DNA of 64,000 nt, taken from NCBI GenBank assembly GCA_050949045.1, contig JBMNEZ010000001.1:1248001-1312000 (forward strand), in the 5' to 3' direction. Source of the stretch: Candidatus Izemoplasmatales bacterium (GTDB taxonomy: Bacteria; Bacillota_I; Bacilli_A; Izemoplasmatales; Hujiaoplasmataceae). Under the pieces are notes generated by a model, which did no database searches, had not been told where the DNA came from, and saw only the letters and a list, made by a program, of their open reading frames with translations. Made by a program: the position numbers and the translations under genes. Each line of letters begins with the position of its first letter. Position 1 is the first letter of the stretch. Below, one piece after another: positions 1 through 64,000 of the stretch.

Positions 1-554
1 AGTCGGGATTCATTGATTCAGTCGGAATCGATTTGTATTTAAGGATATTGGAAGAAGAAATCAAAGAAAAACAAGGACAAACAAGCAGTAAAAAAGAAAT
101 GATGCCAATAAAAGCCACAGTCTCCCGCTACATTGACAAAAATTATATCTCAGACGATTTTGTAAAAATAGAAATGCACAAAAAAATCAGCGCTGTCGAG
201 AGTATAAGTGAAATTCAAGACCTTTTGGACGAATTTAAGGATCGCTTTGGCAAATATGATCTTGAATTGGAGATATATATCTATGAACGTTTATTTGAAA
301 AGTTGGCAGCAAGAATGGGAGTAGACAAAATGTTAGAGAAAAAAAACAATATCACATTGATCCTTTCAGAAGAAGCCAGCAACAAGATTGCGGGAGACAA
401 GCTGTTTCGTTCAGGGATGAAGGTATCGAGATTCATCCGTTTTGCCTATAAAAACAACCGGCTCCAGATTATTCTCGATACCGTTGGACTTGATCGACAC
501 TGGCTCTATACGATGGTTGGTTTTCTAGAACAGCTCACCGTAGAATTGTTGTAA
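1..554 (+). CDS. mfd: Transcription-repair coupling factor, C-terminal part (5' truncated by window)
   Basis: Frame is open from position 3 and reads SGFIDSVGIDLY, matching the Mfd QSGFIDSVGFDLY motif. It continues into TRCF-like sequence (YI...KIEMHKKI...DEFKDRFG). Confidence 0.9.
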   Translation, partial: SGFIDSVGIDLYLRILEEEIKEKQGQTSSKKEMMPIKATVSRYIDKNYISDDFVKIEMHKKISAVESISEIQDLLDEFKDRFGKYDLELEIYIYERLFEKLAARMGVDKMLEKKNNITLILSEEASNKIAGDKLFRSGMKVSRFIRFAYKNNRLQIILDTVGLDRHWLYTMVGFLEQLTVELL

Positions 555-564
555 TATCAAAATA

Positions 565-590
565 GGCAGAACAGATACTGCCTGTTTTTT
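565..590 (+). terminator. Intrinsic terminator after mfd
   Basis: aggcag...ctgcct stem followed by gtttttt. Confidence 0.6.
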
Positions 591-624
591 ATTTGATTTA
601 ACCCGATTGAATCTGTAAAAAACG

Positions 625-653
625 TTGAAAATTATATAATTATATTATATAAT
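625..653 (+). promoter_or_regulatory. Sigma-A type promoter for the yaaA-recF-gyrBA-serS run
   Basis: TTGAAA (625-630), 17 bp spacer, TATAAT (648-653). Confidence 0.6.
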
Positions 654-704
654 ACATATTAAAGAACTAATATTTTTTATGATAGATCGGATAGGGGGTA
701 AACG

Positions 705-917
705 ATGAAAACAATTCAAATCAATACCCCTTTTATTACGCTTGGACAACTATTAAAATTTGCCGGTATAATCAATAACGGCGGTGAGGCTAAAGGGTTT
801 CTAAGAGCGAACAGAATTACGATCAACGATGAAGTTGATAACCGCAGAGGCAAGAAAATCCATCCCGGCGACAAGGTCACTATCAACGATAAAATCGAAT
901 TGTTGATAAGCAAATAA
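705..917 (+). CDS. yaaA: S4 domain RNA-binding protein YaaA
   Basis: ITLGQLLK...GGEAK...RRGKKI motif; directly upstream of recF. Confidence 0.9.
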   Translation: MKTIQINTPFITLGQLLKFAGIINNGGEAKGFLRANRITINDEVDNRRGKKIHPGDKVTINDKIELLISK

Positions 918-920
918 ATT

Positions 921-2018
921 ATGATAATCGACAAAATTACCCTAACCAATTTCCGAAACTATCAGAAACAGACATTGGCCCTTGGTTCGGGCATTAATTT
1001 TATTATCGGGGCGAACGGCGAAGGAAAAACAAACTTTCTTGAGGCAATTTATGTGTTGGCAATGGCCAAATCATACAAAGTCGAAGATCAGGATCTAATC
1101 AGGTTCAACGAGGAATTTGCCAAGATTCAAGCATCAATTGTTAATAACAAACTAAAAACAGAATTGACTTTGATCATATCAGAAATTGGAAAGCGTGCCC
1201 TAGCCAACGACAAAGAAGTCAAACGGCTCAGTGAGTATATCGGGCATTTATACATTGTGTCGTTTCTTCCCGAGGACATGAACTTGATCAAAGGGTCTCC
1301 AAAAGACAGGCGCTATTACTTTGATGTTTTCTTAGGGCAAATAGACAAAGAATATCTAAGGGATCTCGCCGATTATAAACGCCTAGTCAGACAAAGAAAT
1401 GAATTGCTCAAAAAAATGTCGGACGCCGAGAATAATGATGAAACACTACTTGATGTTATCACCGAACAACTAGCAAAGAATATCGATATTATTTCAAAGC
1501 GCAGATCGGCGCTAATAGCCGATATCAACCGTCAAATACAAGAAGCATATCATCAATTAACGCAACTGGAAAAGAACTTCAAACTTGAATATCTGCCTTC
1601 GATCACAGAATCTGACACTAGCAAATATCTAAAATCCAGATATAGACAAGATCTTGTCTCCGGAGCCACAAACTATGGCTCTCACAGAGACGATTATGAA
1701 TTCATTCTTGACAGCATGCCGGCAAGGCTACATGCCTCCCAAGGCGAACAAAGGGCAATGATTATCGCCCTCAACATCGCTCTTTCCAACATTGTCAACA
1801 AAACCAAGCATTCAAGGCCGGTTTTCCTGCTCGATGATGTCTTCTCCGAATTGGATCAAAAGCGTCAAAATAGACTGCTTGAATGCTTGTTGGGCACTAA
1901 TGCGCAAACGATCATTACCACAACCGGATTTCAGGACATCGCGGATCGATATCTGAAAACCGGAAAAATCTTTCGTGTAAGAAAGGGTTATATCAAGGAG
2001 GAAAGCTTCAATGGCTGA
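921..2018 (+). CDS. recF: DNA replication/repair protein RecF
   Basis: NFRNY, Walker [16 protein letters not shown] and [10 protein letters not shown]. Confidence 0.97.
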
Positions 2019-3921
2019 TTTAGAATCAACATACAACTCCAGCAATATCCAGATCCTTGAGGGGCTGGAAGCTGTTAGAAAAAGACCGGCGATGTACATT
2101 GGCACAACCGGACCAAGGGGACTTCATCACCTTGTTTGGGAAATAGTTGACAATTCTGTCGATGAGGCGCTTGCGGGTTATGCGGACAGCATCCATGTCG
2201 AGATACTTCCGGAAAATTATATCCGAGTCCAAGACAACGGCAGGGGCATTCCTGTCGATATCCACCCCAAAACAGGGCGGCCGACAGTCGAAACCGTCTA
2301 CACCGTGCTTCATGCAGGGGGGAAGTTTGACCACAAATCCTACAAAGTATCAGGAGGGCTTCACGGCGTCGGCGCCGCTGTCGTCAACGGCCTTAGTAAA
2401 TTTCTCCGTATCGAAACTCACAAAGACGGCAAGATATACACCATCGAATTTGAAAGAGGAGAAGTCAAGCGAGAATTAAAGTATGAAGGCGACACTCAGT
2501 CAAGCGGAACTGTCGTCACGTTTTTAGCCGATCCGGAAATTTTTACCGAATCGCAGGAGTACGAATTTGAAACATTGAGAAACCGCATCCAACAACTCGC
2601 GTTTTTGAACAAAGGAATTCAATTCATGATTTCCGACGAGCGGAATCCTGAAAATAAAATCCATAAACAATACCGCTACGAGGGCGGTGTCAAAGAATAT
2701 GTCTGCTTTTTGAATTCAGGCAAAGACCTGGTTCACCCCATGGTGGCCTATTTCGAAGGCGAGCAAGAAGGGATCACTGTTGAAATAGCGATGCAGTATA
2801 ACAATGGATACGCGGCTAATATTTACCCATTCACCAACAACATCACCAACGCCGAAGGCGGGACTCATGAAGAAGGGTTCAAGACGACACTCACCCGCAT
2901 TCTTAACAATTACGGCAAAAACTCCAATATCTTCCGTAAAGACGAAACTCTGCTTGGCGAAGATACAAGAGAAGGACTTGTAGCCATCATTTCTGTGAAA
3001 CATCCCGATCCGCAGTTTGAGGGACAGACAAAATCAAAATTGGGATCCTCCGATGCCCGTAGAGCGGTTTCCAATATTATGAGCGAGGGTTTAGAAAGAT
3101 TTCTCTTGGAAAATCCAACAGCGGCAAAAGCAATCCTTGAAAAGACTTTGGTAGCGCAAAGGTCTCGACTCGCAGCCAAGAAGGCAAGAGAGCTCACCAG
3201 AAGGAAATCGCCGCTCGATTCGCTTGGTTTTGCCTCTAAATTGGCAGATTGCCGTTCAAAAGATGCACAAAAATCAGAAATATATATCGTTGAGGGCGAT
3301 TCTGCCGGCGGTTCCGCCAAACAAGGGAGAGACTCAGAATATCAAGCGATTCTGCCATTACGCGGAAAAGTTTTGAATGTCGAGAAAGCAAGACTTGACA
3401 AGGTTCTGCAAAACAAGGAGATATTATCGATGATTCAAGCTTTCGGCACAGGGATCGGCGAGGATTTTCAAGTCGAGAACACCCGATACCATAAAATCAT
3501 CATCATGACCGATGCCGACGTCGACGGAGCCCATATCAGGACATTGCTCTTGACTTTCTTTTTCCGCTATATGAGACCTTTGATTGAAAAAGGGTATATA
3601 TACATTGCCCAACCGCCTCTTTTCAAAATTCAACAAGGGAAACAGATTCAGTACGCTTATGATGAAAAAGAGCTTGAGCGCATCCTTAAAGAGCTGAACG
3701 GCAAGCCAACCCTGCAACGATACAAAGGCCTTGGAGAAATGAATCCGGAACAACTGTGGGAGACGACCATGAATCCGGAGACAAGGACATTGTTACAAGT
3801 GAATCTAGAGGACGCAATCGAAGCGGACCGCATCTTCTCGATGCTGATGGGCGAAGATGTTCTCAGCAGAAAAGAATTTATTCAGGAAAATGCGAAATTT
3901 GTTTGCAACCTTGATTTTTAG
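2011..3921 (+). CDS. gyrB: DNA gyrase subunit B
   Basis: [46 protein letters not shown]. Confidence 0.97.
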
Positions 3922-3930
3922 GAGGACATC

Positions 3931-6558
3931 ATGGACTTGATGAACGAAAACAAGAAAAATAACAAGATCATTGAAATCAAACTTGCAAGCGAAATGAAAA
4001 GTTCGTTCCTTAGTTATGCGATGAGCGTAATTGTATCCCGAGCGCTCCCTGATGTCAGGGACGGACTCAAACCGGTTCACCGCCGCATTCTTTATGGCAT
4101 GGATGAACTTGGGGTATATCCTGACAAACAATATAAAAAATCGGCGCGTATAGTCGGCGATGTCATGGGCAAGTATCATCCCCACGGAGATTCGGCAATC
4201 TATGACTCGATGGTACGCATGGCCCAAGATTTCAGTTACCGGTATCCTCTCGTCAATGGACACGGCAACTTTGGATCCATTGATGGCGATGGTGCTGCCG
4301 CCATGCGTTACACCGAAGCCAAAATGGAAAAAATCACTGTCGAAATGCTGAAGGACATCAGAAAAGACACGGTCGATTTTATTGATAACTATGACGGCTC
4401 AGAAAAAGAACCCTGTGTTTTGCCATCCAAATTTCCAAATATTCTCGTCAACGGCTCTTCGGGAATCGCCGTTGGCATGGCGACCAACATTCCACCCCAC
4501 AATCTTGGAGAAGTCATTGATGGCTATATCGCTTATATCAAAAATCCGGAAATTTCCGATGACGAATTGATGGATTTTATTAAAGGGCCAGACTTTCCAA
4601 CCGGCGGCGTCATTCTTGGCCTTTCCGGTATCAGAGAGGCTTATGCCACTGGGAAAGGGATTATCAGAGTCAAAGCCAAAACCGAAACGATTGAACACGC
4701 TTCAGGGAAAAAGACGATCATTGTCAAGGAAATACCTTATCAAGTCAACAAAACCACTCTAATTGAAAGAATCGCTGAATTGGCGAAAGACAAAAAAATC
4801 GACGGGATTACTGATTTACGCGACGAATCGAATCACAAGGGAATGCGTGTCGTCATAGAACTCAGGCGCGATGTCAATCCAGAAGTTTTGCTAAATAACC
4901 TCTATAAGAACTCTCAGATGCAAATCTCCTTCGGCGTCAATATGATTGCCCTTGTGAATGACAAGCCGGAAATGCTGTCGCTCAAACAAGTTATTGAACA
5001 CTATTTCCAACACCAGACCGAAGTGCTGATCCGCAAGACCAAATTCGATCTTGACAAAGCTGTTCAAAGAGAACACCTTTTGAATGGTTTCATCCTTGCG
5101 CTCGACAATATCGAAAGAGTCATCAAGATCATCCGCGATTCATATGACGATACCGAACAACGCCTGATAGCCGATTTTGGTTTCAGCGAGGTTCAGGCCA
5201 AAGCCATTCTCGCGATGCAATTAAGGCGGCTTTCAGGACTTGAAAGAGACAAACTGCATCAAGAGAAAACCGACTTGGTAAAAGCAATTGATTTCTATAA
5301 TCAAATTCTGTCAAGCACCAAAATGCAACACCAGATTCTTATTGAAGAAGCAAAAGAAATCAAAGAAAAATATGGCGATTCGCGAAGAACCGAAATCGAC
5401 CCCTTTGGTGAATACGATATCGAAAACGAGGATCTCATTCCGGTCGAGGAAGTAATCGTTGTCATTACCACCAACGGCTATGTGAAGCGAATGAAAACTG
5501 ATGAGTATCGTTCTCAAAACCGTGGCGGGAAAGGAAAAACAGGCATGAAAATCAACGAAGATGATGTCATTGGCCAGATCATTTGGACCTCCACCCACGA
5601 CTACCTTTTGTTTTTTACTTCACTAGGCAGAGTTTACAAGATAAAAGGCTACAAAATCCCTGAATATGGGCGTAGCTCCAAAGGAATCCCCATCGTCAAT
5701 CTTTTAAATCTCGCCAAAGAGGAACAACTTGCGGCGGCCATGAGCGTTAATAATTTCAACGAAGGCTATCTTTTCTTTACAACTAAAAACGGGGTCGTCA
5801 AGAGAACCAAAGTTTCTGACTTTCAAAATATCCGTCAAAACGGCATCCGTGCAATTTCAATGAGACCAAACGACGAACTTCACAGCGTTAAACTGACCGA
5901 TGGCAAGCGTGAAATCCTGATCGGCGCCTCGAACGGAAAAGCTATCCGCTTCCTCGAAACCGATGTGCGTTCAATGGGTAGAAACGCCGCCGGCGTCAAA
6001 GGAATCGATCTTAAAGACGATGAGGAAGTCGTCGGCGCCACCACCATCGACACCGAACGAAACGAAGTGCTTGCGATTACCAAATTCGGTTATGGCAAGC
6101 GGACTATTATTGATGAATACCGTCTTCAAAACCGTGGTGGCAAAGGGGTAAAAACGATAAATGTCACCGACAAGAACGGCCCATTGAAAAAATTGATCAG
6201 CGTCGTCGGCGACGAAGATCTCTTTGTCGTCACCGATAAAGGAATGATCATTCGAACTCCGATTGACCAGATTGCCCAAACCAAACGCTCCACTCAAGGA
6301 GTGAAAGTTATCGATCTTGTCGAGGGCCATCAGGTCGCAACGATCGCCATTGTCCCCAAACAGGAATGCGAAGAAGGGGAAATATGTGAAGAAAATGATA
6401 ATGATGAGATTGTTCCTAATGACAAGGGTGATATAATTAAAGAAACCGAATCATTTTCGCTTTCACAATATAAAGACTTACTTCAAGACGACGAGGAAGA
6501 AGAATCTGAAACCGATACGATTGAAGACATCAACGACATTCTCGGTGACAGCTATTAG
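3931..6558 (+). CDS. gyrA: DNA gyrase subunit A with long acidic tail
   Basis: [31 protein letters not shown] and GyrA box QNRGGKG. Confidence 0.97.
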
Positions 6559-6573
6559 AAGGAGTTATGACCA

Positions 6574-7848
6574 ATGCTTGACATCAAATTGATCCGCGAG
6601 CAGACAGATTGGGTGATTGAACTTCTCAACCGCAGGGGAGGCGATCATTCATATTTGAAGGACCTCGTGGAAAAAGATCGTTCCAGACGGGAAAAGATCC
6701 TCGAAAGCGAAATGCTCAAAGCGAAAAAAAACGAAGCCTCCCGGACTATAGGAAAGTACAAGCGCGATGGGCTTGACACAACCGCAATCATTAAAGAAAT
6801 CGATAGTTATTCAGAACGGATTGTCAGTCTTGATGAGTCCATCAGGGTTTTAGATGAGGAAATCAGAAACACGCTTCTCATAACCCCGAATCTTCCCGAT
6901 GAGACGATTCCGATCGGAGCGGACGACTCTTTTAACAAAGAGATCAAACGCCATCTCGAACCGACGAAGTTCTCTTTTCCCGTCAAATCGCATTATGATC
7001 TCGGCGAAGCCCTAGACATTCTTGATTTCAACCGTGCCGGCAAGATTTCCGGATCACGTTTCGTCGTTTATAAAGGCCTTGGAGCCCGCCTTGAAAGAGC
7101 GTTGATCCAATTCATGATGGATCTTCACGCCGATTTTCACGGATATCGGGAAATTATGCCGCCGTATGCTATCAACGAAGCTTCAATGTATGCTTCCGGC
7201 CAATTTCCCAAATTTATCGATGAAGCGTTCAAATTGAATGATGAACGAAATTTATATTTAAATCCAACAGCTGAAGTTCCGACCATCAACCTTCATCGCG
7301 ATGAAGTTTTGAACAAAGACTCATTGCCAATCAAATATGTTGCCTACACCACGGCGTTCCGCAAGGAAGCCGGATCAGCAGGCAAAGACACTCGCGGGAT
7401 TCTAAGACAACACCAATTCAACAAAGTCGAACTAATCAAATTCACCAAACCGGAAGAATCCCAGATCGAACACGATTTAATGCTCAAGGATTCTGAAAGT
7501 GTGCTCCAGATACTCGGGCTTCCCTATCGTGTTGTCGTCTTGTCGACCGGCGATCTCGGGTTTTCGATGCAAAAGACTTATGATATCGAAGTTTGGTTGC
7601 CCTCAGAGAACCGCTACCGCGAAATCGGCTCGATTTCCAATGCCGGCGACTATCAGGCGCGTCGGGCAAACATCAAATTTAGGCGTGAAATTGATCAAAA
7701 ACTGGAATATGTTCACATCTTAAATGGCTCCGGGCTGGCTGTTGGCAGAACCGTGATCGCAATCATGGAAAACTACCAACAAGCCGATGGATCGATCAAG
7801 ATTCCCGAAGCCTTGATCAAATACATGGGAGTAGTCGAAATAAAATAA
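6574..7848 (+). CDS. serS: Serine--tRNA ligase
   Basis: MLDIKLIR start, PTAEVP, FRKEAGSAGKDTRGILRQHQFNKVE, NGSGLAVGR. Confidence 0.97.
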   Translation: MLDIKLIREQTDWVIELLNRRGGDHSYLKDLVEKDRSRREKILESEMLKAKKNEASRTIGKYKRDGLDTTAIIKEIDSYSERIVSLDESIRVLDEEIRNTLLITPNLPDETIPIGADDSFNKEIKRHLEPTKFSFPVKSHYDLGEALDILDFNRAGKISGSRFVVYKGLGARLERALIQFMMDLHADFHGYREIMPPYAINEASMYASGQFPKFIDEAFKLNDERNLYLNPTAEVPTINLHRDEVLNKDSLPIKYVAYTTAFRKEAGSAGKDTRGILRQHQFNKVELIKFTKPEESQIEHDLMLKDSESVLQILGLPYRVVVLSTGDLGFSMQKTYDIEVWLPSENRYREIGSISNAGDYQARRANIKFRREIDQKLEYVHILNGSGLAVGRTVIAIMENYQQADGSIKIPEALIKYMGVVEIK

Positions 7849-7901
7849 AAAACCTCCAAAACAATTGGAGGCATGAATCAATACAAATCAACGGAAAGGG
7901 C

Positions 7902-8315
7902 TCATTCGAGCTCTTTTTTGATTTTATCCAAAATAGTTAAATAGGTATCTTTTGATATCTCTTGTTTTTGAGCGGGCGCTTCAATGATGAAATTATCGCT
8001 TTCATAGCGAGGGATGAGATGTATGTGGAAATGAAAAACAGATTGAAGCGGCTTCTCGGTGTTGATGATAATATTGAGTCCAATTGGATCAAAAGCCCGT
8101 TTAAGTGCGTTTGCCAATCGTGGCAGTTTTTTGAAAAGCCTCTGGGCGAGATTTTCATCAAGTTCATAAAGATTGCGACAGTGTGTCTTGGGAATCAGGA
8201 GCGCGTGCCCCTTAGTGGCTTGCGAGATATCAAGAATCGCGATCATATCCTCGTCCTCGTAAAATTTATAACTTGGTATTTCACCGTTGATGATTCGGCA
8301 GAAGATGCAGTCCAT
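7902..8315 (-). CDS. HIT family nucleotide hydrolase
   Basis: DCIFCRII and histidine triad HFHIH. Confidence 0.92.
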   Translation of the reverse strand: MDCIFCRIINGEIPSYKFYEDEDMIAILDISQATKGHALLIPKTHCRNLYELDENLAQRLFKKLPRLANALKRAFDPIGLNIIINTEKPLQSVFHFHIHLIPRYESDNFIIEAPAQKQEISKDTYLTILDKIKKELE

Positions 8316-8317
8316 AT

Positions 8318-8971
8318 TTAAACCCCCTGGTTATATTTTTCTATGATGCGGGATAAACCCCGAAAATCATCAATCCAAAAATCAGGCATGGCACGATGTA
8401 GTTCTTCGGATTTAAGTGTCCAAGATACGCCACAGGTGAGGATGCCAGCGTTTTTCCCCGCGATAATATCTGAATAAGAATCACCGATCATAACCGCCTG
8501 GTCGACGTTGTTAAAAGCCGACAAAGCTTTTTTGATCGGTTCGGGATCGGGTTTGTGTTTGGCGACTTCATCTAAACTGATGATTGTCGAAATTCTTTGG
8601 TCGATCCCATAGTGTTTGATTGAGGGTAAAGCTGATGATCTGAACTTGGTTGTGACGATGCCAAGATTGAAGCCGCTATCCTTGAAGTAATCCAAAACTT
8701 CAAGAACATGCGGGTATATATCAATGTAGGCAAACTCGTATTCACGGTATGTTTTTAAATAAACATCAATCATCATGGAGATCGTGTTAGCGTCCGCCAC
8801 TAAGCTAGCAAAGGTTTCCCGAAGAGGCGGGCCGATCATTTGGATGATTGCGGATCGAGGGAAGTAACGATCTGGAAGAAATTTGGATAAAGCCGTTTGA
8901 AGTGACATAATAATTAATTCATTGGAGTCGATCAGCGTGCCGTCAAGATCGAAAAGCAGAGTGTTAATCAT
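8318..8971 (-). CDS. HAD hydrolase, PpaX-like pyrophosphatase
   Basis: FDLDGTL motif I, KPDPEP, MIGDS. Start placed at MINTLL (8971), downstream of an AGGTGG RBS. Confidence 0.85.
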   Translation of the reverse strand: MINTLLFDLDGTLIDSNELIIMSLQTALSKFLPDRYFPRSAIIQMIGPPLRETFASLVADANTISMMIDVYLKTYREYEFAYIDIYPHVLEVLDYFKDSGFNLGIVTTKFRSSALPSIKHYGIDQRISTIISLDEVAKHKPDPEPIKKALSAFNNVDQAVMIGDSYSDIIAGKNAGILTCGVSWTLKSEELHRAMPDFWIDDFRGLSRIIEKYNQGV

Positions 8972-9097
8972 ATTGGCGTACCACCTGTCGATATTATAAC
9001 AAATAACCGCTTGTTTGCCCAGCCGATTTGGATAATGTGTAACAGCCCGTATAGTTTTTAAAACGCCAATATGGTATAATTTTGGCGGTGATTTTTT

Positions 9098-10075
9098 TTG
9101 AAAAAGACATTGTTGATTTTTAACCCCGCAAGCGGACGCCAAAACTTCAAAAAACATCTTTCGATGATTGAGAAACGATTTCGGGAAAACGGACATCATC
9201 TGGATGTTTTTCAGACTGAATATCCGCGCCAAGCCACGGAAATAGCTTTTCAAGCTTGTGAAAAAAGATATGATTATCTGGTTATAGCGGGCGGAGACGG
9301 CACTTTCAACGAATGTCTGAACGGGATTATGAAATCCGATTACCGGCCGGTGATCGGTCACTTGCCAGCAGGAACCGGCTGTGACATCGCCCATACATTA
9401 GGCATCAGCAAAAACATTAACAAAGCTTTGGATGTTTTTTTTGAGAACGAACCGGTATTGATGGACGTGGTCAAAGCAAACGACCGTTATTTTACGTATG
9501 TGTCTGGCAACGGCGCGTATATTGACATCGGGTACATGACTGATTCGAAGATGAAAAAGAAATTTGGTTGGATCGCCTATCTTTTCAAAGCGCTTGAGAA
9601 GTGGTTTACGATTTCCAAGATGCACATGAAAGCAACCTATGACGACGGCGTTTTGGAAGGAGTATTTTCGCTGATTCTAATCATCAACACAAAACGGGTC
9701 GCTGCCATGAATCTAATCTACAAGCCGATTCTTGACGACGGCAAGGTCGATGTGATAATGTATCGTAGTATTTATCCTTTCAACTGGATCGCCTATCTCA
9801 TTTCTTATTTTTTCCCTTTTTTGAGCACATCGTTCGTGAAAAGATTCAGAACTGCCAAATTGAAAATAGAGACCGATACAAAATTCCGTTGGAATTTCGA
9901 CGGTGAATTAGGAGGGCTTGGCGATCAAAACATCCAGGTCTGCCAGAAGGCGATCCAGATTGTGGTCAAACCAAAAATTAAAAAGAAATACTTCAAATAT
10001 CAAACTCAAAATGAAACTGCAGTTTATACTGCCGATCAACCGGACCCGGTCGCTACTTCTAAAGAGGCAAATTGA
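9098..10075 (+). CDS. Diacylglycerol/lipid kinase family protein (DagK/YegS)
   Basis: NPASG, GGDGT, PAGT and DGE motifs. Confidence 0.85.
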   Translation: MKKTLLIFNPASGRQNFKKHLSMIEKRFRENGHHLDVFQTEYPRQATEIAFQACEKRYDYLVIAGGDGTFNECLNGIMKSDYRPVIGHLPAGTGCDIAHTLGISKNINKALDVFFENEPVLMDVVKANDRYFTYVSGNGAYIDIGYMTDSKMKKKFGWIAYLFKALEKWFTISKMHMKATYDDGVLEGVFSLILIINTKRVAAMNLIYKPILDDGKVDVIMYRSIYPFNWIAYLISYFFPFLSTSFVKRFRTAKLKIETDTKFRWNFDGELGGLGDQNIQVCQKAIQIVVKPKIKKKYFKYQTQNETAVYTADQPDPVATSKEAN

Positions 10076-10089
10076 GGGAGCGATTATAA

Positions 10090-10977
10090 ATGGATAAAAA
10101 CGATCAAAATCCCCAAAACAATCATATCAGGATAAAAAAGCATTTGGGACAAAACTTCATCACTGATGTCAATTTGTTAAAAAAAATTGTTTCCCAAGCC
10201 AATGTTACTAAAAACACATTTGTGATCGAAATCGGCCCGGGAAGAGGCTCACTTACCGAAGTGTTATTGGACAAAGCTAACAAAGTATTGGCATATGAGA
10301 TCGATAGCGAGCTCATTCCCGAGCTTGTGCGGAGGTTTCAGAACAGGAATAATTTAATTCTTGTCAACCAAGACGTTCTCAACGTTGACATCAATGCCGA
10401 TTTGGAGAAATATTTTCCCGCAGATGCGGAAATAGCCATTGTCAGCAATCTCCCCTATTACATCACTACATCGATTTTGATGAAATTTCTGGAAGCCACT
10501 GACAAACTGAGTCGCATTATCGTCATGACCCAGCTGGAGGTTGCCAAAAGGCTGACTTCAAAACCGGGAACGAAAGAATATAACGCGCTGTCGATCGCCA
10601 TTGATTACCGGTCTGACGCCAAGCTGCTGTTCAAAGTACCCCGAGAAGTGTTCAAGCCTATTCCAAGAGTTGACTCCGCCGTTATCGCTTTGGGGATGCC
10701 CAAAGCAACGCCGTATGCCAAACCGATTGACGAAAAACTGTTTTTTACCTTGATCAGGGCGGCATTTGCCCAAAGAAGAAAAACACTCGCAAACAATTTG
10801 CTTTCTGCAGGACTCGTCTGTGATCGCGACGCAATCGAACAACTGTTCGAACAGACAAGGATTCCCATTTCGGCAAGAGCCGAAACTATCAATACAGCCA
10901 CTTTCATTGATCTGGCAAACAGACTTGTGAACATTGAAGAGAACATTACAAAAACACCAGCGGAGGAATTAATATGA
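10090..10977 (+). CDS. rsmA: 16S rRNA dimethyltransferase RsmA/KsgA
   Basis: [32 protein letters not shown]. Confidence 0.96.
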
Positions 10978-12215
10978 ATGAGATCAAGAAAGTTGATCCC
11001 GAAATCGCAGAACTGATTCGGGCGGAAGAAAAAAGACAACAATCACATCTGGAACTGATCGCCTCGGAAAATTTCGTATCTCCAGCAGTTCTCGCAGCTG
11101 TGGGTAGCGTGCTCACAAACAAATACGCCGAAGGCTATCCCGGCAAACGGTACTATGGCGGTTGTGAATATGTTGATGAGGCTGAATCGCTTGCCCGTGA
11201 GCGAGTCAAACAAATCTTCAATGTCAAGTATGCCAATGTCCAGCCGCATTCCGGCTCGACGGCAAACATGGGAGCTTATCGGGCGATCCTTAAACCCGGA
11301 GACGCCGTAATGGGCATGGCTCTCGACCAAGGCGGACATCTAACTCACGGACATCCGCTGAATTTCAGCGGGATTGATTATGCATTTCATTCTTATTATG
11401 TTGATCGAAAAACAGAAATGATCGACTATGACCTTTTGGAAAGCCAGGCTATGGAGGTCAAACCAAGACTTATAGTCGCTGGAGCAAGCGCTTATCCGAG
11501 AGAACTCAATTTTCAAAGATTCAAGGAGATCGCTGACAGAGTTGGAGCGCTTTTGATGGTCGACATGGCGCATATCGCAGGACTTGTAGCCGCAAAGTTA
11601 CATCCGAATCCCTGTGAATACGCCGACATCGTCACTTCGACAACTCACAAGACCTTACGAGGACCTCGAGGAGGCATTATTCTGACCAACAATGAAGACA
11701 TTGCTAAACAAGTCGATAAAGTCATCTTTCCTGGAATCCAAGGGGGGCCTTTGATGCACGTTATCGCCGCCAAAGCCATATTGTTCAAGGAAGTAATGAG
11801 CGATGATTTTGTTTTATATCAAAAACAAGTCATCAAAAATGCCAAAGCATTGGCGGAGAAATTTGTGGACTTAGGCTATCATGTCGTCTCTGGAGGAACA
11901 GACACCCACTTGTTGTTGCTAGACGTTCTTTCTAAGACTAATCTAACCGGCAGAAAAGCTGAAAATCTGCTTGATACGGTCAATATCACTTGTAACAAAA
12001 ACACGATTCCTTATGATACTCAAAATCCCTTTATCGCCAGCGGCATCAGATTGGGAACTCCGGCTATGACAACCAGAGGCTTTGATGAGAAGGATTTTCG
12101 AAAAGTTGCCGAATTGATCAATAAGACACTTTTGAATCCGGATGACAAGTTGATTCTTGATGAAGTGAGAAAAGAAGTCAGAATCTTGACTGATGCACAT
12201 CCGCTTCCATATTAA
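10974..12215 (+). CDS. glyA: Serine hydroxymethyltransferase
   Basis: [34 protein letters not shown]. Confidence 0.98.
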
Positions 12216-12251
12216 GCATCAATAAATAAGACCATGATTTATGACCGACTT

Positions 12252-12282
12252 AAGGGATGATAATATGCTTTCATCCCTTTTT
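12252..12282 (+). terminator. Intrinsic terminator after glyA
   Basis: aagggatga...tcatccctt stem followed by a T-run. Confidence 0.65.
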
Positions 12283-12459
12283 ATCGGTTTGTTTTTTGAT
12301 ATATATTTAAAACTGACGTTTTAACAAAACAATCATCCAATACTTCATATTCTTTAAAGAGCATTAATGCACAACAGTCAAGGCATGGAAACGGTTTGTC
12401 TTTGCTTGGGAAATGTATTATAATCAATATTACCCGAATCACAAGGAGAACCCAGATAT

Positions 12460-13449
12460 ATGAAATGGAACATTGCTAACATTTCGATCGACAACCAAAT
12501 TGTTGTCGCTCCGATGGCTGGAGTGACGGATTCTACATATCGTAAGATTCTCAAAGAACATGGAGCCGGATTACTATACACCGAGATGGTATCAGACAAA
12601 GGGATTATTCATCGGAATGAGAAAACACTGGCAATGCTTGTCATCGAAAACCACGAAAAACCGATAGTTCTCCAACTTTTTGGAAGCAATCCGGACACCA
12701 TGGCATTTGCTGCGGGTTATGTGTCCCGAAATTCGAATGCGGATATCATTGATATCAATTTCGGGTGTCCGATCGGAAAGGTTACAAAGGGTGGCGCAGG
12801 AGTAAAATTGATGCAAGACCTCGACCTCTCAGAAAAAATAATTAAAGCAGTTGTTTCCTCTTCTTTGAAACCTGTTACAATCAAGATAAGAAGCGGCTGG
12901 GATAATGAAAATATTAATGCCGTACAACTTGCAAAAAGAGCGGAAACAGCCGGAATCAGCGCTATTGCAGTTCATCCGAGGACAAGAACACAATTGTATT
13001 CAGGGCATTCGGATTGGCGAATAATCAGCGAAATAAAGCGTAACGTAAAAATTCCAGTAATCGGTAACGGAGATATCAAAACGCCAGAAGACGCAATAAA
13101 AATGATTCAAGAAACTAACTGCGACGCTGTTATGATCGGGAGAGGCGTTTTGGGAAACCCATGGCTTATTAAACAAACAAAATCTCTTATTGAAAAGGGG
13201 TTTTATGAAGAACACATACCCCTTGAAGAAAGGAAATATGCAATTATTAACCATCTGGACCTGCTTGTAAACAGAAAAGGGGAACGATTGGCTTTAATGG
13301 AAATGCGGAGCCACGGTCCATGGTATATCAAAGGACTGAAGAATTCTGCGGCGATCAGAGCCGAAATCGTTTCTGCGACATCCTTGAAATGTTTCAAGGA
13401 TATAATTGATCATTACTTTAAGTTTCTCTACGATTGCGGATCTGTGTAA
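12460..13449 (+). CDS. dusB: tRNA dihydrouridine synthase DusB
   Basis: APMAGVTD, DINFGCP, VTIKIRSGW, GNGDI, MIGRG. Confidence 0.93.
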   Translation: MKWNIANISIDNQIVVAPMAGVTDSTYRKILKEHGAGLLYTEMVSDKGIIHRNEKTLAMLVIENHEKPIVLQLFGSNPDTMAFAAGYVSRNSNADIIDINFGCPIGKVTKGGAGVKLMQDLDLSEKIIKAVVSSSLKPVTIKIRSGWDNENINAVQLAKRAETAGISAIAVHPRTRTQLYSGHSDWRIISEIKRNVKIPVIGNGDIKTPEDAIKMIQETNCDAVMIGRGVLGNPWLIKQTKSLIEKGFYEEHIPLEERKYAIINHLDLLVNRKGERLALMEMRSHGPWYIKGLKNSAAIRAEIVSATSLKCFKDIIDHYFKFLYDCGSV

Positions 13450-13518
13450 AAAAAACAGAATATCCCATAAAATAGACATTTACAAGCATTATTTTAAAAA
13501 TTAATTAATATAATAAAT

Positions 13519-13543
13519 ACGCGGAAACAAATAGTTTCCGCGT
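13519..13543 (-). terminator. Hairpin between convergent dusB and hflX (probable terminator)
   Basis: acgcggaaac/gtttccgcgt inverted repeat with an A/T-rich flank. Confidence 0.55.
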
Positions 13544-13618
13544 GCCTTGCATTAAATGTCTTCATATCATTGTTTCAACAAGTGATTGCTATTGGCTGAT
13601 TGAATTGATGAACAATAA

Positions 13619-14860
13619 TCACACAATGTACTTTGCGAACCTTTGTAAGAGGTTTTCTGTCAGTTCGACTTTAAGATTGATGCCTTTTTCAGTATAGGAT
13701 GTCTCCATAATGTTCGCGTTACTTTTTAAAAAGCTGTAAATCTGGCCCTCAGCGAACGGTATAAGGAAGTTAGTAATTTTTATTTTAGGATATAATTCTT
13801 TGTCGATCCTATCTAGCAAGATGTCGATGTTTGTGTTTTGAAGGGCACTGATATAAACTGGGGGCCCGTCAGTTTCTAATGGCGGTGAAGGCACAAGGTC
13901 GATTTTGTTAAACACATTGATAATGGGGATATCAGCTACCCCGATTTCCTTCAATACTTCCTCAACAACCGCCATTTGTTTTTGATAATTGAGGTTGGCA
14001 ACGTCGACTACATGGAGGATCAGGTCTGCTTCCTTGACTTCCTCAAGCGTCGACTTGAATGCTTCGATCAGATTATGAGGGAGCTTGGAGATAAAGCCTA
14101 CAGTGTCTGTAATCACGAAGTTTCGATTATGCTCAGGGCTCACTTCCCGCGTCTGTGTTTCGAGCGTGGCGAACAGCATATTCTTTTCAAACACGTATTT
14201 TTCTGATTTGGATTTGGTTTCTGTCAGAATAGAGTTCATCAATGTCGATTTGCCGGAATTGGTATAACCAGCGATGGCCACAGTCTTGATGCTCGCTTGT
14301 CTGCGCTTGTTTCTTTGTGTTCTTCTGTTTGCGACAACGTCTTTCAGTTCACGTTTTGTTCTTGCGATTTGATCGCGGAGCACGCGGCGATCGAGCTCAA
14401 GCTGTTGTTCACCAGGACCTTTTGATCCTGTGCCGCTTTTTTGTCGCGATAGCGACCGATACATTCCGACAATACGCGGCAAAAAATAGGTTGCTTGTGC
14501 AAGCTCGACTTGTAACATAGCTTCCTTTGTACGCGCTCTCTTTGCAAAGATATCAAGGATTAGGATAGTGCGGTCCACAATCTTGATTTCAAGTTCTTTT
14601 TCCAAGTTGCGAATGTGGGAAGGGCTGAGTTCGTCATCGAAAATCAATAAATTCGCGTCAAGAGTCATAATATCCTGTTTCAAGATTTCAACCTTGCCTT
14701 GGCCAATATAAAAATTTGGTGTCGGAAAATCAGCTTTCTGAGTACAAACACCAACAACTTTGATCGATAGCGCCTTGGCAAGACTATCAAGTTCAGCCAT
14801 CGAATTCTGAAAATCTGTGGAATGGCCCAAATCAAGCCCGACGAGAATGGCTCTTTCCAT
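13619..14860 (-). CDS. hflX: GTPase HflX
   Basis: LILDIFAKRA, GPGEQQLELDRR, GYTNSGKST, DTVGFI, NKID. Start placed at MERAILVG. Confidence 0.95.
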   Translation of the reverse strand: MERAILVGLDLGHSTDFQNSMAELDSLAKALSIKVVGVCTQKADFPTPNFYIGQGKVEILKQDIMTLDANLLIFDDELSPSHIRNLEKELEIKIVDRTILILDIFAKRARTKEAMLQVELAQATYFLPRIVGMYRSLSRQKSGTGSKGPGEQQLELDRRVLRDQIARTKRELKDVVANRRTQRNKRRQASIKTVAIAGYTNSGKSTLMNSILTETKSKSEKYVFEKNMLFATLETQTREVSPEHNRNFVITDTVGFISKLPHNLIEAFKSTLEEVKEADLILHVVDVANLNYQKQMAVVEEVLKEIGVADIPIINVFNKIDLVPSPPLETDGPPVYISALQNTNIDILLDRIDKELYPKIKITNFLIPFAEGQIYSFLKSNANIMETSYTEKGINLKVELTENLLQRFAKYIV

Positions 14861-14987
14861 TTCGGCAAACCCCCTCAAAGTATTATACAACATTTCATTA
14901 CAAACGGATTTCTCACAGATATTTTTATTTTTCTGCATTGTATATATGTTATAATTAATTGATTATCCTGGATGATAGAGGTATTGC

Positions 14988-17900
14988 ATGAAATATAATC
15001 CTCGAAAACAAAAGAAAAAAATCCAGCTTTTAAAAGAAAAGTGGCAAAGGATTACTGAACGCTTAAAAACTCTTATCGATGACCAATTTACGTCAAAAAA
15101 GAAAACGTTCAGGTTTTTGGCGCTTTTTGTCTTTACGCTTTTCTTTGGTATTGAAATTCTGATCATCTTGATCAACAACAGTTTCTACACCAATTTTTCT
15201 GATGACCTATTGCAGTACTACACGATCATCGTTGACTTCATCCAACAAATCAAAACAGGAACGCTGTCGGTTTTCAATCTAAACAATTATCTTGGCGCGT
15301 CTTATTTTTCAGATGTCTATTATATTCCGCTTGACATTTTTACTTTTATCACTTTACTGTTGAGTTATGTAATGCCGATAAACATCGCCTACTCAGTCAC
15401 TGAATTCATTAAAATATTCGCCGGCGTCATGACATTTGCTTACTATCTTTCGCTTCAGGGAATGAAGAACCGAACGATATTTTGGATGGGGATTTTTTAT
15501 TTAATCAGTGGCGGTATGGTCAGTTTTATGGCATTTCCTGCTTTTTTGTCCCTAGTGTTCTACCTCCCGTTTTCCTTACTGGTAATCCATTGGTCTTTTA
15601 AAGGCAAGAAATGGATTATTCCGCTCTATACACTGGCACTTGTCTTGTACAATTTCTATCTTGCCTACGCAGCCCTTATTTTTACGGGAATCATGTTTAT
15701 TGTCGAGTACTTCAAGCGCAAGGATTTCAATTTTTGGCGGTTGTTATTGGACGGAGTCATTTTTCTCGGATTGATGATTTTAGGGCTGATTATGTCTCTC
15801 GGAATTCTCTACCCTTCTATCTTATTTATTTTGGAAGACACTTATCGATCAATTGGAACTTTCGACCCTTGGGTTGTCAATGTCTTCGGTTTGGAGTTGG
15901 AGTTGTTCAAACCGGAGATCTATATACGTTTTTTGGCAAAAATGTTTTCCGAACAAAGACCAATCGCTTTTTATGGCTTTATGCAGGATTATACCAAAGA
16001 ACATGTCTCCCTCTACATAACCATGACCGGATTGACGCTGATGTCCTACGTATACTTCATGAAAGACCGAATCAGCAACATCTACAAGGTATTGATTCCC
16101 ATTGGACTAATTTTGATGCTGTTTCCCATTTTTTCCTATGTATTTTCCGGAACGACCGATCAGCCCTATACCCGTTGGATCAATTTCTATCCCCTAGTCA
16201 TGGTCATGATTCTCGCGCATGTCTTTGATAACTATGGGTTTGAAGAAGTCAAAATGAAATGGCTGACGATACCGATTGTCTTGTTTCTGGCACTCGATGT
16301 TTATTTGATTTATTATTACATCACGAAACTGAAAGCGCTCGGCGATTTCCAATATGAAGATGCACTGACGGCCGACACCTGGATGATGGGAGTCTCCGCG
16401 GTGGTGCTCTTGTTAATGTTGGTGTTTGGCTGGCTGAAAAAGCAAAAGTGGTTCCGTATTCTCTTCTGGGTAGAATTCGTCTTGGGAATTGCTTTTATTT
16501 ATTCAGGGCCGTTTTCGATCAGGAATAAGATCGACACTTTTCAAAATGCCTATGATATCGATGATTTTCTCAGCGAGTCGATCGCCGACGATGAATTTTA
16601 TCGTGTCTATGTTGATTTGACGCGCTTCACGGTTGAACATACCAATTTTAACCGGATGACTTCTTTTCCAACCAATACTCGGATTTTCCATTCTTGGACA
16701 GATTCTGAAACCGATATGCTCGCTCACTTGCTTTTTGGTTCCCAAGAACACCAGACCAAAGAAGTCATTGATGCTCAAGCTATCTATCTCAATCAATTTC
16801 TTGGGTATAAATATTTATTGGCAAACAGCGAATTCACCTATTATTTTGATAGCAATCATTATGAATTGATGCGTGCGAACGACAAATATATGCTTTTTAG
16901 GATTGTCAGGGGGGAACCGTTCCAAGTATATGAATCGTATGTCACCAACCGAGAGTTTATCAATCATCGCAATCGCAATACCAAGGTCGAAGCGCAAAAG
17001 ACGTTATTGCGAACTGGCGTTATCGATGAAGGAAGATATGAGGATCTGCTTCAAGATTTGAATCTCGAGAAAATAGATCTTAATGGATCGAGTTTCACGA
17101 AAGCCCTGTCCGCAAAACGGACGGTCACAAACAAGGAAACAGTCACTATCGCCGGCATTGAAAACACTGCGGAAAGGGAGTTTTTCCGTTTTGACAACGC
17201 AGATTTGAAAATATCTTTTTCAAGTGGAGGTCTTTACATCAAAACTAACGCTAACGTCGACGACCTCGGAGAAGTATTTATGGAATATGCCGACGGAACG
17301 AAAAAGGCTTGTATCGTCACACCCACAGAAAAACATGATGTCAAAGGAGAATTTTGGTCGCAACCGGTCGCGATCTATTTCGAATCAGCCAACCTTTCCG
17401 ATAATTTCAATCTTACCTTGCGACTCGAGATGGCAAGGAATCAAGCTGCCTACCTTGTGTATGATGTCTCATCCATCGACTTCACCCGGGAGACGGGCAT
17501 GCTTTACTTTGACATGTCTCAGGAACTAGAGAAAGTATCATTCGTTGATGAGGATGGAAATGAATATGAAGGATTCAAAAACTATTACTATTTCAACACC
17601 AAACCAGTTACTATGTATATTTTTAAAACATATAATATGTATACTAAAGTCAACGATTTGTTCAATTTTGATTTAAAATACATTTATGATGACTTGAGTG
17701 ATTATGAATTGTTAACAAATCAGTCACTGGCAAAAGACAAGTCGTTGAAAATAAGCGGTGGCAAATTATCGCTTTCATATGAAAGAACCAGTGAAAGTGC
17801 CTACGACCAACTTGTGGTGGTTCCGATCGCCTATTCGGAAGAATGGCAATTCATTTCCGGCGAAGAGTATGAAACCATCAGTGCCAGCGGAGGCTTTCTT

Positions 17901-18086
17901 GGCATTATCATTCCCAACGGCGTTGAAGACGTTAAAATTGAAATGAAGTTCGTTCCCAAAGGACTCAAACATGGATTGTTGGGGTCGGGAGTCGGAATTC
18001 TCGTTTATCTTGGAATCTTTGTCTTGCCTTTGGTTATCAAAAAAACCAAAAGCAGAAAACAAAGCGTTAAGGAGATAGAATCATGA
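14988..18086 (+). CDS. YfhO family integral membrane glycosyltransferase (GT-C type)
   Basis: Multi-TM N-terminal half (D..QY..., LGASY), YRV and YKY segments, and C-terminal VPIAYSEEW...GGFLGIIIP.G...IEMKFVPKGLKHG typical of YfhO. Confidence 0.8.
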   Translation: MKYNPRKQKKKIQLLKEKWQRITERLKTLIDDQFTSKKKTFRFLALFVFTLFFGIEILIILINNSFYTNFSDDLLQYYTIIVDFIQQIKTGTLSVFNLNNYLGASYFSDVYYIPLDIFTFITLLLSYVMPINIAYSVTEFIKIFAGVMTFAYYLSLQGMKNRTIFWMGIFYLISGGMVSFMAFPAFLSLVFYLPFSLLVIHWSFKGKKWIIPLYTLALVLYNFYLAYAALIFTGIMFIVEYFKRKDFNFWRLLLDGVIFLGLMILGLIMSLGILYPSILFILEDTYRSIGTFDPWVVNVFGLELELFKPEIYIRFLAKMFSEQRPIAFYGFMQDYTKEHVSLYITMTGLTLMSYVYFMKDRISNIYKVLIPIGLILMLFPIFSYVFSGTTDQPYTRWINFYPLVMVMILAHVFDNYGFEEVKMKWLTIPIVLFLALDVYLIYYYITKLKALGDFQYEDALTADTWMMGVSAVVLLLMLVFGWLKKQKWFRILFWVEFVLGIAFIYSGPFSIRNKIDTFQNAYDIDDFLSESIADDEFYRVYVDLTRFTVEHTNFNRMTSFPTNTRIFHSWTDSETDMLAHLLFGSQEHQTKEVIDAQAIYLNQFLGYKYLLANSEFTYYFDSNHYELMRANDKYMLFRIVRGEPFQVYESYVTNREFINHRNRNTKVEAQKTLLRTGVIDEGRYEDLLQDLNLEKIDLNGSSFTKALSAKRTVTNKETVTIAGIENTAEREFFRFDNADLKISFSSGGLYIKTNANVDDLGEVFMEYADGTKKACIVTPTEKHDVKGEFWSQPVAIYFESANLSDNFNLTLRLEMARNQAAYLVYDVSSIDFTRETGMLYFDMSQELEKVSFVDEDGNEYEGFKNYYYFNTKPVTMYIFKTYNMYTKVNDLFNFDLKYIYDDLSDYELLTNQSLAKDKSLKISGGKLSLSYERTSESAYDQLVVVPIAYSEEWQFISGEEYETISASGGFLGIIIPNGVEDVKIEMKFVPKGLKHGLLGSGVGILVYLGIFVLPLVIKKTKSRKQSVKEIES

Positions 18087-18997
18087 AAAATATCACGATT
18101 ATCATACCATCATACAATGAAGAACTAAATGTAAAACCATTTTATGACGAGGTCAGGAAATACTTAGATATCCCCGGCTACCTTTTTCGCTTGCTTTACG
18201 TCAACGACGGTTCCAAGGATAACACTCTTGACGAAATCAAAAAGTTGAGGAAGGCCGATAAGACGGTAAATTATCTCAGTTTTTCCCGTAACTTTGGCAA
18301 AGAAGCGGCGATGCATGCCGGTCTTGAGCATTCCAAAGAAAGCGATGCTGTAATCATTATCGACTGTGATCTCCAGCAGCCGCCGTCGTTGATTCCGGAA
18401 ATGATCAAGTATTATGAAGAAGGATATAAAATTGTTTATACCAAAGGCAGAACCAGAAAAGGAGAGCCAAAGCTCAGAACCTTTTTCGCCAACTGGTTTT
18501 ACAAAATCTATAATCGCCACACGGAAATGCCGCTCGACAACGGCGCCAAGGATTTCCAATTGTTAGATCGACAGGTCGTCGAAGCGTTTCTAGCAATCAA
18601 GGACAACTATCGGTTTGTAAAAGGCATCTTTTCCTGGGTCGGTTATCCCCGCAAGTGTATCGAATTCGATTTCATACCGAGAATGCGCGGAAAGAGCACC
18701 TGGAGTTTCAAATCTCTATTGCGATACGCATTCAACGGATTAAACCAATTTTCAACGATTCTTTTGATCGTACCAATGTTATTGGTTATGTTTTCGGTTT
18801 TGTTGCTGGTTGGAGATGTACTCCTTTATGTATTTGACATCTTTGCCCTGAGCGAGTTTCTGCTTGGCTTGCTGATGGTGCTAACAATCTTTGCTTTGGG
18901 AATCATCGCATATGTCCAAATATACTTACTTTATCAAATGCGACGCCAGACTTTTGACCGGCCGATCTATCTGATTCAAGAAAGTTCGGAGGAATAG
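18083..18997 (+). CDS. GT2 polyprenol-phosphate glycosyltransferase (GtrB/CsbB-like)
   Basis: IIIPSYNEE, VNDGSKD, FSRNFGKEAA, DCDLQ and two C-terminal TM helices. Confidence 0.92.
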   Translation: MKNITIIIPSYNEELNVKPFYDEVRKYLDIPGYLFRLLYVNDGSKDNTLDEIKKLRKADKTVNYLSFSRNFGKEAAMHAGLEHSKESDAVIIIDCDLQQPPSLIPEMIKYYEEGYKIVYTKGRTRKGEPKLRTFFANWFYKIYNRHTEMPLDNGAKDFQLLDRQVVEAFLAIKDNYRFVKGIFSWVGYPRKCIEFDFIPRMRGKSTWSFKSLLRYAFNGLNQFSTILLIVPMLLVMFSVLLLVGDVLLYVFDIFALSEFLLGLLMVLTIFALGIIAYVQIYLLYQMRRQTFDRPIYLIQESSEE

Positions 18998-19001
18998 GAC
19001 T

Positions 19002-19496
19002 TTGTTCAAAAAAATCATCAATTTTGTCGTCAAGAATTTCCTAACCCGAAAATTTATTACTTTCGGCACTATTGGCATTATCAATACCGCAATCCATCTC
19101 CTGGTTTACTGGCTGGTTCATAATGCCTTTGCAGATCTGATTGACTCGGATACCTGGCTGGCTTTTGTCGCCAACACCTTTGCTTTCATCAGCGCCTCTG
19201 TATTTTCCTATTTCGCTAATGCCATTTTTACCTTCAAAGTTCATAATCGCAACGCTCTGCAGTTTTTTACGGTGATCATGGTTTTTCTTGCAAGATTGTT
19301 CATCAGCAACATCCTGACGGCAGGATTTGATTTTATAATCATCAATTGGTTTCACGCTGATTATTCATTACAACCGCTAACCAAAATCATCGCTCCGTTT
19401 TTGGGGTCTGTGCTGTTGATTCCGATCGCTTATTTTGCTTTAGATTATGTCTTTCGCAAGACCGGAAATAAAAAAGAAACCAATCCTAGTGCTTAG
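19002..19496 (+). CDS. GtrA family flippase-like membrane protein
   Basis: FITFGTIGIINTAI...ANTFAFI...SYFANAIFTF; four TM helices; follows the GtrB-like gene. Confidence 0.85.
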   Translation: MFKKIINFVVKNFLTRKFITFGTIGIINTAIHLLVYWLVHNAFADLIDSDTWLAFVANTFAFISASVFSYFANAIFTFKVHNRNALQFFTVIMVFLARLFISNILTAGFDFIIINWFHADYSLQPLTKIIAPFLGSVLLIPIAYFALDYVFRKTGNKKETNPSA

Positions 19497-19565
19497 CCTT
19501 TTATTTATTGATAAATTGAGATAGAATATTAATAGGCGCACTGTTTGTTTTTGAGGAGGGAGACC

Positions 19566-20312
19566 GTGGCTTATTTTACATTAATCGCAGTCGTCACTTA
19601 TTTATATGCGATATTTCTATTGACGCTCAGAACGAAAGTCAGCCATAAGGCAATCCGCCCCAGCAAGGGGTTGCTGATTGTTTTTTCGATAGTGCTGATT
19701 ATTGCCTTGGCTCTCGATCCCGGAATCAAGTGGGAACTTGCGTCCAAAATATTTGCGCTCCTACCTCTTCCTTATATTCTGGTAATGATGTATTTGAATG
19801 AAATCAAGGCACTGAACAAAAAAATCGGCTTTTTCAAAAACAAGAAACACCGACTCACAAAAACCGACAATGATCTGGCAGACAAGCTTCTCGAAACTGT
19901 CGATTTTTTGCAAACCCGCAAAATTGGAGCCTTGATTACCATTGAAAGAGAAATCAATCTTTCTGCTTTCATCAGCAAAGCGATGATGATCAACGCTCCG
20001 GTCACGAGCGAACTTCTCGCCTCCATCTTCATTCCAACAACGCCTCTTCATGACGGGGCCGTCATTATTCGCGACAACGCAATCCTCTGCGCCAAAGCAT
20101 ACTTTCCCTCAACCGAAAGAACCGATCTTCCCCTCCATCTCGGAACCAGACATCGAGCGGCCATTGGCATCAGTGAACAAAGCGATTCGCTGACAATCGT
20201 CGTTTCGGAGGAAACCGGCTACGCCAGTGTCGCCATCAATCGCCAATTGGACTACAACGTCAGCAAAGAAACACTGAATCTCTACTTCGAAAAATACCTC
20301 AAAATCAAGTAA
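19566..20312 (+). CDS. cdaA: Diadenylate cyclase CdaA/DacA
   Basis: Three N-terminal TM helices, GALITIER, PLHDGA, LGTRHRAA, VSEETG. GTG start follows GAGGAGG. Confidence 0.92.
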   Translation: MAYFTLIAVVTYLYAIFLLTLRTKVSHKAIRPSKGLLIVFSIVLIIALALDPGIKWELASKIFALLPLPYILVMMYLNEIKALNKKIGFFKNKKHRLTKTDNDLADKLLETVDFLQTRKIGALITIEREINLSAFISKAMMINAPVTSELLASIFIPTTPLHDGAVIIRDNAILCAKAYFPSTERTDLPLHLGTRHRAAIGISEQSDSLTIVVSEETGYASVAINRQLDYNVSKETLNLYFEKYLKIK

Positions 20313-20331
20313 GCGCCTCGGCGCTTTTTTC
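20311..20331 (+). terminator. Intrinsic terminator after cdaA
   Basis: aagcgcc-tc-ggcgctt followed by a T-run. Confidence 0.6.
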
Positions 20332-20409
20332 TTGTTTCGATAATAGTATTTTTCGCCCCCCTATGATATAATTTATAAAGATAATAAGGTCATTCGGGAG
20401 GTGAACCAT

Positions 20410-22758
20410 TTGGAGAAATACGATGTGTTGATCATCGGCAGCGATATCGCCTCTTTGACCGCGGCGCTTTTTCTCGCCAGGAAAATGCGTAGCGTTTCCG
20501 TTTTGATTGATGAAAAAGCCGATGTCATCCCCTCCGCAAGTCTCACTTTGACTGATCCTGAAAACAACAAATACCAGTTTAAATATGATCGTGACGGATT
20601 TCTTCCGGGACTTGATAGCTACGGTCTTGTTCATCAATATACGGAATTGATCGGATTGAAAGACGAGATCAAGGGCGATCTTGTTGAATCCGATTTCATT
20701 ATTCATGAAGACGGATCCGTTAGAAGACGAGATTATGCGTTTGACAGATACAGAGTCTATCTCGTCCGCTATTATCCTAAACAAAGAGATGCCATTCATA
20801 AGTTTTTCCGTGATCTTGAAAATCATTACGACAACTATGTCAGCCAGCAATTGAACATGATCAACAACCGCGACTACACACTGACATCTTTGATGATTGA
20901 GTGGGGCGACTATTCTCTCAAGGATCTTTTGGAAAAATATTTTTCTGATCCAATGATCATCAATGAGTTTTTACTCAACCATCAGATTAATGGAATTGAT
21001 CCGGCACAAGTCAACAGCTATCATTTCTTTTCCCAGATGTTTCTTGAACTCAAAGAAGGACTATGCCGATTACAGACCTCACAGGCGGAAATCAGAGATC
21101 TTTTGATCGAAAAACTTAACATCATTTCCCCAAAATCGGTCCAGAAACGTAGAATTAAAGAATATATCTATGATGATCTTGGAAAAATTACTGAAGTCAT
21201 CGATTATGCAAACAAAAAGATCGTTGCGAAACATTTTGTTGTGAACAGTAAACCCGACCTGTTTTTTAAAACCTATTTTCCTAGTTTTACGGATAACATC
21301 GAGACGATCGAAGCATATTATCCGAATATTCACTCCAAACTGCGGAAAAACACGCTCTATCTTGCCTTGAACAAAAAACCAAGCGCACTTGGAATAACCG
21401 AACTGACTTATCATTTTCCAATAACCATCGAGAAAAAAGCCGGTATTCTGTCACTCTTCAACTACAGCCTCTATGATCCAAAGGCTTGTCCTTCAAAAAA
21501 CGGAATGCTTTGTCTTGATTATGTTTATAACGAAGATACCGCCGTGAAACAAGATGTATTACTAGCAACATTGTATCAATATTTTCCCAAACTTAAAAAA
21601 ACAATAATCGCCATCAAAGAAGGAGTTCCCACACAATTGTTGGCCAATATCAGCCGCGAGGATCTGCGTAAGGGGCTTTCCATTAACAAGCAGATCGAAA
21701 TTGAGGCAGGGGAACACTTGCGGTTTTTTGAGAATTTGCATCTGACCGGCTCTTGGCAGAGACCGGAAGCGGGACTTTATGGCAGTTTCCATAGTGGCAT
21801 CTTTCTTGCCGATCAAATCGAGGAGATACTCTATTTCGGTGATGATGACGACACGTTCTATTACTTGACAAACGATGAGATCATGATGATGATTCGACAT
21901 AATTACGGCAAAAAAACACTTGGGAAAACGGAAATTCACATCAACTTTCATATTGGCAAGACCGATTATTTTGTTAGAACCAAAGCCAAGAATATTACCA
22001 TTCATCATGGTGAATATGCGAATCCCGATCTCTCGATCTACACGACTAACGACAAACTGTCAAATCTGTTATTGAAAAAAGTCACCTTTGATGAGGTGTT
22101 CCAAGGGGGCGGATTCCGCTATACCGGTAGTACCGATTTGTTATATGAAGCGGTATCGGCTTTCGAGTTGGATGACTATCAAGAAGCGAAACCGCGTTTC
22201 CAGCCGCGGACCAAGATCAGAAACCTCGGGTCCTTGTTCTTGTTTGCATATCTTCTTGTATTCAGCGCCGTCGCGCTTGCCCATAATTTCGTCGATATGA
22301 TCTGGCTGGCGCCATTTGCGCTTGGAATTGTTGTTGTACTCGGATTCATCCGACTAAAAACATACCGCAAACTGAACTGGTTTGAATATGCATGGGGCAT
22401 TCTTTACCTATTGATGACAATCTTGGCCATTTTCTGGCCGGCATTTAACACTTGGAGAAACGACGATGTGCTTCTTGGTTTAATGGGAGGCAGTTTCTTC
22501 GTCACTTGGCTCATCAACAAGCCGATTGTCTATGAATTTAGGAAGTATGATTTTCGGCAAGATTATTCTGATTCTAAACTATTCAAAGTCATAAATAACG
22601 GTCTCAATTTTGTCTGGGCACTATTCTTTCTTGTCATTCTGGTCGGAACTCATTTCACCGGAAACGACTATGTAAGCGCCTGGTACAATCTGGTTTTCAT
22701 GGGGATTTTCTTGACTTATGTCTATCCCCTTATCTACGTGAAAACCAACATCAAATAG
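20410..22758 (+). CDS. Multidomain protein: degenerate phytoene-desaturase-like FAD oxidoreductase fold + SCP2 lipid-binding domain + C-terminal multi-TM domain
   Basis: YDVLIIGSDIASLTAA (degenerate Rossmann), FENLHLTGSW...G..GSFHSG, SCP2-like IHHGEYANPDLSI...FRYTG, then about 6 hydrophobic helices. Confidence 0.6.
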   Translation: MEKYDVLIIGSDIASLTAALFLARKMRSVSVLIDEKADVIPSASLTLTDPENNKYQFKYDRDGFLPGLDSYGLVHQYTELIGLKDEIKGDLVESDFIIHEDGSVRRRDYAFDRYRVYLVRYYPKQRDAIHKFFRDLENHYDNYVSQQLNMINNRDYTLTSLMIEWGDYSLKDLLEKYFSDPMIINEFLLNHQINGIDPAQVNSYHFFSQMFLELKEGLCRLQTSQAEIRDLLIEKLNIISPKSVQKRRIKEYIYDDLGKITEVIDYANKKIVAKHFVVNSKPDLFFKTYFPSFTDNIETIEAYYPNIHSKLRKNTLYLALNKKPSALGITELTYHFPITIEKKAGILSLFNYSLYDPKACPSKNGMLCLDYVYNEDTAVKQDVLLATLYQYFPKLKKTIIAIKEGVPTQLLANISREDLRKGLSINKQIEIEAGEHLRFFENLHLTGSWQRPEAGLYGSFHSGIFLADQIEEILYFGDDDDTFYYLTNDEIMMMIRHNYGKKTLGKTEIHINFHIGKTDYFVRTKAKNITIHHGEYANPDLSIYTTNDKLSNLLLKKVTFDEVFQGGGFRYTGSTDLLYEAVSAFELDDYQEAKPRFQPRTKIRNLGSLFLFAYLLVFSAVALAHNFVDMIWLAPFALGIVVVLGFIRLKTYRKLNWFEYAWGILYLLMTILAIFWPAFNTWRNDDVLLGLMGGSFFVTWLINKPIVYEFRKYDFRQDYSDSKLFKVINNGLNFVWALFFLVILVGTHFTGNDYVSAWYNLVFMGIFLTYVYPLIYVKTNIK

Positions 22759-22783
22759 ATTTCAACGAAAGGAGAGACGTCGA

Positions 22784-23956
22784 TTGGAAGATTTATTCAT
22801 CTACGTTTGTCTGGGTATGATGACTTTGCTTTTTGTACTAAGCGGTGCCATCTATCGAAAAGTCCATATTTGGAAAGCGATTCTCTTAGTGGTGTTCGCG
22901 CTTGTCTATTTAGTCATCAAGTTTTTTCCTGACTGGCTTTCGTTTGTTTCCCTTGTCAAATTCAAAGAATATTACGGATATGCCCTATATCTTGGTAGCG
23001 TTGTTTTCGCAATTACTCTTAAACGCAAGATCAGAATCACACAGAATCTGACCGACTACGACTTTTTTGAATTAGAAAAGGAACTCGAAGAAACAAAATC
23101 GACTTCCGACTTGCTTAGGCAAAGGTATATTTCCACCATCAGATTGGTCAGGGAAGCATTGTTTTTCTATAATGAAGATCTCAATGGCCTGTTCGTTACC
23201 GACCAGTTTCTCGATATCACCAAAACAACCAAGCATGAGTATACACTTGAAGAATACACCGATATGATTCATGATGATGATCAGACCTCCTATCTCGGAA
23301 TCATCAAGAAAGCCAGCAAGAAAAACCCTAGTTATGAGATGAAATACCGGATCAAGGCGGGGACCGGATTCATCTGGATTGAAGAAAAGGGCCGCGTCTT
23401 TGAGTTTGACAAGAAACTTCATATCATCGCCGCGGTCAAACCCATCGACATCAAACTGTTTCCGGACACCTCGATCCATGAAATCGATTCGCTGCCCAAC
23501 GAACAGAATCTCCTCGCATATCTGATACAAATAATGAAAGAGCCGGAGCCTTTTTACCTGATCATGATCCAACTGACCAATATTCCCGACATCAACCAAC
23601 GGTTTGGCAGGGATGTGGGTAACCTGATGATCGCTGAGTATATCAAAAAAATGCGGTTCCATTTCGCAAAAGACATCAACAGTATTTTTCGAATCACCGG
23701 AATCCAATTCGCTCTGATCATCAAGGAACAGCGGAAGTACGATGTCCTCTACCGCGCTCTTCAAAGCGGAGGCGATCTCGTGAATTTGATGCTCAATATT
23801 GGCGGCATTCAACAGATCGTCTATCCCAATCTCGGCATCGTTCGCCATGAGCCTTGGTCCGAGTATTCGGTTTCGGAACTCAATAGTCTGGCAAATAAGA
23901 CATTGAGCGAGGCGATCCGGAATCAAAAACGCAATTACTCCATATACGGAGAATGA
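22784..23956 (+). CDS. Membrane PAS + degenerate GGDEF-domain protein
   Basis: Three TM helices, PAS/PAC (IHDDD...YEMKYRI...WIEEKG), GGDEF-like INQRFGRDVGN...FRITGIQF. Confidence 0.75.
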   Translation: MEDLFIYVCLGMMTLLFVLSGAIYRKVHIWKAILLVVFALVYLVIKFFPDWLSFVSLVKFKEYYGYALYLGSVVFAITLKRKIRITQNLTDYDFFELEKELEETKSTSDLLRQRYISTIRLVREALFFYNEDLNGLFVTDQFLDITKTTKHEYTLEEYTDMIHDDDQTSYLGIIKKASKKNPSYEMKYRIKAGTGFIWIEEKGRVFEFDKKLHIIAAVKPIDIKLFPDTSIHEIDSLPNEQNLLAYLIQIMKEPEPFYLIMIQLTNIPDINQRFGRDVGNLMIAEYIKKMRFHFAKDINSIFRITGIQFALIIKEQRKYDVLYRALQSGGDLVNLMLNIGGIQQIVYPNLGIVRHEPWSEYSVSELNSLANKTLSEAIRNQKRNYSIYGE

Positions 23957-23983
23957 TCTATTGATATTTATGATCGGAGACAT

Positions 23984-24637
23984 ATGATGTATCAAGCACT
24001 GATTGTCGCTGCCGGTTCAGGGTCGAGAAGCGGCCTCAGCTATAATAAGAATCTGTACCTTCTCAAAAACAAGCCAATGATTCTCTATAGTGTTGAAAGG
24101 TTTCTTGAGGACAAAGACTGTGAAGGTGTCATCATCGTCTGTTCTGAAAGCGATAAAGACAGTTTTTCACTGATTTTGGAAGACAAAGCCCGGCTTGTCA
24201 TCGGAGGAACGACCCGTCAAATCAGCGTATCTAATGGGTTGAACCACATACATTCCAAATACGTTCTAATTCATGACGGCGCCAGGCCCAATTTAAAAAA
24301 AAGTGCAATCGCCGCTATCAAAGCCCAACTTAGTCTGGTTGATGCCGCAACGCTCTGTGTTGTTGCTAAAGACGCTTTAGCGTCTGTAGGCAAAGGAATG
24401 ATCACCCATATCATCGATAGGGAGAGTACGGTACAGATTCAGACCCCACAAGGATTTCTTACCTCCAAGATCATCAAAGCGCATCAACTAGCGAAAGCGC
24501 ATAAACACAAATATCCCGATGACGCTTCGTTAATCTGGTCGGAACTAAAGGAGAAAGTCGCCGTCGTTCCCGGCGATTCAAATAACATCAAAGCCACAAC
24601 GGCTGATGACTTTGTAGTATTGGAGGCTTTACTATGA
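23984..24637 (+). CDS. ispD: 2-C-methyl-D-erythritol 4-phosphate cytidylyltransferase
   Basis: AAGSGSR, GGTTRQISV, IHDGARP, QTPQGF, NIKATT. Confidence 0.93.
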   Translation: MMYQALIVAAGSGSRSGLSYNKNLYLLKNKPMILYSVERFLEDKDCEGVIIVCSESDKDSFSLILEDKARLVIGGTTRQISVSNGLNHIHSKYVLIHDGARPNLKKSAIAAIKAQLSLVDAATLCVVAKDALASVGKGMITHIIDRESTVQIQTPQGFLTSKIIKAHQLAKAHKHKYPDDASLIWSELKEKVAVVPGDSNNIKATTADDFVVLEALL

Positions 24638-25125
24638 TCAGAATCGGTTTTTCCAAAGATATTCATCCGCTGGTTTCGGGAAGGCCGTTCATTCTCGGCG
24701 GCGTCGAGATTGAACACGACAAAGGCCCTATCGGTCATTCCGACGCCGATTGTCTGCTTCATGCCATTTCCGAATCGATCCTCGGAGCGCTTGCACTTGG
24801 TGATCTCGGGAAATACTTTCCCAACGAGAATCCAGAGTACGAGGGCTATGATTCAGCGTTGATCCTCAAAGAAGTTTTCACATATGTCAAGAACAAAGGC
24901 TATGAGATCCACAATCTTGATTGCATGGTTTCGCTCGAAAAACCAAAGCTAAGGCCTTATATTGACAAAATGCGGCAGCGGATCGCCGACATTTTGGAAA
25001 CCGACATCGACAAAATTTCGATCAAGACGACCACCTTTGAGGGACTCGGGATCGTCGGCGAAGAAAAAGCGATCATCTGCGAGGCGGTTGTCCTGCTTGA
25101 AAACGATATGCTTTTGATGCTCTAA
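24634..25125 (+). CDS. ispF: 2-C-methyl-D-erythritol 2,4-cyclodiphosphate synthase
   Basis: RIG...DIH, GHSDADCLLHA, GDLGKYFP. Confidence 0.95.
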   Translation: MIRIGFSKDIHPLVSGRPFILGGVEIEHDKGPIGHSDADCLLHAISESILGALALGDLGKYFPNENPEYEGYDSALILKEVFTYVKNKGYEIHNLDCMVSLEKPKLRPYIDKMRQRIADILETDIDKISIKTTTFEGLGIVGEEKAIICEAVVLLENDMLLML

Positions 25126-25143
25126 GGCCAGATGGCCTTTTTT
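25124..25143 (+). terminator. Intrinsic terminator after ispF
   Basis: aaggcc-agat-ggcctt followed by tttt. Confidence 0.6.
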
Positions 25144-25228
25144 CTTATACCAGAAAATCCAACAAGGGTTTTTACTTTATCTTTTCAGAGATTGTGATAC
25201 AATAAATAATGCAAGGAGTTGAGCCCCG

Positions 25229-25519
25229 ATGATTGAAATGATCGAAACCATCCACGGCGAGTTCGAACTAATCAAAAATTATCGTGATGCCTTCGTTTTG
25301 GACGACTTTAACAAGCGCTATACCGATATCTTTGACATTTACCCATATCTTGTCGGCGACTATTCGGCCGGCCTTTTGCGACTCAAGGGTTTTGCGATGA
25401 CAGGGCCGAACAGCTTCAAGTTCATTCCGGACTATTTATTGGAGTCTTGCCCGATGAACTGTGCTTTCTACATTCTTAAAAATCCCCATTTCAATTCCAA
25501 GAAAAATCGGGAAGAGTAA
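25229..25519 (+). CDS. yutD: YutD family protein (DUF1027)
   Basis: YLVGDYSAGLLRLKGF...DYLLESCPMNCAFYIL. Confidence 0.85.
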   Translation: MIEMIETIHGEFELIKNYRDAFVLDDFNKRYTDIFDIYPYLVGDYSAGLLRLKGFAMTGPNSFKFIPDYLLESCPMNCAFYILKNPHFNSKKNREE

Positions 25520-25530
25520 AGAAGGATAAT

Positions 25531-25767
25531 ATGACGCAGGAAGAAATCATCATTGAAATTAAAGAAATAATCAACTTGATTAGACCATATATCCGCCGTC
25601 ACGGCGGCGACATCGAATTTGTCAATTTCGAAGATGGAATCGTCTATGTCAAGATGTCGGGAGCCTGTATTGGCTGCCTTGGCTTTGAGAGCACGCTTAA
25701 GGAAATAGTCGAGGACACCATCCTTGAACGAATTCCCGGCGTGATCGGCGTTGAGCATATCTGGTAG
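25531..25767 (+). CDS. NifU-like Fe-S scaffold protein
   Basis: IRPYIRRHGGDIE...GACIGC. Confidence 0.9.
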   Translation: MTQEEIIIEIKEIINLIRPYIRRHGGDIEFVNFEDGIVYVKMSGACIGCLGFESTLKEIVEDTILERIPGVIGVEHIW

Positions 25768-25775
25768 GAGGATAT

Positions 25776-26264
25776 ATGAACGAGAAAAACATGAAAGAAC
25801 TATGTATCAAAATGATCGAAGAACGGGGTTGCAAGATTGACGACATCATCAAAATCGTCTATGATCTGCAAAAAAAGTATATACCCAATCTCCAATATGA
25901 CGTCTGCGGGGACGCAGTTGACAGGGTGCTCGGCAAACGGGATGTCCAGTACACAATACTTACAGGAATCGAACTCGATTATCTTGCCGAAAACGAAAAA
26001 CTCCGCGAGCCGCTCCAGTCGCTTGTCAACGACGACAATCCCCTTTTCGGCATCGATGAGATTCTTGTCCTTTCCATCTGCAATCTCTATGGGTCGATCG
26101 GGTTGACGAATTTCGGCTACGTCGACAAAGTCAAGCCCGGCATCATCGGCAAGCTTGACAAAGAAGGCAAGGAAACCAGCAAATGCCACACCTTTCTCGA
26201 TGATATCATCGGAGCCATCGCCGCCGCCGCGGCAAGTTCGGTAGCCCACAATTCCCATGATTGA
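25776..26264 (+). CDS. Phosphatidylglycerophosphatase A family (YutG-like)
   Basis: FGIDE, YGSIGLTNFGYVDKVKPGII, TFLDDIIGAIAAAA. Confidence 0.88.
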   Translation: MNEKNMKELCIKMIEERGCKIDDIIKIVYDLQKKYIPNLQYDVCGDAVDRVLGKRDVQYTILTGIELDYLAENEKLREPLQSLVNDDNPLFGIDEILVLSICNLYGSIGLTNFGYVDKVKPGIIGKLDKEGKETSKCHTFLDDIIGAIAAAAASSVAHNSHD

Positions 26265-26314
26265 TATTTCGTTTCCGGTTCGGATAACTCTCAGTTTTTT
26301 CAGGAGGTGGAACC

Positions 26315-26650
26315 ATGAAAGTCGGCGATATTGTCAAAGGACGTATCACCAACATCAAGCCCTATGGGGCGTTTGTCAGAATTGATGATGAAACCAACGG
26401 GCTGATCCATATTTCGGAGATAAGTGATCAATATGTGAGCAACATCGAAGATATCTTTAAGGTCGGCGAGATCGTCGAATTACAGGTCATCAAAATTACC
26501 GACGACAACAAAATCAGTCTGAGTCATCGCAGTGTTGCCCGAAAAAAAAGACAGAGATATCAGGAAGTCACACTCACCGAGGGGTTTAAACCTTTTGAAA
26601 AAAAGTTGTCGGAATGGATTGACAATTATCCCAAGAAAAAAGACGAATGA
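26315..26650 (+). CDS. S1 RNA-binding protein (YugI/GSP13-like)
   Basis: GDIVKGRITNIKPYGAFV...GLIHISEIS; upstream of pgi as in Bacilli. Confidence 0.88.
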   Translation: MKVGDIVKGRITNIKPYGAFVRIDDETNGLIHISEISDQYVSNIEDIFKVGEIVELQVIKITDDNKISLSHRSVARKKRQRYQEVTLTEGFKPFEKKLSEWIDNYPKKKDE

Positions 26651-26737
26651 CCTTTCGTCTATTTTATATATGATTAAATATATAAGTAGTTTTATTTCGG
26701 TTCATGATATAATCATTGGCGAACAAGGAGGAATCAG

Positions 26738-28090
26738 ATGGAAAAACATCTTAATTTAGACAGTTTTCATGCCATCGATTTTGTGGATAAACAAGAAATC
26801 GAGAACATCCAAACAGACATCACCAAGGCGAGGAAAATGCTGGAGAACAGAAACGGTCCCGGCGGCGAATTCACAGGTTGGCTAAACCTCCCCGATAAAT
26901 TCGACAAGGATGAACTCGATCAAATAATAGAGGCCGCAAAAAAAATCAGGAAACAATCGAAAATCCTGGTTGTGATCGGCATCGGCGGTTCATATCTCGG
27001 AGCCAAGGCCGCTATCGAGATGCTCTCGTCCTATTTCACCAAGAAAAGACGCCTTGAAGTCATTTTTGCCGGGCACAATATGTCCGCACAGTATTTATCC
27101 GAACTGACCGACTACCTTCAGGGCAAGGATTTTTCAATCAATGTCATCTCCAAATCCGGAATGACGACGGAGCCGGCGATCGCTTTCAGGGTATTGAAAA
27201 AACTAATTGAAAAGAAATACGGTCATGAAGCCAAAAACCGCATCTACGTCACGACAGACCCTAAAAAGGGAGAGCTCAGAAATATAGCAATCAAGGAAGG
27301 CTATGAAACATTTGTCATTCCGAGCGATATCGGCGGCCGTTACAGCGTCTTGACGGCGGCGGGGCTGTTGCCGATTGCGGCTGCCGGTTTCAATATCAAA
27401 CAGATTATTCGAGGGGCTAAAGCCTCACGCAGAGCTTATAAGAAAATGGGGATTTGGGAAAACGATGCCCATCTTTATGCCGCACTCAGAAACCTGCTTT
27501 ACAGAAAAGGCTATCAAATCGAAATGCTCATCAATTATGAACCGAAACTGCTAAGTTTCTCCGAATGGTGGAAACAACTGTTTGCCGAATCGGAAGGAAA
27601 GGATCATAAAGGCCTTTTCACCGCCTCTGCCAGTTTCTCAACCGATCTTCATTCCCTCGGACAATACATCCAAGACGGAAAGAGGATCTTGTTTGAGACA
27701 GTCATTCAGATCGAAAAATCAAAGTCGGATATCATAATCGAGCCCAACGCGGAGAACCTCGAAGAACTTAATTATCTCAAAGGGCTAAGCCTTGATTTTA
27801 TTAATAAAAAAGCATTTCAGGGAACACTGATCGCCCATGAAATAGGAAAAGTGCCCAATCTGGTGATCACGATTCCCGAGATAAATGAATATTTAGTTGG
27901 TTATCTATTCTATTATTTTCAACTTGCCTGTGCTGTAAGCGGCTATGTCCTTGAGGTCAATCCCTTCGACCAACCCGGAGTCGATGCTTACAAAAACAAC
28001 ATGTATGCTTTACTGGGGAAACCCGGATATGAAAAATTAAGAAGTGAATTAGAAAACAAACTAGCAAAAAAGAACAATCACCAAGGTTGA
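26738..28090 (+). CDS. pgi: Glucose-6-phosphate isomerase
   Basis: GIGGSYLG, ISKSG.TTEP, GGRYSVLT, ESEGK, NPFDQPGV. Confidence 0.97.
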   Translation: MEKHLNLDSFHAIDFVDKQEIENIQTDITKARKMLENRNGPGGEFTGWLNLPDKFDKDELDQIIEAAKKIRKQSKILVVIGIGGSYLGAKAAIEMLSSYFTKKRRLEVIFAGHNMSAQYLSELTDYLQGKDFSINVISKSGMTTEPAIAFRVLKKLIEKKYGHEAKNRIYVTTDPKKGELRNIAIKEGYETFVIPSDIGGRYSVLTAAGLLPIAAAGFNIKQIIRGAKASRRAYKKMGIWENDAHLYAALRNLLYRKGYQIEMLINYEPKLLSFSEWWKQLFAESEGKDHKGLFTASASFSTDLHSLGQYIQDGKRILFETVIQIEKSKSDIIIEPNAENLEELNYLKGLSLDFINKKAFQGTLIAHEIGKVPNLVITIPEINEYLVGYLFYYFQLACAVSGYVLEVNPFDQPGVDAYKNNMYALLGKPGYEKLRSELENKLAKKNNHQG

Positions 28091-28244
28091 CAAAACCAGA
28101 ATACGATTAATATAAAAAGACGCCTCCATTAACAAAACAGGAGACGTCTTCTTTATGTTTCAGGGAGAAATTAACGATAGAGATCAATTGCTTATCAATG
28201 CAATATCAGTGTCTGATGATTGAAATCCATTTCAAAAAACGGTT

Positions 28245-29123
28245 TTATTTTGCTTTAAACGATTTGAGTAGAGCACGCTTGTTAAAGGCAATGAATTCTC
28301 GAGAGAACAAATGACTGACGGAAAACTCAGTTACATTTTCCAAAACCTCGCCATCGGCTTGAAAGAAACGCGATTTGGAACTTTTGACCTGGATTTCTTT
28401 TCCTTTAAGCACAGTTACCCATTTGCGAAGACCGGTATGAAGACCTGGATAAATCGACAGAAACAAAACCTGCAATAATAATTTATTAAGATTGTGAATC
28501 ACGCAGATTGTGAAATCCGTCGCTTCAATGTCGGCTTCTGGGGCTACTTTCATGCCGCCACCAAAATATTTGCCATTTTGAACAGCAGTGAAGAAACAGT
28601 CACGATAATGCGCACTAACGCCATCAACGATAACGTCCATTTCGGCAGGTTCGAAATTTGCCGTTGCTTTGAAGACATTTTTAAAATAGGCCAATTTATT
28701 TTTTTTCTTGTCGTTATTCACGTAATGGCATACAGAAGCATCAAAACCGACACCGCAACCATTGATGAATTTGATATCACCGGAATCAGTTTTGGCTACG
28801 CCAATGGTCACGTTTGCCCTGCCTAGGCGTTTTAGACTTCTCAAAAAATCATTTCCCGACCCGCTTTTAGCGAGATAAATGTTTTGCTTGATCTTGCTTA
28901 CGTCGACATTATTTATCAAGTAGTTGATTGATCCATCCCCGCCCAAATAGAGAATATCAGTCAGTTTCGGGTTGTTGTCGAGATATTTGTTGAGGTTATC
29001 AAATTTCAAGGACGACCGTAAAACGAACGGAAGATGGTGACGCTTAAAGAACTTGACGATTTTGTTGGTCATTTTCTTTGATTTTTTGTTGTTTGACAAA
29101 GGATTATGTACGATTAAAAACAT
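28245..29123 (-). CDS. Second diacylglycerol/lipid kinase family protein
   Basis: HNPLS, GGDGS, GSGNDF, NGKYFGGG, QADGE. Confidence 0.85.
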   Translation of the reverse strand: MFLIVHNPLSNNKKSKKMTNKIVKFFKRHHLPFVLRSSLKFDNLNKYLDNNPKLTDILYLGGDGSINYLINNVDVSKIKQNIYLAKSGSGNDFLRSLKRLGRANVTIGVAKTDSGDIKFINGCGVGFDASVCHYVNNDKKKNKLAYFKNVFKATANFEPAEMDVIVDGVSAHYRDCFFTAVQNGKYFGGGMKVAPEADIEATDFTICVIHNLNKLLLQVLFLSIYPGLHTGLRKWVTVLKGKEIQVKSSKSRFFQADGEVLENVTEFSVSHLFSREFIAFNKRALLKSFKAK

Positions 29124-29318
29124 AAGTAAACAAATACTATGACAAGCGTAACAATTAATTTGTCATACTCCTTTAAAATATTATAGCATAGGTTTAGCTA
29201 ATGAGTCACCTATTTTCAAAGATTTGGCGGTTTTTGATCATGGTAAATACAGGATATCTTCTTCTTGACCAGGGATTTGCTTTTTGTGTTATAATTTTGT
29301 ATGGATTGGATGATAAAG

Positions 29319-29780
29319 ATGGAGACAACAGTGATAATCAGTTCGCTGGAACAGATGGATCTATTAGCCAGAGAAATCGCTATTCACCTTGAAAGGGGCG
29401 ATGTAATCGGCCTTGAAGGCGATCTTGGCAGCGGCAAGACAACATTCGCCAAGTTTCTGGCCAAGCATTTGGGGGTTAGAGACAATGTCAATTCGCCGAC
29501 TTTCACGCTTCTTAAGGTATATCAAGGCAGAATGCCTTTTTATCATATTGATGTCTATCGCCTTGAGGACATTGGCTACGATTATGAACTTGAAGAGTTC
29601 ATCTACAATGAGGGGATCAGCGTTATTGAGTGGTATCCTTTCATCAAAAAAATAATGCCAGAGATGTTTTTGTATCTGAAACTCGAATTTTTAGATGAGA
29701 CAACGCGGAGAGTCACGGTTGGAGGAAATGGTAAATATGCGAAAATCGTGGAAACAATTGGCAATCGACACGGCAACTAA
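29319..29780 (+). CDS. tsaE: t6A biosynthesis ATPase TsaE
   Basis: GDLGSGKTT, SPTFTL, HIDVYRL, IEW. Confidence 0.95.
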   Translation: METTVIISSLEQMDLLAREIAIHLERGDVIGLEGDLGSGKTTFAKFLAKHLGVRDNVNSPTFTLLKVYQGRMPFYHIDVYRLEDIGYDYELEEFIYNEGISVIEWYPFIKKIMPEMFLYLKLEFLDETTRRVTVGGNGKYAKIVETIGNRHGN

Positions 29781-30345
29781 ATACGTATACTTGAGCTTAG
29801 TGATCGATTCCAAGGAAGTCGACTGCATTTATGAAGAAGGATTTAACAATCATTCGGTCACGGTTATTCCCCATTTGGCGGAAATGCTGAAACGTGAGAA
29901 AATTGAGTTGACCGATATCGATGAACTGATCGTGGGGGTTGGACCAGGAAGTTATACCGGTGTCAGGATAGCTGTAACTATTGCCAAAATGATCGGTTAT
30001 CTGAACAAGATCACCATAAAGAAAGTTTCCTCCTTGGCGCTGATGGCCTCAAGCGTTTCGTCGGGATTTGTTCTGGCAGGCATCGATGCTCGGAGAGGCA
30101 ACGCCTTCCTTGGCTTATTTGAAGTCACAGACCAAAGTGTGATTCGTAAAAAAACAGACTGTCTCGAAAACCTTGAGGAATATCTGAAAAATCTCGATCT
30201 GAAACCGAAATTAGTTTTTGAAGGACGGCCCAATATTGAAAAGATCATTGTCAGCGATTTACTTGAGACTGTGGCTGATCCGGCAACCTTAGTTCCCAAT
30301 TACCTTCAAGTAACTGAGGCGGAAAGAAACAAATGTCAGAACTAA
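29737..30345 (+). CDS. tsaB: t6A biosynthesis protein TsaB
   Basis: LAIDTA, GPGSYTGVRI, IDARR. Confidence 0.93.
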   Translation: MRKSWKQLAIDTATKYVYLSLVIDSKEVDCIYEEGFNNHSVTVIPHLAEMLKREKIELTDIDELIVGVGPGSYTGVRIAVTIAKMIGYLNKITIKKVSSLALMASSVSSGFVLAGIDARRGNAFLGLFEVTDQSVIRKKTDCLENLEEYLKNLDLKPKLVFEGRPNIEKIIVSDLLETVADPATLVPNYLQVTEAERNKCQN

Positions 30346-30788
30346 ATGTCATTTTTCGGCCGATGCTTCCAAAAGACGCCGCCGCCGTCGAAAAACTTGA
30401 TCTTGAGATTCTTAAAACCTCAGTTGGCAAGGAAGCTCTAATCAACGAACTCAATCATAATCCATTGGCTCATTACTTTGTTCTCGAAGAACAAACCGGC
30501 CCCGACTTAATTGGGCACATTGGGCTCTGGATTGATGATAAAAACGCACAGATTCTCAACTTTTATGTCAAACCGGATTTTCAAGGAAAAGGCTTCGGTG
30601 AAACGATCATTCAAAACACGATCGCGTACTTGCGTTTTCAGGGATGTGAGAATGTGACACTTGAAGTAAGACCATCAAATGCAAAAGCGCTCGCTCTCTA
30701 TGGAAAACACGGTTTTGAAAGGGTTGCCACAAGGGCAAACTATTATGATAACGGCGAAGACGCCATCCTGATGTTGATGAAACTGTAG
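30333..30788 (+). CDS. rimI: Ribosomal-protein-alanine N-acetyltransferase RimI
   Basis: TLEVRPSN..A..LY...GF...R.NYY...EDAILM; lies between tsaB and tsaD. Confidence 0.9.
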   Translation: MSELNVIFRPMLPKDAAAVEKLDLEILKTSVGKEALINELNHNPLAHYFVLEEQTGPDLIGHIGLWIDDKNAQILNFYVKPDFQGKGFGETIIQNTIAYLRFQGCENVTLEVRPSNAKALALYGKHGFERVATRANYYDNGEDAILMLMKL

Positions 30789-30802
30789 AAACGGGGAATA
30801 AC

Positions 30803-31795
30803 ATGATTGTCATGGGTGTCGAGACCAGTTGTGACGAAACCAGCGTCAGTCTTGTCGAAGACGGAAAAAGGGTTTTGGCAAACGAAGTCTTGAGTCAAAT
30901 CGATATCCACAAAGAATACGGTGGCGTTGTTCCGGAGATTGCTTCTAGGGAACATGTCAAAGGGATTGTATTCGTTTTCGACCAAGCGATGAAGAAGGCC
31001 GGTATAAGTTATCGGGATATTGATCTTATTTCGGTGACTTCGGGACCAGGCTTGATCGGGTCGCTCCTGATCGGTATCAACGCCGCCAAAGTCATCAGCC
31101 TCAATTACAAAATTCCCATTATCGGAATCCAGCATATCACCGGGCATATCTATGCCAGTAATATTGAGCATGACATGGAATTTCCGCTGCTTGCGCTTGT
31201 CGTTTCCGGAGGACACACCGAACTCGTGTTGATGAAAGAGCACTTTGAGTTCATCAAGCTCGGCGAAACCCAAGACGATGCAGTTGGTGAGGCCTATGAC
31301 AAAATTGCCAGAATTCTTGGTCTTTCCTATCCCGGAGGACCCGAAATTGACAAACTGGCCGAGCAGGGGAAAGACACCTTCCTATTTCCGCGGCCGATGA
31401 TCGATTCCGGCGATTTAAATTTCAGTTTTTCAGGTTTGAAATCGCATGTTATCAATGCTTATCACAACAAATGCCAAAAAAATGAAGTTATTAATATTGC
31501 TGATTTCTGCCATAGTTTTCAAGAAGCAATCAACGATGTGTTGGTGAAGAAGACAAACGATGCCAGAAAACTTCATCAAGTCAAACAAATTATCGTGACC
31601 GGCGGTGTCGCCGCCAACAAAGGCCTCCGCGACAAGATGAGAAAGACAATCACCGATATTCCAGTTTATTTCCCAAGTTGTAAATACTGCACTGACAACG
31701 CGGCGATGATCGCTGTGGCTGGATATTTCAAATTTATCAAAAACAACAAAACCGATGATTACCTGTTGAACGGGTTTTCACGACTAGAGTATTAG
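30803..31795 (+). CDS. tsaD: tRNA threonylcarbamoyltransferase TsaD
   Basis: ETSCDETS, GGVVPEIASREH, VSGGHT, FSFSGLK, TDNAAMI. Confidence 0.97.
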   Translation: MIVMGVETSCDETSVSLVEDGKRVLANEVLSQIDIHKEYGGVVPEIASREHVKGIVFVFDQAMKKAGISYRDIDLISVTSGPGLIGSLLIGINAAKVISLNYKIPIIGIQHITGHIYASNIEHDMEFPLLALVVSGGHTELVLMKEHFEFIKLGETQDDAVGEAYDKIARILGLSYPGGPEIDKLAEQGKDTFLFPRPMIDSGDLNFSFSGLKSHVINAYHNKCQKNEVINIADFCHSFQEAINDVLVKKTNDARKLHQVKQIIVTGGVAANKGLRDKMRKTITDIPVYFPSCKYCTDNAAMIAVAGYFKFIKNNKTDDYLLNGFSRLEY

Positions 31796-31809
31796 TAGGA
31801 GAGATCGAT

Positions 31810-33444
31810 ATGGAAAATGAGTCAAATTTCATCAAAACAATCATTGAGGAAGATCTCAAAAGCGGTTATGTGAAAAATGTCGTCACAAGGTTTCCTCCGG
31901 AGCCAAACGCTTATCTTCATATCGGGCATGCCCGGGCGATCATCACCAACTTTGAACTTGCCAGAATATTCAACGGCACAACTAACCTGCGATTTGATGA
32001 CACCAATCCCGTCAAGGAGGACGCCTCTTTTGTCGAAGCGATTAAAGAGGACATCAAATGGCTGGGATACAAGCCCGCTAATGTCTTTTTTGGTTCTGAT
32101 TACTTTGAAAAATCATATGAATTAGCGGTCAAATTGATCAGAAAAGGCCTTGCCTATGTTTGTGATCTATCCCAAGAGGAAATGAGTAAGTATCGAGGGA
32201 CATTGACCGAACCGGGAACTCCTTCGCCATATCGCAACCGCTCGATTGAGGAAAACTTGCGGCTGTTTACAGAGATGCGTCAGGGAAAATACGCTGACGG
32301 AGAAAAAACGTTAAGAGCCAAAATTGACATGTCGAGCCCGAACATCAATATGCGCGATCCTGTTATCTATCGCATCATCCACATTACACATCACAATACT
32401 GGCGACAAATGGTGTATCTATCCGATGTACGATTTCGCTCATCCGCTTCAAGATGCTTTCGAAGGAATCACACATTCGCTATGTTCTTTAGAATATGTCG
32501 ATCATCGTCCGCTGTACGACTGGTTCATCGAAAAATGCGAGACAGAACACGTCCCGCACCAATATGAGTTTGGACGTTTGAATATCACAAACACCATCAT
32601 GTCAAAACGATATTTGAAACAATTGGTCGAAGCTAAGGTGGTCAAGGGCTACGACGATCCGCGGATGCCGACATTGGCCGGACTCAGAAGAAGAGGCTAT
32701 TCTCCCGAAGCAATCAGAAATTTCATTCTTGGCACGGGATTGTCCCGCATCAATTCCACGGTTTCCAGTGAAATGCTTGAAAATTCACTTAGAAACGATC
32801 TTTTGGGAAAAACGAAACGAATGAATGCAATCATCGATCCGCTTAAGGTCACCATCACCAATTACGAGTCCAGCGAAGTTGAACCGATCAATGTTATTTG
32901 CAATCCTGATAATGAGCAATTAGGCGAAAGGACAATCTATTTCGGAAAACATCTTTATATTGAAAAAGCCGATTTTCTACCTAAAGCACCCAATAAACAA
33001 TGGCGTCGCCTGTCGCTTGGTTTGGAAGTTAGGTTGATGTTCGGCTACTTCATCAAATGCCACAACATCATTTATGATGATCAAGGAGAAGTGCTTGAAA
33101 TCGAATGTTCCTACGATCCCAAGACCAAATCGGGATCCGGATTCAACGAGCGCAAGCCAAACGGAACAATCCATTTTGTCGAGGCATCAACCGCTGTTAA
33201 AGCAAGATTCAATCTCTTTGATTCGTTATTGGTCGACGACGATTCCGACAGACCGCTCCTTGAAAGGCTAAATCCATTCTCCTGGGAGATTAAAGAGGGA
33301 TTTATCGAACCGGAACTAAAAAAAGCCGAACAGGGAGAAAGATTTCAATTCATCCGAAACGGTTACTATTTCGTGGATTACGACTCTACTCCGACAATGC
33401 CTATATTTAACCGCATTGTCGAGTTGAAATCGAGTTTCAAATGA
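31810..33444 (+). CDS. glnS: Glutamine--tRNA ligase
   Basis: TRFPPEPNAYLHIGH, WCIYPMYDFAH, MSKR, DDPRMPTL. Confidence 0.95.
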   Translation: MENESNFIKTIIEEDLKSGYVKNVVTRFPPEPNAYLHIGHARAIITNFELARIFNGTTNLRFDDTNPVKEDASFVEAIKEDIKWLGYKPANVFFGSDYFEKSYELAVKLIRKGLAYVCDLSQEEMSKYRGTLTEPGTPSPYRNRSIEENLRLFTEMRQGKYADGEKTLRAKIDMSSPNINMRDPVIYRIIHITHHNTGDKWCIYPMYDFAHPLQDAFEGITHSLCSLEYVDHRPLYDWFIEKCETEHVPHQYEFGRLNITNTIMSKRYLKQLVEAKVVKGYDDPRMPTLAGLRRRGYSPEAIRNFILGTGLSRINSTVSSEMLENSLRNDLLGKTKRMNAIIDPLKVTITNYESSEVEPINVICNPDNEQLGERTIYFGKHLYIEKADFLPKAPNKQWRRLSLGLEVRLMFGYFIKCHNIIYDDQGEVLEIECSYDPKTKSGSGFNERKPNGTIHFVEASTAVKARFNLFDSLLVDDDSDRPLLERLNPFSWEIKEGFIEPELKKAEQGERFQFIRNGYYFVDYDSTPTMPIFNRIVELKSSFK

Positions 33445-33686
33445 AAATCAGGAAACTGCTTGGCCTTGGTGGCTACTTCATAATTACAGCGATCGGCATT
33501 TTGGGAATCGTCATCAATTCTCTGGCGCTTTCCGGATCAGACCTTATCGATTTGGGGATGTCATCCTGGCAGACGATCTTTTTTCTAGTTGTTTTTTCGG
33601 TTGGAACCGCCATTGGAATCTACAACTTTATTAAAGGTGTTTCTCGTCTAATCAAAGATATCAACATCAATAAAGAAAACAAGTAA
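33441..33686 (+). CDS. Small two-TM hypothetical membrane protein
   Basis: ATGA overlap with the glnS stop; two hydrophobic segments; followed by a terminator. Confidence 0.65.
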   Translation: MKIRKLLGLGGYFIITAIGILGIVINSLALSGSDLIDLGMSSWQTIFFLVVFSVGTAIGIYNFIKGVSRLIKDININKENK

Positions 33687-33711
33687 AACCGACCATCATG
33701 GTCGGTTTTTT
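33685..33711 (+). terminator. Intrinsic terminator
   Basis: aaaaccgacca-tca-tggtcggtttt followed by further Ts. Confidence 0.75.
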
Positions 33712-33778
33712 AGCCCATAATATTCGCAGAAAAAAGCCCTTTATTCATGGTATAATATCTATATATAAAGGTGATATC

Positions 33779-35968
33779 ATGGGCAATGCAATTCTTGAAC
33801 AATTGAATCCCCAACAAATAGAAGCTGTTAGAAAAGTATCCGGACCGATCATGGCCGTTGCCGGAGCCGGTTCGGGAAAGACCAGAGTTCTAACCAATCG
33901 GATTGCTTATCTAATTAAGGAGGTCGGCGTTCCGGCAGAAAACATTCTTGCGATCACTTTCACCAACAGAGCCGCCGAAGAGATGCGAAACCGCATCTTC
34001 AACCTGATTGATTTACCTCTCAAAGGGATCTGGATTTCCACCTTTCATGCCTTGGGAGCCAAAATACTCCGTAGGGAAATCAAACGTCTCGATTACACGG
34101 AGAACTTTCAGATCGTCGATGACGATGACGTAATCGTCATCGTCAAGAGATTGCTTAAGGAATCCGGATATGAAACGAAATACTATTCGCCAAAAGCAAT
34201 CGCCGGCATGATTGAAAAAATCAAAGGCGACGAGGCTTTGATTGAGATTGTCCAACCGCCACTAAATATGATCGTGAAGGAAATGTATCCCCTTTATTGC
34301 AATTATCTTAAGAAAAACAATCTCGTTGATTTTGAAGATTTATTGGTCTTACCACTGAAACTCTTCAATGAGTTTCCCGATGTTCTCGCAAAATATCAAA
34401 AACAGTTCCAGTATGTTTTAGTAGATGAATTCCAAGACACCAACGATATGCAATATGATTTGATTTATCTGCTTGCAAAAGAACATAAGAATTTGTTCAT
34501 CGTTGGGGACGAGGATCAAAGCATCTATGCCTTTCGGGGATCAAATATCGATAATATCAGAAAATTCATGCGTGATTTTCCCGATCATCACAAAGTAGTT
34601 CTCAATCAGAATTATCGATCCAAAACCAATATTCTTGAAGCAGCCAATTCTCTTATCCGCAACAACCGCAACCGGGTACCTAAGGATTTGTTCAGCGAAC
34701 TCGGAACCGGAGAAAAGGTGATTCACTTTCGCGCACAGAACGATGAAGAGGAAGCTTACTACATCTTCAACAAAATCAAAATGTTGCGCAAAAACGGATT
34801 CAACTATAATGATTTCACTATCTTGTATCGCAATAATGCCATGAGCAGACGCTTCGAGGATGTTCTTTTACGTTACAATATACCTTATAAGGTCATTGGC
34901 AACGTATCGTTCTACAAACGAAAGGAAATCAAGGATATCGTTGCTTACTTGCGTTTGCTTGTCGATCCGGGAGACGACCCAGCTTTGATCAGAATATATA
35001 ACGAACCTAGGCGTGGAATCGGAGCTCTCACATTTGACAAAATTATTTCTGAGGCTGAAAAAAGAAATCTTAAATTGTTCGATATAATCGACGAATCAAT
35101 TCCCCAGGTGAGCGAAAAAGCACTGGAAAAATTAAGAAAATTAAAACAGAATCTATCTTTGATTCGCAAGGACATCGAGAGTGTCAACCTGCTCAAAACT
35201 TATGACCGGGTTCTTGAAGACAGTGGCTATCTAGGAATGCTCAAACAGGAAGACTTATCGATCGAGAAAAAACTGGATGCGGAAAAAAGGGTCGATAATC
35301 TTAGAGAATTCAAGACAATTATCTTAGAAAAAATCAAGGACTACGATCCGGGAATCTCAAATCTTGAGAAGTTGATCAATATTTTAACAGACATGGCACT
35401 AAGGGAAGAAGCAGATGAATACAATGAGAAAGAAGATTATGTCAGTTTAATGACTGCTCATTGTGCCAAAGGAACCGAGTTCAGGGTCGTTTTCGTAACC
35501 TGTCTTGAACAAGGGTTGTTTCCCTCAAGTCAGAGTCTACTCGAACGATTTGATGTCGAAGAGGAGAGAAGACTGTTTTATGTGGCGCTTACTAGGGCCA
35601 AGGATATGGTGTTTCTCACGAGTGCCGGTCAAAGATTCATATACGGACGTATCCAGGAAAATCCGGATTCACAATTCATCGATGAGATTGATGAATTATA
35701 TTTGGAGCGCCTAGGCCAAGCAAAAAAGAGCAAAGCTACGAGAGAACCCGTCCGCAATCGTCGTAAAAGCAATATTATCCTTGACATAACTCCAGATTAC
35801 GAGTCTGTTAATCTCAAACTTGAGATTGGGGACCGCATCAACCATAAAACGTTTGGAAATGGCGTTGTTGTCGCAATTACCAACGACAAAGCGACCATTG
35901 CCTTCAGCAAGGAACATGGTATTAAAACCTTGATGAAAGACCATCCAAGCATCAAAAAAACGAGGTAG
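33779..35968 (+). CDS. pcrA: ATP-dependent DNA helicase PcrA
   Basis: AGAGSGKTRVL, VDEFQDTN, VGDEDQSIYAFRG, EEERRLFYVALTRA. Start placed at MGNAILE. Confidence 0.95.
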   Translation: MGNAILEQLNPQQIEAVRKVSGPIMAVAGAGSGKTRVLTNRIAYLIKEVGVPAENILAITFTNRAAEEMRNRIFNLIDLPLKGIWISTFHALGAKILRREIKRLDYTENFQIVDDDDVIVIVKRLLKESGYETKYYSPKAIAGMIEKIKGDEALIEIVQPPLNMIVKEMYPLYCNYLKKNNLVDFEDLLVLPLKLFNEFPDVLAKYQKQFQYVLVDEFQDTNDMQYDLIYLLAKEHKNLFIVGDEDQSIYAFRGSNIDNIRKFMRDFPDHHKVVLNQNYRSKTNILEAANSLIRNNRNRVPKDLFSELGTGEKVIHFRAQNDEEEAYYIFNKIKMLRKNGFNYNDFTILYRNNAMSRRFEDVLLRYNIPYKVIGNVSFYKRKEIKDIVAYLRLLVDPGDDPALIRIYNEPRRGIGALTFDKIISEAEKRNLKLFDIIDESIPQVSEKALEKLRKLKQNLSLIRKDIESVNLLKTYDRVLEDSGYLGMLKQEDLSIEKKLDAEKRVDNLREFKTIILEKIKDYDPGISNLEKLINILTDMALREEADEYNEKEDYVSLMTAHCAKGTEFRVVFVTCLEQGLFPSSQSLLERFDVEEERRLFYVALTRAKDMVFLTSAGQRFIYGRIQENPDSQFIDEIDELYLERLGQAKKSKATREPVRNRRKSNIILDITPDYESVNLKLEIGDRINHKTFGNGVVVAITNDKATIAFSKEHGIKTLMKDHPSIKKTR

Positions 35969-37966
<1,998 letters not shown>

Positions 37967-37986
37967 TACCGAAGGGAAGTTTTATT

Positions 37987-40821
37987 GTGGACGACAAGAT
38001 CGTCATCAAAGGCGCAAGGGAAAACAATCTGAAATCTGTTTCTTTGACCATACCAAAAAACCAATTGATCGTCATGACAGGCCTCTCCGGGTCTGGAAAG
38101 ACCAGCTTGGCTTTCGATACAATCTATGAAGAGGGCAGAAGGCGTTACATTGAATCCTTAAGCGCGTATGTTCGCCAGTTTCTTGGTAATATGGAAAAAC
38201 CCGACGTTGATTCCATCGAAGGGCTTTCACCGGCGATTTCGATCGATCAGAAGACGACATCGCATAACCCTCGTTCGACCGTGGGAACCGTTACGGAGAT
38301 CTATGATTATATCAGATTGCTTTATGCTCGGATCGGAAGGGCGTATTGTCCCGTACACGGAATAGAGATCGCCTCTCAGTCGATCCAAGAAATGGCCAAC
38401 CGGATCATGGAACGAAAACAGGCAAAAGTTTTCATTATGGCTCCGGTAGTTCGCGATAAAAAAGGAATGCATGAAAAACTGCTTGAAGATTTGCGCAGAG
38501 AGGGTTATGCCCGCATCAGAATCAACGGAAACGACCACGAACTTGACGAGGATATATTGCTTGAAAAAAACAAGAGGGTCGACATCGATGTTGTGATCGA
38601 CAGAATTGTCGTTAAAGATGAAACCCGCTCGAGACTCTATGATTCCCTTGAAACGGCTGCCAGATTAGCCAAAGGCTTGGTCAAGGTGGAAATTGATGGC
38701 AAGGAACATCTTTTCAGCGAACATTTCTCTTGCCCGGAATGCGGCTTCACGATCAGTTCGCTCGAACCTCGGCTGTTTTCTTTCAATGCGCCCTATGGAG
38801 CTTGTGACGAATGTCTTGGCCTCGGCTTCAAACGCAAGATCGATCCCAAAAGAATGATCCCAAATCCAGAAAAATCAATCCTCGGCGGCGCACTCGACAA
38901 ATATGCCAATTACGAGTCGATCTATCTCCAACAAGTTATTCAGGCATGCAAGGCCTATGGTATCGATGTTGAAAAGCCGTTCAAAGACTTGAGCGAGAGC
39001 GAGCAGGACGTCATTTTCTATGGGACCGTTGATCCGGTTGAATTCCGTATTAAAACCAGGACGGGATCAATGCAACACCGGTTCATCAAACCGTTTGAAG
39101 GAGTCATCAACAGCCTTGAGAGACGATATTTGGAGACAACCTCGAGAATGATTCGTGACTGGATCGAAACGATGATGAACGATATTCCCTGTGAAAAATG
39201 TCGCGGTACCAAACTCAACGAACAGGCTTTGTCGGTTAAAGTCGGTGGCATAAATATCCATGAACTAACCTCACTCAGCGTCGTCAAACTTAATATTTTT
39301 TTGGACAATCTCAAATTGACAGACAAGGAATACGAAATCGCAAGAACGATTCTAAAAGAAATCAAGGATCGGCTTGGATTCCTTATCAATGTCGGACTCG
39401 ACTATCTGACTCTGGGGAGGTCATCGACCACTTTGTCCGGAGGAGAAGCGCAAAGAATCAGGCTCGCCACCCAGATCGGTTCGCAGTTGACCGGAGTCCT
39501 ATACGTGCTCGACGAGCCATCCATCGGCCTCCATCAAAGAGATAATCATCGCCTTATTAACGCTCTCAAAGACATGCGTGATATCGGTAATACGATGATT
39601 GTCGTCGAGCACGACATGGAAATAATCAGGTCTTCTGATTTTGTAGTTGACATGGGGCCTGGAGCCGGCGAGCACGGCGGCGAAGTTATCTACGCGGGCT
39701 CACCCGAAAAAATCAGCGAATGTGAAGCATCGATAACCGGGAAATATCTTTCTGGGAAACTTGCCATCAAGATTCCTTCCAAGAGAAGAGCCCATGAACG
39801 TGGATACTTGCGGATAAAAGGAGCGACTCAAAACAACCTCAAGGCGATAGATGTTGATTTCCCAATTGGCTGTTTTTCCGTTGTGACCGGAGTTTCGGGA
39901 TCGGGTAAATCCAGCCTTGTCAATGAGGTTTTATACAAGAATATGGTGAACCTGATCACAAGAAGAAGCGAAACCGCGGGGTCATGTTCAGGAATCGAAG
40001 GATTCGAGCAATTCGACAAGATCATCAATATCGATCAATCCGCAATCGGCAGAACTCCAAGAAGCAACCCTGCCACCTATACCGGTGTCTTTGACGATAT
40101 AAGGGATTTATTTTCAAGCACAAAGGAAGCGCGGATACGCGGATACAACAAAGGGCGTTTTTCCTTCAATGTCAAAGGCGGTCGCTGCGAGCACTGCATG
40201 GGAGACGGAGTCATCAAGATCGAAATGCATTTCATGCCCGACATCTATGTCGAATGTGAGGAATGCCATGGCAAACGCTATAACCAGGAAACGCTGGAGA
40301 TCAAATACAAAGGCAAGACAATCGCCGATATTTTGGACATGTATGTCGAAGATGCGGTTGAGTTCTTCCGAAACATTCCTAAAATACACAATCGTTTAAA
40401 GACAATCAATGATGTTGGGCTCGGCTACATCAAACTCGGCCAATCGTCGACAACTCTTTCAGGAGGAGAAGCCCAACGGGTCAAGCTTGCGAGTGAACTG
40501 TATAGGCGGATTACCGACAAATCACTGTATATTTTGGATGAGCCGACCACCGGATTACACAGCCACGATATCGTGAATTTGCTCGATGTTTTGCAAAAAA
40601 TTGTTGACAAAGGAGCTACCGTGATCGTCATTGAGCATAATCTTGATGTCATCAAAGTCGCCGATCATGTCATTGATCTCGGTCCTGAAGGCGGAGATTC
40701 TGGCGGTGAGGTGTTGATTGTCGGCACCCCTGAAGCGGTCTCAGAGTGTAAGGCAAGTTATACCGGCCAATACTTACGTCCGGTTCTTAGAAATATTGAT
40801 TCCAATTTACTTGAAGAATAA
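37987..40821 (+). CDS. uvrA: Excinuclease ABC subunit A
   Basis: Two ABC cassettes (GLSGSGKTS, GVSGSGKSS), LSGGEAQR twice, zinc fingers. Confidence 0.98.
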   Translation: MDDKIVIKGARENNLKSVSLTIPKNQLIVMTGLSGSGKTSLAFDTIYEEGRRRYIESLSAYVRQFLGNMEKPDVDSIEGLSPAISIDQKTTSHNPRSTVGTVTEIYDYIRLLYARIGRAYCPVHGIEIASQSIQEMANRIMERKQAKVFIMAPVVRDKKGMHEKLLEDLRREGYARIRINGNDHELDEDILLEKNKRVDIDVVIDRIVVKDETRSRLYDSLETAARLAKGLVKVEIDGKEHLFSEHFSCPECGFTISSLEPRLFSFNAPYGACDECLGLGFKRKIDPKRMIPNPEKSILGGALDKYANYESIYLQQVIQACKAYGIDVEKPFKDLSESEQDVIFYGTVDPVEFRIKTRTGSMQHRFIKPFEGVINSLERRYLETTSRMIRDWIETMMNDIPCEKCRGTKLNEQALSVKVGGINIHELTSLSVVKLNIFLDNLKLTDKEYEIARTILKEIKDRLGFLINVGLDYLTLGRSSTTLSGGEAQRIRLATQIGSQLTGVLYVLDEPSIGLHQRDNHRLINALKDMRDIGNTMIVVEHDMEIIRSSDFVVDMGPGAGEHGGEVIYAGSPEKISECEASITGKYLSGKLAIKIPSKRRAHERGYLRIKGATQNNLKAIDVDFPIGCFSVVTGVSGSGKSSLVNEVLYKNMVNLITRRSETAGSCSGIEGFEQFDKIINIDQSAIGRTPRSNPATYTGVFDDIRDLFSSTKEARIRGYNKGRFSFNVKGGRCEHCMGDGVIKIEMHFMPDIYVECEECHGKRYNQETLEIKYKGKTIADILDMYVEDAVEFFRNIPKIHNRLKTINDVGLGYIKLGQSSTTLSGGEAQRVKLASELYRRITDKSLYILDEPTTGLHSHDIVNLLDVLQKIVDKGATVIVIEHNLDVIKVADHVIDLGPEGGDSGGEVLIVGTPEAVSECKASYTGQYLRPVLRNIDSNLLEE

Positions 40822-40884
40822 CTCGAAAATCCTGTTTTGATGTGATATTATAGATAAGGCCCTCCATAACAACGGCGTCGGGCG

Positions 40885-41454
40885 GTGAAAAACATGGATG
40901 ACAAAGACAACAAAGACTTGCGTAAAGAAATCGAAGAACTCGAGAAATTGATTGAAATCGTCAAGGAAAAACACAAAGAAGAGAAGAAGGATTTCAAGCA
41001 AAGCGAAAGAAAACTGAGCGGTGCGATCAGAATCGATTTGGCAACCAAATATTCTTCCAATCCAGTAATTAACATCATCACCAGCCTACTCATGAACTTC
41101 ATTCTCATCTACGCGATCAATAGGCTTTTTGGTTTTGCGGAAATCAGATATGATTATCTCTATGTTGTCATCAGTCTGGCATTCACTTTATATGAAGAAT
41201 TGTATAAGGAAATTTTAATTAGACGTTTTTTTAAATTGGTGATCTATTCATCGGGACTGATTTTCTTCTTTATGAATGTTGTTTTCTTTTATATGATCGA
41301 TCTTTTGGTTTTTAAGATGTTTTTCTCATTCCTGAACGCTTTCTATCCGCTTTTGTTTGCGGCGACATTCGGAATAATCAGATTGATTGTCAAAAACATC
41401 TATCTGTTCTTTATTAGAAAAATCACGGTTATCACATCTAAAAAAAGATCTTAG
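40885..41454 (+). CDS. Membrane protein, YvlD/phage-holin-family-like, with charged N-terminal coiled coil
   Basis: About 4 TM helices with ..SSGLIFFFMN.. resembling the YvlD/DUF360 TLGLF..viN motif; sits before hprK as in Bacilli. Confidence 0.5.
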   Translation: MKNMDDKDNKDLRKEIEELEKLIEIVKEKHKEEKKDFKQSERKLSGAIRIDLATKYSSNPVINIITSLLMNFILIYAINRLFGFAEIRYDYLYVVISLAFTLYEELYKEILIRRFFKLVIYSSGLIFFFMNVVFFYMIDLLVFKMFFSFLNAFYPLLFAATFGIIRLIVKNIYLFFIRKITVITSKKRS

Positions 41455-41464
41455 GGGTGATCCT

Positions 41465-42412
41465 TTGTCCAGATATTTGACGGTTGAACAAGTCATCAAG
41501 GGCTTGTCACTGGAGGTTCTTTCCGGCCGCAAGGGTATTATGAGAAAAGTAACCAAACAATCACTGTCCAAACCGGGTATTGAACTCGCTGGGATGTTTG
41601 ATTACTACGAACACGACCGTATCCAGGTCCTCGGATCGAAAGAAGAGGCTTTTTTCCGTTCTCTTTCTTTGAATGAAAAAAAAGAAAGGGTCAGAATGCT
41701 ATTTCAAAAAGAGCCTCCGGCATTCGTCTTTTCCAAAAATGTCCATATCCCCAAACTATTTCTTGATCTTGGCGATGAATTTGGGATCCCCGTTCTCAGA
41801 AGCAACTATCAGACATCCTCGCTGTTCAGCGAGTTGTTTGCTTTTCTCCAAGCCAGACTGGCGGAAAGAATCTCGCTTCATGGCGTTTTGATGGACATCA
41901 ACGGTGTTGGCGTCTTAATCACTGGTAAATCGGGGCTTGGGAAAAGCGAGGTTGCCCTCGAATTGATCAGGCGCGGCTATATGCTTGTCGCCGACGATAT
42001 GGTGGAAATTTTTCAGTTGGAAAAGGGAATGCTGATAGGGGAAGCTCCCGAACTGTTGAAGAAGTATCTTGAAATTCGTGGAATTGGCATTGTCAATGTT
42101 ATCTATTTATTCGGGGCCAAAGCCTATCGCGAGAGCAAACGGATTTCACTTTTCGTTGAACTGGAAAAATGGGAAGGCAATGGGAATTTTGACCGTTTGG
42201 GACTGATTGCCGGAAAACACAAGATCTTTGATACGGAAATTGCATCGGTTAAATTGCCGATAACAGAAGCGCGAAACACGGCTACGCTTGTCGAAGCGGC
42301 CGCATATGATTACAAAGCCAAGCGCCTTGGCTACCATTCAGGCGAAGATTTCAATAAAGAATTGAACTGTCAAATCATAAACAATCAGAAGCAGAGCGAG
42401 GATGACGAATGA
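41465..42412 (+). CDS. hprK: HPr kinase/phosphorylase
   Basis: PGIELAG, HGVLMDI, GKSGLGKSE, LVADD, EIRGIGI. TTG start follows AGGGGTGA. Confidence 0.95.
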   Translation: MSRYLTVEQVIKGLSLEVLSGRKGIMRKVTKQSLSKPGIELAGMFDYYEHDRIQVLGSKEEAFFRSLSLNEKKERVRMLFQKEPPAFVFSKNVHIPKLFLDLGDEFGIPVLRSNYQTSSLFSELFAFLQARLAERISLHGVLMDINGVGVLITGKSGLGKSEVALELIRRGYMLVADDMVEIFQLEKGMLIGEAPELLKKYLEIRGIGIVNVIYLFGAKAYRESKRISLFVELEKWEGNGNFDRLGLIAGKHKIFDTEIASVKLPITEARNTATLVEAAAYDYKAKRLGYHSGEDFNKELNCQIINNQKQSEDDE

Positions 42413-43650
42413 AAAAAAGACAAAAACTGATGTTAGTCATCATGTTGCTTGGCATGATGGGCTTTTTTTGTGCTTGTGGAAACAACGAGGCGCCAGACAC
42501 CTTCACGGTTTCCTTTGTCGATTACGACGGCACTGTCCTCAAGGAAATCAACTGCAACGCCGACGAGGTTTGTGTGATTGCCCCTCCCGCCGAACCAGAC
42601 AACAAGGAAAACTGTTATTTTACAAGATGGAGCGTTTGGGAGTCGGAGTATAAAAACATTGATCGCGATACGACAATCAAGGCAATCTACACCCTTGACA
42701 ACCGGGTGGTCACGATTTTTGGCAGATCGATTGTTTTTTACTCTTTCTTCATCATGACTGGGATTGTTATAGCAATCTTTTTAAGCCTTAAGGAAGTCAA
42801 AAGGCACGGGATGAAACAAGATGATTTGATGGATGGAGTTTTGTGGATCGTACCGGTTGCGATTTTGGGGTCAAGGCTGTGGTACGTCGCTTTTGAATGG
42901 GATTCATTTGCCGGAGGGGGCTTTGGGCCAACGCTTTTGAGAATTCTTGGTTTTTCAAGCGGGACTCTTGACTTCTCCAGTTTCGGGCTGTCGGGTCTCG
43001 CGATCCATGGGGCTTTTTTCACTGCGATCGTATGTGCGTTCATCCATACAAAAATTAGAAAAATTGATTTTTTAACGATCCTTGACATTGTCGCCGTCGG
43101 CTTCATCGTCGCTCAAACTATCGGTAGATGGGGGAATTTCTTCAATCAGGAAGCTCATGGCAATCTGGTCGGCGGCATAACTAACGGCGTCGCCAACTTG
43201 ACGCTCGAACAGCAGTACCATCATTTGCGTCATGTTCTTCACTTGCCCGAATTCGTCGTCAACAACATGTATATTAAAGCCGGCTTTCACGGATTCGACG
43301 TCGCTCCCTTGACGGGTTTTTACCATCCGACCTTCTTCTATGAGTCGATGCTCAATCTTGTTGGGTTTTCGCTTATGCTGATTCTTCGAAGAATCAAAAA
43401 AGTCCAGATCGGCGAGATTTTTGCCTTTTATCTCATTTGGTACGGCGGAATCAGAATCTTTATTGAAACAATGCGAACCGATCCATTGACGTTCGAACTC
43501 TTCGGGATGACCTTTAAGTCGGCGATCGTCACTTCTTCGTTGATGATTCTTGGCGGTATTTTAATCTCCCTTTATGTCAGAATCAAAAGAAAAGAAAAAA
43601 ACTATGGCACGATTCCCGGATGCTTTCGCAGTAAAAAAAAGCTAACATAA
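42409..43650 (+). CDS. lgt: Prolipoprotein diacylglyceryl transferase with an N-terminal lipoprotein-type signal and extra domain
   Basis: GLAIHG, IGRWGNFFNQEAHG, HPTFFYES; about 95 extra N-terminal residues. Confidence 0.92.
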   Translation: MKKRQKLMLVIMLLGMMGFFCACGNNEAPDTFTVSFVDYDGTVLKEINCNADEVCVIAPPAEPDNKENCYFTRWSVWESEYKNIDRDTTIKAIYTLDNRVVTIFGRSIVFYSFFIMTGIVIAIFLSLKEVKRHGMKQDDLMDGVLWIVPVAILGSRLWYVAFEWDSFAGGGFGPTLLRILGFSSGTLDFSSFGLSGLAIHGAFFTAIVCAFIHTKIRKIDFLTILDIVAVGFIVAQTIGRWGNFFNQEAHGNLVGGITNGVANLTLEQQYHHLRHVLHLPEFVVNNMYIKAGFHGFDVAPLTGFYHPTFFYESMLNLVGFSLMLILRRIKKVQIGEIFAFYLIWYGGIRIFIETMRTDPLTFELFGMTFKSAIVTSSLMILGGILISLYVRIKRKEKNYGTIPGCFRSKKKLT

Positions 43651-43724
43651 AAACAGATTACTTGATAATAAACATCACTGGCGATCAAGTAATTAAGCAA
43701 TCAAGCAATAACGGAGTGATATCA

Positions 43725-44678
43725 ATGTCATTTTCAACAGACGTCAAAACTGAACTGGCAAGTTTGAACCATATCGATTGTTGTAATCGGGCCGAACTGT
43801 CGGCGATGTATGCGATCGGTGGATCAATTGAAATCAGTAAAGAAAGCGTCAGCTTGCAGTTTCAAAGCACGAATCTTGCAGTTGTCCGCAAATTGATGAA
43901 ACTCACTAAAACTCTTTTCAATATCGATATGACCCTCATCAGCCAAAAACAGGCGAAACTTCAAAAACACAATATGTATCATGTCAAGATCACCACAGAT
44001 GTCGAGAAAATCATCACTGAACTGGCGTTGATCAGTCCTGACGGCGTCTTCTTCCAGCATCTTGATCCAATGATTGTTAAAAACGATTGTTGCAAGAAAG
44101 CCTACCTTCGCGGTGTTTTTCTTGCGGGTGGCTCGATGAACAGTCCGGAAACGCCAACCTATCATCTGGAAATCCAAACGTTTTCGAAAGAGTTGGCTGA
44201 GGCGATTGCCGACTTGGCAAATCACTACAAATTGAAAGCAAAGACCGCAAAAAACAGACGCGGCCAAATCGTCTATTTAAAAGAAGCGGAACGGATCGCC
44301 GATTTTTTGCGGGTGATTGATGCGACGAACTCGCTCTTTGTCTATGAGGACTCCCGAATCAAACGCGATTTCAAAAACTCAATCAACCGGGTGATCAACT
44401 GCGATATCGCCAATGAAAAAAAAGCGCTGGCTGCCGCTATGAGACAACTTGAACAAATTGAAATCATTGAAAAACACTTTCGAAACCAAATTCCAAAAAG
44501 TATGCGCGAAGCCATCTTTCTCAGAAAAAAGTATCCAGAATCGACTTTGCTGGAACTAAGCTATGCTTCAAAAGAGCATTTTTCCGAACCAATCTCCAAA
44601 TCCGCTCTCAATCATCGCTTTCGAGCGATGAAGGATCTTGCCGGAAAACTGATGATCGAGGGCGAACGCCATGATTAG
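43725..44678 (+). CDS. whiA: DNA-binding protein WhiA
   Basis: MSFSTDVKTEL, YLRGVFLAGGS..P...YHLE, NRVINCDIAN, SKSALNHR. Confidence 0.93.
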   Translation: MSFSTDVKTELASLNHIDCCNRAELSAMYAIGGSIEISKESVSLQFQSTNLAVVRKLMKLTKTLFNIDMTLISQKQAKLQKHNMYHVKITTDVEKIITELALISPDGVFFQHLDPMIVKNDCCKKAYLRGVFLAGGSMNSPETPTYHLEIQTFSKELAEAIADLANHYKLKAKTAKNRRGQIVYLKEAERIADFLRVIDATNSLFVYEDSRIKRDFKNSINRVINCDIANEKKALAAAMRQLEQIEIIEKHFRNQIPKSMREAIFLRKKYPESTLLELSYASKEHFSEPISKSALNHRFRAMKDLAGKLMIEGERHD

Positions 44679-45027
44679 AGGTGTTGGGACCGATATCGTC
44701 AAGGTCTGCAGAGTGGATCTGAAATATTTGAACCGGATTTTGAGCGATGATGAACTAGCACTCTATGACACCTTTTCCTCGGAATCGCGTCGTCAGGAAT
44801 TTGTCGCTGCCAGATTCGCGGCCAAGGAAGCCCTGACTAAGGCTTTTACCGCAACGAAGCATTTTTTTGCTTTTACAGAAATGACGATTCTTAATGACGA
44901 TGACGGCAGACCGTTTCTCAAATCACCTCAATTGCCGGAGTTTCGCATCTGGCTCTCCCTAAGCCATGAACATGAGTATGCGATTGCCTTATGTGTCATT
45001 GAGGACGCGGTGAATGATGCCCCTTGA
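44671..45027 (+). CDS. acpS: Holo-[acyl-carrier-protein] synthase
   Basis: GVGTDIV, RFAAKEA, GRP, SLSHE. Confidence 0.93.
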   Translation: MIRGVGTDIVKVCRVDLKYLNRILSDDELALYDTFSSESRRQEFVAARFAAKEALTKAFTATKHFFAFTEMTILNDDDGRPFLKSPQLPEFRIWLSLSHEHEYAIALCVIEDAVNDAP

Positions 45028-45096
45028 AAGTGAAGGAAAGTTTAACTTGCATAATCTCAAGACATTTAGTAAAATTATTAATGCTGAGGTGAAAAT

Positions 45097-45615
45097 ATGG
45101 CCACTTATAAAAAGGGATTCAAAAAACAAACATCGGAACAAATGCTTCTTCAAGTCATCGTTGGCATTATTGTTTCGGTCATTCTTTTTGTGTTAATCGC
45201 TTTCATATATGATATCAGCACTAGAGTCCCTGATTATTCGGATTATACTAAAATAACCAAATATGAGGATGTTTTTACACAAAAAGACAAAGACGGGATT
45301 CCGATTGAACAATACATTGTCTATTTTTACAAGAAAGATAGTGAAGACTGCAATAAAATCGCCAAAAAACTTTTAAGATTGGCAAATAGAGTCACCAAAA
45401 ACGGGAATGTTTTTATAGTTTGCAGTACTGATGACATCACCGACGCCGACACAAATCTCGACGATTTTTTGGACGCGATTGTTGAGACGTCAATGAATGT
45501 CCCCTTGCTTTTGACCGTCATTGACGGTGAGCCCGCTGACGTTTATATAGGTGGCGATTCCGTTATCGATGCCATGATTTCGATCCAAAAAGGAACCTAC
45601 GAACCTTTCAATTAA
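45097..45615 (+). CDS. Membrane-anchored hypothetical protein, possible thioredoxin-like fold
   Basis: One N-terminal TM helix; YIVYFYKKDSEDC; VPLLL; GAGGTG RBS. Confidence 0.55.
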   Translation: MATYKKGFKKQTSEQMLLQVIVGIIVSVILFVLIAFIYDISTRVPDYSDYTKITKYEDVFTQKDKDGIPIEQYIVYFYKKDSEDCNKIAKKLLRLANRVTKNGNVFIVCSTDDITDADTNLDDFLDAIVETSMNVPLLLTVIDGEPADVYIGGDSVIDAMISIQKGTYEPFN

Positions 45616-45628
45616 CAACCAGCAACCC

Positions 45629-45648
45629 AAACCCGAAAGGGTTTTTTT
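45629..45648 (+). terminator. Intrinsic terminator
   Basis: aaaccc-gaaa-gggttt followed by tttt. Confidence 0.7.
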
Positions 45649-45712
45649 ATTCCATTTTACGGCCATATATGATAAAATCACATATAGAATATCCAGCTTA
45701 TCCGGAGGAAAT

Positions 45713-47920
45713 ATGGAATATTTGAATGAAGATTTGATCAAAGATGTCTCAATCAGCCAGAATATCAGCGTTGCTCAAGTTAGAGCAGTGCTCGATCTGT
45801 TGCAAGAGGGACAAACCGTCCCCTTCATCGCTCGCTATCGCAAAGAAGTGACGGGCTCTTTGGACGAAGAACAAATCCGCGCAATCGAAAAAGAATATGA
45901 TTATGCCGTCAACTTCCAGAAACGCAAGGAAGACATAACCAGATTGATCGATGAAAAAGGGATGCTTACAGAAGAAATCAAACTGGCGATTCAAAACGCT
46001 GAGAAGCTTGTCGACCTCGAAGATATTTACAGGCCTTACCGGGAAAAGAAAAAAACCAAAGCCACCGAAGCAATCAGAAAAGGGCTTGAGCCTTTGGCAA
46101 AACAGATTTTGACTTATCCTTTGGAGTTCGATCCCGAGACAGAGACTGCTTTGTATTTGAACGAAGAAGTCACTTCGGCCATCGAAGCAATCGAGGGAGC
46201 CAAACACATCATTGCCGAGATCGTTTCGGACAATGCCGATTATCGGAAATGGATCAGAAATTATACATATCAGAATGGCAGCTTAACCACTAAAATCAAA
46301 AAAGACGCCGAAGATCCGTACAAAACCTATCAGAACTACTATGAATATGATGAAGTTTTAAAGAACATTAAACTATACCGCATCCTCGCAATCAATCGCG
46401 CCGAAAGAGAAAAAGTGATTACCGCTAAGATAGAGGTCAATGTCGAACCGATCCTTGATTATCTCAATTCGAAGTTTATCGGCAAGCAGAATTCCCCAGT
46501 CGTCACAATCGTCGAAGAAGCGATCGGAGATGCCTATAAAAGACTGATCAGCCCCTCAATCGAACGGGAGATCCGCAGCGACTTCACCGAGAAGGCCGAA
46601 GATCAGGCAATCCATATTTTCTCAGAGAATCTTCGTTCACTACTCTTACAGCCGCCTTTGAAAGGCAAGATGGTTCTTGGCATCGACCCGGCATTTCGGA
46701 CCGGCTGCAAATTCGCGGTCGTCGATTCTTTCGGCAAATTCATTGACAAAGGGGTTATCCATCCTCATGAGTCAAGACCGGGAGAGAGGATTGAACCCCA
46801 AAAATACGAATTTGCAAAAAACAAACTGCAATATTTCATCAAAAAACACAAAATTGAAATCATCGCTATCGGCAACGGCACCGCTTCTAGGGAAACAGAA
46901 GCCTTTGTCGTCGATGTCATCAAAGAATTGAATCAGGAAGTCAAATATGCTATCGTCAGTGAAGCGGGAGCTTCTGTCTACTCCGCTTCCGAACTTGCCA
47001 GAAGCGAGTTCCCCGATTTTCAGGTCGAGGAACGCTCTGCCGTCAGCATCGCCAGAAGAATGCAGGATCCGTTGAGCGAACTCGTCAAGATTGATCCCAA
47101 ATCGATCGGGGTTGGTCAGTATCAACACGATGTCTCCCAATCAAAACTGTCGGAATCGCTTGACTTTGTTGTTTCGACTGCGGTCAACCAAGTCGGTGTC
47201 AATGTCAATACCGCTTCGTCGTCTTTATTAAGGTTTGTATCCGGTCTTTCAGCCGCTGTTGCGCAAAACATCGTCATCCACCGGGAGGAAAACGGCCCCT
47301 TCCACAATCGGGAATCAATCAAAAGTGTTCCCAAGATGGGACCGAAAACTTTTGAACAAGCCGTTGGCTTTTTGCGAATTCTTGAATCCGACAATCCGCT
47401 CGACAAAACGCCGATTCATCCAGAAAGTTATGAATTGGCGCTCAAGGCTCTCGCCTATTTGGAAATCGAGCCTGATGAGATTGGGTCGAAACGGTGTGTC
47501 GAGATCATTGCTAATCAGAACGCGGCGAGCCTAGCGGAAAAACTGGGAATCCATCCGGTGACAATGGTCGACCTTCTTGACGCTTTTGTTGCGCCCACAA
47601 GAGATCTTCGCGATCAGTTTCCGCAGCCGCTTCTCAAAAGCGAATTGTTGCGGCTGGAAGATATGAAAGTCGGCATGGAACTCCAGGGAACCGTCAGAAA
47701 CGTCGTCGATTTCGGAGCTTTCATCGATTGCGGCATCAAAGAAGCCGGTCTAGTCCACATTTCAAAAATGAGCAACCGCTACATAAAACATCCCCTGGAA
47801 GTTGTCAGCGTCGGCGACATCGTGAAAGTATGGGTCATCGGAGTTGATTTAGATCGGAAGCGCCTTCAACTTTCGATGATTGATCCCAAATCCGAATTAG
47901 AAAACAAGCTGCGTCGCTAG
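45713..47920 (+). CDS. tex: Tex family RNA-binding transcription accessory protein
   Basis: TVPFIARYRKE, DPAFRTGCK, IGNGTASRET, IGVGQYQHDV and C-terminal S1. Confidence 0.95.
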   Translation: MEYLNEDLIKDVSISQNISVAQVRAVLDLLQEGQTVPFIARYRKEVTGSLDEEQIRAIEKEYDYAVNFQKRKEDITRLIDEKGMLTEEIKLAIQNAEKLVDLEDIYRPYREKKKTKATEAIRKGLEPLAKQILTYPLEFDPETETALYLNEEVTSAIEAIEGAKHIIAEIVSDNADYRKWIRNYTYQNGSLTTKIKKDAEDPYKTYQNYYEYDEVLKNIKLYRILAINRAEREKVITAKIEVNVEPILDYLNSKFIGKQNSPVVTIVEEAIGDAYKRLISPSIEREIRSDFTEKAEDQAIHIFSENLRSLLLQPPLKGKMVLGIDPAFRTGCKFAVVDSFGKFIDKGVIHPHESRPGERIEPQKYEFAKNKLQYFIKKHKIEIIAIGNGTASRETEAFVVDVIKELNQEVKYAIVSEAGASVYSASELARSEFPDFQVEERSAVSIARRMQDPLSELVKIDPKSIGVGQYQHDVSQSKLSESLDFVVSTAVNQVGVNVNTASSSLLRFVSGLSAAVAQNIVIHREENGPFHNRESIKSVPKMGPKTFEQAVGFLRILESDNPLDKTPIHPESYELALKALAYLEIEPDEIGSKRCVEIIANQNAASLAEKLGIHPVTMVDLLDAFVAPTRDLRDQFPQPLLKSELLRLEDMKVGMELQGTVRNVVDFGAFIDCGIKEAGLVHISKMSNRYIKHPLEVVSVGDIVKVWVIGVDLDRKRLQLSMIDPKSELENKLRR

Positions 47921-48100
47921 ATGGGCTTTTCTTGTTAGAAATACTCTATGCTGTATGATTTTATTTGTTTGGTGTAATTAGCAAAAAGTTAAGGACAAAA
48001 ACAAAGTGATCGCAATATCATAGTATTAATCAATAGGTCTTGTTTATTTTGTCGGCGATTCGCGGTATAATTAATAATGATTCCAAAAGGAGGAATTATT

Positions 48101-48772
48101 ATGGGAAAAAACAAATTTCGCTATGGATGGCTTGTAAAGTGGATATTGGCAGCGATTTTGATCGCAGCCGGCATCTTGATGAAAATCTACGATGTTGAAG
48201 TTGTTTATGCGACTACAGGCATCGCGATTGTCATCTTTTCGCTTGCCCGGGTAGTGCCACTCATCAAAACGCTCAAAAAAGAAGCTGTCAGAACCATTAA
48301 TCTTATCGAGATCATTTTTGATACGATTATGGGTGGAGTGATGATCTATGTTGTTTTTTCGGGTAAGGCCGGAGAACAATTTTGGATCAGTCTTTACGGA
48401 TATCTCTTGGCAGCGTTCTTCTATGCCCGCGGACTGATCTATTTTGTTTGCTTCTATTATTTTGAAGAGAAGTCCGAACAATTGAAATTTTGGTTTCACA
48501 TCGTTTGTCTCTCTCTCGGTGCGGCATTACTGGTTTTAACCATCCTGAAAAGGGATATCATCTCGACTCTCGGCTGGATCGTTCTCTTCATTTCAGTTGG
48601 CGGCGGCTTGTATCTTGTTTATGACGGCTATGGTGGATATCGCAAATATCGCGAAACTTCCAAAGCCCTTAACGAGGAAAAGAAACCGAAAAAAACACCA
48701 AAAGTTGAAAAGGATTTACCCAAGCCGACCCCTGAAATTCCCGAAGAAAAAGAAGAAACCTATATCAACTGA
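48101..48772 (+). CDS. Six-TM hypothetical membrane protein (DUF308/HdeD-like topology)
   Basis: AGGAGG RBS, six hydrophobic helices, K/P/E-rich tail. Confidence 0.6.
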   Translation: MGKNKFRYGWLVKWILAAILIAAGILMKIYDVEVVYATTGIAIVIFSLARVVPLIKTLKKEAVRTINLIEIIFDTIMGGVMIYVVFSGKAGEQFWISLYGYLLAAFFYARGLIYFVCFYYFEEKSEQLKFWFHIVCLSLGAALLVLTILKRDIISTLGWIVLFISVGGGLYLVYDGYGGYRKYRETSKALNEEKKPKKTPKVEKDLPKPTPEIPEEKEETYIN

Positions 48773-48778
48773 AATTGA

Positions 48779-48807
48779 TTGACAGTCAGCCATATATGAA
48801 GTATTAT
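48779..48807 (+). promoter_or_regulatory. Sigma-A promoter for the tRNA-Ser pair
   Basis: TTGACA (48779-48784), 17 bp spacer, TATTAT (48802-48807). Confidence 0.7.
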
Positions 48808-48830
48808 AAAATGGCTGACTGTCTTCTCAG

Positions 48831-48921
48831 GGAGTAATACTCAAGAGGCCGAAGAGGCGCCCCTGCTAAGGGCGTAGGTCGGGGAACCGGCGCGAGAGTT
48901 CGAATCTCTCTTACTCCGCCA
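48831..48921 (+). tRNA. tRNA-Ser(GCT)
   Basis: Acceptor ggagtaa/ttactcc, anticodon arm cgccc-ctGCTaa-gggcg, long variable arm, GTTCGAATC, GCCA end. Confidence 0.96.
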
Positions 48922-48980
48922 GTCTTCAGATGACAGGCGATTCGATATTGATCGCCTTTTCTTAAGGAATCATCTTTTTT

Positions 48981-49071
48981 GGAGAAGTACCCAAGTGGCT
49001 GAAGGGGCTGGCTTGGAAAGCTAGTAGATCGTTAATCCGGTGCAGGGGTTCAAATCCCCTCTTCTCCGCCA
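48981..49071 (+). tRNA. tRNA-Ser(GGA)
   Basis: Acceptor ggagaag/cttctcc, anticodon arm ctggc-ttGGAaa-gctag, long variable arm, GTTCAAATC, GCCA end. Confidence 0.96.
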
Positions 49072-49128
49072 TATAACAAGCATGGGTTTGATACAATTCG
49101 TATCAGGCCTTTTTTGCTTTAATAAAGG
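49069..49128 (+). repeat. att-like site 1 (core + right arm)
   Basis: ccatataacaagcatgggtttgatacaattcgtatcaggccttttttgctttaataaagg. Confidence 0.8.
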
Positions 49129-49447
49129 CTTTTTCTCGCTTTAACGAGTAAAATTTGCTTTTAATATATTATAATATACGTACTTTGATTTATATAATTG
49201 GTTTTTCAAACCATTCATTATATATTTTTCAAACCATCTATTGGTTTTATCTTAAGGTTTATGCGGTGTTTTGATAAATAGTAGAAATGATTTTTTATAT
49301 ATTAAGACAAAAATAAAAAAATATAAGATCCTACTTATTTAGTAATTCTCAACTGAGAAGGTCATGGATTAGAAAAACTTGTGATCTCAATATATAATAT
49401 TAAGTCGTATTGCAAGATTTAACTATCAATAATTGAGGTGAAATATA

Positions 49448-50518
49448 ATGTCGATAAGAATAAAAAAAACAGTTTGGAAAATAACAAAAAATCCTTTAAT
49501 ACGATTTCTTTTTGTTTTTTTTAGGAGATACCACGGGAGTTTAAATAAACTGTACTTAGAAAGAAATAATTGTTTTCAAAGATATTCAAATAAAAACATA
49601 CAAAATTTATCTGAGAAAAAAATCAAACGTGAAATGCTTATATCACTATACAAATACGGCTCGGATTTTGAAGAGTACTTCCTTTATGATTTTTTAAATA
49701 TAGATAAGCAAAACAGAAAAAATTATATAACATCAAATAACAGGTATTATCTATATACTGTACTTAATGATTTCAAATTAGAACATATATTTTATAACAA
49801 AAATGAGACTTTCAACGCTTTTAAAGAGTACTTTAAACGAGATCAATTCTTTATTTATCAAGACGCATCATTAAAGGACTTTTTAATTTTCACTTCAAAT
49901 AAAAATAAGGTAATTTTTAAACCTAAGAATCTTAGCTCAGGCAGAGGTGTTGAGATTATAGATCTTGGCAATCATAACCCCGAGATGCTTTTTAATAATC
50001 TCAAACTAAAGGGAGAAGGAGTACTCGAAGATCTAATAATTCAAGATGATTTGATGGCTTCTTTTCATCCCGAATCTGTAAACACCTTACGAATACCGAC
50101 GATAATATGCCGGAAAAATTCTGTAGATAACATTACGATTTTCCACCCAATAATGAGGGTTGGAAAAAACAAAATGATTGTTGATAACGGTGGTGCTGGA
50201 GGTATTTTGCTGGCTATAGATTCTATTAACGGAAGTATTATTTCAGATGGTTATGATGAGGATGGCGTAGTATATGAAAGCCATCCCGATACCAATATTA
50301 AATTTAAAGGTTTCCAGGTGCCCAAGTGGGGTGAAGCGATTAAATTGGTAAAAGAGTTAGCAAGAAAATTTCCAGATGCAAGATATGTTGGATGGGATCT
50401 TGCCTTGAATAATAGAAAAGAATGGGTTTTAGTAGAAGCTAATATGAGCGGTGAGTTCAAAGTTTTGCAAATACCATTAAAGATGGGGTTATATAATGAG
50501 TTAAAAAAATATCTTTGA
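49448..50518 (+). CDS. Sugar-transfer-associated ATP-grasp domain protein
   Basis: IFKP...SSGRGV, VLEDLIIQ...HPESVNTLRIPT, VDNGGAGG, HPDT...F.GFQVPKW, YVGWDLA...LVEAN. Confidence 0.8.
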   Translation: MSIRIKKTVWKITKNPLIRFLFVFFRRYHGSLNKLYLERNNCFQRYSNKNIQNLSEKKIKREMLISLYKYGSDFEEYFLYDFLNIDKQNRKNYITSNNRYYLYTVLNDFKLEHIFYNKNETFNAFKEYFKRDQFFIYQDASLKDFLIFTSNKNKVIFKPKNLSSGRGVEIIDLGNHNPEMLFNNLKLKGEGVLEDLIIQDDLMASFHPESVNTLRIPTIICRKNSVDNITIFHPIMRVGKNKMIVDNGGAGGILLAIDSINGSIISDGYDEDGVVYESHPDTNIKFKGFQVPKWGEAIKLVKELARKFPDARYVGWDLALNNRKEWVLVEANMSGEFKVLQIPLKMGLYNELKKYL

Positions 50519-50594
50519 TTTTTAAACTTATTAACTTAAGAGTTGTTTTCAAATAAAAGAATAACTTTCAAATTAGACTGTATAGAGTAAATAC

Positions 50595-50774
50595 AACAAT
50601 CATTTTTAAATATTCCTTTGTTAAGCCGTTTTTATAGGGGTGCGTAAAACCCCTATGAAGGGTGCGTAAAAAAAACGGTCAGGGGTGCGTATTTGTATTA
50701 AAATAGGTTATACGTTCCATATAAGAAATATAGGTTTGATACATTTTGCATCAGCCCTTTTTGCTTTAATAAGG
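50595..50774 (+). repeat. att-like site 2 (left arm + core + right arm)
   Basis: cctttgttaagccgtttttataggggt...aggggtgcgtatttgtattaaaataggttatacgtt|ccatataag...tttgatac...atcagccctttttgctttaataagg. Confidence 0.8.
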
Positions 50775-50981
50775 AGTTTCCCTCATTTTGTCTAGTGTTT
50801 TTTGAAGTGAAAAGCAGCTAAAAAATAAGGATAAATTTCGAGAGCAGATTAGATCTTTACGTGATTACAAATTGATTTACACGATTTGAAGTAATTTTAT
50901 ATGAACTCTGATTTTAATGAATTTATTTAGTTATACTATAGAATAATTGAATTAAGATCTTTCTTTCTAATAGGAGAGGCT

Positions 50982-51467
50982 ATGTCTAACTTGCTAATCA
51001 GAAAAGCCACAGTTGATGATGCAGAAGGAAAAGGTTATGTTCATTACCAAAGCTGGATAGAAACATATTCAGGGCTTTTTCCCGATGAAGTTATCAGTAA
51101 TTTATCGCTTGAAAGGTTTGTAAAATCAGCGAAGGACCATCCTGAAAATACATATGTTGCCATCATAGATAATAAGATTATTGGATTTTGTTGCTACCTC
51201 GAATCTAGAGATGACGATTTGGAAAATACGGGAGAAATCATAGCAGTGTATGTATTAAAGGCATATCAAGGCTTAGGGATTGGAAGAAAATTAATGGAAG
51301 TTTGCTATAAGGAGTTAAAGAAATATTCTAAACTATCACTATGGGTGCTTGGCAGCAACAAGAAATCAGTAGCGTTTTATGAAAAACAAGGATTCATTGC
51401 TGATGGCAAAACAAAATTCTTGCAGGGGAAAGAAATTATTAGAATGATTAAGAAATCACAAGGATAA
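50982..51467 (+). CDS. GNAT family N-acetyltransferase
   Basis: IRKATVDDA...SWIETY, GEIIAVYVL..YQGLGIG, LWVL..N..AFYEKQGF. Confidence 0.9.
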   Translation: MSNLLIRKATVDDAEGKGYVHYQSWIETYSGLFPDEVISNLSLERFVKSAKDHPENTYVAIIDNKIIGFCCYLESRDDDLENTGEIIAVYVLKAYQGLGIGRKLMEVCYKELKKYSKLSLWVLGSNKKSVAFYEKQGFIADGKTKFLQGKEIIRMIKKSQG

Positions 51468-51495
51468 GGAAGGCTTTCTTTGAGTTTAATAATCT

Positions 51496-51626
51496 AACAG
51501 TCGTTTTGAACACTTCCCTTTGTTAAGCTGTTTTTATAGGGGTTAGGGGTGTGTATTTGTATTAAAATAGATTACACGTTCCATATAAGAAGCATGGATT
51601 TGATACAAATGTATCAGGCCTTTTTT
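51496..51626 (+). repeat. att-like site 3 (left arm + core)
   Basis: cctttgttaagctgtttttataggggttaggggtgtgtatttgtattaaaatagattacacgtt|ccatataagaagcatggatttgatacaaatgtatcaggcctttttt. Confidence 0.8.
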
Positions 51627-51739
51627 ACGCAGAAAGGGTATTTTATCCTATCTGTCAAAGTTTAATTCGGCATATTGAACATAATCGCGATGTCACAACC
51701 TTGGTTGTAGTAACACTCCAATGAATCAAAATAATTTAG

Positions 51740-51759
51740 CGGGGGAAGCCCCGTTTTTT
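51740..51759 (+). terminator. Intrinsic terminator-like hairpin
   Basis: cgggg-gaag-ccccg followed by tttttt. Confidence 0.55.
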
Positions 51760-51882
51760 ATATTGCGTTTTTTACGATTTGGGAAATTGAAGACTTAAGA
51801 ATGCGATATTATGTTGTATAATATATGGCAGTGATACCATTTGTATCCTCTATAAATACCCAATATTTTAGGGAGGTTGCTA

Positions 51883-52989
51883 ATGATTGTTACAGTCGAT
51901 TCAACGAAATCGCTGAGGCAATTCGTCTACTTCATCAAAACATTATACAAGGATAATCCCCATTATGTATTTCCGCTTTTCAAAGTCCAGATGAAGGAAC
52001 TGAAGAAGGCGGTTTTGGCTGACAAAGACTATACAGCGATCTTGTCTGTTGAACAAAACGAAGTCCGTGGTCGCCTTCTTTATACTTACAGCACATCGAA
52101 AGACAAAGATGAAAAAATCTGTTTCTTCTCTTTTTTCGATGCGGTGGATGATATGAAAGTAGCCAAGGAACTTTTTGACAGGATGGAAAGCGACATGAAA
52201 CGCGATGGCATAACCTATGCGGAAGGCACCTATACTCCTTATGATCCCGATACCAGAAGAGGTGTGCTTGTGAACGGTTTTGACATCGACCCGACCCTCT
52301 TCACTTCTTATAATTATCAATACTACCAAAAACTTATTGAACATTGCGGATATCGGAAAAAAATCGACACAGTCAGTCTGGGCGTCAATACCGGTCATGA
52401 AAACGGAAAGCTATTGAAGGCGCTCGCTGCGATGTTCTTCAGGCGACACGATGTGACAATCCGGCCTCTTGATTACAGCAAATTGGATCAACAAATCGAC
52501 GCCATTCATCACATCCTCCAAAAAGCCACCAATGAACTGGTTTACCAGGAAGCACCCTCGATCGAGATGGTTCGGAATGTCGCCAAAAACTTGAAATTTT
52601 TCATCAATCCCGATTTCATCCCAATCGCTTTTGAAAACAATACGGGAGAACCGATTGGGTTCTGCTTGGCATTACCCGATTTCAACCAGTTATTCAAAAA
52701 AACAAAAGGCAGAATCAAACCAATATATCTTTTGCTTAACAAACAGAAAATTAACAAAGTCAGAGGCATTTTGCAGTATGTCGTTCCCAAATATCAGGGA
52801 ACCGGGTTAATCGGCGCGCTCTTCAACAGTATCTATGAAAATTTCCCGAAGTACGGGATAACCGAATTTGAAGCTGGTACGATGCTCGAAAACAATCTGA
52901 GACCAATCAAAGTTTTTCAACGGCTCGGCGGCAAAATTATCAAAACTTATCGAATATTCGGAAAGGATCTGAATCAAGATGATCTATAG
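51883..52989 (+). CDS. YghO-like tandem GNAT-fold N-acyltransferase
   Basis: FV....LYKDNPHYV.PL, GR, FFDAVDD, GVLVNGFD..P....YNYQYY..LIE..GY.K, ALPDFNQ. Confidence 0.7.
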   Translation: MIVTVDSTKSLRQFVYFIKTLYKDNPHYVFPLFKVQMKELKKAVLADKDYTAILSVEQNEVRGRLLYTYSTSKDKDEKICFFSFFDAVDDMKVAKELFDRMESDMKRDGITYAEGTYTPYDPDTRRGVLVNGFDIDPTLFTSYNYQYYQKLIEHCGYRKKIDTVSLGVNTGHENGKLLKALAAMFFRRHDVTIRPLDYSKLDQQIDAIHHILQKATNELVYQEAPSIEMVRNVAKNLKFFINPDFIPIAFENNTGEPIGFCLALPDFNQLFKKTKGRIKPIYLLLNKQKINKVRGILQYVVPKYQGTGLIGALFNSIYENFPKYGITEFEAGTMLENNLRPIKVFQRLGGKIIKTYRIFGKDLNQDDL

Positions 52990-54166
52990 CATAATCCAGG
53001 TAATCGCGATCTTCATCGTTCCCTTCTTCATCATCAAATTCCATAATTTTAAACTCACTAAGCTTGTGGGAACGATCGGAATGGCATATCTGCTCGGTCT
53101 CCTTGTTGCGCTTTCCATCTTTGCCTTGCGCAAGTTAGGCGTCGATGTTCAGATTAACACTGATATTGGCGAGATCGGCTCTCACGTTGCGATCGGGATT
53201 GCGATCCCGCTGCTTTTGTTCAGTTCTAACCTCAAAGAGGCAAAAAAGTTGTCAAAATCGGTGTTGCTTTCATTTGGTTCGCTGCTTGTTTCTGTGGTTC
53301 TTGTTTCAATCATAACATTTTATTTGTATGGAAGAAAACTGGAATACGGAGCTGAATTATCGGGAATGGCAATCGGGGTTTATACCGGCGGCACGCCGAA
53401 TTTGAACGCGATCGCCAACATTTTCGGTCTGGACGCGACCACGATCGGCATCGCCAATCTTTCCGACATGCTCATCGGCGCCGTTTTCTATATGTTTCTG
53501 TTGCTCTTTTGCAAGCCCCTTTTATCCAAGTTTTTGAAAGCTCCGCAGACATTCGATTACATGCGGGAGGAGACTTCGATTACCAACACCGAAGATTTTG
53601 ATTTCAAGGAATTCAAGCGCTCCAAACCGCTTGTCAAGGCATTCTTCCTAGCTTTTGGAATGGCTGCGTTAGGAGCCGGCCTTGGGGTGTTGGTTTGGGT
53701 CATTTTGGGGATGCAAGAAGGAAAAATGACGGATCTTCTGGTTCCAACAATGATGATTACCGTCACTGTTCTCGGTATTTTGGGCTCTTTCAACAAAAAG
53801 ATCCGGGGAGTCAAAGGAACCAACGTTGTCGGCCAATACCTGATCCTCGTCTTCTCCTTTGCACTCGCTTCATCGATGGACTTGATGAAAGTTCAAGGAG
53901 ACTTCTTAAAAATCATGCTGGTGTTTCTATCGGTGACAATCGGCAGTTTCGTTGTTCATATCATTTTTTCCAAGTTATTGAATATTGATGTCGACTGTGC
54001 GATAGTGACCGCAACAGCCGGCATCTATGGACTGGCTTTCATTCCAGCAGTAACCAAGCAAATTAAAAATGACGCTCTGACCGTTCCTGGATTGATTTGT
54101 GGGTCGATCGGATATGCAATCGGCACCTTTCTTGGAGTAGGCGTCAGCCTTCTACTCATGCTTTGA
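52979..54166 (+). CDS. DUF819 family membrane protein (putative transporter)
   Basis: AIPLLLFSSNL, GVYTGGTPNL and terminal GYAIGTFLG. Confidence 0.8.
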   Translation: MIYSIIQVIAIFIVPFFIIKFHNFKLTKLVGTIGMAYLLGLLVALSIFALRKLGVDVQINTDIGEIGSHVAIGIAIPLLLFSSNLKEAKKLSKSVLLSFGSLLVSVVLVSIITFYLYGRKLEYGAELSGMAIGVYTGGTPNLNAIANIFGLDATTIGIANLSDMLIGAVFYMFLLLFCKPLLSKFLKAPQTFDYMREETSITNTEDFDFKEFKRSKPLVKAFFLAFGMAALGAGLGVLVWVILGMQEGKMTDLLVPTMMITVTVLGILGSFNKKIRGVKGTNVVGQYLILVFSFALASSMDLMKVQGDFLKIMLVFLSVTIGSFVVHIIFSKLLNIDVDCAIVTATAGIYGLAFIPAVTKQIKNDALTVPGLICGSIGYAIGTFLGVGVSLLLML

Positions 54167-54235
54167 GATCAAGCGCTATCTTGTTTTAGACACCTTTTAC
54201 TTGCATAATACATTGAAAAGAAGTGTTGGCGATAA

Positions 54236-54652
54236 ATGAACTTGATAACGGAGAAATCGTGCGGCGGCGTTGTTTTCCGTTCGTTCGACTCAATCAGGCA
54301 GTATTTGCTTGTCCATATGCTTTCCGGCCATTGGTCTTTTCCCAAGGGGCATATGGAGACAGGGGAATCAGAAAAGGAAACTGCAATGCGCGAGATTAAG
54401 GAAGAAACCAATCTTGATGTCGACATCGTTCCCGGATTTCGAGAATCGATCACCTATTCTCCCCGAAGCTTTGTCGTCAAGGAAGTGGTATATTTCCTTT
54501 GTCGCCCGAACATTGCCGATGTGATTCCCCAATTCGAGGAAATCCAAGGGGCAAAATGGTTCAATTTCAATGAGGCTTTGAATCAGTTAACTTACCAGAA
54601 AGACCGAAATATTCTTCAACTGGCAGAAGCCTTTATAAATCGAATAAAATAG
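54236..54652 (+). CDS. Nudix hydrolase (Ap4A hydrolase-like)
   Basis: EKSCGGVVF, HWSFPKGH.E.GE...ETAMREIKEET Nudix box. Confidence 0.88.
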   Translation: MNLITEKSCGGVVFRSFDSIRQYLLVHMLSGHWSFPKGHMETGESEKETAMREIKEETNLDVDIVPGFRESITYSPRSFVVKEVVYFLCRPNIADVIPQFEEIQGAKWFNFNEALNQLTYQKDRNILQLAEAFINRIK

Positions 54653-54685
54653 TTGTTTTTTACCACTTGGTTTGCTCTTATTTTA

Positions 54686-54714
54686 TTGACAACGCTTACA
54701 TATTGCTATATAAT
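54686..54714 (+). promoter_or_regulatory. Consensus sigma-A promoter of the lysine catabolic operon
   Basis: TTGACA (54686-54691), 17 bp spacer, TATAAT (54709-54714). Confidence 0.85.
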
Positions 54715-54732
54715 ATTTGACGGAAATATCCA

Positions 54733-54894
54733 AACAGAGGAGCGGCATATGGAGTACTTTGCCGGTATCGATGAGGCGGGCCTCAGACACGGCAAAAGAA
54801 GGGATATGTCGCCGAAAGACGACTTCTGCCCGCGGTTGTTATCTTGGTATTGAAGCCACCGCTTCCATACTGCCATCGCTGATGGAGAGCTGTT
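54733..54894 (+). ncRNA. Lysine riboswitch (L-box) aptamer
   Basis: AGAGGAGC...AGTA...GAAGGG...GCCGAA...ACTGCCAT...ATGGAGAGCT; P1 aacag/ctgtt; kissing partners gcgggc/gcccgc; upstream of lysine genes. Confidence 0.9.
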
Positions 54895-54920
54895 ATATGC
54901 ATAATATGACAGCTCTTTTT
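54886..54920 (+). terminator. Riboswitch expression-platform terminator
   Basis: agagctgttatat-gcata-atatgacagctct followed by tttt; overlaps the 3' strand of P1. Confidence 0.85.
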
Positions 54921-54940
54921 ATTACAAGGAGGGAATCAAA

Positions 54941-55372
54941 TTGAACTGTTATCCAATTGATAAACTCAGTCTTAATCAGGAAGCGGTTTATACAAAGACA
55001 ATCACGCTTGAAGACATCGAAAGTTTTGCTCGGATCACCGGTGATCACAATCCCGTCCATATGGATGAGGCTTACGCGGCAAAAACACCGTTTGGTTCCC
55101 GCGTTGCCCACGGGATGCTGGCAGGATCATTGTTCAGCACCATCTTCGGCGTTGTTCTGCCGGGTCTTGGCAGCATCTATACCAAGCAGAACTTAAAATT
55201 CACGAAACCAGTCTATCCCGGTGACACAATCACGGCAAAAGTCATCATCAAGGAACTGATCATCGAAAGAAATCGAGTGGTTTTCGATTGTTTGGCAACC
55301 AATCAAAACAATGAAACCGTCATTGTCGGCGAAGCGGAGATCATGCCGACAAAAACAGAGATTAAGAAGTGA
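54941..55372 (+). CDS. MaoC/PhaJ family (R)-specific enoyl-CoA hydratase
   Basis: FARITGDHNPVH.D, RVAHGML, LPGLGSIY..Q.LKF..PVY.GD. Confidence 0.88.
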   Translation: MNCYPIDKLSLNQEAVYTKTITLEDIESFARITGDHNPVHMDEAYAAKTPFGSRVAHGMLAGSLFSTIFGVVLPGLGSIYTKQNLKFTKPVYPGDTITAKVIIKELIIERNRVVFDCLATNQNNETVIVGEAEIMPTKTEIKK

Positions 55373-55496
55373 AGGGCATAATTATAAAACAAAGAATCCA
55401 AGAACTTTTGAAAGATTGAATGACAATCATGATCAAAGACACTGAAACCAAATAAATTGGCAACAATGTGATACCTATGAAAGGAATGTGATACTG

Positions 55497-55880
55497 ATGA
55501 AGACAACCTTGAGGGTTCGTATGTCTCAACTTGATGCTCATTACGGCGGAAATCTCGTCGACGGAGCCAGGATCATGGCTCTCTTTGGCGACGTCGCCAC
55601 CGAACTGTTGATTCAAAACGACGGAGACGAAGGGCTTTTCCGCTCATACTCGGAAGTCAATTTTCTCGCTCCGGTTTTTGCGGGTGATTTTCTTGAAGTT
55701 ACCGGTGAAATCATCCATGTCGGCAACACTTCGAGAAAAATAGAGTTTGCCTGTTACAAATACGTGGCCGCGAGACCGGATCTCAGCCCTTCGGCTGCCG
55801 ATTATCTAACGGACAAAGTGCTCGTTGCCACGGCGACGGGAACCTGTGTGGTTCCGAAAAATTCACAAAGGCAACCATGA
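55497..55880 (+). CDS. kal: 3-aminobutyryl-CoA ammonia lyase
   Basis: [32 protein letters not shown]. Confidence 0.93.
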
Positions 55881-56716
55881 ACAAGCTGATCATCACCTGC
55901 GCGATCACGGGTGCGGAAGTCACCAAAGCAATGAATCCCGCGGTTCCCTATACCATCCAGGAAATTCAAGAGGCTGCTTACGAGGCTTATTTGGCCGGCG
56001 CCAGCATCATCCACTTGCATGCCCGTTTTGACGACGGAACTCCGACACAGGATAAGGCAAGATACCAGAAATTGATCGCTGCCATTCGTGAGAAAGCCAG
56101 GGATGTGATCATCCAAGTTTCCACCGGAGGTGCGGTCGGAATGACAAGAACAGAACGCGCCCAGCCGCTCATGCTCGATCCGGAAATGGCGACGCTCGAC
56201 TGTGGGACTCTCAATTTCGGTGGCGACGATATCTTCGTCAACACCGAAAACGACATCATTTATTTCGCCAAACTTATGAATGATAAAGGCATCCGTTATG
56301 AGCTTGAATGCTTTGAAAAAGGCCATATAGATATGGCTCTACGGCTTTTTAAGAAAGGAATCATCAAAGAGCCGCTCCATTTTAGTTTTGTCCTTGGTGT
56401 GAACGGCGGCATGACTGGTGAAGAACGTGACTTTCATTTTCTTAGGGAAAGCATCCCCGAAAAAGCCACTTTCAGTGTCGCCGGTATTGGGCGGTATGAA
56501 TTTCCTCTGGCCAGATACGCGATTCAAACCGGCGGGCATGTCCGCGTTGGTTTGGAAGACAATCTATATCTTGAAAAGAATGTTTTGGCGGGATCGAACC
56601 GGGAATTGGTGGAGAAAGTTGTCAACATCGCAAAAGAATACAAGCGAGCGATCGCCTCTCCCGAGGAAGCCAGGGCGATCCTGAGAATGGAGAGCAGATA
56701 TGGAAAAACCGTCTAG
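55877..56716 (+). CDS. kce: 3-keto-5-aminohexanoate cleavage enzyme
   Basis: [41 protein letters not shown]. Confidence 0.93.
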
Positions 56717-57740
56717 ATTCGGAACCCACCGCGTTATTAAACCCAAAGGCGTTTTGCCTCAGGCGGCGGACAAGTTGGACAACGAGATGGTTTGTCGGGA
56801 AAACGAAATATTAATTGATGTGACGACACTCAATGTCGATTCAGCGTCGTTCACTCAAATCAAAGCCGCCTGTCATGACGATATTTCCCTAATGAAAGAG
56901 ATGATCATGAAAATCGTTTCCGAAAGAGGGAAATTGCAAAATCCCGTAACCGGATCGGGAGGAATGTTTATTGGCATAGTTAAAGAAATTGGTAAGAGCC
57001 TCAAAAGAGACCTCAAGCCCGGCGATGAGATCGCTTCGCTCGTTTCTTTATCCTTAACACCAATTAAGATTGACAAGATCCATGCCATACATCAGGAACA
57101 ATGCCAAGTCGACATCACCGGCCAAGCGATCCTTTTTGAATCGGGAATCTATGCAAAAATTCCCAAAGACTTGCCTTCAAAGCTCGTGCTTTCGGCGCTT
57201 GATGTCTGCGGAGCTCCGGCTCAGACGGCGAAACTCGTCAAGCCCAAAGACAGCGTCTTTATCATCGGCGGAGCCGGGAAAAGCGGTTTGCTCTGTGCCT
57301 ACCAAGCACGAAAATCAGCGACCAAAAGCGGAAAAATCATCGCTCTCATCAACGACGAACGGCAAAAGCCGGATCTTGAACGTCTCGGGGTGTGTGATCA
57401 TATTATTTTAGGCGATGCACGTAAACCGGTCGATGTCTATGAACAGGTTCTCGCTGTCAACGACAATCAAAAAGTAGATGTGACGATCAATGTCGTCAAC
57501 GTACCGAATACGGAGCTATCCTCGATTATGCCGACAAAGGACGAGGGAATGGTCTATTTCTTCAGTATGGCTACCTCGTTTACCAAGGCTGCTCTTGGAG
57601 CCGAGGGGATCGCCTCGGAGGTGAAGATGCTGATTGGCAATGGCTATACGAAAAACCATGCGGAACTGACGCTTGATTTGTTCCGAGAATCCCGACAACT
57701 ATATGATATTTTTATGGAAAGATACGGAAAGTTGGAATAA
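56700..57740 (+). CDS. kdd: L-erythro-3,5-diaminohexanoate dehydrogenase
   Basis: GTHRVI.PKGVLPQ.A, NPVTGSGGM, LVSLSLTP, FFSMATSFTKAALGAEG. Confidence 0.93.
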   Translation: MEKPSRFGTHRVIKPKGVLPQAADKLDNEMVCRENEILIDVTTLNVDSASFTQIKAACHDDISLMKEMIMKIVSERGKLQNPVTGSGGMFIGIVKEIGKSLKRDLKPGDEIASLVSLSLTPIKIDKIHAIHQEQCQVDITGQAILFESGIYAKIPKDLPSKLVLSALDVCGAPAQTAKLVKPKDSVFIIGGAGKSGLLCAYQARKSATKSGKIIALINDERQKPDLERLGVCDHIILGDARKPVDVYEQVLAVNDNQKVDVTINVVNVPNTELSSIMPTKDEGMVYFFSMATSFTKAALGAEGIASEVKMLIGNGYTKNHAELTLDLFRESRQLYDIFMERYGKLE

Positions 57741-57741
57741 T

Positions 57742-59007
57742 ATGATTAAGACGAATGATACGTATTTAATTAGGAAAACAAAATATTTTCCTGACGTCTC
57801 CGATGACAAGTGGTCGGATTGGCATTGGCAAGTCAAAAATCGAATCACCAGTGTCGAGGCTTTAAAAAAATTCATACCGCAATCCGAACAAGAACAAGAT
57901 GATATCAAGAATGTCCTTTCCAAATTCAGGATGGCGATCACTCCTTATTATCTGACTTTGATCGACCCAGACAATCCGGATTGCCCGATCAAGAAACAAG
58001 CGGTCCCCGGGGTTGAAGAGTTGATTCAAGGGAAGAACGATCTTCTTGATCCTCTTGACGAGGATGTTGATTCGCCGGTTCCCGGACTGACACACCGTTA
58101 TCCCGACCGGGTGCTTTTTCTGATCACCGATATGTGCAGTATGTACTGCAGGCATTGTACAAGAAGAAGATTTGCCGGCCAAAAAGACATGCCCGCGCCC
58201 AAACAAAGGATTGACCAGGCTATCGAGTACATCGCCAGAACTCCCGCGATTCGCGATGTGCTTTTGTCCGGCGGAGACGCTTTGTTGATGGAAGATGAGG
58301 TTTTAGAAGATATCATCGCCAGAATCCGAGCGATCGATCACGTCGAGATTATCAGAATCGGCACTAGGACACCTGTCGTTATGCCGCAAAGGATAACCGA
58401 CAGTCTGGTGAATATGCTCAAGAAGTATCATCCGATTTGGGTCAACACCCATTTCAATCATTATGATGAAATCACCCTTGAAAGTCGCAAAGCCATCGAG
58501 AAATTGGTCAATGCCGGTATTCCGCTAGGGAATCAGAGCGTGCTGCTCAGGGGCGTCAACGATTGTGTCCACATCATGAGGAAACTAGTCACCAAGTTGA
58601 CCGAGATTAGAGTAAGGCCATATTATCTTTATCAATGCGATTTGTCGCTTGGGATCGAACACTTCCGAACACCGGTTTCTAAAGGCATCGAGATCATTGA
58701 AGGCCTTCGGGGGCATGTCAGCGGTTTCTGTGTACCGACGTTTGTCGTTGACGGACCAAAGGGCGGCGGAAAGATCCCGGTGATGCCCAATTATATCGTT
58801 TCTCAAGCACCGGGAAAAATCGTGCTCAGAAACTACGAAGGTGTCATCACCACATACAGCGAACCTAGGGATTATACCTCTAAATGTAATTGCGAAGATT
58901 GTCAAAAGAATGGCCGTAACGAAGGCATCAGCGCGCTTCTTAGCGGCCAGAAGATTGTCATCGAACCCAGCTCCCTTGAAAGAAGAGAACGAACATCAAA
59001 ACACTAG
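57742..59007 (+). CDS. kamA: L-lysine 2,3-aminomutase (radical SAM/PLP)
   Basis: W.DWHWQ, THRYPDRVL, CSMYCRHCTRRR, PYYLYQCD, GGGKIP, LRNYEG. Confidence 0.96.
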   Translation: MIKTNDTYLIRKTKYFPDVSDDKWSDWHWQVKNRITSVEALKKFIPQSEQEQDDIKNVLSKFRMAITPYYLTLIDPDNPDCPIKKQAVPGVEELIQGKNDLLDPLDEDVDSPVPGLTHRYPDRVLFLITDMCSMYCRHCTRRRFAGQKDMPAPKQRIDQAIEYIARTPAIRDVLLSGGDALLMEDEVLEDIIARIRAIDHVEIIRIGTRTPVVMPQRITDSLVNMLKKYHPIWVNTHFNHYDEITLESRKAIEKLVNAGIPLGNQSVLLRGVNDCVHIMRKLVTKLTEIRVRPYYLYQCDLSLGIEHFRTPVSKGIEIIEGLRGHVSGFCVPTFVVDGPKGGGKIPVMPNYIVSQAPGKIVLRNYEGVITTYSEPRDYTSKCNCEDCQKNGRNEGISALLSGQKIVIEPSSLERRERTSKH

Positions 59008-60017
59008 TCGAGAAAATCATCCCTTATCAGATCATCAGCATTATCGGCAACGCCAAAAACGCCGGCAAGACAACTGTCTTGAACAGTTTCATACCGGATT
59101 TTGCCACCGAAGCCGTTGGCTTGACATCAATCGGCATGGATGGAGAGGCGATCGACAATTTGACGTTTCTTCCAAAACCGCGAGTGACAGCTTATCCTGG
59201 CTTTTTAGTTGCCACTGCCGAAAAATGCCTTGATGTCTGCGAGGCAGAATATGAGTTAATTGAAAAAACCAATCTTAGAACACCGCTTGGACAAATATCA
59301 ATCGTCAAGATCAACAAAGCCGGGCGTGTATTGATCGCCGGACCCTCAAAGATTAACGATATGGAAATAGTGGTTAATAAGATGCTTTCCCTTGGTGCGG
59401 CCAAGGTTTTCATTGATGGCGCTTTTTCGAGGAGATCCTCCTCGAAACTCGCTACAGCGACGATCCTGGTGATCGGCGCCAACCGCTCTCCGGTTATGGA
59501 AACGGTTCTAAGGGATGCACGAATCATCGTTGACAAACTGACCATCAAGGGAGTGGAAAAGAAACTCGAACCCCTTAATAGATGCAAACAGATCATAGCC
59601 GTTGATGACAAAGACAACTTTCACAAATATGATGGAGATTCTGTCATCACCGAACCGGAAAAAGTCTTTGATTGGATCAACTCTCGGTGGAAATACCTCT
59701 ATGTTCCAAACGCAGTGGGAATCGTATTTTTAAGATTGATGGTAAAAGACTTGTCCAAAAAATTCATCCTAGTGATGAATGATCCCGCGAGCTTGCAGAC
59801 CGACGAAACACTCGATAAACAGATCGGCGCTCTCAAAGATCGGTTACGCGTCATCCGTCCCGTCAATCTTGTGGCGGTATGCATCAACCCAACATCCCCC
59901 CGCGGATATGTTTTTGAAGAACAAATTTTTCATAGAGAATTGGAAAGTAGATTGAATCTTAAAGTGATAAACGTATTAACAAAGGTCGGTGATGATCATG
60001 AACAAACTCAATCTTGA
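58989..60017 (+). CDS. kamB: KamB-like protein (putative lysine 5,6-aminomutase reactivase subunit); non-canonical ACG start
   Basis: The frame upstream of the listed TTG encodes ISIIGNAKNAGKTTVLN, then GLTSIG.DGE..D and FIDGA; located between kamA and kamD. Confidence 0.75.
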   Translation, partial: TNIKTLVEKIIPYQIISIIGNAKNAGKTTVLNSFIPDFATEAVGLTSIGMDGEAIDNLTFLPKPRVTAYPGFLVATAEKCLDVCEAEYELIEKTNLRTPLGQISIVKINKAGRVLIAGPSKINDMEIVVNKMLSLGAAKVFIDGAFSRRSSSKLATATILVIGANRSPVMETVLRDARIIVDKLTIKGVEKKLEPLNRCKQIIAVDDKDNFHKYDGDSVITEPEKVFDWINSRWKYLYVPNAVGIVFLRLMVKDLSKKFILVMNDPASLQTDETLDKQIGALKDRLRVIRPVNLVAVCINPTSPRGYVFEEQIFHRELESRLNLKVINVLTKVGDDHEQTQS

Positions 60018-61548
60018 TCAACTAACGATCGCCAAATGCCGGGAACGGGCCAACAAGATCGCTACCGATGTGCATAATTTCATCCATCAACACACCACCG
60101 TCTCGGTCGAAAGGACGGCTTGTCGTTTGCTTGGTATTGATGGTGTTGATAAATTCGATGTTCCTATAGTCAACTTGATCGTTGATGATATTCTTAAAAA
60201 TGGCGATCTCGGCTTGGGCGTTTCAACCTATCTTGCGGCCAGCCTGAAAGCAACCAATCTTGATCTATCGACTTTAGTCGAAAGATTTCTTGATGGCCGG
60301 GAAAGCCTGACAAAACACCCTTTACCCGGCGCCGAAGAGACTACAACAATCCTTAGACCGTATTTTGAAAACCCTCTTTCCCAAATCAAGAAAAACCGTA
60401 AACTGAGAAGCGAACTAAAGAATAAATATCCGCGAAAACAAACGGAAATATATGTTATCGTCGCCACTGGCAACATCTATGAAGATGAGATTCAAGCGAA
60501 AGCGGCTGCCAAGGCCGGCGCTGACATCATCGCTGTGATCAGATCGACGGGCCAGTCCCTGCTTGACTATGTTCCCTACGGGATCACTACCGAAGGTTTT
60601 GGCGGCACTTATGCGACCCAGGCAAATTTCAAACTAATGCGGCAAGCCCTTGATGAAGTATCACAAAGCGAACAACGCTATATCAGCCTTGTCAATTACG
60701 CTTCCGGATTATGCATGCCCGAAATTGCCGCAATGGCCGCTTTGGAACGGCTTGATATCTTATTAAATGATAGTCTTTATGGGATCATTTTTCGCGATAT
60801 TAATATGCAAAGAACTTTCATTGATCAATATTTTTCCCGGCTGATCAACGCCTATGCCGGTATCATCATCAATACCGGGGAAGACAATTATCTAACGACA
60901 AGCGATGCTTTCGAGGAAGCTCACACCGTGTTGGCTTCGCAGTTCATCAATGAAGCGTTTGCTAAAAAAGCGCGTCTTCCGGAAAACCTAATGGGACTTG
61001 GCCATGCATTTGAAATCGATCCACTGATCAAGGACAGTTTTCTGTTTGAGTTGGCCCAAGCCCAAATGGCTAGAGAAATTTTTCCGAATGCGCCGCTCAA
61101 ATATATGCCGCCGACAAAACACATAACTGGCAATATTTTCAGGGCTTACCAACAAAACACTATGTTCAACATGGTTGCTTCTATGACCGGCCAGTCGATC
61201 CATCTCCTTGGGATGATGACGGAAGCGATCCATACACCATTTATGGCGGATCGTTATTTGGCGATCGAAAACGCCAAACTTGTCAATAACGCAGTGGCTT
61301 CATTTCAGGATGAGATCAGTTTCAAATCCGGAGGCTTGATCGAGACTAGGGCAAAAACCGTTTTGGACAATGCTAAAGCGCTTTTGGACCATATTGAGGA
61401 GATTGGCCTCTTCAAGGCGCTTGAAGCCGGAATGTTTGCCGGCACCAAAAGGCCATTTGCCGGCGGTAAGGGGCTCGATGGCGTAGTAAAGAAAAACAGA
61501 ACATATGTCAATGTCATCCAACAGGCGATGGAAGGTGAGTTGTCATGA
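59998..61548 (+). CDS. kamD: Lysine 5,6-aminomutase alpha subunit
   Basis: HTTVSVER, YVIVATGNIYED, QSLLDYVPYG.TTEGFGGT, KYMPPTK. Confidence 0.95.
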   Translation: MNKLNLDQLTIAKCRERANKIATDVHNFIHQHTTVSVERTACRLLGIDGVDKFDVPIVNLIVDDILKNGDLGLGVSTYLAASLKATNLDLSTLVERFLDGRESLTKHPLPGAEETTTILRPYFENPLSQIKKNRKLRSELKNKYPRKQTEIYVIVATGNIYEDEIQAKAAAKAGADIIAVIRSTGQSLLDYVPYGITTEGFGGTYATQANFKLMRQALDEVSQSEQRYISLVNYASGLCMPEIAAMAALERLDILLNDSLYGIIFRDINMQRTFIDQYFSRLINAYAGIIINTGEDNYLTTSDAFEEAHTVLASQFINEAFAKKARLPENLMGLGHAFEIDPLIKDSFLFELAQAQMAREIFPNAPLKYMPPTKHITGNIFRAYQQNTMFNMVASMTGQSIHLLGMMTEAIHTPFMADRYLAIENAKLVNNAVASFQDEISFKSGGLIETRAKTVLDNAKALLDHIEEIGLFKALEAGMFAGTKRPFAGGKGLDGVVKKNRTYVNVIQQAMEGELS

Positions 61549-62279
61549 AAGTCAGACCATATGGAGATACCTTGTCGGATGGCAAAGTTCAAATAAGTTT
61601 CACTTTGCCTGTGGGAGCGGATGCAGTTGGCATCGAAGCCGCAAAAGTCCTGGCAAAGGAAATGGGATTGGTAGATCCCCAGGTTGTTAACGTCGAAGCA
61701 ATCGGCGAAGGGTTCTCGTTTTTCATCATCTACGGAACGGTACCTTTTACGGTCGATTTGGACAAAATTCATGTCGAAGAGGTTAAAACCAGAGCTTACT
61801 CTCGCGAGGAGATTGAGGACTTGATCGAGACGAAAATCGGTCGGACAATCGTTTTTGTCGGCGCCTCGACAGGTACCGACGCACATACCGTCGGTATCGA
61901 TGCGATTATGAACATGAAAGGTTTTGCCGGCCATTACGGGCTGGAACGCTACAAGCATATCAAAGCTCATAACCTTGGCAGCCAAGTGCCTAATGAAGAG
62001 TTCGTCAAACAAGCCAAACTGCTCAAAGCCGATGTGTTGCTTGTCAGCCAGACGGTCACCCAGAAAGATATCCATCTCCGCAACATGACTGAGCTTGTCG
62101 AGCTTTTGGAAGCCGAAAACCTGCGCGACAAAGTCATTTTGATTGCGGGAGGAGCGAGAATAACTCATGAGCTCGCCAAGGAACTCGGCTACGACGCCGG
62201 CTTTGGCCCGGGGTCGTTTGCCGAAGATGTCGCCTCGTTTGCGGTTCAGGAATTGATTGACCGTGGGAAAGGTGTATAA
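61545..62279 (+). CDS. kamE: Lysine 5,6-aminomutase beta subunit (B12-binding)
   Basis: PYGDT..DGKVQ.SFTLP, DAHTVGIDAIMNMKG, LVSQTVTQK. Confidence 0.95.
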   Translation: MKVRPYGDTLSDGKVQISFTLPVGADAVGIEAAKVLAKEMGLVDPQVVNVEAIGEGFSFFIIYGTVPFTVDLDKIHVEEVKTRAYSREEIEDLIETKIGRTIVFVGASTGTDAHTVGIDAIMNMKGFAGHYGLERYKHIKAHNLGSQVPNEEFVKQAKLLKADVLLVSQTVTQKDIHLRNMTELVELLEAENLRDKVILIAGGARITHELAKELGYDAGFGPGSFAEDVASFAVQELIDRGKGV

Positions 62280-62310
62280 TAAAAGCGAAAGTTGCCAAAA
62301 GGAGGAAACT

Positions 62311-62835
62311 ATGAAATCTGCCAGCATTAGCGTGATATCCACAAAGACCGGAGACAAGGGATACTCGAGTGATTATTCGGGCAAAAGGCATAAAAAAAAT
62401 GACAAACTTTTTGAGGTGCTCGGAACCATCGACGAACTCAGTTCCTGGATTGGGATCTGTTATCAAGCGACAAAAAAAGCAGAACTCAGAAAAATCCAAA
62501 CCAACCTCCAGACCATCAATTCGATGATTGCAACTTCGCCAGAGCATCCGAACTACCTCAAACTAACGCTTCTCAATGCAACAGATGTCGCTTGGCTCGA
62601 AGCCAACGAACAGACATTACTTGACAAGGTTGATTTCAAAAAGGCATTCATCCTTCCGGGAAGCGACAGTTCAAAAGAAGGAGCTTGGTTTGATCTTGCC
62701 CGCGCGGTTGCCAGGCGGGCGGAAAGGCGTTTCTTTGCTTACCTTAATTTGACTAAACGGACTGATTTGGATCAATGCGGAAGCTATCTTAACCGCTTGA
62801 GCGATCTTCTTTTTCTTATGGCAAGAGCGAGTTGA
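62311..62835 (+). CDS. PduO-type ATP:cob(I)alamin adenosyltransferase
   Basis: TKTGDKG, GTIDELSSWIG, FILPG, ARAVARRAER, YLNRLSDLLF. Confidence 0.92.
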   Translation: MKSASISVISTKTGDKGYSSDYSGKRHKKNDKLFEVLGTIDELSSWIGICYQATKKAELRKIQTNLQTINSMIATSPEHPNYLKLTLLNATDVAWLEANEQTLLDKVDFKKAFILPGSDSSKEGAWFDLARAVARRAERRFFAYLNLTKRTDLDQCGSYLNRLSDLLFLMARAS

Positions 62836-62950
62836 AAGTATTAATTCATAACACCATCAATAAACAATCAGCATTTCCCCTGAAGCGCCCATTAGACTCG
62901 GTCGCTTTATGTAATATATAATATATAGATACGCAGAGGAGACAATTTTT

Positions 62951-63355
62951 GTGAAAACAATCGTTATTGGCGTCATTGGCGCAGACGTACATGCTGTTGG
63001 TAACAAGATAATTGAATTTACATTGGCTAATGCCGGATACAACGTCGTCAATATCGGCGTTCTTTCGTCACAAGAGGATTTCATCAATGCTGCAATCGAA
63101 ACCGATGCCAAACTGATTCTCGTTTCTTCACTTTACGGTCACGGCGAACTTGATTGCCGAGGAATGCGCGACAAGTGTATTGAAGCCGGGATTGGAGAAA
63201 TAATCTTATATGTTGGCGGCAACATCGTCGTCGGCAAGCAGGATTTTACGCAAGTGAAGGAAAGATTTCTGCAAATGGGTTTTAACCGCGTGTATCCTCC
63301 GGGAACGCCGATTGAGGACGCACTTGGGGACATCAAGACCGATTTGGGAGAATGA
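62951..63355 (+). CDS. mamA: Glutamate (methylaspartate) mutase S/sigma subunit, B12-binding
   Basis: [39 protein letters not shown]. Confidence 0.93.
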
Positions 63356-63356
63356 C

Positions 63357-64000
63357 ATGAGTTATTACTTGTTGATTGACTTTGGATCGACTTTTACCAA
63401 ATTGACGGCAGTCGATGCTGATTTTGGCGATGTGATCGCTACTGCTTCACATTTTACCACTGTCACAACAGACATCCGTGAAGGTTATCATAATGCGCTT
63501 GAGATAATATACAAAAAAATCGGAAAGAAAATCCAATTTGATCACAAGATTGCTTGTTCTTCAGCCGCAGGCGGCTTGAAAATGGCCGCAGTCGGCTTGG
63601 TGCAGGAACTCACCGTCGAAGCTGCGAAACGCGTTTGTCTGGGAGCGGGGGCAAGGGTTGATCTCGTTTGTGCTCACCATCTCACAAAAAAAGACATTCA
63701 AGACATCGTAGATTTGAAGATTGATATCATTCTCTTGGCCGGTGGCGCTGATGGTGGCAATACCGAAAGCGTGCTCTTCAACGCTCGGAAACTGGGCGAG
63801 GCAGGCATAAAAATACCGGTTGTCTATGCCGGAAACAAATCCTGTCAAGATGAAATTGAAGACATTTTCAAGGAACATGGAATCGATGGTTACATCAGCG
63901 AAAATGTTATGCCCAAGATAAATGTTCTCAATGTCAAGAGCGCCCGGGACAAAATTAGGGAAATATTCTTGAAACAAATCATTGAAGGCAAAGGCATCAA
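63357..64000 (+). CDS. glmL: Glutamate mutase accessory/reactivase GlmL (3' truncated by window)
   Basis: ATG at 63357 reads MSYYLLIDFGSTFTKL...ACSSAAGGLKM..VGLV.ELT.EAA...LGAGA...LAGGADGGN; open to the window end. Confidence 0.9.
   Translation, partial: MSYYLLIDFGSTFTKLTAVDADFGDVIATASHFTTVTTDIREGYHNALEIIYKKIGKKIQFDHKIACSSAAGGLKMAAVGLVQELTVEAAKRVCLGAGARVDLVCAHHLTKKDIQDIVDLKIDIILLAGGADGGNTESVLFNARKLGEAGIKIPVVYAGNKSCQDEIEDIFKEHGIDGYISENVMPKINVLNVKSARDKIREIFLKQIIEGKGI

Follow-up and report, generated by a model that had tools for sequence, protein, structure and literature searches.

How two single-gene units came to stand in tandem directly behind tRNA-Ser(GGA), and which enzyme placed them there, is the question raised by a locus in a Candidatus Izemoplasmatales genome. 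The window analyzed here is the whole 64,000-nucleotide stretch that contains it.

A tandem array at the end of tRNA-Ser(GGA)

A 46-nt repeat is present in three copies at 49069, 50717 and 51581 (spacing of 1648 and 864), the first of which begins at the CCA of tRNA-Ser(GGA), located at 48981–49071 by ARAGORN. These positions are as originally predicted and their similarity is far above chance: when copy 1 was compared over its first 27 nt, 23/27 and 25/27 positions matched at copies 2 and 3, vs. at most 19 in shuffled sequences (n = 200). Alignment also confirmed a right flank common to copies 1 and 2 and a left flank common to copies 2 and 3 (67 nt at 88%, plus 27 nt at 96%). The locus is organized as follows:

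48981–49071, plus strand: tRNA-Ser(GGA), the target gene; its final 24 bp before CA are the B arm, with the T-loop at −21 to −17
49046–49095, plus strand: junction 1, attL-type in its inferred role; tRNA arm 49046–49069, CA 49070–49071, P′ arm 49072–49095
+16 to +24 from CA, plus strand: TTTGATACA in the P′ arm of junction 1 (junction table)
49084–49116, plus strand: intrinsic-terminator-like hairpin and T run within the P′ arm (−17.3 kcal/mol, z −4.65)
49072–50719, plus strand: unit 1, 1648 bp from CA to CA, GC 0.29, without recombinase
49448–50518, plus strand: cargo of unit 1, sugar-transfer-associated ATP-grasp protein, 356 aa (PF14397, E 1e-42)
50615–50693, plus strand: right-end module of unit 1, a CCTTTGTTAAGC box and three GGGTGCGTA repeats ~22 bp apart (sequence comparison)
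50694–50743, plus strand: junction 2, attP-type; P arm 50694–50717, CA 50718–50719, P′ arm 50720–50743; inverted 9-mer at ±16–24
50720–51583, plus strand: unit 2, 864 bp from CA to CA, GC 0.32, without recombinase
50982–51467, plus strand: cargo of unit 2, GNAT acetyltransferase, 161 aa (PF00583, E 9e-21)
51517–51557, plus strand: right-end module of unit 2, 38 bp shorter than that of unit 1, repeat copies lost
51558–51607, plus strand: junction 3, attP-type; P arm 51558–51581, CA 51582–51583, P′ arm 51584–51607
51584–51660, plus strand: orphan P′ arm, terminator and GCAGAAAGGG-type flank, ~80% identical over 71–94 nt to P′ ends behind tRNAs of relatives
51877–52989, plus strand: first host gene beyond the array, 370 aa, weak GNAT match (Pfam)

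As had been predicted, both units are AT-rich (the flanks have a GC of 0.44–0.45), each consists of one plus-strand ORF with the ATP-grasp or GNAT domain, and ORF and Pfam analyses found no recombinase gene in either. The ATP-grasp protein occurred in just 1 of 157 other genomes of the order (32% identity), and the GNAT gene matched one from another genus at 88% nucleotide identity. The right-end module (CCTTTGTTAAGC, GGGTGCGTA) is common to the ends of other units and of elements bearing large serine recombinases (LSRs); its shortened form in unit 2 appears to be a sign of decay.

On comparison with relatives, the orphan P′ arm probably marks an older third element, as either its left end or its scar. 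No further P arm that could serve as its right end was found in the genome, nor was a P-CA-native end found downstream of the array, which leaves the oldest insertion event incompletely accounted for. The 370-aa host gene is also located downstream of tRNA-Ser(GGA) in G003 and G007, ~10–11 kb away.

The metagenomic runs containing the array were digester and bioreactor samples. In contigs of run X3, depth was 2–7 over unit 1 vs. 17–20 on both sides, a weak hint at most, as depth does not equal the share of cells.

The junctions have the geometry of LSR attachment sites

At junctions 2 and 3, an inverted 9-mer (TGTATYAAA…TTTGATACA) lies at ±16–24 around the CA of CCA, an arrangement that is the attP geometry of an LSR. 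Among 31 junctions, complementarity about the CA centre was 0.74, vs. 0.43 or less at 15 other centres; it was restricted to positions 16–24 of the arms, where the attP zinc-domain motif of serine integrases is placed by Rutherford 2013 (PMC3783163). The symmetric pattern had exactly two matches in the 64-kb window and none in 100 shuffles. Junction 2 folded no better than shuffles (z 0.41).

The breakpoints suggest where the crossover lies. CA directly followed the P arm in 78 of 84 cases, whatever sequence came next and with CA excluded from the profile that located the arms; beyond it, approximately 36 of the 78 continued into unrelated sequence. Further, G060 and G158 have one unit in common, with an identity of 99.3% across 6449 bp from exactly CA onward; upstream of the arm, 240 bp aligned without gaps show just 31%. 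The sequence common to element and tRNA is CA only, and the internal junctions are P-CA-P′, i.e., attP-type. What had been described as a shared ~45-bp O core consists of the P′ arm of the element together with a terminator; it does lie outside the gene, as stated, but the part held in common with the tRNA is CA rather than CCA. BLAST of the tRNA found no tRNA fragment near the array. The predicted tRNA-anchored tandem array formed by site-specific integration is supported. In the proposed B-O-P′/P-O-P′/P-O-B′ succession, however, the right side of junction 3 is another P′ arm and not B′.

On the tRNA side, the T-loop register gave a mean of 4.6/9 matches at −24 to −16 over all 47 tRNA/tmRNA ends, vs. 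3.2/9 at the position shifted by 5 bp. The tRNA arms did not show the 5-bp inward attB shift of LSR att systems, and the T-loop match was negative under the P-arm matrix in every register.

The site recurs at tRNA and tmRNA ends

P′ is fixed to the base relative to CCA at 60 sites in 36 of 93 genomes of the order (reversed control, 0), and the same signature was detected in 28 of 151 genomes of a Clostridia family. Array-type junctions occur behind many tRNAs and tmRNA across the order. Within the window's genome, all six well-scoring matches to the P′ profile are at tRNA/tmRNA ends or array junctions, not scattered, and the three P arms are only at unit ends.

Different content at this tRNA was found in relatives, as anticipated. 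A similar attR flank with different cargo was also observed at tRNA-Gly in G018 and G043. Empty sites had been expected as well; attR-plus-flank DNA searches (five relatives each) returned no empty/filled allele pair with the same native terminator. Searches with the 370-aa flank protein found no same-species metagenome locus, and a tRNA-pattern search of metagenomes yielded 11 loci of relatives, six with a P′-like arm and five with a native end, none of which contained the window's genes.

A pair of LSRs accompanies the site

Related elements encode a CcrAB-like pair of LSRs (435 and 527 aa), both with PF00239, PF07508 and PF13408 and a YARVS motif containing the catalytic serine. Units bounded by P′…P contain such pairs in G048, G053, G064 and G083, that of G064 being a 51-kb prophage at tRNA-Ser(GGA). 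The site-bounded carriers are prophages and islands; an AAA_25 protein is found in the latter, as is cargo for restriction-modification and metal resistance. The larger elements foreseen in the original prediction, with ends like those of the array, thus exist, but with an LSR pair in place of the tyrosine integrase.

The site was present in 12/12 order genomes with an LSR match of at least 60%, vs. 46/93 overall, and this LSR was found in 48 of 71 viral loci chosen by the site alone (pattern T-loop-CCA-N16-TTGATACAA, at least 3 kb downstream), vs. 1 of 62 generic tRNA loci; kin genomes and viral contigs are non-independent samples. LSRs 96–100% identical to each other, with identical P′, were located at tRNA-Pro(cgg), Met(cat), Leu(gag) and three unassigned ends, and a second cluster of 96–100% identity at Cys, Asn and Ala tRNAs. 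In G703, a complete circular phage (direct terminal repeats, 100% complete), P-CA-P′ lies 249 bp from the LSR pair with no tRNA within 6 kb of it; this is a free attP.

The association has bounds. No LSR was found in the window's genome, and some array-bearing genomes are without a close match (e.g., G023 and G043). In a more distant LSR clade, tRNA-CA-P′ was within 700 bp of the gene in just 6 of 77 scorable loci; not all LSR relatives use the tRNA-end site or keep it adjacent. A second LSR-pair clade (35–45% identity) was without link to the P-CA-P′ site. The MO-XQ 'plasmid', which holds an LSR pair and at least five junctions, was rejected as a clean excised circle as it carries the chromosomal genes for pyruvate kinase, ClpB and PNPase.

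Proposed mechanism and alternative explanations

From these comparisons, all of them associations, it is quite probable that the two recombinase-free single-gene units were inserted successively at the tRNA end by an LSR pair acting in trans. The units are best read as recombinase-free cassettes, pseudo-SCC- or CIME-like. The need for an enzyme in trans, already predicted, is supported, as is the lack of a recombinase in the units. With no LSR found in the genome, action of the pair on these units is an assumption; its source would likely be a visiting prophage or island. The pair would cut at CA, leaving the tRNA intact and no gene fragment duplicated, and P′ would supply a new terminator in place of the tRNA's own. 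With the tRNA half surviving each insertion, the next circle would enter at the same CA, and the newer unit would displace the older one downstream and leave a P-CA-P′ joint, such that unit 2 would be older than unit 1. The universal T-loop would share the register of the P-arm motif, accounting for the use of many tRNAs by one enzyme. Small units would most likely arise by deletion and shuffling of larger elements that keep both ends, and those of the window may be such trimmed remnants. More tentatively, and with slightly less than even confidence, a widespread LSR pair would read the generic end of any tRNA or tmRNA gene (T-loop plus CCA), insert at CA without duplication, supply a terminator and move small cassettes in trans between genera and orders.

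A rather doubtful alternative is an active, integron-like platform, in which purpose-built cassettes capture single genes de novo and excise as circles through an LSR pair in trans. It shares its enzyme with the explanation above and differs in the origin and present activity of the units. In its favour, 58 mapped units of at most 9.2 kb, all without LSR, include 34 of at most 3 kb and 25 with no more than two ORFs (one or two), the orientation of 160 of 184 ORFs is away from the tRNA, and near-identical units occupy differing array positions and hosts (96% over 2.6 kb in G042 vs. G043; 99% over 6.4 kb in G060 vs. G158). However, shared units are often unlike each other at their right ends, that of unit 2 is eroded, and the GNAT gene of unit 2 lies within a larger multi-gene block in G011, its more distant copies being away from any site. 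As P′ has a terminator, no shared Pc-like promoter is expected; a promoter scan (11 sites vs. 15.2 expected) was uninformative. Nor did contigs of four runs, which drop rare forms, contain circle junctions or joints skipping a unit.

Action of a tyrosine recombinase, either a dedicated integrase, as first supposed, or host XerC/XerD, on a ~45-bp shared core is very improbable. According to the Islander work, tRNA ends are classical targets of tyrosine integrases (PMC4383910). The genome does have such genes, namely XerD beside deoB, a XerC-like gene and a short integrase remnant (81 aa, C1:1162770), and nothing else; both Xer genes, though, are in housekeeping contexts. The unrelated sequence straight after CA in many P arms leaves no long shared core, and 32 bp separate the inverted repeats, whereas tyrosine core sites have a short spacer. 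PF00589 was absent from cargo and site-linked ORFs by Pfam (0/74 integrase-sized ORFs of LSR-less loci; 0/111 cargo proteins). A XerC/D profile and tblastn, an insensitive test, gave no match in the array or viral loci, nor in control loci. Given the CA breakpoints and the LSR association, a tyrosine integrase as the enzyme can be regarded as largely refuted.

Spread of a generic terminator or MITE-like repeat behind tRNAs, with unrelated insertions as the intervening genes, is exceedingly improbable: the repeat does hold a terminator hairpin, and solitary P′ copies without a following unit stand behind tRNA-Thr(TGT) and tmRNA in the window's genome, but the P′ and P arms are confined as described above and the symmetric P arm and the LSR link would be unexplained. 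The fixed CA register and the LSR association refute this reading. Finally, the chance of an assembly artefact is practically negligible, for although the source genome is likely metagenomic and repeats are prone to misjoining, the copies are just 74–91% alike and contigs of three studies (runs X3, X4 and X6) span junctions 2 and 3, those of X3 also junction 1, one of them with 48 strain differences.

Relation to known systems and significance

A close comparison is with SCC/SCCmec composite islands, including ccr-less (pseudo-SCC/SCI) units and the Enterococcus cassette chromosome. SCC composites are described as having two adjacent LSRs, a central-dinucleotide crossover at a gene 3′ end, half-sites that are degenerate inverted repeats, internal att sites, newer elements pushing older ones outward and some units with att but no recombinase (PMC13739063, PMC6222049). 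The present system resembles SCC in these respects, its composite arrays likewise combining internal att sites with units that lack a recombinase, and also in the cargo of its island-type carriers. In contrast to SCC, the target is the CA of CCA in many tRNAs/tmRNA and not the rlmH 3′ end, carriers include prophages, units range down to below 1 kb, and the LSRs score 86–140 bits against CcrA/B/C cut-offs of 700–900 (NCBIfam), i.e., they are homologous but not members.

CIMEs are described as integrase-less elements that keep att sites and stack at gene ends, including tRNA ends; the same account attributes gene-end insertion to tyrosine recombinases, with the gene end inside a direct repeat, and gene disruption to site-specific serine ones (PMC5704250). 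The window units likewise retain att sites and have no integration or transfer genes, but differ from CIME/ICE/IME accretion in the serine pair at a gene end and in CA alone being shared. As for a CIME-like origin by decay, the eroded end of unit 2 fits decay, and the known carriers are prophages and AAA_25 islands.

The ssrA islands of Dehalococcoides stand in tandem behind tmRNA with a CcrB-related serine integrase and a second serine-recombinase gene, 15 of 31 having no integration module, and DsiB is reported as ssrA-specific, with an inferred T-loop cut that leaves a 20-bp direct repeat (PMC3146451). Tandem units, a serine-recombinase pair (DsiB/DsiA) and recombinase-less members are common to both systems; many tRNA targets for one enzyme group, no direct repeat and no duplicated tRNA fragment set the present one apart. 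For A118, a 9-bp zinc-domain motif at 16–24 of each attP half is described, and attP x attP recombination is reported for A118 and CcrAB (PMC3783163). The motif position agrees with this A118/LI-type model, whereas the canonical 5-bp inward attB shift fits worse than the unshifted T-loop and there are two LSRs, not one.

Small, mostly co-oriented, recombinase-free gene units with one entry point are shared with integrons/CALINs. Unlike these, there is no IntI in the genome or beside the array (only XerC/XerD-type genes and the remnant), the junctions are double-stranded and LSR-type, and each has a terminator in place of a shared promoter. No attC-type site was apparent either, as junction 2 folds no better than shuffles and shows no recognizable RYYYAAC…GTTRRRY frame.

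The array also differs from Islander-type tyrosine tRNA islands in the absence of a displaced tRNA fragment at its far end. According to the Islander report of 2015, no serine integrase was known to use tRNA genes as targets, and the search described there depends on a displaced tRNA fragment plus a tyrosine integrase carried by the element (PMC4383910); elements sharing only CA, having neither, are missed by this logic. We found no description of a tRNA-end LSR cassette system in the literature searched, which comprised main texts, few of them from subscription journals.

Use of almost any tRNA end would be a general, little-described route of gene uptake and, if true, an integron-like capture system with dozens of entry points per genome. 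One enzyme for many tRNAs would break the usual one-integrase-one-site rule and explain the stacking of defence, metal-resistance and modification genes in small-genome anaerobes. The predicted enzyme, attP and attB are all identified in sequence; a tRNA-generic, non-disruptive integrase would, if confirmed, be a ready-made universal tool for bacterial integration and engineering.

Multi-targeting LSRs offer a parallel in that one LSR cluster is described at many sites by Durrant et al. 2023, where targets are defined through protein-coding genes and the main text nowhere contains 'tRNA' (PMC10083194); here the sites are tRNA ends. The terms tRNA, integrase and recombinase are all absent from the Heliusvirales paper (PMC11283538), and phage records labelled Ca. 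Heliusvirales (PV036425) encode a 49%-identical LSR pair, annotated as 'DNA invertase' and hypothetical.

The array behind tRNA-Ser(GGA)

In the window, a 46-nt repeat occurs in three copies, far above chance, which delimit two units:

49069: repeat copy 1 (junction 1), beginning at the CCA of tRNA-Ser(GGA)
49072-50719: unit 1
50717: repeat copy 2 (junction 2)
50720-51583: unit 2
51581: repeat copy 3 (junction 3)

The units (GC 0.29 and 0.32 vs. 0.44-0.45 in the flanks) carry one ORF each, encoding an ATP-grasp protein and a GNAT, respectively. Both the repeat, starting at the tRNA CCA, and the AT-rich single-gene units were as described in the original prediction. Junctions 2 and 3 were bridged by contigs of sequencing runs X3, X4 and X6, and junction 1 by X3 contigs, as judged from these three runs (a fourth, X9, was patchy). 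The array is a real feature, and misassembly, which the original prediction had listed as a refuting outcome, is unlikely, contigs of three studies spanning the junctions. The host genome (1.36 Mb, 44% GC) was present in anaerobic-digester and bioreactor runs.

Several smaller observations were made in the same region. In run X6, the region upstream of the GNAT gene (window 50900-50993) differed by ~11 substitutions and 3 gaps in 95 bp while the surrounding DNA was nearly identical, and was read as a swapped promoter region. Three to four GGGTGCGTAA-like repeats with ~22 bp spacing precede the left att arm (P) at window 50615-50693 and at most unit right ends, and TACACGAT repeats follow the right arm (P′) in many units; both are iteron-like. 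Window 55488-61548 holds a gene run with products resembling lysine 2,3-aminomutase and 5,6-aminomutase, which we take to be a probable cluster for lysine fermentation.

Junction anatomy and crossover point

With the CA of CCA taken as the centre, junctions 2 and 3 have the form TGTATTAAA-15 nt-CA-15 nt-TTTGATACA; at junction 1 the tRNA end replaces the left arm, giving tRNA end-CA-15 nt-TTTGATACA. Complementarity, assessed in 31 such junctions drawn from many genomes, was maximal at the CA centre (0.74 vs. ≤0.43 at 15 other centres) and limited to positions 16-24, which Rutherford 2013 (PMC3783163) gives as the attP site bound by the serine-integrase zinc-ribbon domain. With a P profile ending ahead of CA, so that CA was not part of the search, CA came next in 78 of 84 motif-bearing P arms. 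These 78 were followed by a strict P′ (31), a degenerate P′ (~11, by eye) or unrelated sequence, often a terminator. Given this variety after P-CA, the crossover shared with the tRNA is, as far as sequence comparison goes, CA alone. The original prediction was thus partly right: the feature is real, and its 45-bp "core" is instead P′ plus a terminator hairpin. Further, a 6.4-kb unit common to genomes G060 and G158 (99.3% identity; G158 lies outside the 158 genomes searched as the host's order) starts exactly at CA in both, while its upstream neighbours and its right ends differ.

An alternative, non-P′ arm (…GAAGTGGCTTCCAAAAGTTGGAG…) recurs after P-CA in several loci (L046:15953, L057:5304, L060:11829, L038:4870 and L040:1864), in at least two cases ahead of an AAA_14-DUF4143 gene, which itself recurs in ~10 array loci.

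Association with a pair of large serine recombinases

Larger units with the same ends hold two adjacent large serine recombinases (LSRs) of ~435 and ~527 aa, 41% identical over 339 aa. Islands with an AAA_25 protein carry the pair in G048 and G053, and in G064 it belongs to a prophage of 51 kb located at tRNA-Ser(GGA); larger elements thus exist as anticipated, with the LSR pair in place of the expected tyrosine integrase. Neither PF00239 nor PF07508 was found in the window's genome, whose tyrosine recombinases are XerC/XerD-type plus one remnant. An AT-rich patch behind tRNA-Phe (G000:C1:1162713-1163170) contains an HTH gene together with the C-terminal remains of a tyrosine integrase, and is a decayed element unrelated to the LSR system.

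The site was present in all 12 order genomes with an LSR match of ≥60%. In public loci of ≥10 kb it occurred in 14/28 with the 527-aa protein at ≥55% vs. 2/71 at <55%, a comparison in which profiles were trained on the order and at least two loci duplicate earlier ones. The reverse test, with viral loci chosen by the tRNA-CA-P′ pattern alone, is cleaner: this LSR lay downstream in 51 of 80 (48 of 71 with ≥3 kb of downstream sequence; facing the tRNA in 49 of the 51), compared to 1 of 62 generic tRNA control loci, these association samples not being independent. Where the pattern-chosen loci had no such LSR, PF00589 was detected in none of their 74 ORFs in the 250-520 aa range. Viral loci chosen by the symmetric P-CA-P′ pattern had this LSR within 6 kb in 47/75 and a tRNA in 0/75. 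One of the ten whose record ends were examined, G703, is complete with direct terminal repeats and represents a free circle bearing attP, here 249 bp from the LSR pair. In a distant LSR clade, tRNA-CA-P′ lay ≤700 bp from the gene in only 6 of 77 scorable loci, and some array-bearing genomes had no close LSR.

Near-identical LSRs at many tRNA genes

Six LSRs (96-100% identity, identical P′) were found behind tRNA genes that ARAGORN assigned as Pro(cgg), Met(cat) and Leu(gag) in three cases and left unassigned in the other three; further clusters span Cys, Asn and Ala; Leu and Ala; and Ser and tmRNA. The T-loop-to-CCA distance is fixed in all tRNAs. Across 47 tRNA/tmRNA ends of the window's genome, the T-loop matched the P motif best unshifted (4.6/9 vs. 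3.2/9 at the canonical attB shift), a weak match even in that register. We infer that T-loop and CCA are the features read by the enzyme.

Outside the window, the same genome carries:

G000:C1:496748-498987: second unit, behind tRNA-Leu(GAG), 2193 bp, genes of 410 and 78 aa
G000:C1:1320681: solitary P′ behind tRNA-Thr(TGT), no unit or P arm
G000:C1:838488: solitary P′ behind tmRNA, no unit or P arm

The tRNA-Leu(GAG) unit begins with a P′ whose terminator loop is 21 nt longer and ends in a P arm and a degenerate P′; the solitary arms are likely excision scars or decayed elements. Junction 2 was matched in 46/93 order genomes, and the strict pattern T-loop-CCA-N16-YTGATRCA gave 60 sites in 36/93 (reversed control, 0) and was matched in 28/151 genomes from the family of a Pseudoflavonifractor record. 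As the original prediction had proposed, content at tRNA-Ser(GGA) varies in same-genus genomes, with P′ in G003, G004 and G008 and native ends in G005, G006 and G007; in G003, ~9 kb of other genes separate P′ from the host gene seen downstream of the window array.

Arrays reach five to eight junctions. None of 58 mapped units contained an LSR, although mapping within single fetched stretches under-samples large units; 34 were ≤3 kb, 25 had one or two ORFs, and 160/184 ORFs pointed away from the tRNA. Among 111 proteins we chose from fetched loci, array cargo included restriction-modification, Fic, HipA, AAA_14-DUF4143, GNAT and metal transport.

Proposed mechanism and relation to known systems

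An LSR mechanism for the array is, on comparative grounds, well favoured. A P-CA-P′ circle would recombine with the CA at the tRNA end, leaving the tRNA gene whole with a P′ terminator and shifting native downstream DNA behind P. Since the tRNA half would be unaltered, the next circle could enter the same CA, leaving an internal P-CA-P′ joint. Unit 1 would be newest, preceded by unit 2, one end of which is eroded. Junction 3, with its orphan P′, would mark an insertion earlier than both, as its scar or left end; the corresponding right end was not found. Recombination of attP with attP is reported for A118 and CcrAB (PMC3783163), and SCC composites are interpreted as the same stepwise insertion (PMC13739063).

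Small units may most simply be trimmed or reshuffled derivatives of larger elements, both ends kept: in another genus, a gene with 88% identity to the window's GNAT gene lies within a larger block. Live integron-like cassette traffic, as originally proposed, seems doubtful: no circle of the window units was seen in contigs of runs X3, X4, X6 and X9. No strain-level empty/filled pair was found among the relatives searched.

We likened the array to SCC composite islands and to CIME accretion (PMC5704250). However, its target is not rlmH and the recombinases are not Ccr, and it is not an integron. Precedents for serine recombinases at tmRNA/tRNA are DsiB (PMC3146451) and, among elements of the tycheposon type, a minority (bioRxiv 2020.12.28.424599). 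The Islander paper (PMC4383910) describes tRNA genes as not known serine-integrase targets. In the openly accessible main texts searched, no account was found of an LSR pair that inserts at many tRNAs and shares only CA with them.

Related recombinase pairs

A second clade of LSR pairs, with proteins of 550-600 aa that are 35-45% identical to the 527-aa one (L082:12014, L093:6001, L104:19416, L106:16069 and L311:14671), faces tRNA-Cys or tRNA-Leu ends. After these ends comes a different common arm (ATACCRAGTT-like), and the clade may form a parallel system at tRNA ends. The 93-kb MO-XQ "plasmid" (L311 and L312, CP017949.1) combines a prophage-like region, both LSR-pair types, at least five junctions and housekeeping genes; it could represent a large piece of the chromosome, either excised or misassembled. 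In a phage from the gut that bears the label Ca. Heliusvirales (L621, PV036425.1), an LSR pair of 49% identity is annotated as "DNA invertase"/hypothetical; genes of this kind may be the integrases of that lineage.
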